A stretch of 64,000 nt of DNA from a virus, in the IMG/VR virus record IMGVR_UViG_3300045971_000356, positions 1 through 64,000 of that record, one strand, 5' to 3'. This document shows positions 1-64,000 of the stretch, one piece after another. The notes beneath the pieces were generated by a model that did not search any database, was not told the DNA's origin, and saw only the letters and a program-made list of their open reading frames with translations. Position 1 is the first letter of the stretch. Each line of letters begins with the position of its first letter. Both the position numbers and the translations under genes were made by a program.

Positions 1-199
1 GCGGTCAATGTACCAACTATTACTACGTATCTCTAACCCGCCGCGGCTAGTATTCACGGGTAAAATGGTTCCGAATGAGGGAGACGGAACGCTTCAAATT
101 CATTTTTCGTCTGTGGTTAAACTCCACAGAGGCTTGATAATCAAGCGACTGCGGTCTGTTGCCCAATACGCAACTCTATTATAGAAACGAGATTCAATT

Positions 200-283
200 T
201 TGTGTTTAGCATATTAAGTAATGCGTCCCCGATATGGTGTAAGAACCTGAAGGTAGATCAAGCGGTGCAATTCCGCAGCACGA
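200..283 (+). ncRNA. tRNA-like RNA with enlarged, non-canonical anticodon region
   Basis: Acceptor-like TTGTGTT/AGCACGA, D-arm-like AGCATATTAAGTAATGC and T-arm GCGGTGCAATTCCGC. No clean 7-nt anticodon loop and no encoded CCA. Confidence 0.35.
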
Positions 284-293
284 ATTCAATTTT

Positions 294-348
294 AGGGTGC
301 CTACAGCAATTAACCTCTTTCAATCAAGAACCAAATGTGCACCCTGTT
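294..348 (+). ncRNA. TACAGCAA-motif structured RNA, copy 1
   Basis: AGGGTGC...GCACCCT stem enclosing TACAGCAA and followed by GTT. Same layout at 3462-3522. Confidence 0.45.
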
Positions 349-353
349 GTTTT

Positions 354-429
354 AGCCTTGTATTCGATCGTAGTCGAAGCCTCTATGACACGGAGGATAT
401 AGTTGGTTAGACTCCAACCTAGGCCACCA
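354..429 (+). tRNA. atypical tRNA-Val(GAC)
   Basis: Anticodon arm CCTCT-ATGACAC-GGAGG, T-arm GTTGG-TTAGACT-CCAAC, 3' ACCA. Imperfect acceptor stem. Confidence 0.55.
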
Positions 430-481
430 GTTTTATTAAGTTTCCAATAAATACATGGTTAGTCCTAACCATCAGGAACTT

Positions 482-1174
482 ATGAAAAAATTGTTAGTTT
501 TGCTTAGTTTATTTTTGGCAACTTCTGCAATAGCAGAGCCAAAAGTGTCAGTCTCACTTGGAAGCACTTTTGCCAATACACAACCTTCAGGTATTTGGTG
601 GCAGCAAGAATACTCAAGTAAGTTTACCCATAATGCTCCCTCATTCACCCTGAGAGTTGATAATAGAATATCAAATGGATGGAGTTATGGAGTGGGTTAT
701 GCTTACGTAGGTAATTTTCATTCAGACTCATTGGCAGTTAGTTCAGATCCTGCTTATGCGAGCGGATCGCCATGGCCACTTTCTCGATGGATTGGGAATC
801 AGAAAGTAGATGGAATATTTTTAGTAGGTCGCAAAACGATTGGAAAATGGTATATTGAAGCAGGTCCCATGCTAACTAAAACTTCATACTCAATGGATGT
901 TCCAGACTGGATCGGATCAAAAGATTGGCCTACTAACCTTGTTCCAGATACAGGTAATACGCGATTTTTACACGTTGGCACACCACGGCAGATGAAGGTA
1001 GAATTAATCGGTGGGGTAGGCTATAATATATCAGATAAATTATCTGTTCAGTTTACAGCATACCCAACTCGTGTATTAAATCCACAGCCAGAGGAGGTTG
1101 GCGAAAGTGCTGACACCGGACCAGGTATCCTTAAAGGTTACTCAGGTAACCTTTCGGTACTGTACACATTTTAG
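482..1174 (+). CDS. outer-membrane beta-barrel protein
   Basis: Signal peptide MKKLLVLLSLFLATSAIA, amphipathic strands (WSYGVGYAYVG, GGVGYNISDKLSVQF) and C-terminal ...LYTF BAM-type signature. Confidence 0.75.
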   Translation: MKKLLVLLSLFLATSAIAEPKVSVSLGSTFANTQPSGIWWQQEYSSKFTHNAPSFTLRVDNRISNGWSYGVGYAYVGNFHSDSLAVSSDPAYASGSPWPLSRWIGNQKVDGIFLVGRKTIGKWYIEAGPMLTKTSYSMDVPDWIGSKDWPTNLVPDTGNTRFLHVGTPRQMKVELIGGVGYNISDKLSVQFTAYPTRVLNPQPEEVGESADTGPGILKGYSGNLSVLYTF

Positions 1175-1266
1175 TCCTGTTAGTTTAGTGGCCCAGAACG
1201 CCATTCGCCACCCTCGGGTGACCGGTTCAAGTGGTAACGTAGGTTCGAATCCTGCACAGGACACCA
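1174..1266 (+). tRNA. tRNA-Glu(TTC)-like gene with ~19-nt insert in the anticodon loop
   Basis: Perfect acceptor GTCCTGT/ACAGGAC-ACCA and canonical T-arm. Anticodon stem GCCAT/GTGGT encloses an extra CACCC-TC-GGGTG hairpin before TTCAA. Confidence 0.6.
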
Positions 1267-1509
1267 AAGAATGCACAGCATCGCTTTATGCTGTGGCGGG
1301 ACGGCTTAAACTTCCGCGGAAGTGCTACGAAGTAGGACTAAGGTCGCCTCTCAAACCGCAATTAGAGTTCTCCGCAAGAGAACATAGCAACAGAATTTCA
1401 TCGCGTTAGACTTTTTAAAGATAAAAAGTCAAAATTTGAAAAAACATTTTGTTCTAGAGCTTGTTCGCTTAAAGGCAACAGAAAAGTTTCAGGACATAAT
1501 CAGTATTTA

Positions 1510-1585
1510 GCCCTGGTGACGGAACGGCATACGTGTTGGTCTTAGAAACCAAATTCTGGGAGTTCGAGTCTCCCCCGGGGCACCA
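1510..1585 (+). tRNA. tRNA-Leu(TAG)
   Basis: Cloverleaf, TTGGT-CTTAGAA-ACCAA, CCA, short variable region. Confidence 0.85.
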
Positions 1586-1590
1586 AATAT

Positions 1591-1693
1591 GGCGTGTGAG
1601 GTACGCGGGACGTCAAAGCGTATTTCTTAGTACATAGACAAAATATTGCGGCCGCGGTATGCGACTAGTATTAAGTTAACTCCAACGCCGCCA
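1591..1693 (+). ncRNA. CCA-terminated RNA of unknown class
   Basis: 5' GGCGT pairs with 3' ACGCC followed by G-CCA. The interior is not a cloverleaf. Confidence 0.35.
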
Positions 1694-1700
1694 ACTTTAT

Positions 1701-1792
1701 GGATAGTAATGCAGCGGGGTTGGTCCTGCGACGAGCCTTGAAAACTCGGTTCTTAGAAATAGGATGGGGTTCGACTCCTCTGCTATCCGCCA
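1701..1792 (+). tRNA. tRNA-Ser(TGA)
   Basis: GGATAGT/GCTATCC-GCCA, loop CTTGAAA, long variable arm. Confidence 0.85.
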
Positions 1793-1798
1793 ATTTTT

Positions 1799-1890
1799 GG
1801 AAGATGAAGACCAGACGGTTCTGGCACTTGTTTGGAAAACATGGGGGCGTCAAGAAGTCGCCCGGGGCTCAACTCCTCCTTCTTCCGCCA
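1799..1890 (+). tRNA. tRNA-Ser(GGA)
   Basis: GGAAGA/TCTTCC-GCCA, loop TTGGAAA, long variable arm. Confidence 0.8.
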
Positions 1891-1895
1891 AACAC

Positions 1896-1978
1896 GCAGA
1901 ATGTGTATAAACTACCCGTAAGGGTTTCTGGTAAGTGTGTCAGTTCGCCGGACACTACACTAACAAAATTCTGCGCCA
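1896..1978 (+). ncRNA. CCA-terminated RNA of unknown class
   Basis: Perfect 7-bp stem GCAGAAT/ATTCTGC plus G-CCA. No T-loop consensus inside. Confidence 0.4.
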
Positions 1979-2077
1979 ATTTAAGCAGAGCCTGACTGAA
2001 ACGGGCATCGAGTACGTGGAACGTGGAAGAAGGTTCGATTCCTTCATACTCAATTTCAGTCTGCTTATTAATTTTAT

Positions 2078-2152
2078 GGGTCTAGAACCAGTCAGCATGG
2101 GTGCCGCACTGCAAACGCGGATAACACGGGGCAGCACCGTGTAGGCCTTCCA
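2078..2152 (+). tRNA. tRNA-Cys(GCA)
   Basis: CCGCA-CTGCAAA-CGCGG, U73 discriminator plus CCA, non-canonical T-loop. Confidence 0.75.
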
Positions 2153-2160
2153 ATTTATTT

Positions 2161-2172
2161 CGGTGTATAGCG
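2161..2172 (+). pseudogene. 5' remnant of a tRNA-Pro
   Basis: CGGTGTATAGCG resembles a typical tRNA-Pro 5' end and stops just upstream of the HNH cassette. Only 12 nt. Confidence 0.4.
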
Positions 2173-2221
2173 ATGCTGATTTGGAAAAACTCGAATTAGT
2201 GTCGCTAGGATAAATAATAGT

Positions 2222-2701
2222 ATGGAAATCAAAATCATCAGCCCAGGATTAGCAGCAATGAATCAAAAAATTTGTTGCCGTTTTTGCAATAAAGAAACTA
2301 CAAAAGGAAATATAGCACGGCACGAAGAAGCATGCTATATCAATCCGGCAGTGAAAGTAGAATGTAAAGTGTGTGGTGAACCAATTAAGGATTACAAACA
2401 CTCAAAGGGCACTTGCTCTTATTCATGCTCTAATAAATTATTTCGTTCAGGATACGATAACGGTAACTGGAAAGGTGACAATTATCGTAACATAGCAAAA
2501 ATACATCATAATATGAGCTGTGTAGTATGTGGGGAAGGTAAAATTGTAGCAATACATCATTATGATGAAAATCATAACAATAATTCCCCAGACAATCTAA
2601 TTCCTTTATGTCCGACACATCATCAATATGTGCATAGTAGATTTAAAGAATTAGTAATAGACAAGATTAATACGTATCAACGTAATCTCCGATTCGCCTA
2701 G
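2222..2701 (+). CDS. HNH homing endonuclease with Zn fingers
   Basis: CVVCG...IHHYDENHNNNSPDNLIPLCPTHH. ATAAATA late promoter upstream. The 3' end overlaps tRNA-Pro. Confidence 0.85.
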   Translation: MEIKIISPGLAAMNQKICCRFCNKETTKGNIARHEEACYINPAVKVECKVCGEPIKDYKHSKGTCSYSCSNKLFRSGYDNGNWKGDNYRNIAKIHHNMSCVVCGEGKIVAIHHYDENHNNNSPDNLIPLCPTHHQYVHSRFKELVIDKINTYQRNLRFA

Positions 2702-2764
2702 CCTGGTATGGCACTTCGTTTGGGACGAAGAATAACGGGAGTTCAAATCTCTCATCGGAGACCA
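2687..2764 (+). tRNA. tRNA-Pro(TGG)
   Basis: CTCCGAT/ATCGGAG-ACCA, CTTCG-TTTGGGA-CGAAG. Confidence 0.9.
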
Positions 2765-2769
2765 ATTTT

Positions 2770-2846
2770 CTGTGTGTGGTGACAAGTGGACGTCGACCTG
2801 TTTTGGAAGCAGGAATATGCCGGTTCGAGGCCGGCCACACAGACCA
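2770..2846 (+). tRNA. tRNA-Pro(TGG), second divergent copy
   Basis: CTGTGTG/CACACAG-ACCA, CCTGT-TTTGGAA-GCAGG. Confidence 0.75.
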
Positions 2847-2850
2847 ACTT

Positions 2851-3444
2851 TTAGGATCGACACAAGTTTTTAAGTGTCAATGACCTCCAGTTTTCTAAAG
2901 CATGGAGTGGAAAATTACTTGCTGGTATCAGTGTAAACTCACTGAGATGTTGTATGAATATGGCAGGGGGCTGAAACATTAATTCTTGCCAACTAACAGA
3001 CAACAGCTGATGAGAGCTTTTTTGTGGTTTAAAATAAATATTATCAAATTCAATATCGGTAAATTTTTTGCCGTGCCCCTCGTCAATCGACCACTTACAA
3101 TAAAAAATTTGTCTTAACTTATCATAATCGTCGGCAGTGAATGTTATTTCAATGACTTTGCTAAAATACGTAGACAGTAACTGACAATCTGTCATATGAC
3201 ACGGAATATATTGCGTAATTTCTAATACTGGGTTTTCGAGTAATTTACTAATATGAATATTTGGTGCATAACCCACTCCAAGTACACTACCTTTATACCG
3301 ATCTTGTGGGAGGTAACATGCACTACCGCGTTTAGTGAACATTTTGAGCGGACATTGCTCTCTTGCAGCATATAAAAATGCTCCTAAGAACCGTCCACCA
3401 GTACCGCCCATGAAGCGAATAGGTATAATGTCAGATCGTATCAT
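2851..3444 (-). CDS. sulfotransferase/P-loop-like protein
   Basis: N-terminal FMGGTGGRFL loop and TAAATA promoter upstream. Confidence 0.45.
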   Translation of the reverse strand: MIRSDIIPIRFMGGTGGRFLGAFLYAAREQCPLKMFTKRGSACYLPQDRYKGSVLGVGYAPNIHISKLLENPVLEITQYIPCHMTDCQLLSTYFSKVIEITFTADDYDKLRQIFYCKWSIDEGHGKKFTDIEFDNIYFKPQKSSHQLLSVSWQELMFQPPAIFIQHLSEFTLIPASNFPLHALENWRSLTLKNLCRS

Positions 3445-3461
3445 AATGAGTATTTAGTTTT

Positions 3462-3522
3462 AGGATAGTTACAGCAACTCAAAAGCTAACTATGGTTGTC
3501 TAGCGACAAAAGCTATCCTGTT
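3462..3522 (+). ncRNA. TACAGCAA-motif structured RNA, copy 2
   Basis: AGGATAG...CTATCCT stem, TACAGCAA and trailing GTT. The stem covaries with copy 1. Confidence 0.45.
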
Positions 3523-3530
3523 ATATTTTA

Positions 3531-3566
3531 CTGCCTATAGCTCAATGGATAGTGCAGTAGCCTTCG
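3531..3566 (+). pseudogene. 5' half of interrupted tRNA-Arg(TCG)
   Basis: CTGCCTA TAGCTCAATGGATAGTGCA GTAGC CT TCG, then unrelated sequence. The matching 3' end is at 4282-4304. Confidence 0.8.
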
Positions 3567-3587
3567 ATATTGCATAAATAGATATAT

Positions 3588-3664
3588 GCGCCCGTAGCTC
3601 AACTGGATAGAGTACTCGGCTTCTACCCGAACTGTTGGGGGTTCAAGTCCCTCCGGGCGCACCA
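3588..3664 (+). tRNA. tRNA-Arg(TCT)
   Basis: GCGCCCG/CGGGCGC-ACCA, loop CTTCTAC. Confidence 0.9.
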
Positions 3665-3679
3665 ACAATAAGGTGTTTT

Positions 3680-4435
3680 ATGTTTACGTGCAAACATTGT
3701 AAAAAAGAATTTCTGGGATTATCTACAGCTAATAAAGCTAACCATTCAAGGTGGTGTTCAGAAAATCCTAAACGAGCTAGTTATACTGCACCACCAGAGT
3801 TAAACTCCCCTGAGGCAATTCAAAAACGAAACATTAGCATTAAAAAAGCCTGGGCTGATGGTAAGTATGACAACATTCTTAACAAAGGAAATCATGGTTA
3901 CAGACATACTGCGCAGTCTAAAGAAGCTATCAGTAAAAAAGCATTAGCATCTAAACATAGAAGGTTGGTAAGATCTGTCAGGGAATATACAACACGTGAC
4001 GGCACTAAAATTATGCTTGATTCATCTTGGGAAGAAGCATTGGCAATTAGATTAGATGAATTAAACATAAACTGGATAAGACCAGATATCCCAATTCCGT
4101 ATATTACTGCTGATGGTAAGACACATAATTATTTTCCGGACTTTTATTTGCCGGACTTTGATTTATATCTTGATCCAAAAAACCCAGCAGCAATAAATGC
4201 TCAGGCAGAAAAGTTATCTATTATTACAAAAATTATGCCAAACTTAGTGATAATAGGCAGTTTATTAGAATGCAATAACTATTCGATTCCTGGTGGGCGG
4301 ACCAAAGAATTTAAGAACAATAATAAGAATAATAAATACACATATTGCGTGGTTAGGTTAATGGTAAACTCAGACGTTGCCAACGTTTATACAGGGGTTC
4401 GATTCCCCTACCCCGCACCAAATTTTAGCTCTTGA
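3680..4435 (+). CDS. TnsA-like PD-(D/E)xK homing endonuclease with NUMOD3-like motif
   Basis: DSSWEEALAIRLD...IPY...HNYFPDFYLPDFDLYLDPK. The frame reads through a tRNA 3' remnant and tRNA-Gly. Confidence 0.8.
   Translation: MFTCKHCKKEFLGLSTANKANHSRWCSENPKRASYTAPPELNSPEAIQKRNISIKKAWADGKYDNILNKGNHGYRHTAQSKEAISKKALASKHRRLVRSVREYTTRDGTKIMLDSSWEEALAIRLDELNINWIRPDIPIPYITADGKTHNYFPDFYLPDFDLYLDPKNPAAINAQAEKLSIITKIMPNLVIIGSLLECNNYSIPGGRTKEFKNNNKNNKYTYCVVRLMVNSDVANVYTGVRFPYPAPNFSS
4282..4304 (+). pseudogene. 3' remnant of interrupted tRNA-Arg(TCG)
   Basis: TTCGATTCCTGG TGGGCGG ACCA. TGGGCGG pairs with CTGCCTA at 3531. Confidence 0.75.
4347..4420 (+). tRNA. tRNA-Gly(GCC)
   Basis: AGACG-TTGCCAA-CGTTT, T-arm, CCA. 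Confidence 0.85.
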
Positions 4436-4502
4436 AGCATTGACAGCGATGCACGGGTCTTGTAAGCCTGAGAGTGGAGTGCAAGTCTTCACAGGAGCAC
4501 CA
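4428..4502 (+). tRNA. tRNA-Thr(TGT)
   Basis: CGGGT-CTTGTAA-GCCTG, CCA. Confidence 0.8.
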
Positions 4503-4510
4503 ATACATAT

Positions 4511-4584
4511 AGCGGGTAGTGAAGCCAACAATCCAGTCTCATAAGCTCGGATCAACGGAGGTGCGAATCCTTCACCCGCTTCCA
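4511..4584 (+). tRNA. atypical tRNA-Met/Ile(CAT)
   Basis: AGCGGGT/ACCCGCT-TCCA, loop CTCATAA, weak D-arm. Confidence 0.6.
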
Positions 4585-4610
4585 GTTTTTAAACTAAGAA
4601 AGGAAATAGC

Positions 4611-5168
4611 GTGAACAAGTATCCACTCGTTTTAACGCTCGACTCAGCTGGTATACCACAACGTTGGTCTACTTGGGAAGAAGGCGTTTGTTACAAAGTA
4701 AAAGATTTGATTGCATGGTCTATCGGAGACGAAACCATCTACCGCGGAGGCAACTCACGGTTAACTGGCTTGCAATCAACTGTGTCAGTACCATCCATCG
4801 TGGCTATACGCTCAATGGGTCGCACAAAGAACCGTTCTGTGCCACTTACAAACAGGAACCTGTTTGGTCGTGACCGTAACCTTTGCTGCTACTGCGGTAC
4901 ACACATAAAGGACCATGACGCGACCCGTGATCACATTCAACCTGTGTCAAAGGGCGGAGCAAACACTTGGATGAATTGCGTTACCAGTTGTAAAAGTTGC
5001 AATAACTATAAAGACAACAAAACCTTACAACAAGCTGGTTTAGAATTGTTATATTTGCCATATATACCAAATAGGGCCGAAGCATTGATTATGTCAAATC
5101 GAAAGATTTTGGCAGATCAGATGGAATTTCTTGCAGCTCATTTGCCGGCACATAGTCGTCTAGTTTAA
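4611..5168 (+). CDS. HNH endonuclease
   Basis: RDRNLCCYCG...TRDHIQPVSKGG..TWMNCVTSCKSCNNYK. Confidence 0.9.
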   Translation: MNKYPLVLTLDSAGIPQRWSTWEEGVCYKVKDLIAWSIGDETIYRGGNSRLTGLQSTVSVPSIVAIRSMGRTKNRSVPLTNRNLFGRDRNLCCYCGTHIKDHDATRDHIQPVSKGGANTWMNCVTSCKSCNNYKDNKTLQQAGLELLYLPYIPNRAEALIMSNRKILADQMEFLAAHLPAHSRLV

Positions 5169-5937
5169 GACACTTTCCGTCTTTGTGTTTTCTAACATAC
5201 CAAGAGAATATGGTTTGTTTACTACAAAATTCGCATGTCACTGGCATGTTTGCTTTGTTAGATGAGCCATATTTTTCTAAATTTGTAGATTTAGTTTTAT
5301 CCCAATTGTTATAAGTTGTGGTACCATATTTTTCAAGTTTTGTCTGTGACGCTTGATTTGAGTTCACAAAAGTTTCTGAACCATATTTTTCAAGTTTTGT
5401 AGATTTAGTTTGAGTTGGATTACAATATCCAGCAACACCATATTTCTCAGTTTTAGTTTTTGCAATTTTTGCTTTAACTAATGGATTTCTAGAACCATTG
5501 TTTATAGACTGTTTCAGTTTAGTTTCGGCAGATGATTTTCTGCCGGTGTTAATTAGAATATTCGACTCGCGAGCAGCAGCTTTCATTATTGCAAATTGTC
5601 TTGAATTTGGATTTCTTTGTTGAAATTTAGTCTTTTGATAAAACGCGGTAATTGCTTTAAGCATTTGACTTTTCATACGTTTATTAGAAAACATTTTAGA
5701 TAAAAGTCTATGAGCAATAAAGTGTTCTCTGAAAGTAAACCTAATCACATTGCTCATGTCACGTTCGCCACCTAGTTTAAAACTTTTTGGCAGCATGTGA
5801 TGTTTTTCTGTGTATTCGGTTTGTGTGATTCTAGTGAGTCTAGATTCGCAAAGTTGCACATAAATATATGCATATTTTGATTTATTACTCAGTTCTAAAA
5901 TTTGAGATAGGTATTGGTTCATAATTGCTCCATACAT
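5089..5937 (-). CDS. HNH homing endonuclease with NUMOD-type repeats
   Basis: EKHHMLPKS...REHFIAHRLL and repeated T.LEKYG units. Confidence 0.85.
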   Translation of the reverse strand: MYGAIMNQYLSQILELSNKSKYAYIYVQLCESRLTRITQTEYTEKHHMLPKSFKLGGERDMSNVIRFTFREHFIAHRLLSKMFSNKRMKSQMLKAITAFYQKTKFQQRNPNSRQFAIMKAAARESNILINTGRKSSAETKLKQSINNGSRNPLVKAKIAKTKTEKYGVAGYCNPTQTKSTKLEKYGSETFVNSNQASQTKLEKYGTTTYNNWDKTKSTNLEKYGSSNKANMPVTCEFCSKQTIFSWYVRKHKDGKCLKLDDYVPANELQEIPSDLPKSFDLT

Positions 5938-5981
5938 TATTTATCCTTTTAATGGTGTGACTGCATGTAAAATAAAACAAT

Positions 5982-6055
5982 GCTCTTTTAGGTCAGTGAT
6001 AGACCAACTGTTTCGTAAGCAGTGAACGTGAGTTTGATTCTCACAGAGAGCACCA
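5982..6055 (+). tRNA. tRNA-Thr(CGT)
   Basis: ACTGT-TTCGTAA-GCAGT, CCA. Confidence 0.85.
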
Positions 6056-6062
6056 AAATTTT

Positions 6063-6154
6063 AGTGAGTTGGATGAGAGGTTTAAATCGGCACCCTGCTA
6101 AGGTGTTGTTCGTAGAAATACGGGCCGTGGGTTCAAATCCCACACTCACTGCCA
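6063..6154 (+). tRNA. tRNA-Ser(GCT)
   Basis: AGTGAGT/ACTCACT-GCCA, loop CTGCTAA, long variable arm. Confidence 0.9.
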
Positions 6155-6162
6155 GAATTTAT

Positions 6163-6238
6163 TGGGGGTTTGTCATTTGGTAATGACACTGCGCTTTGAC
6201 CGCAGGAAAGTCGGGTCCGATTCCCACACCCTCTGCCA
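6163..6238 (+). tRNA. tRNA-Gln(TTG)
   Basis: CTGCG-CTTTGAC-CGCAG, GCCA end. Confidence 0.8.
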
Positions 6239-6245
6239 AACAAAT

Positions 6246-6324
6246 GCGTCGGTCTTCTAATTGGCAAGATCTCAGACTCCAAATCTGAATGTTAATGAAG
6301 GTTCGAATCCTTCTCGGCGCGCCA
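6246..6324 (+). tRNA. tRNA-Trp(CCA)
   Basis: TCAGA-CTCCAAA-TCTGA, GCCA end. Confidence 0.85.
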
Positions 6325-6332
6325 AACAATAT

Positions 6333-6365
6333 TACTCAGTAGTTCAATTGGCAGAATAGCGGTCT
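6333..6365 (+). pseudogene. 5' half of interrupted tRNA-Trp
   Basis: TACTCAGTAGTTCAATTGGCAGAATAGCGGTCT stops at loop position 33 and is followed directly by TGTATAAATA. Confidence 0.75.
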
Positions 6366-6391
6366 TGTATAAATAAGTGTAAGGGACAAAT

Positions 6392-7009
6392 ATGCACTAC
6401 TTAATATACAGAATAACTAATCTAATCGACAATAAAATATACGTTGGAGCACATCAAACGAAAGATATTACTGATGGGTATATGGGTTCAGGAAAGCACT
6501 TGCGATATGCCATTAAAAAATATGGTGTTGAAAATTTTAAAAAAGATATATTGTTTGATTTTGACAACAAACAAGATATGTTTAATTCTGAGATAAGCAT
6601 TGTAAATGAAGATTTTGTTAAACGTCTCGACACGTATAATTTAAAAGTTGGAGGATCAGGTGGGAATCCAGGAATAATAGGGGCATTCACAGGAAAGAAA
6701 CATTCAGCTGAATCTAAGGAAAAGCAACGGCAAGCCTCGTTGTTACAGGTTACTACGGATGCAAAACGAATGAAAATATCAACACATAACGGCATGAAAA
6801 ATTCTGCAGAGGCTAGAAAGAAAGTTTCAGAGGCGTTAACTGGAAGAATATGTTCAGACGCACACAGAGCAAATGTTGCTAACGCGAATTTAGGAAAGAT
6901 TGTAGTAAATAACGGTCTAGTAAGTAAGAGAATTGTAAAAGAAGAAGAAACAAAATATCTTGAATCCGGATGGGTTAGAGGTATGTTAACAAAGAAAATG
7001 TATCGGTAG
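6392..7009 (+). CDS. GIY-YIG (Seg-like) homing endonuclease with NUMOD3
   Basis: [18 protein letters not shown]...GYMGSG...[12 protein letters not shown] and [11 protein letters not shown]. Confidence 0.9.
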
Positions 7010-7075
7010 CTCAATTGGCAGAGTGCTCGCCTCCAAAGCGAGAAGTTGAGGGTTCGACTCCTTCCCGGTACGCCA
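7000..7075 (+). tRNA. tRNA-Trp(CCA) overlapping the endonuclease stop codon
   Basis: GTATCGG/CCGGTAC-GCCA, CTCGC-CTCCAAA-GCGAG. Confidence 0.9.
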
Positions 7076-7089
7076 AAGACAATTTTGGT

Positions 7090-7164
7090 GTGGCTGTCGC
7101 CAAGTGGTAAGGCCCGAGGTTGTGATTCTCGTATGCGTGGGTTCGATCCCCACCAGTCACCCCA
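7090..7164 (+). tRNA. tRNA-His(GTG)
   Basis: CGAGG-TTGTGAT-TCTCG, C73-CCA. Confidence 0.9.
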
Positions 7165-7176
7165 AAATTGTTTTAA

Positions 7177-7253
7177 GCGCATGTAGACAAATTGGTAAAG
7201 TCAGCGGTCTTAGAAGCCGTTATCTGAGAGTTCGAGTCTCTCCTTGCGCACCA
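7177..7253 (+). tRNA. tRNA-Leu(TAG)
   Basis: GCGGT-CTTAGAA-GCCGT, short variable region. Confidence 0.85.
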
Positions 7254-7333
7254 AGAATTTACCGGGAGCAACTAATCATTGCCGCTATATGTCCATACCC
7301 TGTGGGTATAGTGCTTCCCGGTAAAACTAATTC

Positions 7334-7408
7334 ATCTCTGTAGTACAACGGATAGTACATAAGTTTGCGGAACTTAGGACGAAGGTTCGACTCCTTCCAG
7401 AGGTACCA
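7334..7408 (+). tRNA. tRNA-Arg(GCG)
   Basis: TAAGT-TTGCGGA-ACTTA, canonical T-arm, CCA. Confidence 0.85.
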
Positions 7409-7544
7409 ATATAAAATAGTATTATAACTGTACGAGAAGGATAAATATTATTAAGAGCTTCGAGCCGTGCCGTAATCGACATTACCCGGAACCCTGTTTT
7501 ACACAGCCGCCATTGGTAGCACTAACAGAAAAGGAGATCTTAAA

Positions 7545-8237
7545 ATGAGAACGCAACGTAAAATTTTAGTCGTCGACGACGATCCAGTAGTAGGCCGCAG
7601 TTTTGAGCGGGTACTAAAAAGCAAAGGCTATGCAGTTATTAACTGCTCAAACGGCAAAGACGCTTTAACAAAACTACAAAATGAGGAATATGACGCAGTA
7701 TTCACAGACTTAAAAATGTCTGGAATGGATGGACTTGAAGTAGCCACAAAGGTTAAAGCAAGCCAACCATGGATGCCAGTCGTAATCATCACGGGGTATG
7801 CAACACCAGCAGCAGAAACCCAGGCAGCAACGCTAGGGGTGCACACATTCATTCAGAAACCACTAAGCCCTTCGATGATTGAAGAAATGGCTGAAAACGC
7901 GATGAGTGAAAAAAATGCAGTGTTTGAACCAACCACAGCAGTAATTGATGCATTAGTTGCCACACATGAAGTTAAGAAAGAAAACTTTGCTCTTAATTTA
8001 GCATTGTTTTTGTCAGCACCATTCATTGGTTTGCTGTATGCACTTGCATTGCCGCTAGTTGGCTTTGCTATGCTTGCTTACCTTGGTTTCAAGGCAGCAG
8101 TAAAGAGCGAAAAAATACGCTTTTATGGCACTATAATCGCAGCACCATTTATTGGGCTAGTATTTGCAATAGCAATGCCTATTGCAGGATTAGGTACGCT
8201 AGCTTACGTAGGCGGGCAAGCTGCTTTTAAAAAGTAA
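7545..8237 (+). CDS. response-regulator receiver protein with C-terminal membrane helices
   Basis: KILVVDDD...FTDLKMSGMDG...IITGY...QKP followed by duplicated hydrophobic APFIGL segments. Confidence 0.9.
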   Translation: MRTQRKILVVDDDPVVGRSFERVLKSKGYAVINCSNGKDALTKLQNEEYDAVFTDLKMSGMDGLEVATKVKASQPWMPVVIITGYATPAAETQAATLGVHTFIQKPLSPSMIEEMAENAMSEKNAVFEPTTAVIDALVATHEVKKENFALNLALFLSAPFIGLLYALALPLVGFAMLAYLGFKAAVKSEKIRFYGTIIAAPFIGLVFAIAMPIAGLGTLAYVGGQAAFKK

Positions 8238-8256
8238 TTTAACCTAACTACTCCGC

Positions 8257-8284
8257 AACGGCACTTTTACGTGCCGTTTCTATT
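8257..8284 (+). terminator. intrinsic terminator
   Basis: AACGGCAC-TTTTAC-GTGCCGTT hairpin followed by a T-rich tail. Confidence 0.6.
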
Positions 8285-8319
8285 GCGACCACCAGTAAAA
8301 TATAGTAAACTATACAGTT

Positions 8320-8661
8320 ATGAACATCAATATAGACCCAGCGTTTTTAACATCAGTTACTATTCATAAAGAATGGAGCATGTTTGGGCATAAAACAGAG
8401 CTAACTGAAGATGAGCTAGTTAAAGTCCTTAAAAACGAGGATAAATGCTCGTCAATCTCAAGTGAAGATCACCCTGAGTTTGCGAAAGTAAGAGAACAGC
8501 TAGGTAAAGACGGATACATAGAAATACAACGCAGTTGGTGGAACGGCGATCGTGTAACGAAAGCATTTACATTTAACGGCGCAAAATTTAAAAAAGGTGA
8601 GCAATTTCCAAGTGGTTGTGCAATGGCAGGCTACTTAAAGTTCACTAAGAAAGTAAAATAA
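8320..8661 (+). CDS. hypothetical protein
   Basis: Clean ORF. Confidence 0.6.
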   Translation: MNINIDPAFLTSVTIHKEWSMFGHKTELTEDELVKVLKNEDKCSSISSEDHPEFAKVREQLGKDGYIEIQRSWWNGDRVTKAFTFNGAKFKKGEQFPSGCAMAGYLKFTKKVK

Positions 8662-8664
8662 TAA

Positions 8665-8742
8665 GCCACTGTAGGCAAATCGGAAAAGTCGGCTGTCTCA
8701 AAAGCAGTTATTCTGTGGGTTCGAATCCCACCAGTGGCACCA
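8665..8742 (+). tRNA. tRNA-Leu(CAA)
   Basis: GCTGT-CTCAAAA-GCAGT, GCCACTG/CAGTGGC-ACCA. Confidence 0.9.
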
Positions 8743-8765
8743 AAATCAATTCAGCTAAATACTAG

Positions 8766-9455
8766 ATGCTTAAATTTTTATCTAAACTGCTTAATAAACC
8801 GCTTTTTAAACAAGAAGAAGCAGGCCCAACTGTCATTGACGAAGTTCGCATGAATTTAGATGATAGAAAAGCGTGGCGCCGGAAGATGGTATACTCTGCA
8901 ATACGCGAAACAATGACATCAGTTGGTGTCGTTGGATCAACATACAGATTTAAGTTGTCACAAGTTGATGATCGTGGGCACATTTATGCAGTGATGATTG
9001 ACATAAAGAAAAGTTTCACAATAAATCCATTGTCACAAGTAAAAGGATTTTTGGGCATTGAAAAATTAATTGTAAAAACTGCATTTGACAAATATGGAAT
9101 CACTGTAACTTCAGTATACTGGAGAACAGTGGAAGAAAAAGTTAACAAGGTTATTAAGAAAACAGTGGAATTAAAATCAGTCCCACCTAAACTTAAAGAT
9201 ATAGAAGTCATTGACGACAAAGATTTTGGCCCAGTAAGCGAGTTTGAACGCGAGCAATTCATGCAAGCAATTACACTTGGTATGCGTCCCAAGCCGTTAA
9301 CTATAGACGACAAAGCGTATTACTCTGATGTAATGCCACTTGAGGCTGCAAAGAAAGCAGTAGAGATAGATTTTGACTTGTCAGTGCCTGGCATAGTCGC
9401 TAGCTCAATCCAGTATTCAACTCAGCCTGGTGAGTTAACCGCAAAAAACAAATAA
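8766..9455 (+). CDS. host-like conserved hypothetical protein
   Basis: RRKMVYSAIRETMTSVGVVGSTYRFK...VMIDI...VYWR resembles, from memory, a Comamonadaceae-type hypothetical family. Confidence 0.55.
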   Translation: MLKFLSKLLNKPLFKQEEAGPTVIDEVRMNLDDRKAWRRKMVYSAIRETMTSVGVVGSTYRFKLSQVDDRGHIYAVMIDIKKSFTINPLSQVKGFLGIEKLIVKTAFDKYGITVTSVYWRTVEEKVNKVIKKTVELKSVPPKLKDIEVIDDKDFGPVSEFEREQFMQAITLGMRPKPLTIDDKAYYSDVMPLEAAKKAVEIDFDLSVPGIVASSIQYSTQPGELTAKNK

Positions 9456-9457
9456 TC

Positions 9458-9536
9458 GCGCCGGTATGCCGCTAGTCTTCGAAACTAGAGAAAGCTAACT
9501 GGACACATGCACGTTCGACTCGTGTTCGGCGCACCA
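9458..9536 (+). tRNA. D-armless tRNA-like RNA with Arg(TCG) anticodon arm
   Basis: GCGCCGG/TCGGCGC-ACCA, CTAGT-CTTCGAA-ACTAG. Only about 7 nt where the D-arm should be, and a long variable region. Confidence 0.55.
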
Positions 9537-9544
9537 AAATTAAT

Positions 9545-9619
9545 GCCCAGTTTGCATAGTGGTATTGCGCTCGTTTGGTATGCGAGAGATCATTGGTTCG
9601 ATTCCAATACTAGGCACCA
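9545..9619 (+). tRNA. tRNA-Thr(GGT)
   Basis: CTCGT-TTGGTAT-GCGAG, CCA. Confidence 0.85.
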
Positions 9620-9626
9620 ATATTAC

Positions 9627-9701
9627 GCCCAGGTAGCTCAGAGGAAGAGCAACGCTCCTACAAAGCGAAGGTCGAGATTTCGAAATTCTCCTTGGGCACC
9701 A
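9627..9701 (+). tRNA. tRNA-Val(TAC)
   Basis: GCCCAGG/CTTGGGC-ACCA, loop CCTACAA (C33). Confidence 0.75.
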
Positions 9702-9706
9702 AATAT

Positions 9707-9781
9707 CTCGCTATAGTACAATGGAAAGTGCGGGAGTTTCCTAAACTCTAAATGGGAGTTCGATTCTTCCTAGCGGGACCA
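9707..9781 (+). tRNA. tRNA-Arg(CCT)
   Basis: GGAGT-TTCCTAA-ACTCT, CCA. Confidence 0.85.
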
Positions 9782-9895
9782 CAGTAACAAATTTTAAAAG
9801 AGAGAAAGAAATGAAACACACTGACAAACGTTAGTGTCGTCGCAAGCCCCGTGTAGGTTCTGTGATGGCACGTAAAAGAAATTTTATACACATCA

Positions 9896-9970
9896 CCATT
9901 CTAAACTTTGATAGTGAAGTCCGGCCTCTTAAGCCGAGAGAACTCAGTGCGATTCTGAGAGAGTGGACCA
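9896..9970 (+). tRNA. tRNA-Lys(CTT)
   Basis: CCATTCT/AGAGTGG-ACCA, loop CTCTTAA. Confidence 0.75.
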
Positions 9971-9975
9971 TACAC

Positions 9976-10052
9976 GGATTGTTAGTTTAACGGTTAAAAC
10001 ATCTCCCTTTTAAGGAGTAAGACTCCGGGTTCGAATCCCGGGCGATCCACCA
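9976..10052 (+). tRNA. tRNA-Lys(TTT)
   Basis: CTCC-CTTTTAA-GGAG, canonical T-arm, CCA. Confidence 0.9.
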
Positions 10053-10123
10053 TATTAAAACACATTTTCTGAAACGTGAGAGCCTGTTTGCCGGTGCAGA
10101 GTAGGTCAGTGTGTTTTAATATG
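10051..10123 (+). ncRNA. long-stem cassette between two tRNAs
   Basis: CATATTAAAACAC...GTGTTTTAATATG inverted repeat. Confidence 0.5.
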
Positions 10124-10197
10124 GTGATATAGCATAGACAGATATGCAGGGGTCTCATAAGCCTCACAGGAAGGAGCGTTGCCTTCTATCACCACCA
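10123..10197 (+). tRNA. tRNA-Met(CAT)
   Basis: GGTGATA/TATCACC-ACCA, loop CTCATAA, non-canonical T-loop. Confidence 0.75.
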
Positions 10198-10208
10198 GTA
10201 AATACTTA

Positions 10209-11816
10209 ATGCGATTATGGTTTTTAATCTTTTTAGCACTCACATTGCTACCTGCTTACGCTCAAGACACGAGCCAACCGCAGGTAGTTTTTTCTGCGAT
10301 TAAAGATACTGACCAGCCCATTGAAGTACAGATGGAGACAGCAAGAGAGGCACTTAGGAACAATGACTTTGATACAGCAATAACCATACTGAATACAGTG
10401 CTGCTACTACCTAACAATAAGTTTACACAAGAGGCGCAAGCCCGCATTGGATTTGCGTACGAGAGATCTAAAAAGTACTCTAAAGCAATAGGCGAGTATA
10501 ACGCTTACATTGCCATGTATCCCAACAGCGGCATAGTGGAGTCAATGCGTAGGCGTTTACTGGCGCTTGAGATTTTAACGCCACAGCACGATGTAGCAAA
10601 AGCAATACCCGATGGACCGCGACAAATAAAAGAGCATAAAGTGGAAGCATCGAGCTCTACTTATTACATTGCTTCAGGTACTGACTCAACCTTGATTTCC
10701 AATGTACATGCGAACGGTGTGTTCAAAGATAATGAATACACTACAAAAGTAGTAGTGCGAGAAAATGTACACACTGACATTAAACCTAAAGTTGAATCTA
10801 AATACACGCTCAACACTGCCACTGTTGAAATTGAAAACAGTTATAAAGACTGGGAATTAAAACTTGGACGACAATCTTCTGATTACGGTGTAATGTCTAA
10901 GTTTGATGGTATAGCTGCAACGTATGGGTACGGGCACGACACTGAGTACACCTTAGTGCTCGGACAGCCATTAATGAACAATGCAACATCATCACGTAAA
11001 ATGTTTGGTCTTCACACTCACTTTAACTTAGGTGAGTTTACGTCAGCCACTGCATACTACAACCACCAAACTGCTGACAATTTTGAAGAGCGCTCAGCAT
11101 TGGGCACAGAGTTTAGGTACTTTAAGAACGAACTATCCGTGACAGCAGCAGCAGAGTACGACATAGCATATCAGCAACTAAACTCAGTGACATTTAACGC
11201 TCATAAAGACAACAACTCTAATAGATGGTTTGTGCTATACGATCGCAGAAAGTCTCCTGTGCTGTATGCCGACAAGGCGTTGGCACTGGGGTTGTTTAAC
11301 GGAGCAAACATGCCATATAATTCTATTGCAGAGGCATTAGCAAGGTCTGGTATGACAGCAAGCGAGTTGCGTGATTACATTGTGTCAGAAACAGCAGTGT
11401 CGTCAACATTTGCAATAGGTGGAGCAATAGCAGTAAACACATGGACCTTAGGTGGTGATATACAATCTGCAACAATGACAGGAACTGGTACCGAGCCGCA
11501 GTCATCTAAGATTAACTCAATATCGTTAAACGCATTTAACCCGAATGCTTTTCTAAAGCATTCAGTTAACGCTATTGTATCTTACTCTACGTCAGAAAAC
11601 GGTATATATACATTGACATTGTTAGACAGCACCGATATAGCAAAAATAAGATTAGACACTACTGCTCGTATTACTAACAAACAAAACAAACTATTATCGT
11701 TTAGTACACATCATAAACTGACTAAGGATGCGTTTTTAGAACTTCAACTTATGCTAAGTAAGATACGAGACGAGATAGACAAAACATTTATTTTAGGGTT
11801 TAGATATGAGTTTTAG
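10209..11816 (+). CDS. TPR-domain plus large beta-barrel outer-membrane protein (putative porin of a porin-cytochrome conduit)
   Basis: Signal peptide ending ...PAYA, TPR helices (EAQARIGFAYERSKKYSKAIGEYNAYIAMYP), many amphipathic strands and C-terminal LGFRYEF. Confidence 0.8.
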   Translation: MRLWFLIFLALTLLPAYAQDTSQPQVVFSAIKDTDQPIEVQMETAREALRNNDFDTAITILNTVLLLPNNKFTQEAQARIGFAYERSKKYSKAIGEYNAYIAMYPNSGIVESMRRRLLALEILTPQHDVAKAIPDGPRQIKEHKVEASSSTYYIASGTDSTLISNVHANGVFKDNEYTTKVVVRENVHTDIKPKVESKYTLNTATVEIENSYKDWELKLGRQSSDYGVMSKFDGIAATYGYGHDTEYTLVLGQPLMNNATSSRKMFGLHTHFNLGEFTSATAYYNHQTADNFEERSALGTEFRYFKNELSVTAAAEYDIAYQQLNSVTFNAHKDNNSNRWFVLYDRRKSPVLYADKALALGLFNGANMPYNSIAEALARSGMTASELRDYIVSETAVSSTFAIGGAIAVNTWTLGGDIQSATMTGTGTEPQSSKINSISLNAFNPNAFLKHSVNAIVSYSTSENGIYTLTLLDSTDIAKIRLDTTARITNKQNKLLSFSTHHKLTKDAFLELQLMLSKIRDEIDKTFILGFRYEF

Positions 11817-12318
11817 CAAGTTACTGATTGTAATATTTGTAAGTTGGTATGTTACACCTTCTATAGCAGCAGAATGTACCGCGTACGAAAAATCGCACCC
11901 ATCATTTTTGCTTGACGGAGCACACTTGTCCACGGGTAAGTGCCAAACGTGCGCAAGCTGTCACATCAACAGTATCTTCAACGGCACACCACGCTCATGC
12001 GTAACATGCCACAATGGAGATCCAGCACGTAACACCATTGGGAGACCAGCGTTACACATACCTACACAGCTTATCGAGTGTAATGCCTGCCACAAAACGG
12101 TATCATTTGCTACATCTGTTACTATGAATCACGTTATACTCGGGTCAGTGAAATGTACAACATGCCACTCAACAGCAAGCCCGCGATATCTTGGCAACCA
12201 GCAACGCATGTCGTTAACTCACGATCAGCGAACACCGGTGCCCACAGACTGCTCACAAGTTGGGTGCCACCGCCCCGGCGGTACAAAAGGTGTGCTATAC
12301 AAAAGTTGGGACAACTAA
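11806..12318 (+). CDS. secreted multiheme cytochrome c (4 CxxCH plus 1 CX4CH)
   Basis: Signal peptide; CASCH, CVTCH, CNACH, CTTCH and CSQVGCH. Confidence 0.9.
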   Translation: MSFSKLLIVIFVSWYVTPSIAAECTAYEKSHPSFLLDGAHLSTGKCQTCASCHINSIFNGTPRSCVTCHNGDPARNTIGRPALHIPTQLIECNACHKTVSFATSVTMNHVILGSVKCTTCHSTASPRYLGNQQRMSLTHDQRTPVPTDCSQVGCHRPGGTKGVLYKSWDN

Positions 12319-12408
12319 TCAGACTAAATAACTATGCTTTTAAGTTTTGACTAAGAACGCCTAAATAATTATGACCACTTGGTCATTACACATTAGGACG
12401 TTTATACC

Positions 12409-13137
12409 ATGCTTAAAAAGATATTACTTAGTTTAGCACTTATTGTAGCGGGCACATTGGGAACTGCTACTACAGCATCTGCGGCAGAATGTACCTTATA
12501 TGAGCAATCCCACCCAGCGTTCTTATTGGACGGGGCTCATCTATCAACTGGGCAATGCAACACCTGTGCATCATGTCACAAAGGTGGTGTATTTGTGGGT
12601 ACTCCAAAATCATGTACTGCGTGTCACAACGGTGACCCAGCAAGAACTACAGTAGGTAGGTCAGCATTACACATTCCAACACAGTTAACTGAATGTTCTT
12701 ACTGCCACCGCACAACTGCGTTTACGACCAACGTAAACATGGACCACACGCAAGTAACTCAGCAACGTTGCGACACTTGCCACAATGGATCATACTTGAA
12801 CTACGGTAAAAACTACGGTGGAGCAAAACAAAAAGGTCCATTGCACATTCCAACTACTGCTGATTGTTCATCGTGCCACACTACACAAAGCTGGTTAGTT
12901 AACCACGCAACAATCCATGCTGGCGTGACTACAGGTTGCGTAAACTGCCACAACGGCACTTACGCACCAGGCAAATCATCGTATGCTGCTGGACACCCAG
13001 TAACATCTGATGCTTGCGAAACTTGCCACAGCATTGATAACGCATTCAAGTGCGCCTCTGCTTACGACAAAGTAAAAGAATTCTTTGCGGTGTTGATACA
13101 CAAGGCAAAGATTTATTCCAACCATGCGTTTGCTTAG
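12409..13137 (+). CDS. secreted heptaheme cytochrome c, paralog of the upstream gene
   Basis: Signal peptide; CASCH, CTACH, CSYCH, CDTCH, CSSCH, CVNCH and CETCH. Confidence 0.92.
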   Translation: MLKKILLSLALIVAGTLGTATTASAAECTLYEQSHPAFLLDGAHLSTGQCNTCASCHKGGVFVGTPKSCTACHNGDPARTTVGRSALHIPTQLTECSYCHRTTAFTTNVNMDHTQVTQQRCDTCHNGSYLNYGKNYGGAKQKGPLHIPTTADCSSCHTTQSWLVNHATIHAGVTTGCVNCHNGTYAPGKSSYAAGHPVTSDACETCHSIDNAFKCASAYDKVKEFFAVLIHKAKIYSNHAFA

Positions 13138-13561
13138 TTTCAAAGACCTATATATTCTATCATCAGATTGGCATGTAAGTTATTGGACAGGTGTAGTTTG
13201 CGGCATAATAATGCTGCTATTGTTTACGTACCCGATTCGCAAATATTTCTTTGCGATTCGTGGTATCGGTAAAATGTCAACATGGTTTAACGCACACGTG
13301 GTGTTAGGCACTGCGATGACATTTCTGTTGATTTACCATACTAACTTTTTCCATACTCACTCGTTAAACGGTACCTTTGCCTTTTACAGCATTGTGGCAG
13401 TAGTAGCAAGCGGATTTGTGGGAAGGTATATTTTGCGTAGAGTACATAATCACAAATTTTGGGCTGACTTGTTCAAACATTGGCATGTAGCGCATGTACC
13501 CGTGATTTATATGTCGCTGGTTCTTGTGTTGATTCACGTTTATGCTATCCACGTATATTAA
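13124..13561 (+). CDS. four-helix inner-membrane His-rich protein (cytochrome b / ferric-reductase-like)
   Basis: Four hydrophobic segments with WFNAHVVLG, YHTNF, HWHVAHVP and LIHVYAIH. Confidence 0.7.
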   Translation: MRLLSFKDLYILSSDWHVSYWTGVVCGIIMLLLFTYPIRKYFFAIRGIGKMSTWFNAHVVLGTAMTFLLIYHTNFFHTHSLNGTFAFYSIVAVVASGFVGRYILRRVHNHKFWADLFKHWHVAHVPVIYMSLVLVLIHVYAIHVY

Positions 13562-13564
13562 CGC

Positions 13565-13593
13565 TTGACTTTGGGCTGATTCTGCGCTATAAT
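13565..13593 (+). promoter_or_regulatory. sigma70 promoter P1
   Basis: TTGACT-17 nt-TATAAT. Confidence 0.85.
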
Positions 13594-13650
13594 AAGCACT
13601 TAGACGCAAAGAAAACAATGTTTTTAGGCAATAAAAAGCAGAAAAACTAG

Positions 13651-13679
13651 TTGACTAGCGCAGTAAATAGTGTTATAAT
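13651..13679 (+). promoter_or_regulatory. sigma70 promoter P2
   Basis: TTGACT-17 nt-TATAAT. Confidence 0.85.
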
Positions 13680-13716
13680 AAACACTTAACGCAGTAAATG
13701 ATCGAGTTAGCTGCTA

Positions 13717-13731
13717 GCATTCATTAACAAT
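13717..13731 (+). promoter_or_regulatory. boxA-like antitermination site
   Basis: GCATTCATTAACAAT resembles rrn boxA (TGCTCTTTAACA) and lies just downstream of the tandem promoters. Confidence 0.5.
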
Positions 13732-13772
13732 ATAAGTAGACAGATTCCTTACGCTACAAGCGGGTGTAAGGA

Positions 13773-14832
13773 GTCATTTTGAAGTATTTTAGTTTGAACG
13801 TAAGTACATCCGAGGTGATCGAGGTTGTCCACTACCAGTATTGCTAAAGTATTTCAAAATGATTATCCCATGACAATAGCGCAACGATAGGGTACGCTTG
13901 CGATAGAACGACAATAGCAGCACGATATTATGGGATGTCATTTTGAAGTATCGTAGGTGATCCGAACCGTAGGCGACAATGCCAGACGAAGGTGATCTGG
14001 ACGGTATTTCAAAATGAGCTTTATTGTAAGCCAGTGTGGTACGCTGGTTAGCCGGATTGTGCGACAAGCAATAAAGAATCATTTTTAAGGGTACTCGCAG
14101 GTAATGGCAAGTTGGGAGGCCATCCAGATAAACCGTGGCCACGGTCTGGGTCTGTAGTCTTAGGTTCGAATCCTTTGTATCCTTCAAAATGATTTTTGTG
14201 AAAGTAAGGGGCGGTACCGTTGTGTGCCGAAAGACGGAGTCACTTCAGTTGTAAGACCGTGTAAAATCTTCCATTGCTCAGAAATCGCAAATCATTTTAG
14301 AGTGCACCAATGCGCCGTACACGCAGATACAGTGGAGTGTAGCCCGACGTTTGATATGTTGGGTCTGGCAGGTTCAAATCCTGCGAAGTGTACTCTAAAA
14401 TGATTATGTCAGTTGTTAAGTAGGTCATAGAATAGGGCAATCCAGTTTAGCGACCAGAGGACACTATTCAAACGGGACAGGTCGGGGCTCGGAATCTCGG
14501 ATGCTAACAACAAATCTTCATAAAGGGTTCTGCAGAACCTAGGTGTGGTCACAGCCTTTACTAAGGGCTTTCCGGTTCGATTCCGGGTGAGGATGACATG
14601 TCATTTTAAAGTATATCCACTACATTGGGTGATGCCAAATGGAAGATTAGGGAGTATCGTCCCGTTGGAATACTTTAAAATGATTTTATAGTTGAAGGCA
14701 CTGCGCGATTTGAGAAACACATCAGCTTGGTTGCTCTTGCACGATGTGAAAAGTCGGAATTTGTTCTAAGGGGCGTTCAACCTCTATACTGGGATGAAGG
14801 TAAAGTGTTTTGAACAGTGCCTTCAACTATAA
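13773..14832 (+). ncRNA. array of long-stem RNA cassettes with a shared terminal inverted repeat
   Basis: RTCATTTTNRAG...CTYNAAAATGA pairs at 13773-13863, 13937-14017, 14078-14193, 14291-14404 and 14600-14684, plus a related stem at 14686-14832. The spacers are also hairpins. Confidence 0.75.
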
Positions 14833-14842
14833 ATAATACTAC

Positions 14843-14962
14843 GCGAGTATGGTGGAATCGGTAGACACACCAGACTTCTACGGAACATCTGCTTAACGCG
14901 GGTGTTCAAAAAAATCTGACGGGGGCAACTCCATCCCGGTTCGACTCCGGGTACTCGCACCA
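14843..14962 (+). tRNA. tRNA-Leu(TAA) with 33-nt insert in the anticodon loop
   Basis: GCGAGTA/TACTCGC-ACCA and a Leu-type D-arm. CAGACTT[14878-14910]AAAATCTG restores CT-TAA-AA. Confidence 0.75.
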
Positions 14963-14968
14963 AGATTT

Positions 14969-15044
14969 GGGCTGTGATTGAGCTGGGGTTCTTGGCTGCT
15001 TTGCAAGCAGTTCTCGGTGGGTTCGATTCCCACACGGTCCACCA
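14969..15044 (+). tRNA. tRNA-Ala(TGC)
   Basis: GCTGC-TTTGCAA-GCAGT, G3-U70. Confidence 0.85.
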
Positions 15045-15104
15045 ATATTCTTGACAACACCGTACGATCAGCGTATGCTGTTGATAACTACTAAAGGAAA
15101 AATC

Positions 15105-15689
15105 ATGAAAACACTAAGTCTACTTATATTGTCTCTTACTGCTGGCGCAGCTCTTGCCCAGCCAATCAACAACTATCTCCCTGACGCAGATACACGAGTG
15201 CCTGAAGGTGCAAGTGGCCCTGGCATCGTGCATACGCAACGAGTGCTAGGCCGTGTTATTTCCATTGGTAATCCAGTGATGAAAAGCGTAGCGACGGGCA
15301 GAACATGCTATCCAACGCAGCAACCACAGTATCAGCAACAGCAGCAAAACGACTCCTCAATTAACCCAGGCACAATACTTGGTGCTATTGCGGGTGGCAT
15401 AGTTGGCAATCAAATTGGCGGTGGTGATGGCAACAAGGCAGCGGTGGCACTTGGTGCTGTAACGGGTGCAATGGTTGGTAACAACATGCATCAGCAACAG
15501 CAACCATCGCGTAATCAATATCAGCCAAATCAGCAGCAATGCGAGACTACGTTTGAACAACGTATCGTAGGCTATTCGTTTGTAGTGGAATACAACCAAC
15601 TACAAATGCAAGGATTTATGAACCGTCAGCCGCAGATTGGCGAGAGAGTGCAAGTTATTGTACGAAGCACATATTATCCAGGATTTTGA
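15105..15689 (+). CDS. glycine-zipper 2TM envelope protein
   Basis: GTILGAIAGGIVGNQIGGGDG..AAVALGAVTGAMVG. Upstream TTGACA-17-TATGCT at 15051. Confidence 0.85.
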   Translation: MKTLSLLILSLTAGAALAQPINNYLPDADTRVPEGASGPGIVHTQRVLGRVISIGNPVMKSVATGRTCYPTQQPQYQQQQQNDSSINPGTILGAIAGGIVGNQIGGGDGNKAAVALGAVTGAMVGNNMHQQQQPSRNQYQPNQQQCETTFEQRIVGYSFVVEYNQLQMQGFMNRQPQIGERVQVIVRSTYYPGF

Positions 15690-15699
15690 TAAATACAGT

Positions 15700-15828
15700 A
15701 TGACAAAAACACAAAAATTTTTCGTTTGGGCATTCATAATAATAAATGCTATCGCAATAAGCTATTTTACTGTCACGGCTATTACGCCAGTAATTCAGTC
15801 TGAATATCAGGAGCATATTGCTAGCTGA
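15700..15828 (+). CDS. small membrane protein
   Basis: One TM helix, with ATAAATA upstream. Confidence 0.5.
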   Translation: MTKTQKFFVWAFIIINAIAISYFTVTAITPVIQSEYQEHIAS

Positions 15829-15839
15829 AAGGGGAAAAT

Positions 15840-16022
15840 ATGATAGAAAAGATATTAGAAAAAGTAACAGGAAAGAGCGAGGATAAAACTGACGGATTAG
15901 AGCAGTTTATCATAGCAAACGACCCGCAAACACCGGGCGATGTGGAGAAACTTGAGCGAGATTACACAAAATATCGCTTTACGGGTGTGGGCCGCCAAGA
16001 ATACTACCCGATTACTCTGTAA
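15840..16022 (+). CDS. small hypothetical protein
   Basis: RBS AAGGGG; LEQFIIANDPQTPGDVEKLERDY. Confidence 0.55.
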   Translation: MIEKILEKVTGKSEDKTDGLEQFIIANDPQTPGDVEKLERDYTKYRFTGVGRQEYYPITL

Positions 16023-16125
16023 TACACAGACTTAGGCAATAGTGAAAAACTGCTATTGCCTTTTTCTTTGACTTTTATTTCTTGCAGCGGTTAGATAAAT
16101 ACTCAATAACTTAGAGGTATTTATA

Positions 16126-17589
16126 ATGGCAAATTCTTTTGGCGGCAATGACGCATTCACAATTCTTACAGCAGCACAATCTAATCCAAATGATGGTGTT
16201 GATTTACCAGCAAGTAAGTCAACGATATTGCAACCTGTAGCGCATGATACAGCATATATTCCGCCACCTGGAGCCACAACACAGCAAGTTTACGGATCTT
16301 CTAATATTCAAGTAGGAGCCACTGGTCCACAAGGTCCAATGGGAGCCACTGGTCCACAAGGTCCAATGGGAGCCACTGGTCCACAAGGTCCCGCTGGTGC
16401 AGATGGCGCGGTCGGTCCAGCTGGTCCACAAGGTCCCGCTGGTGCAGATGGCGCGGTCGGTCCAGCAGGGCAAGGGCTGCAAGGTAATACAGGCCAACCT
16501 GGACAAATGGGACCACAAGGTCCACAGGGTGACCTTGGACCACAAGGTCCACAGGGAGTAGAAGGACCCCAAGGACCCCAAGGATCTGCTGGTACTGGGA
16601 TAACACTTAAAGGGGCGTTAACTTTACTGTCAGAACTGCCAGCGGCACCAATACCATCCATTGGTGACTCGTATTTTGTACAAGAAGATGGTAATTTGTA
16701 TTCTTGGAACGGTTTATCATGGACTAATGTTGGCAATATTGAAGGCCCACAAGGTATACAAGGCCCGCCAGGCAACATTGGGCCACAGGGTGTCAAAGGT
16801 GATCCAGGTAGCATAGCTGAAGTGCCAGTGACTAACACAATTTATGTTGATCCGGCACGCCAAGATAACTACACCGAAACAGGTTCAATTTTAACCCCAT
16901 ATAAAACAATTACCTCTGCTATAAACGCATGCTCATCATTGAACTTAGTTAGTCAAGTGATTCAACTGGCGCCGTTCACTTACACCGAGGATGTTGTATT
17001 GAATAAAGATGGAGTTAACATTATTGGCCCACGCGGTGCTGCTTTAACGGGTACTTTGACTATACAGTCTCCTACAGTGATTGCACCACAAAGCAATCGC
17101 ATCGAAGGAATTACTATCTTTTGTACAACAGTTACCGTATCATTGATGTCTGATGTTAACGCTGATAGTATGCTTGAAATAGTTAACTGTGACACTGATG
17201 TGGGAACATGGGCAGTTACTAAAGACGCTGGCTCTAGACTTATAGTTACCATTGGTACAACTTATGCGTACAGTGTACCACACAGTGCCAACATATTCAT
17301 CCATCCAGATAACGGAGCGTTTCAATATCTTAACATGGCAAGCACTGCCACTATAACTTTCGCTGGGGCAGAAAGCTTTTTGGAATTTGGCACAGTGTTC
17401 AAGGTGACGTTAGAAATTACTGCAAACGGTAACCAAATCTTTTGGGGTCCGTCGGTGAGGTTTGTTACAAACCAACCCTTAGCAGTGCAAACTGGTGGTT
17501 CTAACCCTTCGTTGTATGATTTTTACACATATAATGCTGGTCAAACATGGACTGGAAGAGTTAGTTTTGCTCTTCCTGCTGGAGCATAA
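16126..17589 (+). CDS. collagen-like (Gly-X-Y) virion fibre/decoration protein
   Basis: GPQGP repeats, including exact 27-bp and 45-bp DNA duplications, then a G(S)xxxPYKTIxxA beta-helix leader. Confidence 0.85.
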
Positions 17590-17623
17590 AATTTAGTGTC
17601 TAGCATACAGTATTAAATACTGT

Positions 17624-18082
17624 ATGAAAAAAATACTGATCATGGGCCTGCCAGGTGCCGGCAAAACTACTCTGGCTAGTGCGTTAGATAAGTTATTGAC
17701 TGCCTTCAATAAAAAAACAATTTGGTTAAATGCCGACAAAGTTCGTGAAGAATTTAACGATTGGGATTTTAGTTTAGCTGGCAGAATTAGGCAAAGTACA
17801 CGCATGCGTGAGTTGGCAGAGAAAATAGAATGTGATTATGTAATAGCTGATTTTGTTGCCCCGCTCATCCAAATGCGATCTAACTTTAACGCTGATTACA
17901 CAATTTGGGTTGACACAATAACAGAAGGTAGATACACAGATACGAATAAGATTTTTGTACCACCTGGGATTTACGATTTTCGAGTCACAGAGCAAGATGC
18001 TGAAAAATGGGCAAAGATTATTTGTAAACAAATTTTAGAAAATAATATTATGGCAAGAACAGCACTTGAACCATCAAGCTAA
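17624..18082 (+). CDS. cysC: adenylylsulfate kinase-like P-loop protein
   Basis: GLPGAGKTTLA...WLNADKVREEFNDWDFSLAGRIRQ. Confidence 0.7.
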   Translation: MKKILIMGLPGAGKTTLASALDKLLTAFNKKTIWLNADKVREEFNDWDFSLAGRIRQSTRMRELAEKIECDYVIADFVAPLIQMRSNFNADYTIWVDTITEGRYTDTNKIFVPPGIYDFRVTEQDAEKWAKIICKQILENNIMARTALEPSS

Positions 18083-18116
18083 GTATGTTATACTACAAAT
18101 CCACTACAAGGATTAT

Positions 18117-18386
18117 ATGAAAAAACCTCTCCAATACGGTGCCGATACACCTGCACCTTACAAAAAAATGGTCACTGACTCGTTCATTGCTGAGAACGTC
18201 GAAGAATCGCTTAAAGCGTTTAACGGCTCACGATTTTCGATGATTATTACTGCATCTGAACGGGCACGAGATTTGAAAAAGGGCGCTTTGCCGTTTGTAA
18301 AATCTACGCATAAACCATGTGTTACGGCATTGCTGGAAATTGCCGCGGGTAAGGTTAAAAACACATACACACATAAGACACGGTAG
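18117..18386 (+). CDS. rpoZ: RNA polymerase omega subunit homolog
   Basis: SRFSMIITASERARDL...KPCVTALLEIAAGKV matches the omega core pattern. Confidence 0.8.
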   Translation: MKKPLQYGADTPAPYKKMVTDSFIAENVEESLKAFNGSRFSMIITASERARDLKKGALPFVKSTHKPCVTALLEIAAGKVKNTYTHKTR

Positions 18387-19733
18387 ATGATCCCGTCACC
18401 AGATATTTTTTGCTCAAGCCCATGGCTGCATCTTAGAATTCGAATTTCAGGGCAGCTTCAGTCTTGTCGTTGGATGAATTGGCAGCTCGGTACCCCGCTT
18501 AAAGATGAGTATATTCAAAACACATCAATGATTGAATATTTTAACTCTGTTGACATGTGTGCATTGCGTGGGGGGTTGTTATCAAATACCTCTCACCCAA
18601 TGTGTGCCAAGTGCTATTACCAAGATTCATTTAATAAAGTTAGTGGTAGGGTCAGACAGTTATTTCGAAGTAAGCTAGATAATCTTGACACATTCGCTGA
18701 TGACTTTGTGTCTAGCCCGCATATCGAGCTCTTTAACTACAGTTTAGAAAATAACTTCAAGGCTAGCAAATACCCAATTGATTTGCAAATTGATCTAGAA
18801 AATACTTGCAACGGTGCATGTATTATGTGTAACCCAGTCTTTAGTTCAAAGCTAGGGCATGATTTTAAAAAACTGCACGTAATAAATCCAAAAATATTCC
18901 CAATATCTGCACCACAAAAAAATTGGGCGGCTGATCCAGTGACGCTTGCTAAGTTTGTTGATGAAATAAAGCAAATGCCCGAAATTGAATACATTCATTT
19001 TTTGGGTGGGGAAACATTATATGTTGAAAGTTTTTATACTATTTGTGAGGCACTGATTAAGTCTGGTGCTGCGAAAAATATTATTATGGGCACTACTACT
19101 AACTGTTCTATATATTCAGATAGATTGGCCAATATTATATCGTCATTTAAAAGTGTGCATTTAGGGTTAAGCATTGAGTCAATGCACGAGGTTAATGATT
19201 ATATTCGATATCCAAGTAAAATAGGGATAGTGTCTGAAAACATTAAGAATTTTTTGGCACTAAGAGAGAATAACCACGAGTTGTATATTCAGTTTAGGAT
19301 TACTCCTAATATTTTTACTGTTTTTTATTTAGATGAATTGTTACAGTATGCATTAGATAATGGGATTAGTAGTGAAAGTTGTGATATTCTTTGCGAGCCG
19401 CCATATCTTTGTATTGAACTGATTCCAAATGATATTAAGATGCAAGCTATTAGCAAGTTAAAGAATTTCATGATACGTAACAAGTTAATGTACGTTGGCA
19501 AAGTAACAAACTCGCGTGAAAAATCGTTATGCAGGGAAGTGATGGCAGATGCAGTTACTAGTTATATAAACTTCTTGGAGACTATGCAACCTCCAACTAA
19601 TTGTGAAGATCTTAGATTTGGGTTGGTGGAATTTTTGCATGCGTTTGAAACTATACGTAAAAATAGTATCTTAGATTATGTACCTGAATTCACTGATTTC
19701 TTAATGCAATACGGGTATTCTCGACAGAAATGA
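18387..19733 (+). CDS. radical SAM protein (twitch/SPASM type)
   Basis: CNGACIMC, FLGGET and an N-terminal FCSSPW domain. Confidence 0.85.
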   Translation: MIPSPDIFCSSPWLHLRIRISGQLQSCRWMNWQLGTPLKDEYIQNTSMIEYFNSVDMCALRGGLLSNTSHPMCAKCYYQDSFNKVSGRVRQLFRSKLDNLDTFADDFVSSPHIELFNYSLENNFKASKYPIDLQIDLENTCNGACIMCNPVFSSKLGHDFKKLHVINPKIFPISAPQKNWAADPVTLAKFVDEIKQMPEIEYIHFLGGETLYVESFYTICEALIKSGAAKNIIMGTTTNCSIYSDRLANIISSFKSVHLGLSIESMHEVNDYIRYPSKIGIVSENIKNFLALRENNHELYIQFRITPNIFTVFYLDELLQYALDNGISSESCDILCEPPYLCIELIPNDIKMQAISKLKNFMIRNKLMYVGKVTNSREKSLCREVMADAVTSYINFLETMQPPTNCEDLRFGLVEFLHAFETIRKNSILDYVPEFTDFLMQYGYSRQK

Positions 19734-20851
19734 ACGAGTCACTTCGGTTTTTTTGCAGGTTACCGTGGGAGGGACTTGACATATCACCGCAGGGTGAATT
19801 TAAGCCGTGTTGTAAATATCGTGGAACTGTTGCCACTGGTTTTACAGAATATATTGCTAGCCCTGAGTTGAAGCAGCTAAGAGAATTATTTTTGGAAGGT
19901 AAAAAACCTGACAAATGCGTTAGATGCTGGAATGACGAAGAAGCTGGGATAAAAAGCAAACGTCAGATTGAGTTTGACAATCATTTAGTAGAACAACCGG
20001 TTAACAAGGACTTTAAAATTGTAAGCTTATCTTTTGGTAATACCTGCAATTTAGCTTGCCGATCTTGCTCAAGTTACGCAAGTTCTAAATGGCTCACTGA
20101 GGCAAAAAAATTGCATGCACTTGGAGTTGAGACGAAGCAGTTTCCACACACTGCATTTTATAAACAGCAAGAATTTACGGAAAATATAAAGCAAATATCT
20201 AAACATGCGTCGCTTATTGAAATTGTTGGTGGCGAACCATTTTATACTGGGCTTGCTGAACATAAAGAATTTCTTCGATACTTAACTGAAAATTCACCGG
20301 CGGAAAAAAGCTTGCATTACGTTACTAATGTGACTGCATTTCCTGACGATGAGTTCTGGGATTTATGGAAGAATTTTAAAAATGTTGATATACAATTAAG
20401 CATAGATGGGGTTGGCAAACAATTTGAATATCTTAGGTGGCCTGCTAAATGGGGTAATGCTTATAGCAACATAAAAAAATATCAGCAGAAAAAAGAAAAA
20501 ATCACAAATTTGCAACTTAGTATAAGCCACACTGTAAGTTCAATGAACGTGTATTATCTTCCTGAATTTTTACAATGGTGTAAACAAGAAGAGTTGCCAG
20601 TGCCTTATTGCGGTAAAGTGCATACTCCCGAGTATTACGACATTGCTACCTTACCTCAACATATTAAATGTGCTATTTTTAAAAAATTTGGAGATAACAC
20701 AGAGCTCGCACCAATGGTGGCAGCAATGCAAAAAAACGAAGAGAGTATGTTTGCTGAGTTTACTTTAATGCTTGATACATTAGATAAGATGAGAAATCAG
20801 TCGTTTGATGAGGTGTTTCCTGAGTATGCGCAAATAATAAAAACGGCATAA
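19730..20851 (+). CDS. radical SAM protein (twitch/SPASM type)
   Basis: CNLACRSC, VGGEP. Confidence 0.85.
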   Translation: MNESLRFFCRLPWEGLDISPQGEFKPCCKYRGTVATGFTEYIASPELKQLRELFLEGKKPDKCVRCWNDEEAGIKSKRQIEFDNHLVEQPVNKDFKIVSLSFGNTCNLACRSCSSYASSKWLTEAKKLHALGVETKQFPHTAFYKQQEFTENIKQISKHASLIEIVGGEPFYTGLAEHKEFLRYLTENSPAEKSLHYVTNVTAFPDDEFWDLWKNFKNVDIQLSIDGVGKQFEYLRWPAKWGNAYSNIKKYQQKKEKITNLQLSISHTVSSMNVYYLPEFLQWCKQEELPVPYCGKVHTPEYYDIATLPQHIKCAIFKKFGDNTELAPMVAAMQKNEESMFAEFTLMLDTLDKMRNQSFDEVFPEYAQIIKTA

Positions 20852-20858
20852 ATATCTT

Positions 20859-21224
20859 ATGTTTATGCAAATCAACGAAGAAGAGCACAAAGCTATCTAT
20901 GATATCATTGATAAGCTTGAAGAGGTTATTGCTCATCCACCACTGATGATAGTGCGTGAATTGCTGACTACTATAGAGCAGCACTTCGCTCATGAAGAAG
21001 CATGGATGGCAAGGCATAACTATCCCGACTATCCTGGGCATAAAAAAGCGCACGAAGCATATCTTTCATTGCTCACAAAATTTTACAACGACGTAAAAAA
21101 CGACCCATCTATTTTGCCCGGAAGACTTGAAATGATCAAACACGCATTAGACAGCCACAAAGATACCGAGATGGTGGCATTCGCTGTTCATGTCAGTGAC
21201 GTCCCACCAGCAGCAGAAATTTAG
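20859..21224 (+). CDS. bacteriohemerythrin
   Basis: EEH...HFAHEE...YPDYPGHKKAH...H...D. Confidence 0.85.
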   Translation: MFMQINEEEHKAIYDIIDKLEEVIAHPPLMIVRELLTTIEQHFAHEEAWMARHNYPDYPGHKKAHEAYLSLLTKFYNDVKNDPSILPGRLEMIKHALDSHKDTEMVAFAVHVSDVPPAAEI

Positions 21225-21284
21225 TCACACGTAACCACTGAGATAAAAATAAAGCAGTGGTGATCTTAGAGATAAATAAAAAGA

Positions 21285-21360
21285 GCCCGATTAGCACAGC
21301 GGTAGTTGCAATCGCCTTGTAAGCGATAGGTCGTCTGTTCGATTCAGACATTGGGCACCA
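21285..21360 (+). tRNA. tRNA-Thr(TGT)
   Basis: ATCGC-CTTGTAA-GCGAT, CCA. Confidence 0.9.
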
Positions 21361-21424
21361 GTTATCTCACATAAAGATCTACATTTAATTTAGTCAGCAT
21401 AAATACCTGAGATAGGAGATTTTT

Positions 21425-21940
21425 ATGCTGACTTGCGAATGTGGTAAACAGTTTTTAAATATTAGACAATTGAACGGACATAAAAGCGTTCATACTCGCG
21501 GTGAAAATTATAGAAATAGTCGTGCATCTGAAGTAATACGATATAAATGTTTAAATTGCAGTAAAGAGGTAGATGCAGGGGCATCAAAAGTTAATAAATA
21601 TTGTAGCACTAATTGCCAGCGTGAGTATCAAAGTGCAGACAAAATTAGACAATGGTTAGAAGAAGGTAAGGATTGGAATTATGGTGTGCCACCCTGGGCA
21701 AGAAGAACAATAGCAAAACTTCGCGGAGATGGATGTGAAATTTGCGGAGTAGTGACACACAATAATTTGCCTTTGCAACTTGAATGCGACCATATTGATG
21801 GCAATCACACTAACAATAAGATAGAAAATTTAAGATTAATATGCCCAAATTGTCATAGCCAAACATCAACATATAAGGCAAAGAATATGGGAAACGGAAG
21901 AAAAAGTAGAAGAACAACAGATTATGGCAAAACAACTTAA
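21425..21940 (+). CDS. HNH homing endonuclease
   Basis: LECDHIDGNHTNNKIENLRLICPNCHSQT. Confidence 0.9.
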   Translation: MLTCECGKQFLNIRQLNGHKSVHTRGENYRNSRASEVIRYKCLNCSKEVDAGASKVNKYCSTNCQREYQSADKIRQWLEEGKDWNYGVPPWARRTIAKLRGDGCEICGVVTHNNLPLQLECDHIDGNHTNNKIENLRLICPNCHSQTSTYKAKNMGNGRKSRRTTDYGKTT

Positions 21941-22021
21941 AGAAATAGCATCAATTGTGTTCGCATTAACTTGTATTGTGCCATTTATTCTGTTATACTT
22001 GCACTACGGCAAAAGAATATA

Positions 22022-22096
22022 GGATTGTTGGCGCAGCGGTAGCGCAGTGTCCTTACACGGCATTGGTCGTAGGTTCGAATCCTACACAATCCACCA
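22022..22096 (+). tRNA. tRNA-Val(TAC)
   Basis: GGATTGT/ACAATCC-ACCA, loop CTTACAC. Confidence 0.9.
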
Positions 22097-22117
22097 ATTT
22101 AACTAACGAAAGAAAAC

Positions 22118-22414
22118 ATGACTGATAAAATCCCAGGTGTAAATTTAGAAAAGCGTTTAGCCTGCGCTAAGGGCACCAAAATGTCAAAGCGCACCAAGAC
22201 CATTGGTGCGTTAATTGGTTTCGCATCACGTGCAGACCAAAAGCAATACATGAAATTGCTCGCTAAGACTCAGCATGAAGCTGACATTCAGTCCAAGAGC
22301 AATAAGCGTATTGGCGGCGGTGGCGGATTTACTGGTGGCCAACCACGTGATGTGGTTCCAGGTGCTGCTCGTACATTGCGCCCAGGCGAAGCGTCTACCG
22401 CAGACTTGGTTTAA
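22118..22414 (+). CDS. hypothetical protein
   Basis: ORF with RBS. Confidence 0.5.
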   Translation: MTDKIPGVNLEKRLACAKGTKMSKRTKTIGALIGFASRADQKQYMKLLAKTQHEADIQSKSNKRIGGGGGFTGGQPRDVVPGAARTLRPGEASTADLV

Positions 22415-23079
22415 CGCAACCTGCCCGGACTCCATCCTACTGGGCAGGTAACTGATAATGTATGTGAACATCCGTTGTTCCACCATCGTTTTTGGCGGCC
22501 AAGTTCCACCATTCTCGCTTTAATCTCATCGGATCTAACTAACCCACTTAAACTGGCAGACATTTTATTGCGAGTTTCACTTGATACTATTTTACCTTTG
22601 TGAATCTTAGATATTTTATCTCTTGTCTCAGCAGATACTACCTTACCCAGATGCGCCTCTGACATTTTTTGTCTTGTTGCAATAGAATGTCTTCTGAGTT
22701 TGCTAGCATTTGCGATATTTTTCTTATGTTCCTCAGTGAAGGTACGCTTTATGCCAGAATTGGCACCTTTGGTGGTTCCGAGACCATTTTCGAGAATTTT
22801 GTTAGCCCATATTTTCTTACCAGTGTGGTTATCAATGGCATTGATAATGTTGTGTGAAGTAGAAAATGCCATGGCCTCTTCAACAAGCGTTTCCTTATCT
22901 AAGTATAAATGACACCATATTGTTGAAACATCTTTCCCGTGTTTACGAAGATGTGCTAACCAGTATTCGCCAGAACCAGAATATTTGATTGGATCTTTGG
23001 AAGATGTTTTCCCAAAATATTTTAAACCAGTTTGGTTATGTTGTTTTATGTAAAGCCAAGTCGGCTTATAAATACTCAT
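22411..23079 (-). CDS. GIY-YIG homing endonuclease with NUMOD3 repeats
   Basis: LYIKQHNQTGLKYFGKT...YSGSG and GKVVSAETRDKIS repeats. Confidence 0.9.
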   Translation of the reverse strand: MSIYKPTWLYIKQHNQTGLKYFGKTSSKDPIKYSGSGEYWLAHLRKHGKDVSTIWCHLYLDKETLVEEAMAFSTSHNIINAIDNHTGKKIWANKILENGLGTTKGANSGIKRTFTEEHKKNIANASKLRRHSIATRQKMSEAHLGKVVSAETRDKISKIHKGKIVSSETRNKMSASLSGLVRSDEIKARMVELGRQKRWWNNGCSHTLSVTCPVGWSPGRLR

Positions 23080-23145
23080 GCTGTAACTCCTTTCAGTTAT
23101 AGAGTAGGTGGATGCTGATACATCGCGATCTACACTATTATTTAG
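23080..23145 (-). promoter_or_regulatory. conserved structured endonuclease leader, copy 1
   Basis: TAAATAATAGTGTAGATCGCG...CCACCTACTCTA...GAAAGGAG...CAGC-ATG. Confidence 0.7.
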
Positions 23146-23206
23146 CCATTATCGTTGACGAATTATTAAATTTATAGTAAACTAATGCTTTACACGAGGA
23201 AATTAT

Positions 23207-23362
23207 ATGTTTTTTGAAAGTATCGAATTGAGAAAAGTTAAGAATGGCTTTTTGCTAACACTCAACACTGAGGACGGAAACGAAGAATACGTTTTTGACT
23301 CATCGCGCAAAGCACTCAAGTTCATCAAAGACTACATTGAAGCAAAACCTGAAGCAAAGTAA
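23207..23362 (+). CDS. small hypothetical protein (51 aa)
   Basis: GAGGA RBS; MFFESIELRKVKNGF... Confidence 0.6.
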   Translation: MFFESIELRKVKNGFLLTLNTEDGNEEYVFDSSRKALKFIKDYIEAKPEAK

Positions 23363-23368
23363 TTTGCG

Positions 23369-24787
23369 ATGCATAGTGTAACCGTTATTACCCCAACGAC
23401 GGGGAAAGCATCGTTATTGAAATTAATTGACTCCATAGAGTCCCAAAGTCTTTCGGGGATTGTATATCACCTATTGCTATGGGATGATTTTAGAGACTCT
23501 GACGTTGATCCAGCTTCATTTAATAGCGATCATCGATTCAGTATTGTTGCTCCGCCAGGCAGTGGGAAAAATGGTTCTGCACCGGGGTCAATTCTTAGGG
23601 CAGTTGGATTTATACTGGCCAATACTCCTTGGATCACATTTGCCGATGATGATGTTACGTGGGACAACAATCATTTGGCTGTATTGAACGAAGTTATTAC
23701 TAATTCCGGTAAAAATTGGGCGTTTACTATGCGTAAAATTTGGTCACCTGCAGGTGATTACTTAGGCATAGACAATTTTGAATCCGTTGGGGATTCACCA
23801 TTACGCAGAGTTCCATATGAGATGTGTGATGGTAATACAATGATATTTCGACGCGAGTATGGAGTGGCAGCAGCACATTTGTATCGCAATACTACAGAGT
23901 ACAACGACGATAGGCTCATGTATGCCTTACTTAAAGAAAACGCTGGCCCAGGTGCTCAAACTAATACTGCGACAATCAATCAAATTTGCCCAGATAAGCT
24001 AATTGATTTTTTTAAAAACAATTGTGATAAAACACGAACAATAGAATTTTATAATGACTATCATTTAGGCGACAATGTATTTCACTTGACTTTTTTGAGA
24101 AAGTTATGTGCGCTAACATCTGATAAATTTGTTTACTACATTAAGCCAAATTACATAGCCGAGTTAAACAACCACATCGTTGGTTTTGAGAATCGCATTT
24201 CGTTGCGGCCACTCAGTGAGAAAACTGCATTGGCTATGAATGCTTGGATTGGTGAAATTTACTTTGCACATCCTGGCTCGTCAATTTACGATATTTTTTA
24301 TATAGATTGGTTTAATTATCTAACGAATAAAATGTATGGTAAGTCGTTAAACCTTACTTTAATATCTGATTATCTACCTCTGTCAATGGGTACGCCTCAA
24401 TATGACATGTTAATTATTAATTCAGTGCCGCAATCAAACCAGTTTGCACTCAATGAGCAATTGTTCAATGAGTATATCGTTAACCTAAGTAAAAAATATA
24501 AAGTTATTACTACTAAAAAAGTTGACGGGGTTCCTTGCTCTATAGATACAAACATGACGTTAATTGACATTGGGGCGATAGCAGCAAAGGTAGATCACGT
24601 GATTGCCATTCACACTGGGCCAATAACCACGTGTATTAATCAATGGGCAGTAAACAATGTTAAATCATGGGTCATTTGTGACATTAAAAACTCATTCTCT
24701 TTTAGTAACATGACTTGGGTTCGTAATATGCAAGAATTAATAGATGTAATTCAAAATGATTATCTTGCAGGCAAACACATAACATGA
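23369..24787 (+). CDS. GT2 glycosyltransferase fused to a second GT-like domain
   Basis: VTVITPT...WITFADDD and a C-terminal YHLGDNVF domain. Confidence 0.75.
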   Translation: MHSVTVITPTTGKASLLKLIDSIESQSLSGIVYHLLLWDDFRDSDVDPASFNSDHRFSIVAPPGSGKNGSAPGSILRAVGFILANTPWITFADDDVTWDNNHLAVLNEVITNSGKNWAFTMRKIWSPAGDYLGIDNFESVGDSPLRRVPYEMCDGNTMIFRREYGVAAAHLYRNTTEYNDDRLMYALLKENAGPGAQTNTATINQICPDKLIDFFKNNCDKTRTIEFYNDYHLGDNVFHLTFLRKLCALTSDKFVYYIKPNYIAELNNHIVGFENRISLRPLSEKTALAMNAWIGEIYFAHPGSSIYDIFYIDWFNYLTNKMYGKSLNLTLISDYLPLSMGTPQYDMLIINSVPQSNQFALNEQLFNEYIVNLSKKYKVITTKKVDGVPCSIDTNMTLIDIGAIAAKVDHVIAIHTGPITTCINQWAVNNVKSWVICDIKNSFSFSNMTWVRNMQELIDVIQNDYLAGKHIT

Positions 24788-24864
24788 AATTTGGGTTTTT
24801 GGTAACGTCAGCCATAAACACAAAGTTTGGTGTTTACAGCGCAGATGCAACTTCAACAAAATAA
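24784..24864 (+). pseudogene. possible truncated gene remnant
   Basis: MKFGFLVTSAINTKFGVYSADATSTK*, coupled to the upstream stop and ending abruptly. Confidence 0.35.
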
Positions 24865-24877
24865 TCATTTAATTTAT

Positions 24878-25462
24878 ATGTTCGAACAATCTAAATCAGC
24901 AAAACGTCGATATTACGACGGTAATTTTTTGTCAAAATACTTTGTGGGCAACGGACTTGATGTTGGGTGTGGATCAGATTCAATTGGTCAGTATATGGGA
25001 ATTTTCCCGATGATCACTTCGGTGACTCCGTGGGACAAAGAAGACGGTGATGCAATGCTTCTTGCATCTATTCCAGATGAATCTTACAATTTTGTTCATG
25101 CAAGTCACTCACTTGAGCATATGAGTGACCCGGTGGTAGCGTTAACAAACTGGTTTAGAGTAGTCAGGACTGGTGGTCACATCATCGTCACGATTCCTGA
25201 TGAAGATATGTACGAGCACGGTATTTGGCCAAGTCAATATAACCCAGAGCATCATTTTAGTTTTACTATATGCAAGGATGTATCAATGATGCCGCGTTCG
25301 GTTAATGTGACTGATTTAGTTAAACATTTTGCAAATGTTGGGAAGTGCGTAAAAATTCAATTGCTTGACGATTTTTATCGCAGTAACCTATCCAGCACAA
25401 TAGATCAAACAATGCTGCTTAACGCGGAATGTGGAATTGAAATTATTTGGAAAAAACGGTAA
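24878..25462 (+). CDS. class I SAM methyltransferase
   Basis: GLDVGCGSD...FVHASHSLEH...GGHIIVTIP. Confidence 0.85.
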   Translation: MFEQSKSAKRRYYDGNFLSKYFVGNGLDVGCGSDSIGQYMGIFPMITSVTPWDKEDGDAMLLASIPDESYNFVHASHSLEHMSDPVVALTNWFRVVRTGGHIIVTIPDEDMYEHGIWPSQYNPEHHFSFTICKDVSMMPRSVNVTDLVKHFANVGKCVKIQLLDDFYRSNLSSTIDQTMLLNAECGIEIIWKKR

Positions 25463-25529
25463 TATTGGTTTTGACAGCCAGTGTTAAATGTGTTACACTG
25501 TACCTACCGCAACTTTAACTTCGTATATT

Positions 25530-25808
25530 ATGAACATCAAAGATTATCCGTTGGAACAGAAAAAAGCAATCATTTGGAACGTGCTGTCAACATCAGAAGC
25601 ACTGGTTGAGTTTACAAAAGTAAATGGCGAGCATCGTGTTATGCCGTGTACACTTGAGCTATCAAGGTTACCTGCAAAAATACTCACTGAAGGAAAAACT
25701 GAACATAAAGGTAATCCTGACGTGTTACGAGTGTTTTGTACAGACAAAAACGAATGGCGATCATTCAGGTACGACAGTGTCATATCCATTACAGAGGCAG
25801 GCAAATGA
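25530..25808 (+). CDS. SH3/Sm-like (WYL_2-type) protein
   Basis: VEFTKVNGEHRVMPCTL...EWRSFR. Confidence 0.7.
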   Translation: MNIKDYPLEQKKAIIWNVLSTSEALVEFTKVNGEHRVMPCTLELSRLPAKILTEGKTEHKGNPDVLRVFCTDKNEWRSFRYDSVISITEAGK

Positions 25809-26062
25809 AATTAGTTATCAACACAACCAAAAAGCAAAAACCAGCTAACACATATCTGGTTCGTGTCCCTAACTACTTTGATGTGAACAAGGTACAGGAG
25901 TTAGTTGAGGCAGTTGAAAAAGTAATCCCCGCTACTGAAACTGTAGCTCATCACACGCTATACGGCGATTGGGTGTTGTCCATTGAGGAACGGAATCAAA
26001 TTGACTACACTGGTGAAGTAACTGACAAGCCTATTGAGATTGAGGTCGACTATGCTTTCTAA
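25805..26062 (+). CDS. hypothetical protein
   Basis: ATGA-coupled ORF. Confidence 0.5.
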   Translation: MKLVINTTKKQKPANTYLVRVPNYFDVNKVQELVEAVEKVIPATETVAHHTLYGDWVLSIEERNQIDYTGEVTDKPIEIEVDYAF

Positions 26063-26321
26063 GGACGAAGATTTCCTGCGATCAGTTATGGAACAGCGTC
26101 GCCGCTTTCGTGCGACGGACCCGCAAATTCCATCTTACACTTACCGCGGCCAAGACAAGAAGATTCCAAGTCTGTGCAGCGGCATTGGCAACGCAACGTT
26201 GGCACCAGCAAAAGTGTACACTGGCACGGAGATGATCGGCATTTCGCAAATGGCGAAATCAAATGCTATTCCAGTGTTTAATTCTGATCACATTACAGAC
26301 ATCGCTAGGATGAGGAGATAA
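26052..26321 (+). CDS. conserved T4-like phage hypothetical protein
   Basis: YTGTEMIGISQMAKSNAIPVF...IARMRR. Confidence 0.6.
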   Translation: MLSKDEDFLRSVMEQRRRFRATDPQIPSYTYRGQDKKIPSLCSGIGNATLAPAKVYTGTEMIGISQMAKSNAIPVFNSDHITDIARMRR

Positions 26322-26324
26322 ATT

Positions 26325-26576
26325 ATGGCAGAAAAATGCAAAACATGCGGTAAAGAATATTCAACATCGTGCACGTACCATCAAGGTCGTTGCGAGCATC
26401 CGCTTGCTAAGGCACCGCTTGCGCCACCAGACCCAATGCTTCACCGCAATATTAGCTTTGTCAAGAGTATTTTGCGAGTAGTGGCAGGTGCGTTGCTAAT
26501 TAACAACAGAATAGTTGCTGCTGGTGTAATGATTATTCTTGCTGAAATACTGGGCGTTATTGAAGAAGTAGTGTAG
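26325..26576 (+). CDS. small membrane protein with Zn-ribbon
   Basis: CKTC...HRNISFVKSILR...AEILGVIEE. Confidence 0.55.
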   Translation: MAEKCKTCGKEYSTSCTYHQGRCEHPLAKAPLAPPDPMLHRNISFVKSILRVVAGALLINNRIVAAGVMIILAEILGVIEEVV

Positions 26577-26643
26577 ATTTTGCTTGACTTTTTGCGATTT
26601 CTATCATATAATCCCAGTATCGTAACAAAGATAGGAGTCTATC

Positions 26644-26790
26644 ATGAGTAAGTTAGTTATTGCTGTGGTTGTAGCACTTTTGGCAGGGTGCAGCACAGTG
26701 GCAGGCACGGTGCGCGGCCTTGGTGAGGACGTCGGTGCAGGAACCAACACTGTAGCAAACTGGATTAAACCAGCGCCAGTACAAAAATAA
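26644..26790 (+). CDS. entericidin EcnA/B-like lipoprotein
   Basis: LLAGC lipobox, STVAGTVRGLGEDV. Sigma70 promoter TTGACT-17-TATAAT at 26584. Confidence 0.75.
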   Translation: MSKLVIAVVVALLAGCSTVAGTVRGLGEDVGAGTNTVANWIKPAPVQK

Positions 26791-26798
26791 ATCTTAGT

Positions 26799-26875
26799 GC
26801 GCTGGTAGTTCAGTTGGTTAGAACAGTCGACTCATAATCGATTGGTCACAGGTTCGAGTCCTGTCCGGCGCACCA
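26799..26875 (+). tRNA. tRNA-Ile2/Met(CAT)
   Basis: GTCGA-CTCATAA-TCGAT, canonical cloverleaf. Confidence 0.9.
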
Positions 26876-26895
26876 TTCACATTAAAGGAAATAAA

Positions 26896-27261
26896 ATGAT
26901 TCAACCAGTACAAGTTATTCGCTATGTTCGCCCACGCCTTGAGAACGGCACGTGGAGCAATTTGGGCGGCGCAACGTTTGTGTTCACTATGGATTACAAC
27001 AACCGCACAGTGCGAGTCCAGCATGCGCTATGCTCGTCAAAGGACAATTTCAACAAAGCACTCGGCCTCAAGACGGCGCTCGCAAGCGGCTTCCGTGAGT
27101 TCAACTTGGATTCTTTCCAAGAGTTTGCGGACAAGTTGGGCGGATTTGTCCTAGCATATCAAATGATGCTGTCAACATTCTCAGTGTCAGGCACTTTGTC
27201 ATCAAGCGAAGCAGTGTTTGTGAAAAAGTGGAATGCCCAAAATCTCAACGACCTAGCATGA
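26896..27261 (+). CDS. hypothetical protein
   Basis: AAGGA RBS; CSSKDNFNKALG. Confidence 0.6.
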   Translation: MIQPVQVIRYVRPRLENGTWSNLGGATFVFTMDYNNRTVRVQHALCSSKDNFNKALGLKTALASGFREFNLDSFQEFADKLGGFVLAYQMMLSTFSVSGTLSSSEAVFVKKWNAQNLNDLA

Positions 27262-27653
27262 CAGTAAGAATGAGTAACGTTGACACTCTTGGCATGTTCC
27301 GCGACTCCACGCGGAACTGGGAAGTTGACGAAGAATGGTCCCATGTTGCTTACAACTATGTGGTCCTTGGGTTACAACCAGGCAGTTTTTTTACTGCATT
27401 TTTTGCTAACGATCTTGTCAGCGCCGCGTGTCACTCACACCCATCAAACACGATGGGGGCTGTTATTGCCCTTGGCAAGTGGCTTGCTACCGACGCACCC
27501 AAAGATTGTTGGGGATCTTACGAAAAAGTGGGTGCTTGGATCGCCCTTCGTCAAGAAATACGTGATGAAATCTGTGAAAAGTGTGGTTTAAAAGCAACAG
27601 CTTGGGATATTTTAAGCAGAAAAGAGGTCATTCTCGACGAAATCATTGCTTGA
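27258..27653 (+). CDS. hypothetical protein
   Basis: PGSFFTAFFANDL...CWGS. Confidence 0.6.
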   Translation: MTVRMSNVDTLGMFRDSTRNWEVDEEWSHVAYNYVVLGLQPGSFFTAFFANDLVSAACHSHPSNTMGAVIALGKWLATDAPKDCWGSYEKVGAWIALRQEIRDEICEKCGLKATAWDILSRKEVILDEIIA

Positions 27654-27712
27654 CTTACCCCCAGATCTGCGCTATAATAACCACATAGCGCAACAACATA
27701 GGACATTTAAAA

Positions 27713-28756
27713 ATGGCTCAAGCATACGTTAAAATCACAAAAGGTACTTACGCTAACAAATCCGTTAAGGGTGTTGTTTTGCCGCTCGTCGAGCACTTTA
27801 AGACTGGTTCCAAAGGTGGTTACGTTACAGTTAACGGCGCTTACTTCAAGAAAGACCGTAACATCCGTATTGGTGTTGCTGCTCCTTCTGCTTACGAGTT
27901 TGTGTCAGAAGACGAGTACTTTGCGCAAAGCGTAGAGTTGACTGCTCCTGCTAAGACAGCAGAAGTTGCTGTTACAAAGGAAAGCGACGAGCAAGTGATG
28001 GCTCGTATTGCTGAACGCTTTGACATTCTGCATGACATGACGAAGGCTGCTTGCGAAGGCAACATCCGCGCCATGATTGTTACTGGCCCACCCGGCGTTG
28101 GCAAGAGCTTTGGCGTTGAACTTGAAATTGAAAAAGCATCGCTGTTTGACAAGATCCAAAACAAGCGCACCCGTAGTGACGTGGTTAAAGGTGCTGCTAC
28201 ACCCATTGGCTTGTATCAGAAACTGTACGAGTTCAGCGACAAAGATTGTGTGCTCGTTTTTGATGACTGCGACATGTTGTTTTATGATGACTTGTCGTTG
28301 AACTTGCTGAAGGCTGCACTGGACACATCCAAGCGTCGCAAGATTTGCTGGAACAGCGAGTCAAGTGTGCTGGAACGCGAAGGCATCCCACGCACGTTTG
28401 ACTTCAAAGGTTCAATCATCTTCATTACCAACTTGAAGTTTGAAAACATCAAGTCCAAGAAGCTGCAAGACCACTTGATGGCACTTGAGTCACGTTGCCA
28501 CTATTTGGACTTGACCCTGGATACAGTGCGCGACAAGTTGCTGCGTATCAAACAGATTGCCAACACTGGTGAACTGTTTAACGACTACGAGTTTAATAAA
28601 GTTGAAGAAACTGAGATCATTGACTTTTTGTTTGCTAACCACACTAAACTGCGCGAAGTGTCTCTGCGTACGGCACTGAAAATTGCCGACTTGCGTAAGA
28701 GTTTCCCGACACGCTGGAAGAACATGGCCCAAACTACTGTGATGAAGACTGCTTAA
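27713..28756 (+). CDS. AAA+ ATPase (early gene)
   Basis: GPPGVGKS, LVFDDCD. Sigma70 promoter TTGACT-17-TATAAT at 27650. Confidence 0.85.
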   Translation: MAQAYVKITKGTYANKSVKGVVLPLVEHFKTGSKGGYVTVNGAYFKKDRNIRIGVAAPSAYEFVSEDEYFAQSVELTAPAKTAEVAVTKESDEQVMARIAERFDILHDMTKAACEGNIRAMIVTGPPGVGKSFGVELEIEKASLFDKIQNKRTRSDVVKGAATPIGLYQKLYEFSDKDCVLVFDDCDMLFYDDLSLNLLKAALDTSKRRKICWNSESSVLEREGIPRTFDFKGSIIFITNLKFENIKSKKLQDHLMALESRCHYLDLTLDTVRDKLLRIKQIANTGELFNDYEFNKVEETEIIDFLFANHTKLREVSLRTALKIADLRKSFPTRWKNMAQTTVMKTA

Positions 28757-28757
28757 T

Positions 28758-29081
28758 ATGGCAACTTTTTTAGAGTTTCGTGAGACAAAGTGGGGCTCAG
28801 CAGACGGTAGGGGCACAAAGATTAAGGATTTGACAGTAGGTCATCTTACTGCCATCCTTAATTGGGTTAAACGCTATCCTAAGTCGTACTCTCTACACGT
28901 ATATCAAAACCTCGAGCAAGAAGCACATTACCGCAAACTGTTTTTGTTTGCGGAAGGTAAGCCATACCCGACGTTTGACGGAGAACATTGGGACTTGGTT
29001 GACCCAAAAACGGGGGTGACATTTATTGAGCCACCGCCACAGGAATATCTTGATGCCATTAAAACAATTTCCGTACATTGA
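28758..29081 (+). CDS. hypothetical protein
   Basis: Adjacent ORF. Confidence 0.55.
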   Translation: MATFLEFRETKWGSADGRGTKIKDLTVGHLTAILNWVKRYPKSYSLHVYQNLEQEAHYRKLFLFAEGKPYPTFDGEHWDLVDPKTGVTFIEPPPQEYLDAIKTISVH

Positions 29082-30204
29082 AGACTACGTCCTTTTTCTA
29101 AACAGCCGCATTGACGCGACTGGCAATGTGTTCGCGCCTTGGGCAGGGTCAATGCAAGTGTTTTTCCTCAACGCATTTGACAAAAAGTTCATCAGTGACA
29201 TGTCTGACATCGTGGACAAGTCTGCGTTTTTAGTGTCGCTGAATGTTGCTAAGGACACTTACACAGACAAGCAAGCGAACTTGATCCTGCGTATTATTGG
29301 CAAGTACAAGCGCCAACTTGAGAAGGAAGGCATTGAGATTCCAACGCACAGAAATTTCAGATCAACAATACGCATAGTTGACAGGTCCACGGGTCTGAGC
29401 CTGGTTAACGGCAGGCTGCATGCGAGGTTCCCGTATCAGAACATGCTCATTGAACAACTGCGAGCAATCTCCAAGGTAGCGCAAGGTAATGTAAAGTGGG
29501 ACGTTGAGGAGCGAGTGTGGTCGTTTGCGCTGACAGAGTACAATGTGAGTTGGACTGTAGCGTTTGCTCAACATAACAACTTTGCGATTGATGAAGAAGT
29601 TCAAGAGCTGTTTGCGCAAATACTTGAGATTGAGAATGGACTATCGCAAAGCATTAAGCTGGTGGTGAACGATAACCATCAGCTTGAGATTGAAAACGTG
29701 CCACAGTCAATGCTTGAGTACATGGCAAGCAAAAACGTTGACACAACTGACATTTACGCGATGGTGGATTGTGCGGGTGAGTTATGCTACGAAGTCAGTG
29801 ACGACATTAAAGAGGTACTCACTGAGACAGATGGCAAACAGTTTGTGGAACTGTGTACGCAACATGAAATTGGCTCAAAGCATAATTTTGAAGAAGTTGT
29901 GAAATGGGCCATTAAGGTGAATCGTTTGCCTATTGTGGTGTACAATCCAATTTATGCTAAACACGACACATCAGTTCAGGATAAATACTTTCTACCCAGC
30001 GAAATACAAATAATCAAATCGAGCGGTAAGACGATTGATCCTTCTGCGAAATTAGTGTACACTACAACTGCGATAGAGGCAGAAGCCAATAGCATTCCAG
30101 TATTGGTATCGTACGCTAATTTGATGCATGGTAAAACTAAAAAAGGTATGCTTAGTGCAGCCCGTAAAGTTGTTTACCATTGCGAGACCTTACCTACAAC
30201 ATAA
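29053..30204 (+). CDS. hypothetical protein
   Basis: Long ORF upstream of the helicase. Confidence 0.65.
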   Translation: MPLKQFPYIEDYVLFLNSRIDATGNVFAPWAGSMQVFFLNAFDKKFISDMSDIVDKSAFLVSLNVAKDTYTDKQANLILRIIGKYKRQLEKEGIEIPTHRNFRSTIRIVDRSTGLSLVNGRLHARFPYQNMLIEQLRAISKVAQGNVKWDVEERVWSFALTEYNVSWTVAFAQHNNFAIDEEVQELFAQILEIENGLSQSIKLVVNDNHQLEIENVPQSMLEYMASKNVDTTDIYAMVDCAGELCYEVSDDIKEVLTETDGKQFVELCTQHEIGSKHNFEEVVKWAIKVNRLPIVVYNPIYAKHDTSVQDKYFLPSEIQIIKSSGKTIDPSAKLVYTTTAIEAEANSIPVLVSYANLMHGKTKKGMLSAARKVVYHCETLPTT

Positions 30205-30259
30205 ATGACTACAGCACGAATTATGATATAAATAAATGGATAGATTGAAAGGTTATCAT

Positions 30260-30985
30260 ATGTCATTTATTTATATTGTTACTAATTTATTGGATGGTAA
30301 AATTTACATTGGCAAATCTAAATACAATAATCCAACTTATTATGGGTCTGGGTTGAAAATTGGATATGCAATTAAAAAACATGGAATAGAAAATTTTAAA
30401 AAAGAAATTCTCGAAGAGTGTGCCGATGACATGGTAAGTGAGCGAGAAATTTACTATATAGAACAGTATAAGTCAACTATAGATCATATTGGATATAATA
30501 TAAGTAAAGGTGGCGAGGGCGGCGCCCATTATTGGAGTTCGTTAACTGAAAATGAAAGAAAACAGCAGGGTAGGAAAATTAGTGCAGCATTGACTGGTAA
30601 AAAATATGGGCCAAGGTCAGAAACTACTAGGAAAAATCAAGCGTTGAGCTACAACCGAACACCTGAAATTTTAGAAAAGAGAGCAGCTGGAAAGCGTAAA
30701 TTTTATACTTGTGTAAACCATAATAGTTTGGAAATATATATTACTAAAAATCTCCCAGTTTGGTGCACTGAGATGAGTTTAAATCTCGGAGCCATGCAGC
30801 ATAATGCGAGAACACGAAAAAAACTGTGCAATAAAAATTGGTCATGCCGTTTTGGTGTTCTTGCCGGCGATGTCACGGATATAGTTACTATGCTCAATGA
30901 AGAAATTAGGCAGGCTCGAGCTATAACTAAAGAAAAAATCATTAACAAAGGAAAAAATGGCAACTGCAAAAATAGTTATAAATGA
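30260..30985 (+). CDS. GIY-YIG homing endonuclease
   Basis: FIYIVTNLLDGKIYIGKS...YYGSG...GYNISKGG. Confidence 0.9.
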   Translation: MSFIYIVTNLLDGKIYIGKSKYNNPTYYGSGLKIGYAIKKHGIENFKKEILEECADDMVSEREIYYIEQYKSTIDHIGYNISKGGEGGAHYWSSLTENERKQQGRKISAALTGKKYGPRSETTRKNQALSYNRTPEILEKRAAGKRKFYTCVNHNSLEIYITKNLPVWCTEMSLNLGAMQHNARTRKKLCNKNWSCRFGVLAGDVTDIVTMLNEEIRQARAITKEKIINKGKNGNCKNSYK

Positions 30986-31970
30986 CGAAGCAAATTGTAA
31001 AATTTTGGGATTGGATTTGAATACAAGGAAGAAACTTGTAGGCAAGTTTAAGTACGAGATACCTGGAGCCAGATTCACCCCCGCATGTAAACTTGGGCGT
31101 TGGGATGGGTGTAAAACATTTGCCCAACTTGGCGGTAGTACCTATATCAATTTGCTTACAGAAATCTTGCCTATGCTTGACAGTGCTGGTTACGATGTCA
31201 CGCTTGAGGACTTGCGTGAGTATAATACCACGTTTGAGTTTGACGCAGTCCACGAAAAAAGTTACGCACACAAAGCATGGCCCAAAGGGCACGAGCATGA
31301 GGGCGAGCCCATTATGCTGCGTGACTATCAGGTCGAGGCAATCAACACATTCTTAGAAAACACACAGAGCATTCAGTGCCTTGCGACTGGTAGTGGTAAA
31401 ACTATCATGACAGCAGTGCTGAGCCACAAGTGCGAGCCCTATGGCAGAACAATCGTCGTGGTGCCAAGCAAGGACTTGGTGCTGCAAACAGAGCGCGACT
31501 ACATTAACATGGGACTTGATGTGGGCGTGTTCTTTGGCACACGAAAAGAATACACAAAAACGCACACTATTTGCACATGGCAATCACTCAACTCACTCTT
31601 TAAGAACACAAAGAACGGTGAAGCACAGATTCCGTTTGGTGAGTTTATTGAAGATGTCGTATGCGTGATGATCGACGAATGCCTTGCTCCAGGAACTTTG
31701 GTCAAAACTCCGTCTGGAAATGTAGCTATTGAAACATTAGTTCCCGGTGATAAAGTATATTCATTTAATGAATTATCTAATGAATTTATTATTGACGAGG
31801 TAGTTAAGTTACATGTAAATTTACCTAAAACTAATAGTGCTGAAATGTATGAATTTGAATTAGACGATGGAAGTCTGATTCAAATAACCGGCAATCACAA
31901 AATGCTAACTGATCGTGGATGGGTTGCTGCGAGAGACATAAATGAAGGGGATAATATACGCAGTCATTGA
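30957..31970 (+). CDS. UvsW-like SF2 helicase N-half fused to split-intein N fragment
   Basis: LRDYQ, ATGSGKT, then IDE|CLAPGTLV...ITGNHKM (intein blocks A and B, from 31680). Confidence 0.9.
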   Translation: MATAKIVINDEANCKILGLDLNTRKKLVGKFKYEIPGARFTPACKLGRWDGCKTFAQLGGSTYINLLTEILPMLDSAGYDVTLEDLREYNTTFEFDAVHEKSYAHKAWPKGHEHEGEPIMLRDYQVEAINTFLENTQSIQCLATGSGKTIMTAVLSHKCEPYGRTIVVVPSKDLVLQTERDYINMGLDVGVFFGTRKEYTKTHTICTWQSLNSLFKNTKNGEAQIPFGEFIEDVVCVMIDECLAPGTLVKTPSGNVAIETLVPGDKVYSFNELSNEFIIDEVVKLHVNLPKTNSAEMYEFELDDGSLIQITGNHKMLTDRGWVAARDINEGDNIRSH

Positions 31971-32013
31971 CATTGTATCTACTATAAATACATACAATAA
32001 AGGCGTTTACATT

Positions 32014-32910
32014 ATGAGCAAATTATGGAATGATAGATTATTAACAAGTGGAGCCACATTGAGAATTATGACGTTTTCTCAAAATTCTGTAATTTTAAGC
32101 AATGGTTTTACATTATCAGACAAAAATAGTGTAGCACGATTTACTTCAAGATTAAAGCAGGGATGGAATATTGATTTAGCATATCATGAAGACGAAATAG
32201 TTCGCCTCGCCTATATAAAGACTCACAAATCTGAATTAGCCAGAAAAGGTGGCATATCATGTCAAGCAATGAATCCACATATTAGGGAAATTGCAACAAA
32301 AAATTTAGCAACTGCAAGAGATAATGGTAGTAATCTTGCATACCTTAAAAAACGTGGGCAGTGGAATAAAGGATTGACTAAAGAAACGGATTCACGAATA
32401 TTGGCTATCAGCGCCCGGGCAACTGGCAGTGGGAATCCGATGTTTGGTACTAAGCATTCTGAAGAATATAAAGCAACTCAATCCAAGACAATGAAGGAAA
32501 ACATTAAGTCTGGCAAATTTACTCCAAGCATTAAAAATAGTAAAACGCATTGGCAAGTTGAATTTGATGGTAAAAAGTTTAGAAGTTCGTGGGAAGCAGC
32601 CTGGTCTGCTTTACATCCATCACATTTATATGAACAGATTAGAATTAGTTATTGGGTTGCCAATGTTGAAAAGATCTACATTGTAGACTTTTATGATCCT
32701 GCTGTAAACACTCTAATAGAGATTAAACCGGTAGAACATACATATAGTGAACAATTTAAAGCAAAGAAATTATGGGCAGAAAAATGGGCATTAGAGAACA
32801 ACGGATATTATAAAGTAATAACCCAGGAGTATTTTAAAGATAATATGCCAGCATTGCTTTTGACTAATCTGCCAGACGATGTTAAAATGAAAATAAGGAA
32901 TATTAAATGA
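32014..32910 (+). CDS. free-standing TnsA-like endonuclease between split-intein halves
   Basis: FRSSWEA...YIVDFY...LIEIKP, NUMOD3 motif and its own TATAAATA at 31983. Confidence 0.85.
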   Translation: MSKLWNDRLLTSGATLRIMTFSQNSVILSNGFTLSDKNSVARFTSRLKQGWNIDLAYHEDEIVRLAYIKTHKSELARKGGISCQAMNPHIREIATKNLATARDNGSNLAYLKKRGQWNKGLTKETDSRILAISARATGSGNPMFGTKHSEEYKATQSKTMKENIKSGKFTPSIKNSKTHWQVEFDGKKFRSSWEAAWSALHPSHLYEQIRISYWVANVEKIYIVDFYDPAVNTLIEIKPVEHTYSEQFKAKKLWAEKWALENNGYYKVITQEYFKDNMPALLLTNLPDDVKMKIRNIK

Positions 32911-33746
32911 AGGTTATTAGAAAAACATTAACAGAAAAAACGCCAATAACATACAATTTGCACGTTAAAGAGAATCATAATTATGTGGCAAACGGATTAG
33001 TGGTATCCAATTGTCACGGCATTAAAGCAGACGCATTGCTTGGCATGCTAACTGGTGTGATGGCACATATTCCAATACGCTGGGCAGTGACGGGCACGAT
33101 CCCCAAAGAAGATTTTGAGAAGCGGTCACTACAGGTTGCCATTGGCGAGGTGGTGGGCACAATCAAGGCAAGCGACTTACAAGATAAAGGTGTGCTGTCA
33201 AACTGCCACGTTAACATTGTGCAGATGATTGACCACCCAGAATTTAAGCAGTATCAGGATGAACTAAAATATTTGCTTGAGACAGAAGGTCGCCTCCAAT
33301 ACATGGCTGCACTGATTGAGAAAGCAAGTGTGGACGGCAATACTTTGGTGCTGGTTGATCGTGTAGAAGCAGGCAAGACACTGGCGAGTTTGATCCCTGG
33401 CGCAGTATTTTTAAGTGGCGCAACTAAATCAGCAAACCGCAAAGAGCAATATGATTCCATTGCGACGACTAATAACGGCGTGACAATTTGCACGTATGGC
33501 ATTGCTGCGGTGGGCATTAACGTGCCGCGAGTGTTTAACGTGTTTTTGATTGAACCTGGTAAGAGTTTTATACGGGTGATACAGAGCATTGGCCGCGGTT
33601 TGCGCAAAGCGGAAGATAAAGACTTTGTCAACATTTATGACATTACGTCATCATGCAAGTTTGCGAAGCGCCATTTGACTAAACGAAAAGCATTTTACAC
33701 TGAGTCAAATTATCAATATAGTATTGTAAAAGTGGCGTGGCAGTAG
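32907..33746 (+). CDS. split-intein C fragment (35 aa) fused to helicase C-half
   Basis: TYNLHVKENHNYVANGLVVSN|CHG, then TGT and QSIGRGLR. Confidence 0.9.
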   Translation: MKVIRKTLTEKTPITYNLHVKENHNYVANGLVVSNCHGIKADALLGMLTGVMAHIPIRWAVTGTIPKEDFEKRSLQVAIGEVVGTIKASDLQDKGVLSNCHVNIVQMIDHPEFKQYQDELKYLLETEGRLQYMAALIEKASVDGNTLVLVDRVEAGKTLASLIPGAVFLSGATKSANRKEQYDSIATTNNGVTICTYGIAAVGINVPRVFNVFLIEPGKSFIRVIQSIGRGLRKAEDKDFVNIYDITSSCKFAKRHLTKRKAFYTESNYQYSIVKVAWQ

Positions 33747-34580
33747 CTAAATTTTTGTCTTACATTTATCGTTGTGCCACCGTGATAGATTAGCTTTAGT
33801 AACTTCTTTACCGCAGTGGATACATTTGAATATGGCGCGATTTTTGTGTGATTCTTTTTGCTTTAAAATAGTTTCTGGAGAAGTAGTTTTTCCTTTGTTT
33901 GCGGGAGCTACCCCTTTTCTCCATGGCGCTGGCCGTCCAGAATATAGATTTGAATAATATTCTTTTCGCTCATTGGAGCATGGGGTATTGTGTTTCCCTA
34001 GATTGTTTTCTGAAATTTTTATCTTTGTTGCTTCTGAGTGTTTATAATTTTTTCTTGTTTCTAATATTTTTGCTATAGTTTCTGGAGTTATGAATCGCCC
34101 ATTCTTGGCAATTGTGGCTTTCATTTTTACTTTTTGCTCTTCTGACATTGGTTTGCCTAGATTGGGCCCAGGTTTTCCTTTATGAGAATCAGATATTTTT
34201 TTGCGTGTTTCAGTAGATACTATTTTACCTTTATGAAGAGAAGAACTAAATTCAGCTATTTTAGCACGGGTAATTTCATAATGTTTGCCTTTAGATACGT
34301 GCCGTTTTTGAGATTTATTTTTAGTGCGAAGTATCATCCAAGCAGCATACCACATGCTGACAGTATGTTTAGGATTTTTGGTCATTCTTGGCAGAAGCAA
34401 ATGTATTAATCTATGTTCTTGGGCAAGCAGTTGAACTAAGTTGTCACTGGAGTTTGACCCGCCTAACGATTTTGGGATAATATGATGTGTCTCAAAATAA
34501 ATATTTGGTGGTAAAGTTCTTGCTTTTGCTTTAGCAATAATGTTACAATACCATTGTGTATATTTGTTTTGTATATACAT
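33747..34580 (-). CDS. HNH homing endonuclease with NUMOD3
   Basis: ETHHIIPKSLGGSNSSDNLVQL..EHRLIH. Confidence 0.9.
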   Translation of the reverse strand: MYIQNKYTQWYCNIIAKAKARTLPPNIYFETHHIIPKSLGGSNSSDNLVQLLAQEHRLIHLLLPRMTKNPKHTVSMWYAAWMILRTKNKSQKRHVSKGKHYEITRAKIAEFSSSLHKGKIVSTETRKKISDSHKGKPGPNLGKPMSEEQKVKMKATIAKNGRFITPETIAKILETRKNYKHSEATKIKISENNLGKHNTPCSNERKEYYSNLYSGRPAPWRKGVAPANKGKTTSPETILKQKESHKNRAIFKCIHCGKEVTKANLSRWHNDKCKTKI

Positions 34581-34610
34581 TTCTAGATTTCCTGGATTGT
34601 ATACTTATTT

Positions 34611-35129
34611 ATGCGGAGAAATAAAATTAGAATTTTAACTTTAGACAACATTTCGTATCCAATGGATGAGATTCCAGACGAGATTGACGATTTGCGTTTC
34701 TGCGTCTTTGATAACAGTAATCCAAAGGAACCAGATTATTTTTACATTCCACTTATCTTTTTGGAAAGCTTCAACAGCCCAGCATTGGTGCTGAAAATTG
34801 GTGATGACGTTATTCGTATGCCAGTGGACTGGCAGATTTTGATCGGTGAGCCGGACTTAGGCGATTTAGAAGTAGTGCCGCTTACAAGCATTAACGACCG
34901 CGGCTTTAACGTATTTTGTTTTAACCCTATTGCTGGCTTTAAACCAGAGTTTAAGTCAGTGGAAGTGATTGACATCTATCAAGACGTAAAGTGGTATTTC
35001 CCTAAGTTAAAGCCTGGGCAGATGTTAGCAGTGCCGTTGAAGGACAAGACAGACAAGCCGCTTTGTGCATTTTTTGTGAAAGAAATTTCGAGACAATCGG
35101 AAATAGTTGACTACTCTAAAAGTTGGTGA
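34611..35129 (+). CDS. conserved phage hypothetical protein
   Basis: RILTLDN...PLIFLESFNSPA. Confidence 0.65.
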   Translation: MRRNKIRILTLDNISYPMDEIPDEIDDLRFCVFDNSNPKEPDYFYIPLIFLESFNSPALVLKIGDDVIRMPVDWQILIGEPDLGDLEVVPLTSINDRGFNVFCFNPIAGFKPEFKSVEVIDIYQDVKWYFPKLKPGQMLAVPLKDKTDKPLCAFFVKEISRQSEIVDYSKSW

Positions 35130-35132
35130 AAC

Positions 35133-35384
35133 GTGCCCGTCCCTGCTATAATGGTAACTCCAACAAGGCCCTGGCCCAACCCACCTCCGTTTCGTGTCCC
35201 GCAGCCTGATCCTTGGACAAGGAAAGGAAACTGGCAAAAATGGTTCGCTTGGTATCCAGTGAAGGTCAATGGGGATACACAGTGGTTAAAATTTGTGTAT
35301 CGTAGGAAATGGATTAATGTATTTCACAGTGGCGATGAATTTAAAACAGAATACGGCACAGTGTTTGACATATTGAAAGACTAA
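35133..35384 (+). CDS. hypothetical protein
   Basis: WQKWFAWYPVKV motif. Confidence 0.55.
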   Translation: MPVPAIMVTPTRPWPNPPPFRVPQPDPWTRKGNWQKWFAWYPVKVNGDTQWLKFVYRRKWINVFHSGDEFKTEYGTVFDILKD

Positions 35385-35385
35385 G

Positions 35386-35868
35386 ATGGCAACAGAATTT
35401 AAAAGCGCAAAACTTACCGTTAACTACGAAATGTCAGCACTTGACAGAAAAGATCGTGGCTTTTACGATAGCTTGACTGTTGAGGAAAAGAAGAGGTTTA
35501 GCAACTTTTTGATGATCCGTTATGGCAGTAGTGTTGGTGGTAGTTCCGACATGCAAGCGTATTACTTGATGTCGACAAACGCAAAGTTGAACAAGAACTT
35601 TTTCGCTATACCTAAAGAGCATGAAAAGTTACAGTGGCTTACAGTCACAACTATATCGCCAGGGATGGGGAATCAGAATCATCAATGGATCTCCATGAAG
35701 AAGAAGGAAGGCAGTGACGCAAAACTAATGAAGTTTTTACGCAAGCAGTATCCAACATACAAGGAAGATGATCTAAAAACATTGATAGCGGTGAACGAGC
35801 CATCAGTGTGGAAGACAATGGCAAAGGACTTGGGCATGACGCCTGAGCAAATTAAATCTGCCTTATAG
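35386..35868 (+). CDS. clamp-loader small subunit (gp62-like)
   Basis: FSNFLMIRY...LNKNFF...LQWL...WISMKKK. Confidence 0.6.
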   Translation: MATEFKSAKLTVNYEMSALDRKDRGFYDSLTVEEKKRFSNFLMIRYGSSVGGSSDMQAYYLMSTNAKLNKNFFAIPKEHEKLQWLTVTTISPGMGNQNHQWISMKKKEGSDAKLMKFLRKQYPTYKEDDLKTLIAVNEPSVWKTMAKDLGMTPEQIKSAL

Positions 35869-35983
35869 TAGCATTCTTTTTATTTTGTCTACACTACAAC
35901 TAAGAGCTCTTGCAGCATTGCTGGTGTCCTTTCCGACATTAGAGTAGTTGGGCCGGCAAGCCGCGAACTACACTATTATTTAT
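35863..35983 (-). pseudogene. deleted homing endonuclease: leader copy 2 plus C-terminal tail
   Basis: Conserved leader and ATG joined out of frame to ...AARALSCSVDKIKRMLL*, a NUMOD1-like tail. Confidence 0.6.
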
Positions 35984-35987
35984 CTAT

Positions 35988-36677
35988 ATGAACCTAACAA
36001 CTGAAATTTATAAATGCCAATATTGTGACAAGTCGTTTAGAAAATTGTCAACTCTTTCGGTTCATATTTGTGAACAGAAACGAAGAGCACAACAAGAAAA
36101 AGACACTGGTGTTCAACTTGGGTTTAGGGCATATTTGCGTTTTTACGAGATGACACAAGGCAGTGCTAAAACAAAAACATACGCTGACTTTTCAGACTCT
36201 GCTTATTACAGTGCGTTTGTAAAGTTTGGGCAATACTTGGTCCAAATACGATGTGTGAACACAGGCATGTTTACAGACTATTTGCTGAAGGAAAGCAAGA
36301 AGTTAGATCAGTGGACAAAAGACGTTTTTTACGATGAGTGGCTGTATACGCATCTACGCAAAGAGCATCCATCAGATGCGTTAGCACGAACGCTGACTGA
36401 ACTACAAACAGCAGCAGATGAGGCTGGGGTTCAACTTGCTGAATCGTTTACTAAAGTCTCAAGCAATAAACTGTGTAACATGATCGTAAACGGTCGTGTG
36501 AGTCCGTGGGTTTTATACAACTGTTCAAGTGGTGTAAATTTCTTGGCTTCACTAAATACTGAACAAGTTAAGTTAGTATTTAAATGGATTGAGCCAACAT
36601 TCTGGCAGCACAAATTTACGGATTTCGTTGCTGACGTGGAGTTTAATAAATCAGTGTTAGAAACTGCGGGATTATGA
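35988..36677 (+). CDS. C2HC/C2H2 zinc-finger protein
   Basis: YKCQYCDKSFRKLSTLSVHIC. Confidence 0.7.
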   Translation: MNLTTEIYKCQYCDKSFRKLSTLSVHICEQKRRAQQEKDTGVQLGFRAYLRFYEMTQGSAKTKTYADFSDSAYYSAFVKFGQYLVQIRCVNTGMFTDYLLKESKKLDQWTKDVFYDEWLYTHLRKEHPSDALARTLTELQTAADEAGVQLAESFTKVSSNKLCNMIVNGRVSPWVLYNCSSGVNFLASLNTEQVKLVFKWIEPTFWQHKFTDFVADVEFNKSVLETAGL

Positions 36678-36678
36678 T

Positions 36679-39350
36679 GTGGCAACTTCCATTAAACATA
36701 GCAATATTTTTAAGGCAGTGCATACAAATCTCGCTCCTGTTCCGTCAGCCATCGGAGAAACTGTAACCACAGTCCGTGGGTTTAACGATACATGGTTTTG
36801 GGTGAAGCCAGAAGCACCATTATGGCCCGCAGAATGGGAAGAAAATAAAATACACCAGAAAGAAATGGTAAAATGGTGCCTTGACTCTTTTGGCAATTTC
36901 GGCTATAATGTATGCACAGACCAGATTCGCTGGGCACACGAGAATAACGTTTTTTATTTTACTTTCGAATCAGACAGAAGCATGTTTCTGTTACGCTGGC
37001 AATGACGCTGAAACAATATATAGCATTGGACATTATTGGTGTTCAATCAATGCCTGCCTTCGCAGGCGAGATTTTCTCCATTACACGAAACAGGTTTGGT
37101 AAGCCAATGCGAGACCCAAAATATCAATTTTCACGTAAAGACTGGTTCATTGCCGACCTTTTTAATAAAGGTTATCACATGTCTGAAGTTCGAGAATGGT
37201 GCACTGAACAGTTTGGGCTAAAATCGGAAAATCCAGATGCATGGTCACGGTGGATCAACAATACTAACTCGTTATTTAGATTTCGCGACGAGAAAGATTA
37301 CGTGCTATTTGTATTACGGTGGGGATCATGACAGTTAAAAAAACTGTTAAGTGGACTGACTACCCGCACAGATCTAAAAAAGTGCTGCGTGGTCATTGGT
37401 GGTATGTAGCCCCTAACGGAAAAGATGGTCAGTGGTATGGATATTACACATGGTGTAACGAAACAATAGGTAGATGGTGCAGCATCGATGACGGCGAAAG
37501 CCCGTGGGAATTTATGAACGATCAATTTCTTTTTAGACGTGAGGCAGACTTACTGTTGTTTAAGTTGAAGTGGGAATAATGTCACGCATAACAATTACTT
37601 GCCCAATTACTTGGTGGGAACGTTGTAATTGGGTCGCTGAAAATTGTAAGGGATATAAAGATGCGACTTGCTGGTCAGCGTGGAATATTGGGTATGATGA
37701 CATTTATTTTGAAGTAAACGATAAAGACGCAATGTGGTATCATTTAATATGGGGGTGTAAATAATGTATCTGTCAGCAGAGGGACGAACGGTAGTCTTAC
37801 CATCAAAGCAATTTTACCACCTGATTGATCATCCGATCCGTGATTGGAATACAGCACAGTTTGGCAAAGGGCTATGGTTCGACAATGCTGCTTTTAAAGA
37901 TCCCGCAGTAATGTGGATAGTTGAAACAGGATTAGCCGCTACTGTGAAGTTTACGTTTAGGAAAAAAGAGGACGCGACGATGTTTGCGTTGAAGTGGCTT
38001 TAAGATGCACATAGTAAAGATTAGTAACGTTGACGCATTGGCAGAGGCTGAAGCGTGTCATTGGGCATGGAAAAACTGTTTGAGTTTTATTGGTTGGAAA
38101 TTGATTGAAGACAATAAAGTGATTGAATTTAAATTTAAGAGCGAGCATGATGCTTTGATGTTTACACTGATGTGGGCAAAATGAAGTTTTTTGAATACAT
38201 TAACGACAAGTGGCTTACTTTGTATACAGGCAAGGATAAAATCACACGAGATTGGGAAAAGTGGAGCGAGGAAAATATTGTCCGCAGGGCTGATACATTG
38301 CAAAACTATTTTGTGAACTTCAAGCACATCATTGAAGTTGACCCGCAAAAGTTTTGGGACTTCGCTGAACCATTTGGCTGGTGTGTGGTGGAAGATTTTC
38401 AACAATATGAATACCCGCAACGAGCGTTAGGAGACAATGCTGTGGGAAACTGGTTTAGGGGTTATTGGAATCAATGGGACAGTAGGTTTCACCTCACTGA
38501 CTTGGCTGGCAGTGATCGAGTATTTGTGGCAACTAACAACGATGAGGACGCATTGATGATTGCGTTAAAGTATTCATGACTGACGAGGAAATGGACCAGT
38601 TGAATTTGTTTACTGTCCCGTGGCATTGGACAGATGTAGTAATGCCAACGTATTTAACGGAAGCAGTAAACTGGTGTATTGAACTGGGTTTGGATTATGA
38701 GGTTGATTACTACGTTGAAACTATTGATGAAACGGTAAAAGTTGCGCCACGTGGGAAAATGACACAGGTAGTTCGAACACATCACTGGTTGTTTAAAGAT
38801 CCGCAATATGCTACAATGTTTAGATTAAAATGGTGTGGGCAATGATGTATTCAAGAAGTGAGTTTAAGAAAATATTGAATTCCTGGAAAAAAGGTCTGGG
38901 TAGTGAGAATGGGCCGGCGTGGGAAGGTGAAAAGCATGCGAAAGTTAAATGTGATTGGTTTGTAAAAGTCATTCCAATTACTGACGATTTCCACGTCGAT
39001 AATAACAAGAATAATTACTGGCGGTGGTGCAACGATACACTAACTGGCAAATTACTGTGTATCAGCACTACAGGCAATGTTAATGTTAATGTTAAGGATA
39101 GGCAAGAGTGGTGGGGTTTTACTAATAAAGATGATATTCCGCTGTGGCTGCTGAAGTGGGCATGACAACAGTTACTATAGTGAAGAATGAAGATGCGTTG
39201 CAAGCACTTTACTGGGCTAAAGAAAACTGCCCAAGTTATATAACGAACGACATGCACATGAACGGATATAATACATACGATGTGACGAAACTTGACTTCC
39301 ATTTTAGTGAAGCAGAGGATGCTCTAATGTTTAGATTGAGGTGGCAATGA
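36679..39350 (+). other. tandem array of ten small paralogous CDS
   Basis: CDS at 36679-37005, 37002-37331, 37328-37579, 37579-37764, 37764-38003, 38005-38184, 38181-38579, 38576-38845, 38842-39165 and 39162-39350 share the C-terminus F-x3-4-D-x3-F-x-L-[KR]-W. Confidence 0.8.
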
Positions 39351-39940
39351 TAAAACAACAAGGCGACATAGATATTGATTTCCCAAACAGGGATAACGCA
39401 CTGTCACATTTGATGCACTATAAAGCAAGCATTAAGCGTGATAAGACATTCAGCAAACACGCTACGGGGATATACTTCACGGAAATTCCGCATGACTTAG
39501 ACGGTAACGCAACTATTGATTACAAAGAGGCAGAGGGAAGAGGATACTTTAAGGTAGACTTCTTGAACGTGTCAGTATACGAGCAAGTGACGTCAGAGCA
39601 GCATTTAGTTGAGTTGATGACTACGAACCCACCGTGGCAGCGATTGCTTGAGCCAGATTTTTGCGCACAGTTGATACACGTGGGCAACTATAACTGGATG
39701 ATTAAAAACTTAGCAGAGCCTATTGACAGCATCCCGCGATTAATGATGTTTATATCTTTGATACGCCCCGGAAAGAAACATTTAGTTGGAAAAACTTGGA
39801 AAGAAATAGCAGAGACTATTTGGGACAAACCAACCGACGGGTCATATGCATTCAAAAAGTCGCATGCCTGCGCCTATTCGCATTTAATTATTGTTCACAT
39901 GAATCTATTGGTAGAGCAAGAGAAGTTATCCATTTGTTAA
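39347..39940 (+). CDS. minimal DNA polymerase III alpha-like protein
   Basis: [21 protein letters not shown] and [11 protein letters not shown] motifs in about 197 aa. Confidence 0.75.
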
Positions 39941-40631
39941 ACGTATTGATCGCCATTTCTTTTTTGTCTATAATTCTACTAACTCGTAATCGTTTTTGAC
40001 CAGTATTTTTTGCTACTCTATTTGCTACTGTGTCTATTGATTGTTTAATATGCTTGCCAAACATTCCATTTTTTGACCCAGGATGACCGCATTTTGCTTT
40101 TGCCTCAGCAGTATGTGTTTTGCCAAACATATGATTTCTATCACCAACCATAAGCCCAGTTAAACTTTTTGCTCTTTTATCTATTGTTTCTTTAGATTGC
40201 GCGCGACCTGCATTCTTTTTACCACCTTGCTTATATTTGTCATCTAATAGAGTCAATCCTTTATTCCACGGTATGTTTCCTTTCTTAACACCCATGTTTT
40301 TAGTTATTGCTTTTGGTTTTCTAAGTTTTTGCTTATGCTCATTGGTCATATTAACTATCCTACCACTGGTTCCGTCCCCACCGTCAGTTAAGTTTCTTAA
40401 AATACCTGTGTTGATATCTTTACGGCCATACCATTTGATTAATCTGCGTTCTATGGCTAACGCTCCGATCTCAGTGAGATTATTTTCAACTATAACAATT
40501 AAGTGTTTATTTTTCGGAAGGTTAACATTATGTTTTACAAAAACTCGACGCTTGCATCCCTTACCTATATAATATGGAGTTCCGTCTTGTCGCAAGTATG
40601 CGTAGACATAATAAATAAGTTGGCTGGACAT
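39888..40631 (-). CDS. GIY-YIG homing endonuclease
   Basis: [19 protein letters not shown]...RNLTDGGDG. Confidence 0.9.
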
Positions 40632-40696
40632 ATGGCCTTTCATCGGGTTGTTTAGGGTAGTTGGACCTGCAAGTCGCGAACTACACTATTATTTAG
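40632..40696 (-). promoter_or_regulatory. conserved structured endonuclease leader, copy 3
   Basis: TAAATAATAGTGTAGTTCGCG...CCAACTACCCTA...GAAAGG. Confidence 0.7.
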
Positions 40697-40712
40697 CTTA
40701 TAATAACCTTCA

Positions 40713-40937
40713 ATGGATCTAATTAAAGACGTTAACAACTTATTTCGGTTTAAACTTCTTACAAAGCTTAGAAAGTTAAGTCCGAACAATAGGTTTGATG
40801 ATGCCTTTGATAAGTGGGTCTTTAAAAACTACGGGTTACGTTTGAGATACGAGTTGCCTGACCGCCCGTTAGTGATAACCGGGATGAATATTTCTGAAGA
40901 GGATTATACGTTGTTATTGCTAAAACTGTCTGCTTAG
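40713..40937 (+). CDS. small hypothetical protein
   Basis: C-terminal EEDYTLLLLKL loosely resembles the paralog family. Confidence 0.5.
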   Translation: MDLIKDVNNLFRFKLLTKLRKLSPNNRFDDAFDKWVFKNYGLRLRYELPDRPLVITGMNISEEDYTLLLLKLSA

Positions 40938-41311
40938 CCAATTTTACGTATCAGGGTGATACTGCGGCGCTTGGACTTTTTAAGCGCCATTTCTTTGAGG
41001 CTCAACGCTGGGCCTACTTTGATGTCAACGTCCTTAGAGTTTAACGTTTTTAGTGTGGGTCTGAAGAAATCCCACTCCTGCTTTAGAAACACGTTTATGG
41101 GCACCATGCGGTTACTTTCCCACCACCAAATCTCAGCAAGTTGTAGGAATACAATGCGATCTTCTTCAGATTTAACTACGCCCAAATCGTAAATGGTCGT
41201 AATCGCGTCGTCAACGTTTTGTATGATCCCAACGAAGTCAGTCTTAGCATACGTCAAATATGACAGGTATGGATGAGAATTCAGTAACTGCTGGTATTTA
41301 GGCTCGATCAT
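40934..41311 (-). CDS. conserved phage hypothetical protein
   Basis: WWWESNRMVPINVFL. Confidence 0.65.
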   Translation of the reverse strand: MIEPKYQQLLNSHPYLSYLTYAKTDFVGIIQNVDDAITTIYDLGVVKSEEDRIVFLQLAEIWWWESNRMVPINVFLKQEWDFFRPTLKTLNSKDVDIKVGPALSLKEMALKKSKRRSITLIRKIG

Positions 41312-42038
41312 ATTTTTTACATTTATTAAAGTGGAATTGTGTCATTGCACCTCCACCTCCAATTTTTCCGCAGTGCGGGCATTCTACTTGCTTTATATTT
41401 CGCTTCTTTTCAATCCCTAACTCTTTACGTAGTGCATTATTGGTTATCAGTGATGCGGCGTGATTCTTAGTATGCGATGAACTGCGTGATTTACCTTTAA
41501 GGGCATTACTAATTTTTTCACGGTGTTCTAATGTCTGAGCTCCTTTACTTTTTCCGAGATGTGAGGTGGACAGATTGTTTTTGTGAGCCTCACTTTTTAA
41601 CTTCCCGCGTAAACTGTTGCTTATTGCTATTTTGTGACCTTCAGATTTGGGATTTTTGTATTTCCCTTTTAGCGCCTCACTCATTTTTATTTTGACATAT
41701 TCAGGACGTGGCTTTCCCGTAAACATTTTCGACATGTGCTTCTTTTGATCATCAGATTGTCTATATCCGCTCGACCCCTCGCCGCCATCAGTTAAATTAT
41801 GCAACACACCAGTGTTTATATCTTTTCTGCCATAATAAGAAATCAATTGTTTTTCTAATAGAAACGCTTCGTTTTCAAATAATTTTTGTGCAAAAAATTT
41901 TATTTTACTGCGGTCAGAAGGAACGGTAACTGTGTGGCGATTAAACGCTCGGCGACCTTTACCCTTGCCTATATAGTAGGGGGTAATGTTGTCTTTACGC
42001 AAATATGCGTAAACATAAAATATTGCTTTATCGTCCAC
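41298..42038 (-). CDS. GIY-YIG homing endonuclease
   Basis: [20 protein letters not shown]...HNLTDGGEG. Confidence 0.9.
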   Translation of the reverse strand: MDDKAIFYVYAYLRKDNITPYYIGKGKGRRAFNRHTVTVPSDRSKIKFFAQKLFENEAFLLEKQLISYYGRKDINTGVLHNLTDGGEGSSGYRQSDDQKKHMSKMFTGKPRPEYVKIKMSEALKGKYKNPKSEGHKIAISNSLRGKLKSEAHKNNLSTSHLGKSKGAQTLEHREKISNALKGKSRSSSHTKNHAASLITNNALRKELGIEKKRNIKQVECPHCGKIGGGGAMTQFHFNKCKKYDRA

Positions 42039-42075
42039 AGTTTATTTAGTTTAGAAAAATCATATTGATAAATAC

Positions 42076-42867
42076 TTGATGCAATCAAATAATATTTATT
42101 ATTACGCTAACGCCGTTGACGTTCAGCTTGACTTAGACCCCACTATAACCACGAGGAATCGCATTGTGTATCAAAGAACTGTGAAAATTTATAAGGGCGT
42201 TGATAACACCCTGCAATTTAACTTTAAAAACTCCGACCAGAAAGCTGTCAACATCACTGGCTGGGACGTTTCGTTCAATGTCATATCTGATACTGATGGT
42301 GTTGTGATTTTGAGCAAGTTAGCAACCGTAGTAGATTTGCTTAAAGGCATCGTTACTGTTGAGTTAAATGAGTTGGATTTGATTGGGTTAGATCGTGAGT
42401 TTTACAACTATACGTTGAGCGTAACGGACCCACTTACAGGCAAAACCAAACCCGTGTATGTGGACGACAACTACGATGTTCGTGGTGAGCTGTCAGTATT
42501 GCCAGGGCGTTATCCTACCTTCTTGCCAAGCATTCAAGTTGGCTTCCCAACTGACAGCAACGTTACGGTTACCACAAGTGCTATCCGCAGCGAGTCACCA
42601 TCCCGCCAACTTAGCACATCGCACACAGCACAGTTTTACTTTGACAACTTCACGGGCAATATCGCTGTGCAAGCGACACTGGACTCGCTGCCACCAAATG
42701 GTGCTACGTCAGCAAACGTAACACTAAGCTGGGCAACCATTTCAACGTTGCCATACGTGAACCAAACTACACCAGATTATTACAACTTTGATGGTGTGTT
42801 TACGGCAGTTCGTTTTAACATAGCCAAAGATTCCGGCACTGTGACATCGGCGTTATACCGTCCTTAA
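42076..42867 (+). CDS. virion structural protein (BppU-like Ig fold)
   Basis: KIYKGVDNTLQFNFKNSDQKAVNITG, beta-rich, late promoter. Confidence 0.55.
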   Translation: MMQSNNIYYYANAVDVQLDLDPTITTRNRIVYQRTVKIYKGVDNTLQFNFKNSDQKAVNITGWDVSFNVISDTDGVVILSKLATVVDLLKGIVTVELNELDLIGLDREFYNYTLSVTDPLTGKTKPVYVDDNYDVRGELSVLPGRYPTFLPSIQVGFPTDSNVTVTTSAIRSESPSRQLSTSHTAQFYFDNFTGNIAVQATLDSLPPNGATSANVTLSWATISTLPYVNQTTPDYYNFDGVFTAVRFNIAKDSGTVTSALYRP

Positions 42868-42917
42868 TTGAGCCTATGGTATTTGATTTTACAGGAGCAG
42901 GCATATATAATAAGTGT

Positions 42918-43946
42918 ATGTCTACTCTGATTCAAGAAACTGCCCTAAGTCACTGGCGTGGCAAAACGAACTCCAAAGGGTGGAATTCTGGCAATGCGGT
43001 ATGCTGCACTCATAACGGCGAAACAATGGATTCCCGTGGTCGCGGCGGGTTCAAATCAGAGCCAGACGGATCAATTGTTTACTCTTGCTTTAACTGTCAA
43101 TTCACAACAGGCTACACACCAGGGCATCCATTATCCTACAAGTTTAGAAAACTACTTAGCTGGCTCAATGTAGATGATTTAGAAATCCATAGACTCTCAA
43201 TAGAAGCATTACGAGAGAAAGAAAAAATGGAGTTGCTGGGGATTATTGCCCCAGAAGTTAAAAAAGAGGAAATCAAAACAAACTACAAAGTTGAGCCTCT
43301 GCCAGAACAGGCGTTGTCGTTTATTGCGTTAGCTGAGTTTTACGAGTTGAAGGATAGTTTGGATTACCCCACAGGGTTAATGGAAGCAGTTGATTACATT
43401 AGCACTCGCAAGATAGACATGCGTAAGTATGATTTTTTGTGGACGCCAGACACAAGTTATAAGATGAACAAGCGGGTGATTATACCGTTTGTTTGGAAAG
43501 GGCAGACGATTGGATATACAGCACGAGCGATGCATGATGGAATCCTGCCTAAGTATGTAACGCATGTGGACTCAGGTTTTGTGTTCAACATGGACGCACA
43601 GAAGAAGGATTCCAAGTTCGTGATTGTATGCGAGGGTATCTTTGACGCATTGTCCGTAGATGGTGTTGCGGTGATGAAAGCTAACGCTAACCCACAGCAA
43701 GTAGCGCTCATTGAAAGTTTAGATCGCGAAATCATCGTTGTGCCTGATATGAACAAAACTGGTCGCAAGCTAATAGACCTTGCACTAAATAATAACTGGT
43801 CGGTGGCTTTCCCAGTGTGGGCGGAAACTTGCACCGACATCAATGAAGCAGTTTGCAAATACGGCAAATTGTTTGTGCTCAAAACAATACTTGACAGTGT
43901 TGAACGCAGCAAGCTAAAAATAAAACTACGAAGGAAGAAAATCTGA
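42918..43946 (+). CDS. DNA primase (gp61-like)
   Basis: Zn-binding CC...CFNC, TOPRIM motifs VCEGIFDAL and VPD. Confidence 0.85.
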   Translation: MSTLIQETALSHWRGKTNSKGWNSGNAVCCTHNGETMDSRGRGGFKSEPDGSIVYSCFNCQFTTGYTPGHPLSYKFRKLLSWLNVDDLEIHRLSIEALREKEKMELLGIIAPEVKKEEIKTNYKVEPLPEQALSFIALAEFYELKDSLDYPTGLMEAVDYISTRKIDMRKYDFLWTPDTSYKMNKRVIIPFVWKGQTIGYTARAMHDGILPKYVTHVDSGFVFNMDAQKKDSKFVIVCEGIFDALSVDGVAVMKANANPQQVALIESLDREIIVVPDMNKTGRKLIDLALNNNWSVAFPVWAETCTDINEAVCKYGKLFVLKTILDSVERSKLKIKLRRKKI

Positions 43947-44578
43947 TGAAGGTTGCTGTAATTGGATATCCGAGAACTGGATCTACTCTGGCTAGTATGC
44001 TATTATGTGAAGCATACAACTTAGAATATCTTGGGGAGTTAGTTCGTGGGTATTATAGCGACAGTGACAAGAGTTTAGCCTTTACAAAGTTAGATACCGT
44101 AGATAATATTTGCGTTAAATTTTTCCCAGGGCACATAAAAAATCATATTTCTGAAATTAGTTGGGGATTGTTTGATATAATCATAACAACTGGAAGAAAA
44201 TCAATAGTTGACGCATATATTAGTTTGGAATTTGCATTAAGCACTAATCATTGGATCAAGACTAAAGGTGATAGCTGGGCTACAAATATTCTTTCTGTAG
44301 ATGCATCTACAGAAAGAATACAGAAATGGGTAGAAGTTTATCTAGCATCACTTAACACAATAATTACAAAAATTGAAGCAATATATAAAAAACCAATTTT
44401 AAACTTTACATATGAAGAATTATTGAAAACTGCACCTGCAATGAAATCAGTGATCCCTGATCAAACAACTAATAAGTTGACAAGATTTGGAATAATACCA
44501 GCTGATATTAATTATAAAGAACAATGCATTAATTATGTAGAAGTAGAAAACAAATTTAAGGAGTTGGGGCTAATATGA
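43946..44578 (+). CDS. sulfotransferase-like protein
   Basis: IGYPRTGSTL PAPS-binding-like loop. Confidence 0.6.
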   Translation: MKVAVIGYPRTGSTLASMLLCEAYNLEYLGELVRGYYSDSDKSLAFTKLDTVDNICVKFFPGHIKNHISEISWGLFDIIITTGRKSIVDAYISLEFALSTNHWIKTKGDSWATNILSVDASTERIQKWVEVYLASLNTIITKIEAIYKKPILNFTYEELLKTAPAMKSVIPDQTTNKLTRFGIIPADINYKEQCINYVEVENKFKELGLI

Positions 44579-46017
44579 GTGAAGGCAAAGTATACAATAA
44601 AGATTTACAGCAGTTGTTTTTGGAGATGATGGTGGACTCGCCAGAGAGTTATGTGCGAGTTCAAAATATTTTTGATGTAAAAAACTTTGATCGCTCACTA
44701 CAAGAGGTAGCTGAGTTTGTGAAAGAGCATGCTGACAAGTATAAAGCAATGCCTACGGTTGAACAAATTAACGCATCGTTTGGTGTAGAGTTAAAGACAA
44801 CAAAGGGACTTAGCGAATCACATTACGATTGGTTCTTAGCTGAGTTTGAGGGGTTTAGTAAGACAAAAGCACTTGAGCGGGCGATTTTAAAAGCAGCAGA
44901 CTTGCTTGAGAAGGGCGGCGACTTTAACCCCATTGAAAAGTTGATTAAAGATGCGATACAGATAGGGTTAGTTAAGGACATTGGCACTGATTACTTTAAA
45001 GATCCACGGGAACGGCTGATGCAAATTAAGTCGTCCAATGGGCAAGTTAGCACTGGCTGGAAGAACTTAGACAAGGTGCTGTTTGGCGGCATGAACAGGG
45101 GCGAGTTAAACATTTTTGCTGGCGGCTCGGGTTCAGGTAAGTCACTGTTTATGCAAAACATTAGCGTGAACTGGATGACAGCAGGACTGAACGGGATTTA
45201 CTTAACGCTTGAGTTGAGTGAAGGGTTGTCTGCTATGCGTATTGACGCTATGGTAGCAAACTGCGGCACGAAGGACATTTTCAAGAACTTGGACGATGTT
45301 GAGTTAAAAGTTGGAATGACAGGTAAACGCTCAGGCAAGTTTCAGTTGAAGTATTTGCCCGCACAAAGCAATGTAAACGATATTCGTGCGTTTATCAAAG
45401 AATACGAAATTCAGATGAAAGCCAAAATAGACTTCTTGATGGTTGACTATTTGGACTTACTAATGCCCGTGACAGCTAAAGTTAGTCCAAATGACTTGTT
45501 TGTTAAAGACAAGTATGTATCGGAAGAACTGCGTAATTTGGCTAAGGAATTAAATGTATTGTTTATTACTGCGTCACAGTTGAATCGTGCAGCAGTTGAC
45601 GAGACAGAGTTTGATCACTCGCATATTTCGGGTGGTATTTCCAAGATCAATACAGCAGACAATGTGTTTGGTATCTTTACGAGCCGTGCGATGCGTGAGC
45701 GCGGTAAATATCAGCTACAGTTACTAAAAACACGTTCAAGTTCTGGTGTTGGCAGCAAGGTAGACTTAGATTTTGATGTAAACAGTTTACGAATTGTTGA
45801 TGCAATTGAGTCTGATGACTCAAACGGAAATACTTCTGCCCCTACAATGGCAAATAACATCTTGAATGGCATTAAGGGCAAGTCCAAAGTAACTAAGCCT
45901 GGTGAATTATTAGATGAGCATACGGGCGAAATCACTAAGGCACCACAAGCAGAGATACAAGCGACTATGTTGAAAAATATGTTGAACGGGCTTAAGACCC
46001 CAATTAAAACAAATTGA
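44575..46017 (+). CDS. replicative DnaB/gp41-like helicase
   Basis: GGSGSGKS, VDYLDL, TASQLNR. Confidence 0.92.
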   Translation: MSEGKVYNKDLQQLFLEMMVDSPESYVRVQNIFDVKNFDRSLQEVAEFVKEHADKYKAMPTVEQINASFGVELKTTKGLSESHYDWFLAEFEGFSKTKALERAILKAADLLEKGGDFNPIEKLIKDAIQIGLVKDIGTDYFKDPRERLMQIKSSNGQVSTGWKNLDKVLFGGMNRGELNIFAGGSGSGKSLFMQNISVNWMTAGLNGIYLTLELSEGLSAMRIDAMVANCGTKDIFKNLDDVELKVGMTGKRSGKFQLKYLPAQSNVNDIRAFIKEYEIQMKAKIDFLMVDYLDLLMPVTAKVSPNDLFVKDKYVSEELRNLAKELNVLFITASQLNRAAVDETEFDHSHISGGISKINTADNVFGIFTSRAMRERGKYQLQLLKTRSSSGVGSKVDLDFDVNSLRIVDAIESDDSNGNTSAPTMANNILNGIKGKSKVTKPGELLDEHTGEITKAPQAEIQATMLKNMLNGLKTPIKTN

Positions 46018-46055
46018 TCCATTTAACATAAATACTCTATACTTCGGAGCATTTC

Positions 46056-46319
46056 TTGCAAAAAAAGACGCGATCGCTACTTGACGAGTTAGACAGCCTG
46101 CTTATTCATAGAGATAGAGAAAATCTCATTGAAAGCAGAGCAACTCACATCATTCAAGGTGCTATAAACCTAATCAATACCATCCGTGAGTCATATGACG
46201 CCGATGTTGCAGACGAAATGGAGCGTAGGTTTATTAACAGCATTCGTGGTCAAGATCCTGCAAAGTTTACCCGGGGATTAAAGAGAATTACGAATGAAAA
46301 TAAACGAAATAGTCAGTAA
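46056..46319 (+). CDS. conserved phage hypothetical protein
   Basis: TTG start after GGAG, late promoter. Confidence 0.6.
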   Translation: MQKKTRSLLDELDSLLIHRDRENLIESRATHIIQGAINLINTIRESYDADVADEMERRFINSIRGQDPAKFTRGLKRITNENKRNSQ

Positions 46320-47037
46320 TCAAGTCAACGAAGGTTTTTGGGATGCTCTAAAAGCAGCAGGCAGCGGTGTTGCGGCCGCAGCAACTGGTAAAAATCCTGC
46401 TCAAGCTGCGTCACAGACATATCAACAATCCGTGGGCGAAAAGAACTTGGCAGGTATGACAAAATCTGTAATGGCTCGATGGAATCAGCAGATTGCTCCG
46501 GCTATTCCACCTGCTAAGAAAACTGACCCAGCTACAATAAAACAATACTTAGACAAGTTCTTAAGCTCGTATTTTGCTGGTGATTATTCAAGCAACAATG
46601 CGTTAGATTCCGCAGATGCCCAAGCAGTTGGTAATTATATTCGCAAGGCAGTAAACGCTGAAGCTGCTGGTATGTCGGTTGCTTCTACAAGTCAGCAACC
46701 ACAGCAACCACCAGACACGACTGCGGCACAACCACCACAATCAACAGTGCAAGGAGTTCGCCCTGGGTATCGTATTAAAGTTACTAATCCGTCAAATGGT
46801 GGAATTTACTATAAAACTACGGCTGGGTGGTTTAACGATGTTGGTCAACAACTTAAAAAACAACAATCAATTGATTTTTTAGATCAATTAGCAAATAATA
46901 TCGGGAAAGAAGAGCCAGATCCAGGCCAGCAGCATCCTCCACCACCGCCACAAGGTCAACAGCAACAACCGCCACAGCAGCAAGCTCAACCAAGCAATAA
47001 GCGTCGTCGCAAATCAAGAAATAGGGCCGCACCGTGA
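46294..47037 (+). CDS. putative internal head protein
   Basis: MKINEI...NEG N-terminus, Q/P-rich. Confidence 0.5.
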   Translation: MKINEIVSNQVNEGFWDALKAAGSGVAAAATGKNPAQAASQTYQQSVGEKNLAGMTKSVMARWNQQIAPAIPPAKKTDPATIKQYLDKFLSSYFAGDYSSNNALDSADAQAVGNYIRKAVNAEAAGMSVASTSQQPQQPPDTTAAQPPQSTVQGVRPGYRIKVTNPSNGGIYYKTTAGWFNDVGQQLKKQQSIDFLDQLANNIGKEEPDPGQQHPPPPPQGQQQQPPQQQAQPSNKRRRKSRNRAAP

Positions 47038-47792
47038 GCATATTAATGGAAGGTGGTAACGTATTCCCTGACGTTACAGCAATTAAGAAAGAGTATGTGC
47101 CTGGCATCATTAAAAAGATACAGGCAATAATGCCTGGCGGCATACAAATAATTCCGCACATTGGCAGTGCTGGCTTCAAGGTTGAATCGGGTGACATGGA
47201 TGTGTTTGTTGATGCTGCTGAAATAGCGCAGCACTTTAACGCGGCTGATGATAAGATTGCTAAAGTAGCATTGAAAAAGTATTTTGAAGCTAAGGGCTAC
47301 CAAGCAGCACTAACAGGACGCAATGTTCACATTCGTATGCCAGTGCCAGGCGGAACATTTGTTCAAGTTGATGTGATGGTAATTCCAGACGCAGCGCGAG
47401 TAGCACCATTTCACCAACACGGACCATCTGGTCAATACAACGACCCAACGTTTAAAGGCGGCCAGTTGTTCATCATGTATTCATCACTCGCTAAGGCAGC
47501 AGGGATGAAGTTTAGCCCGTTTGAGGGTAAGCTGGTTGACCGCACTACTGGTGAGTTAGTAGCAGACAACAAAGACGATGTGGCGAAGATTTTATTGAAC
47601 CCAAATGCTACAGCAGCAAATTTGGCATCAGTGAAAGCTATCATGGCAGCATTGGCGAACGATCCACGCAAGGAAGAGAAAATTGCGCAAGCGAGAGAAG
47701 ATGCGAAAAAGGGTCTTATTGTATTGCCTGAGTCAGTGCAGCCAGGCACAGCACAATGGTTTAGAGATATACAAAATATTTTAGTGTCATGA
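47034..47792 (+). CDS. nucleotidyltransferase-fold protein
   Basis: IGSAG...SGDMDVFVD...VQVDVM. Confidence 0.65.
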   Translation: MSILMEGGNVFPDVTAIKKEYVPGIIKKIQAIMPGGIQIIPHIGSAGFKVESGDMDVFVDAAEIAQHFNAADDKIAKVALKKYFEAKGYQAALTGRNVHIRMPVPGGTFVQVDVMVIPDAARVAPFHQHGPSGQYNDPTFKGGQLFIMYSSLAKAAGMKFSPFEGKLVDRTTGELVADNKDDVAKILLNPNATAANLASVKAIMAALANDPRKEEKIAQAREDAKKGLIVLPESVQPGTAQWFRDIQNILVS

Positions 47793-48247
47793 AATTTTAC
47801 GAATTTGAATTAGGAAAACCTCCAGTCTATGATTTGGTTGAGGAATTTAACCAAAATTTGTCCGAAGTTGAATTGGGCAAGGGAGATAAACAGCTAATTG
47901 ATGACTGCGCTGATTTTGCACATCAATACTGCACTGACCCAGCAACTTTAACTAAGGGAAAAAATTATTTTGCTATTACGGTTATATCACAGCCAAGAAT
48001 TAGTTTAATTCAACTTGAATATTCAAATACCCCAGTATGTTTTATTGGAGTTAATAATAACAAGTTTGAATTCAAGAGTAAGGAAAAAACGTATTTACTG
48101 CCTATTTTATTATCAAATGATGATAAATCTTTAATATTTTCAACTACTGTATTTGCACAAGCTGATGAAGCAAACCAATTTTTAACTATGTTTATGCTAA
48201 AATTTTCTAGTAGAGCACATATTAACAAAAAAGAGTTAGTGTCATGA
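47789..48247 (+). CDS. hypothetical protein
   Basis: MKFYEF N-terminus. Confidence 0.55.
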   Translation: MKFYEFELGKPPVYDLVEEFNQNLSEVELGKGDKQLIDDCADFAHQYCTDPATLTKGKNYFAITVISQPRISLIQLEYSNTPVCFIGVNNNKFEFKSKEKTYLLPILLSNDDKSLIFSTTVFAQADEANQFLTMFMLKFSSRAHINKKELVS

Positions 48248-49407
48248 AAATTAGCGAGATTATAACAGAATCCAGAAAGCCTGCCTTCAAGTTGAATGAA
48301 GTTGGGATGAACCACGCGGAAGATATTATATTTTTTGAGGGGTCGGCTGGTGCTCTCCGTGTATTACAGAGCTTTAAGGCGCTGCCTAAGAAGAAAGACG
48401 AAGTGTTGACCATTAAATGGGACGGGCAAGTGGCGCTATACGCTGGTAGAACAGCGGATGGAACATTTGTGCTAACTGATATGGCAGGCTGGGGAGCAAA
48501 GGGCTATAATGGCATGTATACCTCTGCTAAAGAGTTTATTGCGCAAAAGCAAACTAAGGGTGGTAATCCAGACTTCTTGTCTAAGATCTCTGCAATATGG
48601 CCTATCGTTGAATCAGCAATACCTCCATCGTTCCGTGGTTTTATCAAGGGCGACGTAATGTGGTGGCCAGGCACACTAAAAGACACTGGCAAACGCTGGG
48701 TGTTTGGCGAAGGAACAACTACATATGAAGTTGACAAAACATCTGAGTTGGGTAGGCGAGTTGGCCAAGGTAAGGCAGGGCTAGCGATACACGGATTTTA
48801 CGATGCGTCAGTGGCAGGCTCCCCAGAGGAGCGCACTGCGACAGAACCAGCACCGTTACGCAATACAGCAGGGTTAAATCCTAACGGGGCATTGTGCGTT
48901 CTTGGCCCTGAGATTAAAGTTGAAGGCAATGTAGCATTAGACGGCAATAAGATGAAGGAAGTGACGCAATATGTGCGCAAAAACGCTAAAGTCATTGACA
49001 CTTTCCTTGATGTAAACACGCTAAAAGAACGCAAGCTAACCAGCTTGCCTAATATGCTGTATACATTCGTTAACCAACAGACACGCATACGAGACTTAGA
49101 TATGCTTGCTCATAAATTTCCAGCTTGGGTTCAGTCTAACCCTAAGTTGAGCAAAGCAATGGCACAAAATGTGATTGCTTACATACAAGAGACTGGAGCG
49201 GCATTGCAAACCGTGTTTAATGTGTTTGACGCAGTTACCACACTGAAGCTGGACATTATCAATCAACTTGACAATTCAAGCACAACGCTATACGCACACA
49301 TCAAGGGTGTTAAGGGCGGAGAAGGATATGTCGCTTCAAGTCCAGACGGTCACGTAAAATTAGTCAATCGTTCACATTTTTCAGCAGCTAACTTCGGCAA
49401 CCACTAA
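48244..49407 (+). CDS. conserved phage protein with ligase-like KWDG motif
   Basis: HAED...TIKWDG...GEGYV...KLVNR..FS. Confidence 0.6.
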   Translation: MKISEIITESRKPAFKLNEVGMNHAEDIIFFEGSAGALRVLQSFKALPKKKDEVLTIKWDGQVALYAGRTADGTFVLTDMAGWGAKGYNGMYTSAKEFIAQKQTKGGNPDFLSKISAIWPIVESAIPPSFRGFIKGDVMWWPGTLKDTGKRWVFGEGTTTYEVDKTSELGRRVGQGKAGLAIHGFYDASVAGSPEERTATEPAPLRNTAGLNPNGALCVLGPEIKVEGNVALDGNKMKEVTQYVRKNAKVIDTFLDVNTLKERKLTSLPNMLYTFVNQQTRIRDLDMLAHKFPAWVQSNPKLSKAMAQNVIAYIQETGAALQTVFNVFDAVTTLKLDIINQLDNSSTTLYAHIKGVKGGEGYVASSPDGHVKLVNRSHFSAANFGNH

Positions 49408-49982
49408 TGAAATCTCTGCCGTTCCTAGAAGAACTCGCAGAAGCGAGATTATACTTTGACGCTGATGATGTCAAGGGTAAGTCTGCTGACGACATAGCGC
49501 ACATAATATTCCTTATGTTTATGATGATTGAGGTTATTCGTCGCTCATACCCATCGTGGGCAATGAGTTACGCTGACCAGACTATGCGTTATAACACATA
49601 CGAGAACATTCACTACTCAGGCACAGACTTGGGAAACTTGTTGGCTGTGTTAAACAATCAAGATACATTTAAAGACAAGATTAAAACAAACACAAGCATT
49701 AACATTCCGTTGTTTCAGATCAATCGCTATCTATCCGCAGTGCGCTCTAATGCTAACAGCCACAGCGATGATGCTACATTTTTCTGGAGATTAGACGATT
49801 ACTTGAAGGCATACAACTCGCCCGCATTACGACAACTGCGTCGTGATGTGGTTGATTGGGAGAACGCAGAGCATGCTGATAAAGAGCGCATTGTGGCAAT
49901 GCTGCGTCGTGAAATGGACAAGCGTTCATCATCCAATGACATTTACCTGTGGTTTAGACAAAACTACAGGCTAAAGAAATAA
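49407..49982 (+). CDS. hypothetical protein
   Basis: Coupled ORF. Confidence 0.6.
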   Translation: MKSLPFLEELAEARLYFDADDVKGKSADDIAHIIFLMFMMIEVIRRSYPSWAMSYADQTMRYNTYENIHYSGTDLGNLLAVLNNQDTFKDKIKTNTSINIPLFQINRYLSAVRSNANSHSDDATFFWRLDDYLKAYNSPALRQLRRDVVDWENAEHADKERIVAMLRREMDKRSSSNDIYLWFRQNYRLKK

Positions 49983-50855
49983 TTACTCGTCAGCTTTCTT
50001 AGCGATATATCGCTTCCAAACAAAAACAAATATTGGTAGTAATATGGTTGACCACAGCCATTGCCCGTATTGCTTTAACCACCCAAAAAGAACCTGTTGT
50101 TTAGTAATATCAATAAACACAGACTGGTCGAATGTAGTTATATGACGGTTAGCAGACATATCATCTACGACTACTAATGCGTCAACAGTGATTTTAACCT
50201 CTTGCTTACCGGGTTTAGTTGGAGTCAAATCCCATTCCCATATAGTAGGCGCAGATTCTGCCAATGCTTGCTCTTCTGTGCTAAGTGCGACCACAGTGAA
50301 CGACGGAGCAATGAGTTTCACAGTGATGATTTTAGATACCTGTATTTTGCTTGAAACAACAATGCCTTTTTGCTCAATATTTACTTCCCCAACTTTCTTC
50401 TTTGGGTCAAGTATTACTTGAATGCGGAACTTTTCTGCGACATTGACAGACTCAGGAACATTAAACGCAATAGTAGACTCGTGTAACTGATCAAGTATGT
50501 TGTCCGTTGTCGTGTGCTTTGCGGTAGCAGTCCGTTCTGCTTTTGAAACAAGAACTGCCATTCGTCTAACACTGCGAACAGCTTTTTCCATTTCAGCGTC
50601 TTTCTCTGTTTTACTAACTTTATCTGTTGCGGCAGATTCAGTCGCAGAGGCTTTTTTAGCCTTTGATGCAAAATTAAAGTTAAATGAAGTATCACCCGCA
50701 ATGAATGCTGCTCTTGGGCTTGTGACCGGAATCGGCGGCGAAGGCATAGGTATTGATGCTGACACGGGCATAAGCACTACTACAGGCATTGGTTGTAGAG
50801 TTCCGCAAGACACTAATAAAATACATAGTAAGGGAGTAACAATATGTTTTTTCAT
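49983..50855 (-). CDS. lipoprotein with C-terminal TM anchor
   Basis: LVSC lipobox and C-terminal WLWSTILLPIFVFVW. Confidence 0.6.
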   Translation of the reverse strand: MKKHIVTPLLCILLVSCGTLQPMPVVVLMPVSASIPMPSPPIPVTSPRAAFIAGDTSFNFNFASKAKKASATESAATDKVSKTEKDAEMEKAVRSVRRMAVLVSKAERTATAKHTTTDNILDQLHESTIAFNVPESVNVAEKFRIQVILDPKKKVGEVNIEQKGIVVSSKIQVSKIITVKLIAPSFTVVALSTEEQALAESAPTIWEWDLTPTKPGKQEVKITVDALVVVDDMSANRHITTFDQSVFIDITKQQVLFGWLKQYGQWLWSTILLPIFVFVWKRYIAKKADE

Positions 50856-50893
50856 ATCGTATTTATAGATAAATAAGTTAAAGAGGTATCTGT

Positions 50894-51301
50894 ATGGACC
50901 TAATATTATCGTTTATTTTGCGTAACAAAGGGCTAGTCGTAGGTCTACTTCTTATGGCAGCATTGGGTGGATGTTACATTTACATAGACATGCTTAAAAA
51001 TGATGCAAAGGTTATCATTGCAGAAAAAAATGTAGTTATAGCGGAGTTGCAAGCGTCACAAGCTGCGTTAAAAGGGCTGCAATCTGCAATCAATGAGCAA
51101 AACTCAGCAGTAACTAAGTTAAAGGATGATGCCGAAGCAAGGGCAGCGGCAGGCCAGGCAGAAATAACGCAAGCAAAAGTAACCTCAGAGCTATACAGGC
51201 GCAAAGCGTCAGACTTGATGAAGGTTAAACCAGATCCAAAACTGTCTCGCTGCGATGCTGCTAACGCTCTTATAAACTCGGAGATCGGCAATGCAAACTA
51301 A
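50894..51301 (+). CDS. i-spanin (Rz-like)
   Basis: N-terminal TM, coiled coil, C-terminal Cys, overlapping a lipoprotein gene. Confidence 0.7.
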   Translation: MDLILSFILRNKGLVVGLLLMAALGGCYIYIDMLKNDAKVIIAEKNVVIAELQASQAALKGLQSAINEQNSAVTKLKDDAEARAAAGQAEITQAKVTSELYRRKASDLMKVKPDPKLSRCDAANALINSEIGNAN

Positions 51302-51587
51302 ACTTTTATTATCTCTATTGGCAGCATTTGCGTTAGCTGGTTGCGCGACGACTAAAGAGCCTGTGATTACTACAGTAATACAAAAAGTAGAAGTGCCTAT
51401 TTCGGTGCCATGCAAAGTGGAAATGCCACCACCACGCGATTACAACTTTAACAAGATTACAGCAGAGATGGATATTTTTGAGAAAGTGCAGGCGCTACTT
51501 GCTGACAGGCGCTTACACTTAGGCTACGAAGCTGAACTAAAAGCAACATTAGGGACCTGCACCGCAGATACAATTAAGGCAAAATAA
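51291..51587 (+). CDS. o-spanin (Rz1-like) lipoprotein
   Basis: LAGC lipobox, Pro-rich VPCKVEMPPP. Confidence 0.7.
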   Translation: MQTKLLLSLLAAFALAGCATTKEPVITTVIQKVEVPISVPCKVEMPPPRDYNFNKITAEMDIFEKVQALLADRRLHLGYEAELKATLGTCTADTIKAK

Positions 51588-51630
51588 TTGTAGCAAACCG
51601 TTACTAATTGGCATTTTTGCTAATTAGTTC

Positions 51631-51638
51631 TATAAATA
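51631..51638 (+). promoter_or_regulatory. T4-type late promoter
   Basis: Exact TATAAATA 30 nt before the cytochrome ATG. Confidence 0.75.
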
Positions 51639-51668
51639 AAAGTACATACTTTTAATATAGGAGGAAAT

Positions 51669-52310
51669 ATGTTTTTGAAGAAGTTATTTGCGGCCTTATT
51701 CGCTGTAAGTGTAGTTAGTGCTGGCGCCGGCACCATTGTAGGATCAGCACATGATTTTAGTGGTCAAGCATGGTCTCCGAATGCGCAAACTTGCGTGGCT
51801 TGTCACGCACCTCACGCAACAGCAGTTCTGGCAGATGCTCCACTTTGGAACCACGCATCATCAGTAGCAACATACACTGTTTACGCATCATCATCAATGA
51901 ATGCAACGGTGGGGCAACCTGGCTCAACCTCCAAACTTTGCTTGTCATGCCATGATGGTACGGTGGCAGTTAATTCTTTTGGCGGAGTGACTGGTACTAC
52001 AATGCTGACTGGCGGTTCAAATCTCAGCACGGTATTAACTAATGACCATCCGATCGGTTTTACTTATGATGCTGCGTTAGTAACAGCAGACGGTGCGTTG
52101 GCTCCAATTACAAATACAGTTACCTTAGGTTCAGGTACTAAAGTTAAATCTGGACCCACTGTAACTATAGCATCTGCTATGTTATATGCGGGTAAAGTTG
52201 AATGCGCATCATGCCATGATGTACATAATACATTTACCGCTGCAACTGGTAAATTGGTAAAAGTGTCAATGGCATCAAGTGCATTGTGTACCACTTGCCA
52301 CACTAAATAA
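51669..52310 (+). CDS. OmcE-like secreted tetraheme cytochrome c
   Basis: Signal peptide; HDFS, CVACHAPH, PLWNH, CLSCHDG, LTNDHPIGF, ECASCHDVH and LCTTCHTK. Confidence 0.85.
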   Translation: MFLKKLFAALFAVSVVSAGAGTIVGSAHDFSGQAWSPNAQTCVACHAPHATAVLADAPLWNHASSVATYTVYASSSMNATVGQPGSTSKLCLSCHDGTVAVNSFGGVTGTTMLTGGSNLSTVLTNDHPIGFTYDAALVTADGALAPITNTVTLGSGTKVKSGPTVTIASAMLYAGKVECASCHDVHNTFTAATGKLVKVSMASSALCTTCHTK

Positions 52311-52325
52311 ACATCAAAACCGCAG

Positions 52326-52354
52326 AAAACTGGCACTTTCGAGTGCCAGTTTTC
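52326..52354 (+). terminator. intrinsic terminator
   Basis: AAAACTGGCAC-TTTCGA-GTGCCAGTTTT. Confidence 0.85.
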
Positions 52355-52416
52355 ATTTGTAATGCTATAAAAGTAGCGATGATATATGATAAATAACTTT
52401 TTAAGGAAATTAACGG

Positions 52417-52710
52417 ATGAATAGAATTTTAGCGGCTTTGCTTATTGCTCTTGTAGTAATACCAGTGATGGCGAAAACAAACAAAAACGATAGTGCATAC
52501 ACTGAAAAGTATTCGTTTGAAGAAAAGATAAAAGATCAATACAATAACGGCAAAAATGATATAAATTTTGACAAAAATGAGTATGCAGATTATAGCAGCA
52601 GCAATGATCATTATACTCCGACAAGTCCAGTGCCAGAACCGACATCTTGGATGATGATGCTTGCCGGCGGAATAATAATTAACCGCCTTCGCAAAAAGAT
52701 GCATAAATAA
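52417..52710 (+). CDS. small PEP-CTERM surface protein
   Basis: Signal peptide; C-terminal VPEPTSW, hydrophobic stretch, RLRKK. Confidence 0.85.
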   Translation: MNRILAALLIALVVIPVMAKTNKNDSAYTEKYSFEEKIKDQYNNGKNDINFDKNEYADYSSSNDHYTPTSPVPEPTSWMMMLAGGIIINRLRKKMHK

Positions 52711-52715
52711 TATAT

Positions 52716-53035
52716 TGTTGTATATCCCTTCAAAGCGAAGGAATTCTGGACGGGGATGCGAATTCCCCCTCCTCCACCAAAAGTGCTCTAAATTGAGTAG
52801 TAATACTTGATCAGGTTTGGCATCCCGGGTAAACTCTCCAGCAATGGACTCGTCCGTATACGCCGTGAGTACTTTTGATGGGGGAGACTAGTTTCGACAG
52901 GGTTAGATAGTAGAGACGGCAACTCAGTAGGCGATGACTGTATAAATCAAGCAAATCAAACTAAAGGCAAACGATAGTTTATATTCCTTAGCCGCTTAAG
53001 GCATGGGTGGGGAGGCTGTACCCTGTAACACTTTA
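52716..53035 (+). ncRNA. ssrA: circularly permuted (two-piece) tmRNA
   Basis: Acceptor piece ends CTCCTCC-ACCA (52779) before the coding piece starting GGGGGAG (52880), with G3-U70. Tag ANDSLYSLAA* at 52967-52999. Confidence 0.9.
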
Positions 53036-53069
53036 GCAGAGACCCGCTTCACGGCGGGTTTCTTTTGCT
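53036..53069 (+). terminator. intrinsic terminator after tmRNA
   Basis: GAGACCCGC-TTCACG-GCGGGTTTC-TTTT. Confidence 0.8.
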
Positions 53070-53269
53070 GTAATATAACGGTAACACCCTCTGATATAAA
53101 TACTTTATGTAAATCGAGTACAACTATTGAGTACAGCAGGAACTCGTAACCTGTATTGAGGCAACTTAGGTTGCCTTTCTTTTGGCTAAAATATTTCACT
53201 CAAACTCGTGTAAATTTATATGAATGTAATATATGACCAGATAAGTAGTTATAACACTATCACTTTACC

Positions 53270-54382
53270 ATGCCACCAATACAAGCCCCGAGAATTCTAT
53301 TCATCCTAAAACGCCGCGAAGATTACAACCATGCAAAACACAGCAGTCACCTGGGGTTAAGCACTGGGTTGTTCAACTCAGCAAACTTTGTCAATGGTAT
53401 GCTGACTGAAATAGGATATACATCTAAGATGGTGGTAGTGCACGATAACAACGACATTGATCGTGAATGCACTGCATTTAGACCAACGCATGTCATCATT
53501 GAAGCGTTATGGGTTGTGCCAACTAAATTCTCAGTATTAGAAAAACTACATCCATCAGTGACATGGATTATTCGTCTACACTCAGAGATGCCGTTTATGG
53601 CGGGCGAAGGTATGGCTATGGATTGGCTTGGTGATTATTCAAGTTTTAAAAACACGATAATCGCAATTAACGCACCGCGGATGCTGTCTGAAATAAAATT
53701 GTATTTGAAAGTTAAAAACAAATGGGACGATGCTACTGCTAACCGAAGAGTGATTTATTTCCCAAATTATTACCCTAAGGACTTTGCTAAGTCAAGAACA
53801 ATTAACACTGATTCAGACACAATCAACATAGGTTGTTTTGGTGCGATACGGCTATTGAAAAATCATTTATTACAAGCATTTGGTGCGTTAAAATTTGCTG
53901 ACTCAATTGGTAAAAAACTTTGTTTTCATGTAAACGCTGGGCGCATTGAGATGAAGGGCGAGCCCGTTATTAACAACTTGCGTGGACTATTTGAACAACT
54001 TGATGGGACTGGGCACACATTGGTAAATCACGAGTGGGTCCCACATGATGGATTCATCGATTTATGCAAGAAAATGGACATTGGCATGCAGGCAACATTC
54101 TCCGAAACATTTAACATTGTTGGAGCAGATTTTATAGCAAATGGCATTCCTTTAGTCGGAACGAGTGAAATTCCATGGATTAGCAAAATATCAGCAGCTG
54201 ACCCAATGAGTTCAGATGATTTAGCAGCAAAGTTAGCAGTGGCATATCAATATACAGATACGGTGGTTAAAATGAATCAACAGTCGCTGGCTAAGTATTC
54301 CGACACAACTCATTGGATTTGGGATAAATACTTCACAAATTGGAGTATATATCATGAAAGACACCGGGCACAATCAACATAA
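53270..54382 (+). CDS. GT-B glycosyltransferase-like protein
   Basis: IGCFGAIRLLKN...FSETFNIVGAD. Confidence 0.7.
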   Translation: MPPIQAPRILFILKRREDYNHAKHSSHLGLSTGLFNSANFVNGMLTEIGYTSKMVVVHDNNDIDRECTAFRPTHVIIEALWVVPTKFSVLEKLHPSVTWIIRLHSEMPFMAGEGMAMDWLGDYSSFKNTIIAINAPRMLSEIKLYLKVKNKWDDATANRRVIYFPNYYPKDFAKSRTINTDSDTINIGCFGAIRLLKNHLLQAFGALKFADSIGKKLCFHVNAGRIEMKGEPVINNLRGLFEQLDGTGHTLVNHEWVPHDGFIDLCKKMDIGMQATFSETFNIVGADFIANGIPLVGTSEIPWISKISAADPMSSDDLAAKLAVAYQYTDTVVKMNQQSLAKYSDTTHWIWDKYFTNWSIYHERHRAQST

Positions 54383-54608
54383 AATTAAGTTATTCCGTTG
54401 GATAGACGGGGTATTAGAGACTGTTGAAAAATTCTTTGATAAGCTTGAGGATGCTATAACCAGCACTAAAGATTCTGAAGCTCAATCTTACAAGATATAT
54501 GATCGCAACGGAGAGTTATGCCACAGTGGCACTATCCATCACAAAGAAAAAGAACACAATCATGGCCACCATGGCCATGATCACGACGGCGATAACCAAT
54601 ACGCATAA
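54354..54608 (+). CDS. small protein with His-rich tail
   Basis: HNHGHHGHDHD. Confidence 0.55.
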   Translation: MKDTGHNQHKIKLFRWIDGVLETVEKFFDKLEDAITSTKDSEAQSYKIYDRNGELCHSGTIHHKEKEHNHGHHGHDHDGDNQYA

Positions 54609-54616
54609 TTGAAACC

Positions 54617-55069
54617 ATGCGTGTATCTGAGATAACAGAATCCTTTGATAGTAATGTTCCCTACTCTGTAGTTAGAGCAGGGAATAATTTGTTCACGACT
54701 CGCGCAGACATAAACGGTAGAATGGTTACATTTAACGCAGTTGGTGAGCTGGACTATAATGGCGGAAGAGATGTAATTTGGGAAATTGATTTCTCAGAGA
54801 AAACTAGTCAAACTGGGATTACTTTTGCTAAAACTGGGCATGGTGGAGAGATGCAAGTATTTTCGTTTGTAATTGCTTCGATAAAAGAACTGATTTCCAG
54901 GTATGCTCCAAATGTGATTGAGTTTGCCTCACACAAAGCAGACGGTAATAGAACAAAATTGTATCAACGCATGTTATCACGCATTGCGCTACCAGGATAT
55001 CATGTTGCTCCAACTAGTAACTCAGACGCATCTGCTGACGATTTTTTTAGAATAGAAAAGGTTAGATAA
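54617..55069 (+). CDS. hypothetical protein with MRxxEI leader
   Basis: MRVSEITES; R.KLY.RM motif. Confidence 0.6.
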   Translation: MRVSEITESFDSNVPYSVVRAGNNLFTTRADINGRMVTFNAVGELDYNGGRDVIWEIDFSEKTSQTGITFAKTGHGGEMQVFSFVIASIKELISRYAPNVIEFASHKADGNRTKLYQRMLSRIALPGYHVAPTSNSDASADDFFRIEKVR

Positions 55070-55260
55070 TGTTAGTTAAATTAGCAAACAACATAGGTAA
55101 ATGGCATGGCCAGTTTTTTGGTTACTTGAGCCGCAAAGCGACTACGAGTAAGTGGTTTGCTCTTGGGCTAACACTGTGGGCATGCTACGAGATATTTGAG
55201 CACATTGCTCTACCAGCCATCGCTATTATGTGGGGCACAGGACATTTGGGAACGAAATGA
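55069..55260 (+). CDS. small membrane protein
   Basis: Hydrophobic helices. Confidence 0.5.
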   Translation: MLVKLANNIGKWHGQFFGYLSRKATTSKWFALGLTLWACYEIFEHIALPAIAIMWGTGHLGTK

Positions 55261-55937
55261 GAGCATCTGAAATCATTGATGAATACGACATGCAGTCTCC
55301 AGCAACAAAGCAAATTACTTCCAAGTTAAAGAGCCTTGGTTACAAGATGCTTGGCAGTGGACAAGATGCTACAGTGTGGACTAAGGATGAAGCATCAGTT
55401 ATTAAGATTTTAATGCCTTCTGAAGAATTTGACGATCCAGAATTGTCTGAGAAAACATTTTTAACATTCTACGACTTTTGCCAATCATACCCATCCCCGC
55501 ACTTGCCAAAGTTCATTGATGTTGGTGGTCAGCATCACACTGTGTTTGAACTTAACGGAATGCCTTATAGGCAAATCGCAATGGAAAGGTTAGCACCCAT
55601 CAAGAACAACACATTTGAAGAAGCGATGGTGTGGATGATGAGTGATATGGCAGACGAGGATTACTACGAAAATTGGGATAACTTTACAACAAAATTGTTA
55701 AACGAAGATTGGGCAGGCGTTAATCCTCCACTTGGCGAGCAAATGCCTGAGTTAATACTTACTAAGATGCGAGACAAAGGATTTAGGGATTACTACGGCG
55801 GGTTGTTCATGGTAATGCGCAACTTGTATGAGATAGGACGGCAAAATAGATTAGGCTGGGATATGCACACTGAGAATGTAATGCAGCGCAGAGACGGCAC
55901 ATTAGTCGTTGTAGATCCATGGTGGGGGTCAGTATAA
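55257..55937 (+). CDS. protein-kinase-fold enzyme
   Basis: LGSGQDATV, VIKI, MERL, DMHTENVM, VVDP. Confidence 0.8.
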   Translation: MRASEIIDEYDMQSPATKQITSKLKSLGYKMLGSGQDATVWTKDEASVIKILMPSEEFDDPELSEKTFLTFYDFCQSYPSPHLPKFIDVGGQHHTVFELNGMPYRQIAMERLAPIKNNTFEEAMVWMMSDMADEDYYENWDNFTTKLLNEDWAGVNPPLGEQMPELILTKMRDKGFRDYYGGLFMVMRNLYEIGRQNRLGWDMHTENVMQRRDGTLVVVDPWWGSV

Positions 55938-56566
55938 TGCGAGCATATGAGTTAACTGAATCATCGACCATCGACAATGAATTGAGTGCCGCACTGAAAC
56001 AGAAGGGCTACAAGTTTTTAGGTAGAGGTGTTGACCAAGCGGCGTGGCTTGAACCTGGTACTGGGTTAGTGCTTAAAATATTTGGCACTGACAAAATGAT
56101 TCATTCAAATCCATTGGATTTGTCCAATGAGCAAAAATCATTTGTTAAGTTTGCTAACTACTGTATGGCTAATCCAGATAATGAATTTTTGCCGCAGTTT
56201 TTAGGTTGGCAGAAATTTATATACAACGAATACGCTTATTTGCAAATACGATGTGAACGCTTGTTTGAGATTGACAAAGGTAAGACTCAGATATGGGCTC
56301 ATGAATTAAACAAAATGGCTAGATATACTAGATTGCAGCTTCCATTGGCCACTTATCTTAGAGACAGCAATAAAAATGAAAGCCCAGGACATTATGAACT
56401 TATGTCATATTTGGGTGAAGATAAACTTGCCACATTATGGAAAACAATAGGAGATTTATATAAGATAGCAAACCGCAACGGGTATGATCTTGACTTACAC
56501 CCTGGAAACTTTATGCTAGGCAGCGATGGTCACATTGTGATCTCTGATCCTTTTTACGCTTGGTAA
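55937..56566 (+). CDS. protein-kinase-fold enzyme (paralog)
   Basis: LGRGVDQAA, VLKI, CERL, DLHPGNFM, ISDP. Confidence 0.8.
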   Translation: MRAYELTESSTIDNELSAALKQKGYKFLGRGVDQAAWLEPGTGLVLKIFGTDKMIHSNPLDLSNEQKSFVKFANYCMANPDNEFLPQFLGWQKFIYNEYAYLQIRCERLFEIDKGKTQIWAHELNKMARYTRLQLPLATYLRDSNKNESPGHYELMSYLGEDKLATLWKTIGDLYKIANRNGYDLDLHPGNFMLGSDGHIVISDPFYAW

Positions 56567-56571
56567 CGAAT

Positions 56572-56958
56572 ATGAGAGCAAACGAAATAGTCACAGAGTT
56601 AGTAAACGACAAAGTCTTTTACACTGACTTTAACAAGCAGAAACCTATATTAAACGGTGCGTATGTTTTACATGCGTCTGCAGGCTATGTTGGGTATGGC
56701 TCTAAGAACGGATACAAGAGCGAGCAGTTTAGAATAGTTGCTAAGACTGCGAATGGTGCAGAGTGCGGTTGGGTAAACTTTGAAAACAAAGACGGTAAAC
56801 TTGAAGCACTGGATCTAAGCATTCAGCCCGCACACCGTAGAAAAGGCATTGCTACGGAAATGTATAAGTTTGCACGCGAGCTAGGCAACGACATAGCACC
56901 CTCCAAACTACAGACAAGCATGGGTAAACAGTTTTGGAATAAAGATCACAGTAAATAA
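56572..56958 (+). CDS. GNAT acetyltransferase
   Basis: IQPAHRRKGIATEMY motif A. Confidence 0.8.
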   Translation: MRANEIVTELVNDKVFYTDFNKQKPILNGAYVLHASAGYVGYGSKNGYKSEQFRIVAKTANGAECGWVNFENKDGKLEALDLSIQPAHRRKGIATEMYKFARELGNDIAPSKLQTSMGKQFWNKDHSK

Positions 56959-57035
56959 CGGTTTTTGACACACGAGCATAAATAAAAGTATGCGGTAGAT
57001 AAGTGTTTACTGCAAAAACATTAGGAGATTATAAA

Positions 57036-57470
57036 ATGGCAATTCAGAAAAGATATAATGGCGATGCAACAGGTATCGTAAACGGCGACATTAGCTTACA
57101 TGGCGTGTCTTCAGCACCAGGCGTGATTATTTCCACTGGTATCGGCAAACACCCAACGTTCGTTAAGATTTCTGGCGGTGCATCCTTGGATGCAGAGTTA
57201 GGCGTTGGTGGTGCTGTTGAAGCAATGATCCGCGTTATGACTATCAAAGCAACAGTGTTAGCTTATCAAGTTGACGGCGCTCAAATGAGCGTGTTGTTAG
57301 AGTCGTCAGGTTGGGGCTATGAAAGCACCGGCGGCGCAACAGCAGCAGCTGATTTGACGGCGGCTTTGGCAGCATTGGGTAACCGTGCAGCTGATCCAGC
57401 AGTTCCAGTATCTGCATACAACTTTGGACCAGTGGTAGCTGCTACAGCTGGTGGATTCAAGTTGGCTTAA
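57036..57470 (+). CDS. putative virion structural protein
   Basis: Late promoter, strong RBS, Ala/Gly-rich, terminator at about 57492-57516. Confidence 0.5.
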   Translation: MAIQKRYNGDATGIVNGDISLHGVSSAPGVIISTGIGKHPTFVKISGGASLDAELGVGGAVEAMIRVMTIKATVLAYQVDGAQMSVLLESSGWGYESTGGATAAADLTAALAALGNRAADPAVPVSAYNFGPVVAATAGGFKLA

Positions 57471-57551
57471 TAGTTCAAGACTATACAACGAAATAGGGAC
57501 TTTAGGTCCCTATTTTCATGACTGAAATTTATTCCAATAAATACTAAGATA

Positions 57552-57971
57552 ATGGTCCCACTTCACATCCACGCTGGTTACACTCTAATAGATATTTCAG
57601 ACACTGGAGTAATATCAGTTGATGACTCCCCACGACGTAATCAGCATAGGAACTGGGAAACTTTAGTCCAAGTTCTTGGGTTACGTGCGCAACTGATGCT
57701 ACTTAGCTCGCCTGAAGTAATGGAACTAGATACAACAAACTTAGAGTTTGGTGAGGATTTCACTGGCAAGCAACTGGTGTGGGTGTTTAAGTTTGGGGTA
57801 GAGCAAAGCGATGTATATGCTAACACTACATCAGCTTATGGTAATCTTGAAAGTGACTGCTCGTGTGTTCCTGTTATAATAGGGTTAAACGAGACAGCAA
57901 AGATTACTGTGCCAACTTTTTGCACTAGAGGCAACCAAAAGAACATCTATTTTAATAAGGTCAAAATTTAA
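57552..57971 (+). CDS. conserved phage hypothetical protein
   Basis: TLIDISDTG...RNQHRNWET. Confidence 0.6.
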   Translation: MVPLHIHAGYTLIDISDTGVISVDDSPRRNQHRNWETLVQVLGLRAQLMLLSSPEVMELDTTNLEFGEDFTGKQLVWVFKFGVEQSDVYANTTSAYGNLESDCSCVPVIIGLNETAKITVPTFCTRGNQKNIYFNKVKI

Positions 57972-57981
57972 TAAATACGTA

Positions 57982-58194
57982 ATGAAGATAATCGAATTAC
58001 TTAATAGCCTTAGCCTTCCTCTAACCAACGAAGAAGCAGATGTGTTGGATAAGTTTAACGAAAATGCTGTAATTTTGAAGTCGTCTCTTGAACCAAGAGA
58101 ACAACTTATTGCGAACAATTTAGTGTCTAAAGACGTATTGTATAGAAAGAAAAACGGCAGTGGCAAACTTGAATATTCCAAAAAAATCCGCTAA
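57982..58194 (+). CDS. hypothetical protein
   Basis: MKIIELL, late promoter. Confidence 0.6.
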   Translation: MKIIELLNSLSLPLTNEEADVLDKFNENAVILKSSLEPREQLIANNLVSKDVLYRKKNGSGKLEYSKKIR

Positions 58195-58669
58195 CCAACT
58201 CGACGCCATAACTAACTATGGCTTCGACAAAGTATCGACGTGGACTAAGCGCGAGCTTTACAAACTACAGCATAACAGTGAGTTGCCGATTTGTATTGAA
58301 CTACAAAATGGGAACTATCTAGTAGCAACTTACTTGATTGAAAAATGTGTTGGTATGTGGGCGGTAAATGACTTAGAGTTCAACAACAAAACAGCAGCAA
58401 TTTATTATTGCTCACTATGCCACTTAGCGCGGTTTATGGACGCAGAACAAGTATACAGATTAGATCGTGCTATTGGCAATTTAGAATTTGATAAAATGGT
58501 GTTTCGTGATAAGCTAGATGCAGCCCATTTGCTTCAAGATCAGTTCAAAATTGATCTCTACAGCAGTAGATTTGATGAAACCAAGCGAAAATTAGCTGTG
58601 ATTAAACAAGATTTTACAAAAAAAATGTCGCAAGCTAAATACATCTATAAAGAAGTTTTAGGAAACTAA
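58160..58669 (+). CDS. hypothetical protein
   Basis: ORF in an operon. Confidence 0.55.
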   Translation: MANLNIPKKSANQLDAITNYGFDKVSTWTKRELYKLQHNSELPICIELQNGNYLVATYLIEKCVGMWAVNDLEFNNKTAAIYYCSLCHLARFMDAEQVYRLDRAIGNLEFDKMVFRDKLDAAHLLQDQFKIDLYSSRFDETKRKLAVIKQDFTKKMSQAKYIYKEVLGN

Positions 58670-58672
58670 CAA

Positions 58673-59353
58673 ATGAAATATGATGAGCATTATGCTAGGC
58701 TGATAGAAAGAGCAAAAACCCGCAATTTGCCGGGTTATGCTGAACAGCATCATATTGTTCCGAAATGTGTTGGTGGCACTGATAGCAAAGAAAATTTAGT
58801 TAAATTGACTCCAGAAGAGCATTACACTGCTCATCAATTATTAGTTAAATTGTATCCTGAATCAAAAAAACTAGCATTTGCAGCAAATATGATGACTGTC
58901 AATAGTAGAGATACTAAAAGAAATAACAAATTGTATGGCTGGTTAAAGAAAAGAATATCAGCAGCTAGAACTGGAACTAAAAATGCTAAGTGGGCTGCTT
59001 TATTAAAAGGCAATACTTACGGCAAGGCAAATAAAGGAAAGAAAAATCCTGGACTTTCTTTAAGAAATATTGGAAATCAATACGCCAGTGGTAAATCTAA
59101 TTTAGGTTCTGCGGCTGCTTGTAAAATAAATATGATAGGCAATACTTATGGTAAAGCCAATAAAGGAAAGAGTAATACTGGGGTCACCGCCGCTAATTTA
59201 AAGCGGTTAGCTGAAGGGACACATCCTTCGCAAAATAAAATTAAATGTGAACATTGTTCAAAGATTATAGGCGCAAGTATGTATGCCAGGTGGCATGGCA
59301 ACAACTGTAAATTAGCATCCGCAACTAAGGAATTATTAAATGAAATTAACTGA
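58673..59353 (+). CDS. HNH homing endonuclease
   Basis: EQHHIVPKCVGGTDSKENLVKLTPEEHYTAH. Confidence 0.9.
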   Translation: MKYDEHYARLIERAKTRNLPGYAEQHHIVPKCVGGTDSKENLVKLTPEEHYTAHQLLVKLYPESKKLAFAANMMTVNSRDTKRNNKLYGWLKKRISAARTGTKNAKWAALLKGNTYGKANKGKKNPGLSLRNIGNQYASGKSNLGSAAACKINMIGNTYGKANKGKSNTGVTAANLKRLAEGTHPSQNKIKCEHCSKIIGASMYARWHGNNCKLASATKELLNEIN

Positions 59354-60053
59354 TATAGCAGCAACTAAACCATCACTTAACAAAATGAACGAAACAATGC
59401 TTTCGAGATTTGGTTTCAAAATTAATTATGACGCAATTACGCTTCCAAAAGCGCAACAAATGCGTTCCAAAATCTACGAAACAGTTTCAAACATTCGTAA
59501 GTCAAGTGCTATCCACACAGCAGAGAAAAACCCACAATATTTAGAAATGCTTATTGTATATGAAGGTTTATCCCGCTGGATTGACGCTTACAAAGGTCAA
59601 CAAGCACGCCGCAAGTTAAAAGAGGGTGAGTTGGGTCAAGCAGAAGCTATTTTAGCAGCTAAAGATATGGTGGACACATGCCAAGACTTTATTGAGAAAG
59701 TTGGCAAGATGCAAAACGAACAATTGCCAGCTTTGATTGACTCAGTTCGTGATCAAATTGGTGCTGCTCAAGCAGACGCATTTAAGAATACAGCTGGTAT
59801 GGCATTGACAACATTGTCGCAGCAACTTGGACAAGCTCGTGAAGCATTAGACGGTGCTTCTCGTGCATTGACTGGTGAGCCACAAGTTGATATGGCTATG
59901 CCAGGCGCTGACCCTACTGGTGGCCTGCCTCCAGCACCAGGTATGGACGATGGAAGCATGGATGATTTAGGTGCTGACATGGCAGCAGACGATTTTGGTG
60001 CAGCTGATGCAGCCGCTGGTGGTCCAGAAGATTTGGGACGCGAGCGTCGTTAA
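59340..60053 (+). CDS. putative head scaffold/internal protein
   Basis: Helical, LKEGE cleavage-like site, acidic tail. Confidence 0.45.
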   Translation: MKLTDIAATKPSLNKMNETMLSRFGFKINYDAITLPKAQQMRSKIYETVSNIRKSSAIHTAEKNPQYLEMLIVYEGLSRWIDAYKGQQARRKLKEGELGQAEAILAAKDMVDTCQDFIEKVGKMQNEQLPALIDSVRDQIGAAQADAFKNTAGMALTTLSQQLGQAREALDGASRALTGEPQVDMAMPGADPTGGLPPAPGMDDGSMDDLGADMAADDFGAADAAAGGPEDLGRERR

Positions 60054-60054
60054 T

Positions 60055-60504
60055 ATGAAAATTAAAGAAGTAATCAGCGAAGGGTATTACCCAGACGAAA
60101 GCGATTTTATGGGCGCACCTGGTCAATTTGACGACGATGGCGCAATGCCCGGCGAGCACACTCCAGAAATGGAATTATCGTCCAATGCTGACACTAAGAT
60201 GATCAACGCAGTTAAGCGTGTATGCGACGAATACAAAGGTCAAGGCCACGCTCAAGTTGAAATTTTACCGTTTATCTCCAAAGTGATTGAACTTGCTAAG
60301 AAGCCAGTTAACTTAGCTGACTTGATTGCTATCAACAAAAAGTCTCCAGAGATTCGCAGCATGATTGACAGCATTGATGACAAGAAGATTAAGTTCAAGA
60401 ACATGTCTGTCAAGAACGAAGATCCTAAGGCCCAAGCAGAGAAGAAAGATGCTACTGTAGGTGGCATGGCTGGCAGAGCAGCTAGCCGCAACCGCGGACT
60501 ATAA
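60055..60504 (+). CDS. hypothetical protein with MKxxEV leader
   Basis: MKIKEVISE. Confidence 0.6.
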   Translation: MKIKEVISEGYYPDESDFMGAPGQFDDDGAMPGEHTPEMELSSNADTKMINAVKRVCDEYKGQGHAQVEILPFISKVIELAKKPVNLADLIAINKKSPEIRSMIDSIDDKKIKFKNMSVKNEDPKAQAEKKDATVGGMAGRAASRNRGL

Positions 60505-60893
60505 TGCGAGTTAACGAAATCATTCGTGAAGATGTTAGCGCAGAAGAGCAACTTGGTGACTCATCAGTATCCAACTTGATCCCAGTGCTTATGTTCCTGC
60601 GCAAGCGCAGTGAGGACAAAGGTATTACGCCTAAGTTACGCACTAACAGCTTGATTCAACTTGTTCAAAATGCTGGTGACGCATCGTTTAGCTATCCTAC
60701 ACTGGCAGCAGCATACGAAGGAAACGAAGCAGTTAAAGAATTGATTGCGGATTTCAACCAAGACGAGATTACACTTACTACTGATTTGGATTCCGCAGAG
60801 GACGCACATGACGACGCAGAAGAAGGCAAGGAAAGAGACCCACAGCAAGTAGTGGCTAGTATGGCTAAAAAAGCTCGTGATAATAGAGAATAA
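60504..60893 (+). CDS. hypothetical protein with MRxxEI leader
   Basis: MRVNEIIRE; C-terminal V..MA..A shared with the upstream gene. Confidence 0.6.
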   Translation: MRVNEIIREDVSAEEQLGDSSVSNLIPVLMFLRKRSEDKGITPKLRTNSLIQLVQNAGDASFSYPTLAAAYEGNEAVKELIADFNQDEITLTTDLDSAEDAHDDAEEGKERDPQQVVASMAKKARDNRE

Positions 60894-60965
60894 TTGCTCA
60901 AAACTTAAAAAAAAGCAGCCTAAATGGCTGCTTTTTACATTGCATTTAGTATATACTACATAGAT

Positions 60966-61637
60966 ATGAAATTTGATTATAAACCACTAAGCAGAGAAAA
61001 TATAAACGGGAAGCGACATTATTGCACACCAGATGGTATGAAGTTGCCCAGCGTAACTACTATACTTGAGAAAACAAAGTCGCAAGAAAAGATAGAAGCA
61101 CTTAACAACTGGCGTAGACGAGTTGGCCCACAGGCAGCGCAAACTATTACGACAGAAGCAGCAGGCACAGGCACTGTGATGCACAAGATTCTAGAAGAGC
61201 ATTGTTTGGGCAAGTCGAAGCCTCCAGGCACTAACACGGTGCAAAAAATAGCATACCCGATGGCACAAACCATTATTCAAAATGGACTAGTGCACATGAA
61301 TGAGGTATGGGGTAATGAAATCTCCCTGTATTATCCAAGCCTATACGCTGGATCAACTGACTTAGCGGGAGTATGGAAAAACAAAGAGTCCATTCTCGAC
61401 TTCAAACAAACAAATCGGCCTAAGAAATCTGAGTGGATTGACGATTACCGAATCCAATTGTGCGCCTACGCATTGGCGCACAATGAAGTGTATGGAACTA
61501 ACATTAGACAAGGTGTAGTGCTAATGTGCAGCAGAGCATGCGAGTATCAAGAGTTCGTAATTGAAGGATCAGATTTTGATTACTGGGCTGATCAATGGTG
61601 GGACAAGGTCCAAGAATATTACAGCATAAATACTTAA
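60966..61637 (+). CDS. PD-(D/E)xK exonuclease
   Basis: PSVTTIL...GTVMH...YAGSTD...ILDFKQ...QLCAYA. Confidence 0.85.
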   Translation: MKFDYKPLSRENINGKRHYCTPDGMKLPSVTTILEKTKSQEKIEALNNWRRRVGPQAAQTITTEAAGTGTVMHKILEEHCLGKSKPPGTNTVQKIAYPMAQTIIQNGLVHMNEVWGNEISLYYPSLYAGSTDLAGVWKNKESILDFKQTNRPKKSEWIDDYRIQLCAYALAHNEVYGTNIRQGVVLMCSRACEYQEFVIEGSDFDYWADQWWDKVQEYYSINT

Positions 61638-61657
61638 TATGTCTGAGGTATAACAAA

Positions 61658-63292
61658 TTGGCAATCACACAAATATCCAAAATTAGGGCTCGTAGAGGGC
61701 ATTTAGAAGATCTACCTAGTCCACTGTCGTCAGCTGAATTTGGCTGGGCAATAGATGCACGCCGTTTGTTTATCGGCAATGGCGAACAAGAAGAAGGCGC
61801 TCCGCTTATTGGTAACACTGAGGTTCTGACAGAACACAGTGACATTACAAAACTTAGCGGAATGTATACTTTTACTGGTAGGCTCGCTGGTTACACTGTG
61901 CAAACGGGTGAAGGTGCATTGTCTCCAATGTCCCGCACACTGGGTGACAAGCTGGATGATATCGCTAACTTTAGAGATTTTGGTGGTGTGGGTGATGGCG
62001 TTACTAATGAAGTAAGAGCATTTAACCGCGCTATACAACAGTTACACAAAACAGCAGTGCTTAACATTGAATCTCGTGTTCGCCGCACCTTGCACATACC
62101 TGCTGGTGTTTATATTCTTGGCGATGTAACTAATAGCAGTAGTGGAACTGCTGAAGATTACATTAAGTTACTTCCTTTTGTTAAACTGCGTGGAGATGGC
62201 AAGAACGCGACATTTATTATTCAAGTAAACGCCAACGCTCAGTGCGTAGTGGGTAACACAGATACAGCTCTTTCAACTTATCCTGATTTTATCAGTAATT
62301 ATACATCAATCCCTCACCCAGGTTATAATGAGATCGAAGGTATTACGCTGATTAATGTGACAGCAAATCACGTAACAATGTTTGCTAATGCTACCGACAC
62401 ATTGTTGACACAAGTTAGGATGCAGCACGTTAACTGGAATACTACATTGCCAGTACCACTTGCTACGGATTCAGCAACAGTTAACGCTGAAACCGCGACA
62501 ACTGGTGGTTTAAAAACTTCGTGTATCGCATTGTTTGGTAATGACCCTGCGCTACCATCGCAACTAACATTCCAAAACTGTGAGTTCATTGGCACCACTA
62601 CCGCAATAACATCAGAAGCTGGGGCAGTAGCATCCGTATTATTTGACAACTGTTTCTTTTCTAGGCTGTATCGTGGTTGCTACTTATCGCAAGGTGCAAC
62701 AAAAATCGTTGCATCTAGATTTACCGACATTTCCCATGAAGCAGTTTACTCTCCTGGTGTGCATAGTGTAGTAAGCGCACACAACACATTTACAAATGTT
62801 GGCAACGCATTGTCTGCGACGCCTGTTTACGCAGTATTAGATTTGTGGGGTGACAACTGCTACAGCATTGGTGATGTATTTGACAGAAGTTCTGACGCAG
62901 CAGTGCAAGCAGTTAATTTACGTGGCAAGGCTAGTTTTGCAACATTGCAGAACGGTAGGCTTATGCTTGGTAAACAGCATTACGCTGGTGGCAGGGCAAT
63001 TACGCTCACTGATGGTGTTGTTACCGCGACAGTAGCGGGTGTTATTGGTTATGGCAATCGCCCAACTAAACTTGAATACACGGTGCAGCGCGGAACAGAA
63101 CAACGCACTGGTACGATGCATATAGCACCAGTTGGCACTGCGTTGACATTCTCAGATGATTATGTAGAAACGGACGACATTGGAGTCTCATTGATTCCAA
63201 CACTAACTGGCGGTGCTATTGAGTTAACCTATACAACTTCCAGCACAACAGAAAATGCAACCTTAACTGTAGCAAGCAGAACTTTAACTTAA
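61658..63292 (+). CDS. tail/baseplate protein with pectate-lyase-like beta-helix
   Basis: ANFRDFGGVGDGVT...LHIPAGVY, TTG start after GAGG. Confidence 0.7.
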   Translation: MAITQISKIRARRGHLEDLPSPLSSAEFGWAIDARRLFIGNGEQEEGAPLIGNTEVLTEHSDITKLSGMYTFTGRLAGYTVQTGEGALSPMSRTLGDKLDDIANFRDFGGVGDGVTNEVRAFNRAIQQLHKTAVLNIESRVRRTLHIPAGVYILGDVTNSSSGTAEDYIKLLPFVKLRGDGKNATFIIQVNANAQCVVGNTDTALSTYPDFISNYTSIPHPGYNEIEGITLINVTANHVTMFANATDTLLTQVRMQHVNWNTTLPVPLATDSATVNAETATTGGLKTSCIALFGNDPALPSQLTFQNCEFIGTTTAITSEAGAVASVLFDNCFFSRLYRGCYLSQGATKIVASRFTDISHEAVYSPGVHSVVSAHNTFTNVGNALSATPVYAVLDLWGDNCYSIGDVFDRSSDAAVQAVNLRGKASFATLQNGRLMLGKQHYAGGRAITLTDGVVTATVAGVIGYGNRPTKLEYTVQRGTEQRTGTMHIAPVGTALTFSDDYVETDDIGVSLIPTLTGGAIELTYTTSSTTENATLTVASRTLT

Positions 63293-63305
63293 ACTTTAAA
63301 ATTTA

Positions 63306-63755
63306 ATGTGGTATTTAAAACCTGAAGAACGCCTTCACGAGTGGAGGGCTTTCCGCAAACAGCTAGCAGAGCTGTCTTTTGACGACGCAGTCAAACAAAC
63401 TGTAAATCTTTGGAGTTACGCTCCATTTGTTAACCACTACCTTGATCACATCGAGGACAAAGATTGGCCCTCACCTTGGGAATTAGTGGCAGAAAACAAT
63501 TATGATGATATTGCTAAAGCCGCCGGCATGCTTTATACATTATTTTTGTCTGAGCACGGAAAAAACCACTCGTTTTCACTCATCGAAGCCAGGGGAAAAT
63601 CCGGGTTAGACACCTACAATTTAGTCTCGATTGACGATGGAAAATATATACTTAATTTCGCATTCAACGAAGTAATAAGTAATCTATCGCTTGACAAAGA
63701 ATTGGATATCACAAAAGCGCACACAGCAGAAGCACTGCAACTCGACAAATATTAA
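63306..63755 (+). CDS. conserved phage hypothetical protein
   Basis: WSYAPFV...WPSPWEL. Confidence 0.6.
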   Translation: MWYLKPEERLHEWRAFRKQLAELSFDDAVKQTVNLWSYAPFVNHYLDHIEDKDWPSPWELVAENNYDDIAKAAGMLYTLFLSEHGKNHSFSLIEARGKSGLDTYNLVSIDDGKYILNFAFNEVISNLSLDKELDITKAHTAEALQLDKY

Positions 63756-63835
63756 AACGGTTAAAAATACACGGGTGGATGGTCTGCCTTTGTAAATAAT
63801 ACACAGTCATCATTAAACAAAAGGAAAATAGAAAA

Positions 63836-64000
63836 ATGGACAATTACAGGAAATACATTCATAAGAGTAGGTACGCTAGGTTTATAGATGAAAAAGCAAG
63901 ACGTGAAAATTGGGAAGAAACGGTGCAACGGTTAGTTGATTTTTATAGTAACAAATTCCCAGATTATGCTTCTGTATTAAGCAATGGTATTCGGTCAAAC
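63836..64000 (+). CDS. ribonucleotide reductase (class II-like), 5' part
   Basis: MDNYRKYIHKSRYARF...RRENWEETVQR, runs off the window edge. Confidence 0.75.
   Translation, partial: MDNYRKYIHKSRYARFIDEKARRENWEETVQRLVDFYSNKFPDYASVLSNGIRSN

Follow-up and report, generated by a model that had tools for sequence, protein, structure and literature searches.

Does a phage encode a subunit of cytochrome nanowires, and what would it gain from one? The question is raised by a gene for a predicted secreted tetraheme c-type cytochrome that stands directly downstream of a spanin-like gene pair in a large phage. Cytochrome nanowires are, to our knowledge, the sole structurally established route for microbial electron transport over the micrometre range. 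We analyzed the gene and its neighborhood, the family and modeled fold of its product, and its relatives in cellular and viral genomes.

Phage record and gene neighborhood

The DNA analyzed here, a stretch of 64,000 nucleotides referred to as the window, covers the initial 64 kb of the 166,302-bp IMG/VR virus record IMGVR_UViG_3300045971_000356 (G000), which is linear and about 47% complete according to CheckV. G000 is a T4-like large phage, encoding rIIA (phrog_612, E 1e-130), RNR, an ATP-dependent DNA ligase, NAMPT, tail-like proteins, a DnaB-type helicase and 22 tRNA genes. The tRNA genes are found at window positions 1174-26875, that is, in the first 27 kb, and include duplicates for Pro(TGG), Trp(CCA), Leu(TAG) and Val(TAC). 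The features surrounding the cytochrome gene are as follows.

50894-51301, plus strand: i-spanin-like protein, 135 aa (phrog_3774; N-terminal TM segment, coiled coil)
51291-51587, plus strand: o-spanin-like lipoprotein, 98 aa (lipobox LAGC; phrog_3580, 3e-17; phrog_456, Rz-like, 9e-5; Pfam LysC, 0.005)
51631-51638, plus strand: T4-late-promoter-like box TATAAATA, a putative promoter 30 nt 5' of the start codon
51659-51664, plus strand: Shine-Dalgarno sequence GGAGGA, 4 nt 5' of the ATG, read directly from the sequence
51669-52310, plus strand: coding sequence of an OmcE-family tetraheme c-type cytochrome, 213 aa, with four CxxCH motifs and the distal-ligand candidates H28, H49, H127 and H186
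52325-52354, plus strand: terminator-like hairpin (stem of 13 bp, including 6 GC pairs; loop of 4 nt)
52417-52710, plus strand: PEP-CTERM secreted mini-protein, 97 aa (TIGR02595, 23.6 bits, cut-off 16)

The two genes upstream of the cytochrome overlap, and weak but concordant evidence makes an i-/o-spanin pair a plausible reading of them. Adjoining this pair on the opposite strand is a predicted 290-aa lipoprotein (49983-50855, minus strand) with a lipobox LVSCG and a C-terminal TM segment, for which no family match was found in Pfam, PHROGs or NCBIfam. On the other side, the segment 52311-52711 is an indel: the sister contigs L090 and L091 run from position 52310 straight to 52712, and the mini-protein gene is missing from both.

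The box TATAAATA, the T4 late-promoter consensus, occurs 10 times in the window, where 4.5 occurrences would be expected. In G000, 21 of the 62 copies of ATAAATA sit 5-60 nt 5' of plus-strand gene starts (for example, at window positions 50869, 51632 and 52389). These 21 crude gene starts compare with 3.8 expected under a uniform distribution, an approximately 5-fold ratio that is inflated by AT-rich intergenic DNA. Among the starts preceded by the box are those of the spanin-like operon, the cytochrome gene and the PEP-CTERM gene, the last having an ATAAATA box of its own. This concentration would fit a T4-type late promoter, and late expression of the cytochrome gene is plausible.

The open reading frame at 51669-52310 runs from ATG to stop and encodes a 213-aa product. 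Its N-terminus (MFLKK, a hydrophobic stretch, AGA|G) has the features of a cleavable Sec signal comprising residues 1-22, removal of which would leave a mature cytochrome of about 191 aa. The four heme-binding motifs are CVACH (42), CLSCH (91), CASCH (179) and CTTCH (207). The protein contains nine histidines in total, namely the four proximal ones and H28 (HDFS), H49 (CHAPH), H62, H127 (NDHP) and H186 (CHDVH). A sequence-only reading of this DNA had described a secreted protein with four CxxCH motifs and extra histidines, equipped with its own box, ribosome-binding site and terminator and standing alone directly 3' of the spanins. All of these elements were located where that reading had placed them, the promoter and terminator being recognized by likeness, and the gene is solo and adjoins the spanin-like pair.

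Assignment to the OmcE family

In a phmmer search against the PDB sequences, the phage protein gave a full-length match, well outside what chance would produce, to chain A of 7TFS, the cryo-EM OmcE filament of Geobacter sulfurreducens (E 4.4e-26, query residues 11-213), and another to 9yuq_N (E 1.7e-22, query residues 8-213). The latter entry, 9YUQ, is the bundled OmcE nanowire of Desulfuromonas soudanensis (PMC13712944). In the alignment, 7tfs_A presents the motifs HDLS, CVFCHTPH, PLWN, YSSSSMN, CMSCHDG, LSNDHP, ECGSCHKVH and LCLGCHKK in this order, which confirms both the motif order that the sequence-only reading had given for OmcE and its claim that the phage protein follows OmcE motif for motif. 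Searches of Pfam and NCBIfam gave generic multiheme matches only (Paired_CXXCH_1, cytochrome c7), an OmcE-specific model being absent from these two libraries, and PHROGs returned no match for the protein.

The AlphaFold2 model built on the family alignment (pLDDT 90.5, pTM 0.83) had 7TFS as its sole meaningful match in a Foldseek search of the PDB (E 6.9e-9, TM 0.55/0.58). Comparison of the model with 7TFS by VIA-align gave a Z score of 14.2 and an rmsd of 2.4 Å over 165/202 residues with 38% identity. No fold match to the model was found in the viral structure library BFVD.

The OmcE-family signature consists of four CxxCH motifs and four further heme-coordinating histidines (PMC13712944), and part of what holds OmcE and OmcS filaments together is the ligation of a heme in one subunit by a histidine of its neighbor (PMC9473688, PMC12954529). 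In a 72-sequence family alignment no variation is seen at the eight cysteines, the four proximal histidines, H28, H127 or H186, and at least 90% of the members keep H49. H28, H49, H127 and H186 each align with a histidine in both 7tfs_A and 9yuq_N, and the resulting count of four plus four ligands in the phage protein fits the inter-subunit ligation scheme. H28 is located on the N-terminal arm, at about residue 7 of the predicted mature chain, and aligns with the second modeled residue of 7TFS; we infer that it may act as the trans ligand for the heme of a neighboring subunit. A fold unlike OmcE and a missing inter-subunit ligand had been named in advance as findings that would speak against the assignment; the model matches the OmcE filament, and a candidate for the ligand is present and invariant across the family. 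A prediction of the complex formed by two chains (residues 23-213) and four hemes, run without controls, scored 0.02 against a mark of 0.42 and counts neither way on polymerization.

The phage protein and G. sulfurreducens OmcE (GSU0618, 7TFS) are alike in length, Sec signal, the set of four CxxCH motifs and four ligand histidines and their order, and they share a mostly-coil fold with 36-38% identity along the mature chain. The phage protein differs in that it is phage-encoded, solo outside an omcE cluster, different in its loops and without adjoining glycosylation genes, and in that it is known here from sequence and model, not as a filament. With OmcE of D. soudanensis WTL (9YUQ) it has full-length homology and an identical motif set in common. 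The anti-parallel bundle-interface loops of the D. soudanensis protein vary across the family (PMC13712944), so bundling is not inferable for the phage protein.

The OmcE-like family is large, with more than 6,600 proteins (E < 1e-3) that form at least 4,431 clusters at 50% identity. Tetraheme OmcE-like genes are widespread, and only the cluster-associated ones are treated as likely nanowire formers (PMC13712944). Tandem OmcE-like fusions exist as well (P0121, P0122, P0123 and P0236), for example proteins of 1400 aa with four matched stretches and of 965 aa with three, which would amount to "wire segments" already joined covalently.

The idea of an anchor or terminator subunit marked by a ninth histidine has been raised (PMC13712944), and we considered it for H62 (WNH) of the phage protein. 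This candidate role was rejected, as H62 is common to all close cluster-encoded cellular subunits. Its presence in the cellular major subunits means that it is not a phage-specific capping feature.

By sequence and modeled fold, then, the phage protein is a true member of the OmcE family, and it is very probably a genuine OmcE-type nanowire subunit carried as a phage auxiliary gene.

Cellular origin and the omcE cluster

The phage protein shares 77-81% amino acid identity with cluster-encoded betaproteobacterial homologues, and about 84% over the mature part. The closest named genomes are those of uncultured Betaproteobacteria (80, 77 and 75% identity), Candidatus Ideonella esbjergensis (73%) and Rhodocyclaceae. 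In a maximum-likelihood tree of 108 sequences (a quick search with midpoint rooting, in which support was assessed by SH-aLRT only, without bootstraps), the gene from the window and its relatives on contigs L090, L091 and P0003/L116 form a nested phage clade with a support of 93. This clade lies inside a clade with a support of 95 that also holds the cluster-encoded metagenomic genes L092, L093 and P0005/L003 and itself falls within betaproteobacterial sequences. The phage gene is host-derived and nests among genes of uncultured Betaproteobacteria.

The cellular genes are organized in a cluster with the order OmcE-like gene, NHL beta-propeller, ~680-aa protein, NHL beta-propeller, and two multiheme cytochromes of ~565 and ~250 aa. 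For 68 cellular loci the downstream DNA extends to 4.5 kb or more; of these, the propeller is present in 66, the ~680-aa protein in 58 and the large cytochrome in 57. A model of the ~680-aa protein, based on 37 orthologues, is a large all-beta barrel (pLDDT 86) with about 35 strands and a C-terminal Phe. In Desulfuromonadia the minimal omcE cluster comprises two multiheme cytochromes, two beta-propeller lipoproteins, OmcE and a large beta-barrel (PMC13712944), and the betaproteobacterial cluster is this minimal omcE cluster. The ~565-aa cluster cytochrome (L002:13231-14919) opens with an OmcE-like domain that shares 39% identity with the phage protein along 182 residues, and is a candidate for the base or end piece of the wire.

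Neither tblastn nor a genome search of the 166-kb record revealed a cluster propeller or barrel gene. Cluster membership is therefore a property of the nearest cellular homologues and not, in cis, of the phage copy, which would need the host set in trans. Judging from the nearest cellular homologues, the natural host probably has the omcE cluster.

When compared with the betaproteobacterial cluster copies (L010 from "uncultured beta proteobacterium MFD00032.bin.2.34", L092, L093 and L003), the phage protein has H62 in common with them, whereas the phage gene is solo, has a GC3 of 0.30 and carries a 3-residue loop insertion. The loop changes of the phage clade comprise this insertion (G-PTV) after KSG, a replacement of N by A or D in TIAS-N-MLY, and SPNAQ; none of them occurs in close cellular copies. 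They could reflect a modified rather than an equivalent function.

Residence and selection in the phage lineage

The cytochrome gene has a GC content of 0.45 and a GC3 of 0.30, and the phage as a whole has a GC content of 0.41. The copies in the phage lineage have GC3 values of 0.26-0.32, against 0.52-0.87 in the cellular homologues; the composition of the gene has been ameliorated to a phage-like one. Contigs L090, L091 and L116, which come from other JGI samples, carry the spanin-like and cytochrome genes in the same order and with 76-80% DNA identity, and L090 and L091 continue downstream, past the indel, with 94-96% identity. The lineage is present in JGI samples 3300064051, 3300063029 and 3300063111. 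The same flanks in independent contigs from three other samples show that the gene is no assembly chimera and has a fixed place in the phage lineage.

Among three phage copies the dN/dS ratio is 0.036-0.126, with dS of about 0.9-1.6 being near saturation. The neighboring spanin-like genes have ratios of 0.07-0.09, and the cytochrome gene is as low or lower. Such low values between phage copies indicate strong purifying selection inside the phage, and the gene appears to have long resided in the phage lineage under this selection.

OmcE-like genes in other phages

Eight viral contigs with OmcE-like genes were identified when IMG/VR was scanned with an alignment; a single-sequence IMG/VR scan and tblastn and megablast searches against the INPHARED phages had found no viral relatives. 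Three large genomes of high quality possess a solo OmcE-like gene: G001 (536 kb, CheckV 100%), G002 (181 kb, direct terminal repeats, CheckV 100%) and G003 (304 kb, 89%); further copies lie on viral contigs that are more distant. The phage genes near the OmcE-like genes of other phages include those for a tail fibre, RNA ligase, RtcB and HNH, and the full motif set is intact in these copies. A genome search of G001, G002 and G003 turned up neither propellers nor barrels. Maturation genes of the CcmF/CcsA type were not detected in any of the four phage records by a search that did detect its controls.

The copies in G001, G002 and G003 resemble the one studied here in being solo and tetraheme, in possessing all motifs and in residing in genomes without propeller or barrel. 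They differ from it in sequence, being 38-48% identical and placed on separate long branches of the tree. This divergence makes independent capture in other phage lineages likely, though not proven; OmcE-like genes have thus likely been captured independently by several phage lineages.

No report of a phage-encoded nanowire cytochrome was found in the literature searched. Cyanophages carry psbA, not a whole photosystem. A NapC/NirT multiheme cytochrome and amoC are among the auxiliary genes of freshwater amoC-phages (bioRxiv 10.64898/2026.06.18.733297), and this cytochrome is the closest precedent. Like psbA of cyanophages and the amoC-phage genes, the OmcE-like gene is a host-derived single component of a respiratory or photosynthetic system made of many proteins, is carried by large phages and groups with host homologues; unlike them, it encodes a subunit of an extracellular polymerizing wire and not of a membrane enzyme.

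The heme module at 10.2-13.6 kb

A further heme module of the window, at 10179-13561, encodes a 545-aa protein with a BamD/TPR-like N-terminus, two cytochromes and a 145-aa membrane protein. The cytochromes are a 170-aa protein with four CxxCH motifs and one CxxxxCH, and a 242-aa heptaheme protein. We considered these genes as partners of the kind found in the omcE cluster and rejected them in this role: the 545-aa protein has no similarity to the cluster barrel, and the heptaheme protein resembles the OmcE-cluster cytochrome at the motif level only. The coupling of the OmcE-like protein to a conduit at 10.2-13.6 kb, as proposed in the sequence-only reading, is unsupported, these genes being homologous neither to the barrel nor to the cytochromes of the omcE cluster.

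The heptaheme family is small (135 proteins). The module recurs on further jumbo-phage-like contigs; on one of these, the 273-kb L104, the heptaheme family lies in a similar neighborhood, with a 687-aa AMIN-domain protein, 227-aa and 241-aa cytochromes, and HNH and GIY-YIG genes; it may be mainly phage-borne. The JGI sample 3300045747 yields both L104, with the heptaheme module, and the cellular contig L093, and is a good place to seek a host-phage pair; the omcE-type cluster on L093 is complete, and its subunit shares 77% identity with the phage protein.

Proposed role and alternative explanations

The reading that we moderately favor is that of a host-captured OmcE subunit that is kept by T4-like phages and polymerizes into wires that sustain electron transfer. 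The precursor would be exported by Sec during infection, and its four hemes would be attached by the cytochrome c maturation system of the host. The phage subunit would then be delivered to the propeller and barrel machinery of the host and would polymerize head to tail, alone or with the host subunit, a histidine of each subunit completing the heme of the next. Extracellular electron transfer and energy supply could in this way be kept or raised while host gene expression is shut down. The phage contribution would be limited to one structural subunit, the costly one that dominates the stoichiometry, as with psbA. A filament may by estimate contain more than 10,000 subunits (PMC13712944), and the carriage of the dominant subunit alone is in keeping with known auxiliary genes that encode a single subunit. 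Chances are even, in our judgment, that the protein is incorporated into filaments with a pro-respiratory role. A late-type promoter beside lysis genes suits an energy-supply role less well than early expression would.

Incorporation might also serve an end other than respiration. A phage variant that co-polymerizes with the host subunit or replaces it could remodel the filament and alter the cell surface, thereby blocking superinfection or the trapping of progeny on debris, particularly if the nanowire or its pore is the phage receptor. The loop changes confined to the phage clade are of the kind that remodeling would produce, as it is the heterogeneous loops that are exposed at the surface of OmcE filaments, and phage recognition of filaments has been named as a possible selective force (PMC13712944). 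The gene also stands among envelope-directed genes (spanin-like and PEP-CTERM) and 3' of a late-type box, and together with the loop changes these features keep remodeling a live rival. We nevertheless hold it to be distinctly unlikely, as dN/dS is uniformly low, with no diversifying selection, and the mature part is still about 84% identical to the cell copies. Somewhat less improbable, but unlikely too, is a tetraheme carrier of the periplasm or cell surface that does not polymerize and acts as a soluble shuttle, a sink or a redox buffer of late infection. Such a role would agree with the lack of propeller, barrel and partner cytochromes in cis, and not all of the widespread OmcE-like tetrahemes are assumed to form wires (PMC13712944). 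Against it stand the ~80% identity of the phage protein to the cluster-encoded subunits and its phylogenetic position inside them, the retention of H28 on the N-terminal arm, and the four distal histidines, which are invariant or nearly so in the family.

The two remaining alternatives concern the virion and the contig itself. The late-promoter-like box is the single feature in line with the suggestion, made in the sequence-only reading, that virions carry or display conductive cytochrome filaments, and the suggestion is contradicted by the cleavable Sec signal and by the site of heme attachment. Attachment of c-type hemes by the Ccm and Ccs systems comes after periplasmic export, and virions of tailed phages assemble in the cytoplasm; display on virions is for this reason very unlikely, indeed barely credible, and the lack of a PHROG match or a BFVD fold match leaves the protein without similarity to structural proteins. 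A linear metagenomic contig record could in principle be a chimeric bacterial-phage assembly, or the gene a recently captured, functionless passenger. This explanation is refuted by the GC3 of 0.30, which is like that of the phage and unlike that of any cell copy, by the recurrence of both phage flanks in independent contigs from three other samples, and by the low dN/dS with dS near saturation, and we give it hardly any weight. A polymerizing, host-captured subunit stays the reading that we prefer.

Implications

The window encodes an OmcE-family subunit as a solo, host-derived and selected phage auxiliary gene. We regard the claim of identity as solid and the physiological claim as plausible. 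The gene suggests that the phage interferes with the passage of electrons out of its host. A broader proposal, that large phages whose hosts are electroactive or metal-cycling bacteria repeatedly capture the wire subunit and that infected cells build partly or wholly phage-encoded wires through the host pore, is put forward tentatively, as we think it somewhat less probable than its opposite.

For uncultured Betaproteobacteria of the freshwater, wastewater or soil type, OmcE-type wires seem to matter enough to repay the coding space that a phage spends on them. How cells secrete nanowires, and how the wires are started and ended, is not yet settled (PMC13712944). A resident assembly system may accept a subunit given in trans, which would offer a simple experimental handle on assembly, and the phage copies, if the proposed role is true, would provide a natural collection of subunits that are competent for assembly with no cluster of their own. 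It would also mean viral control of extracellular electron transfer, either powering replication or altering a wire that serves as surface structure or receptor. Viruses may thus act on mineral and electrode respiration and on interspecies electron transfer, through a class of auxiliary genes that was not found in the literature searched.
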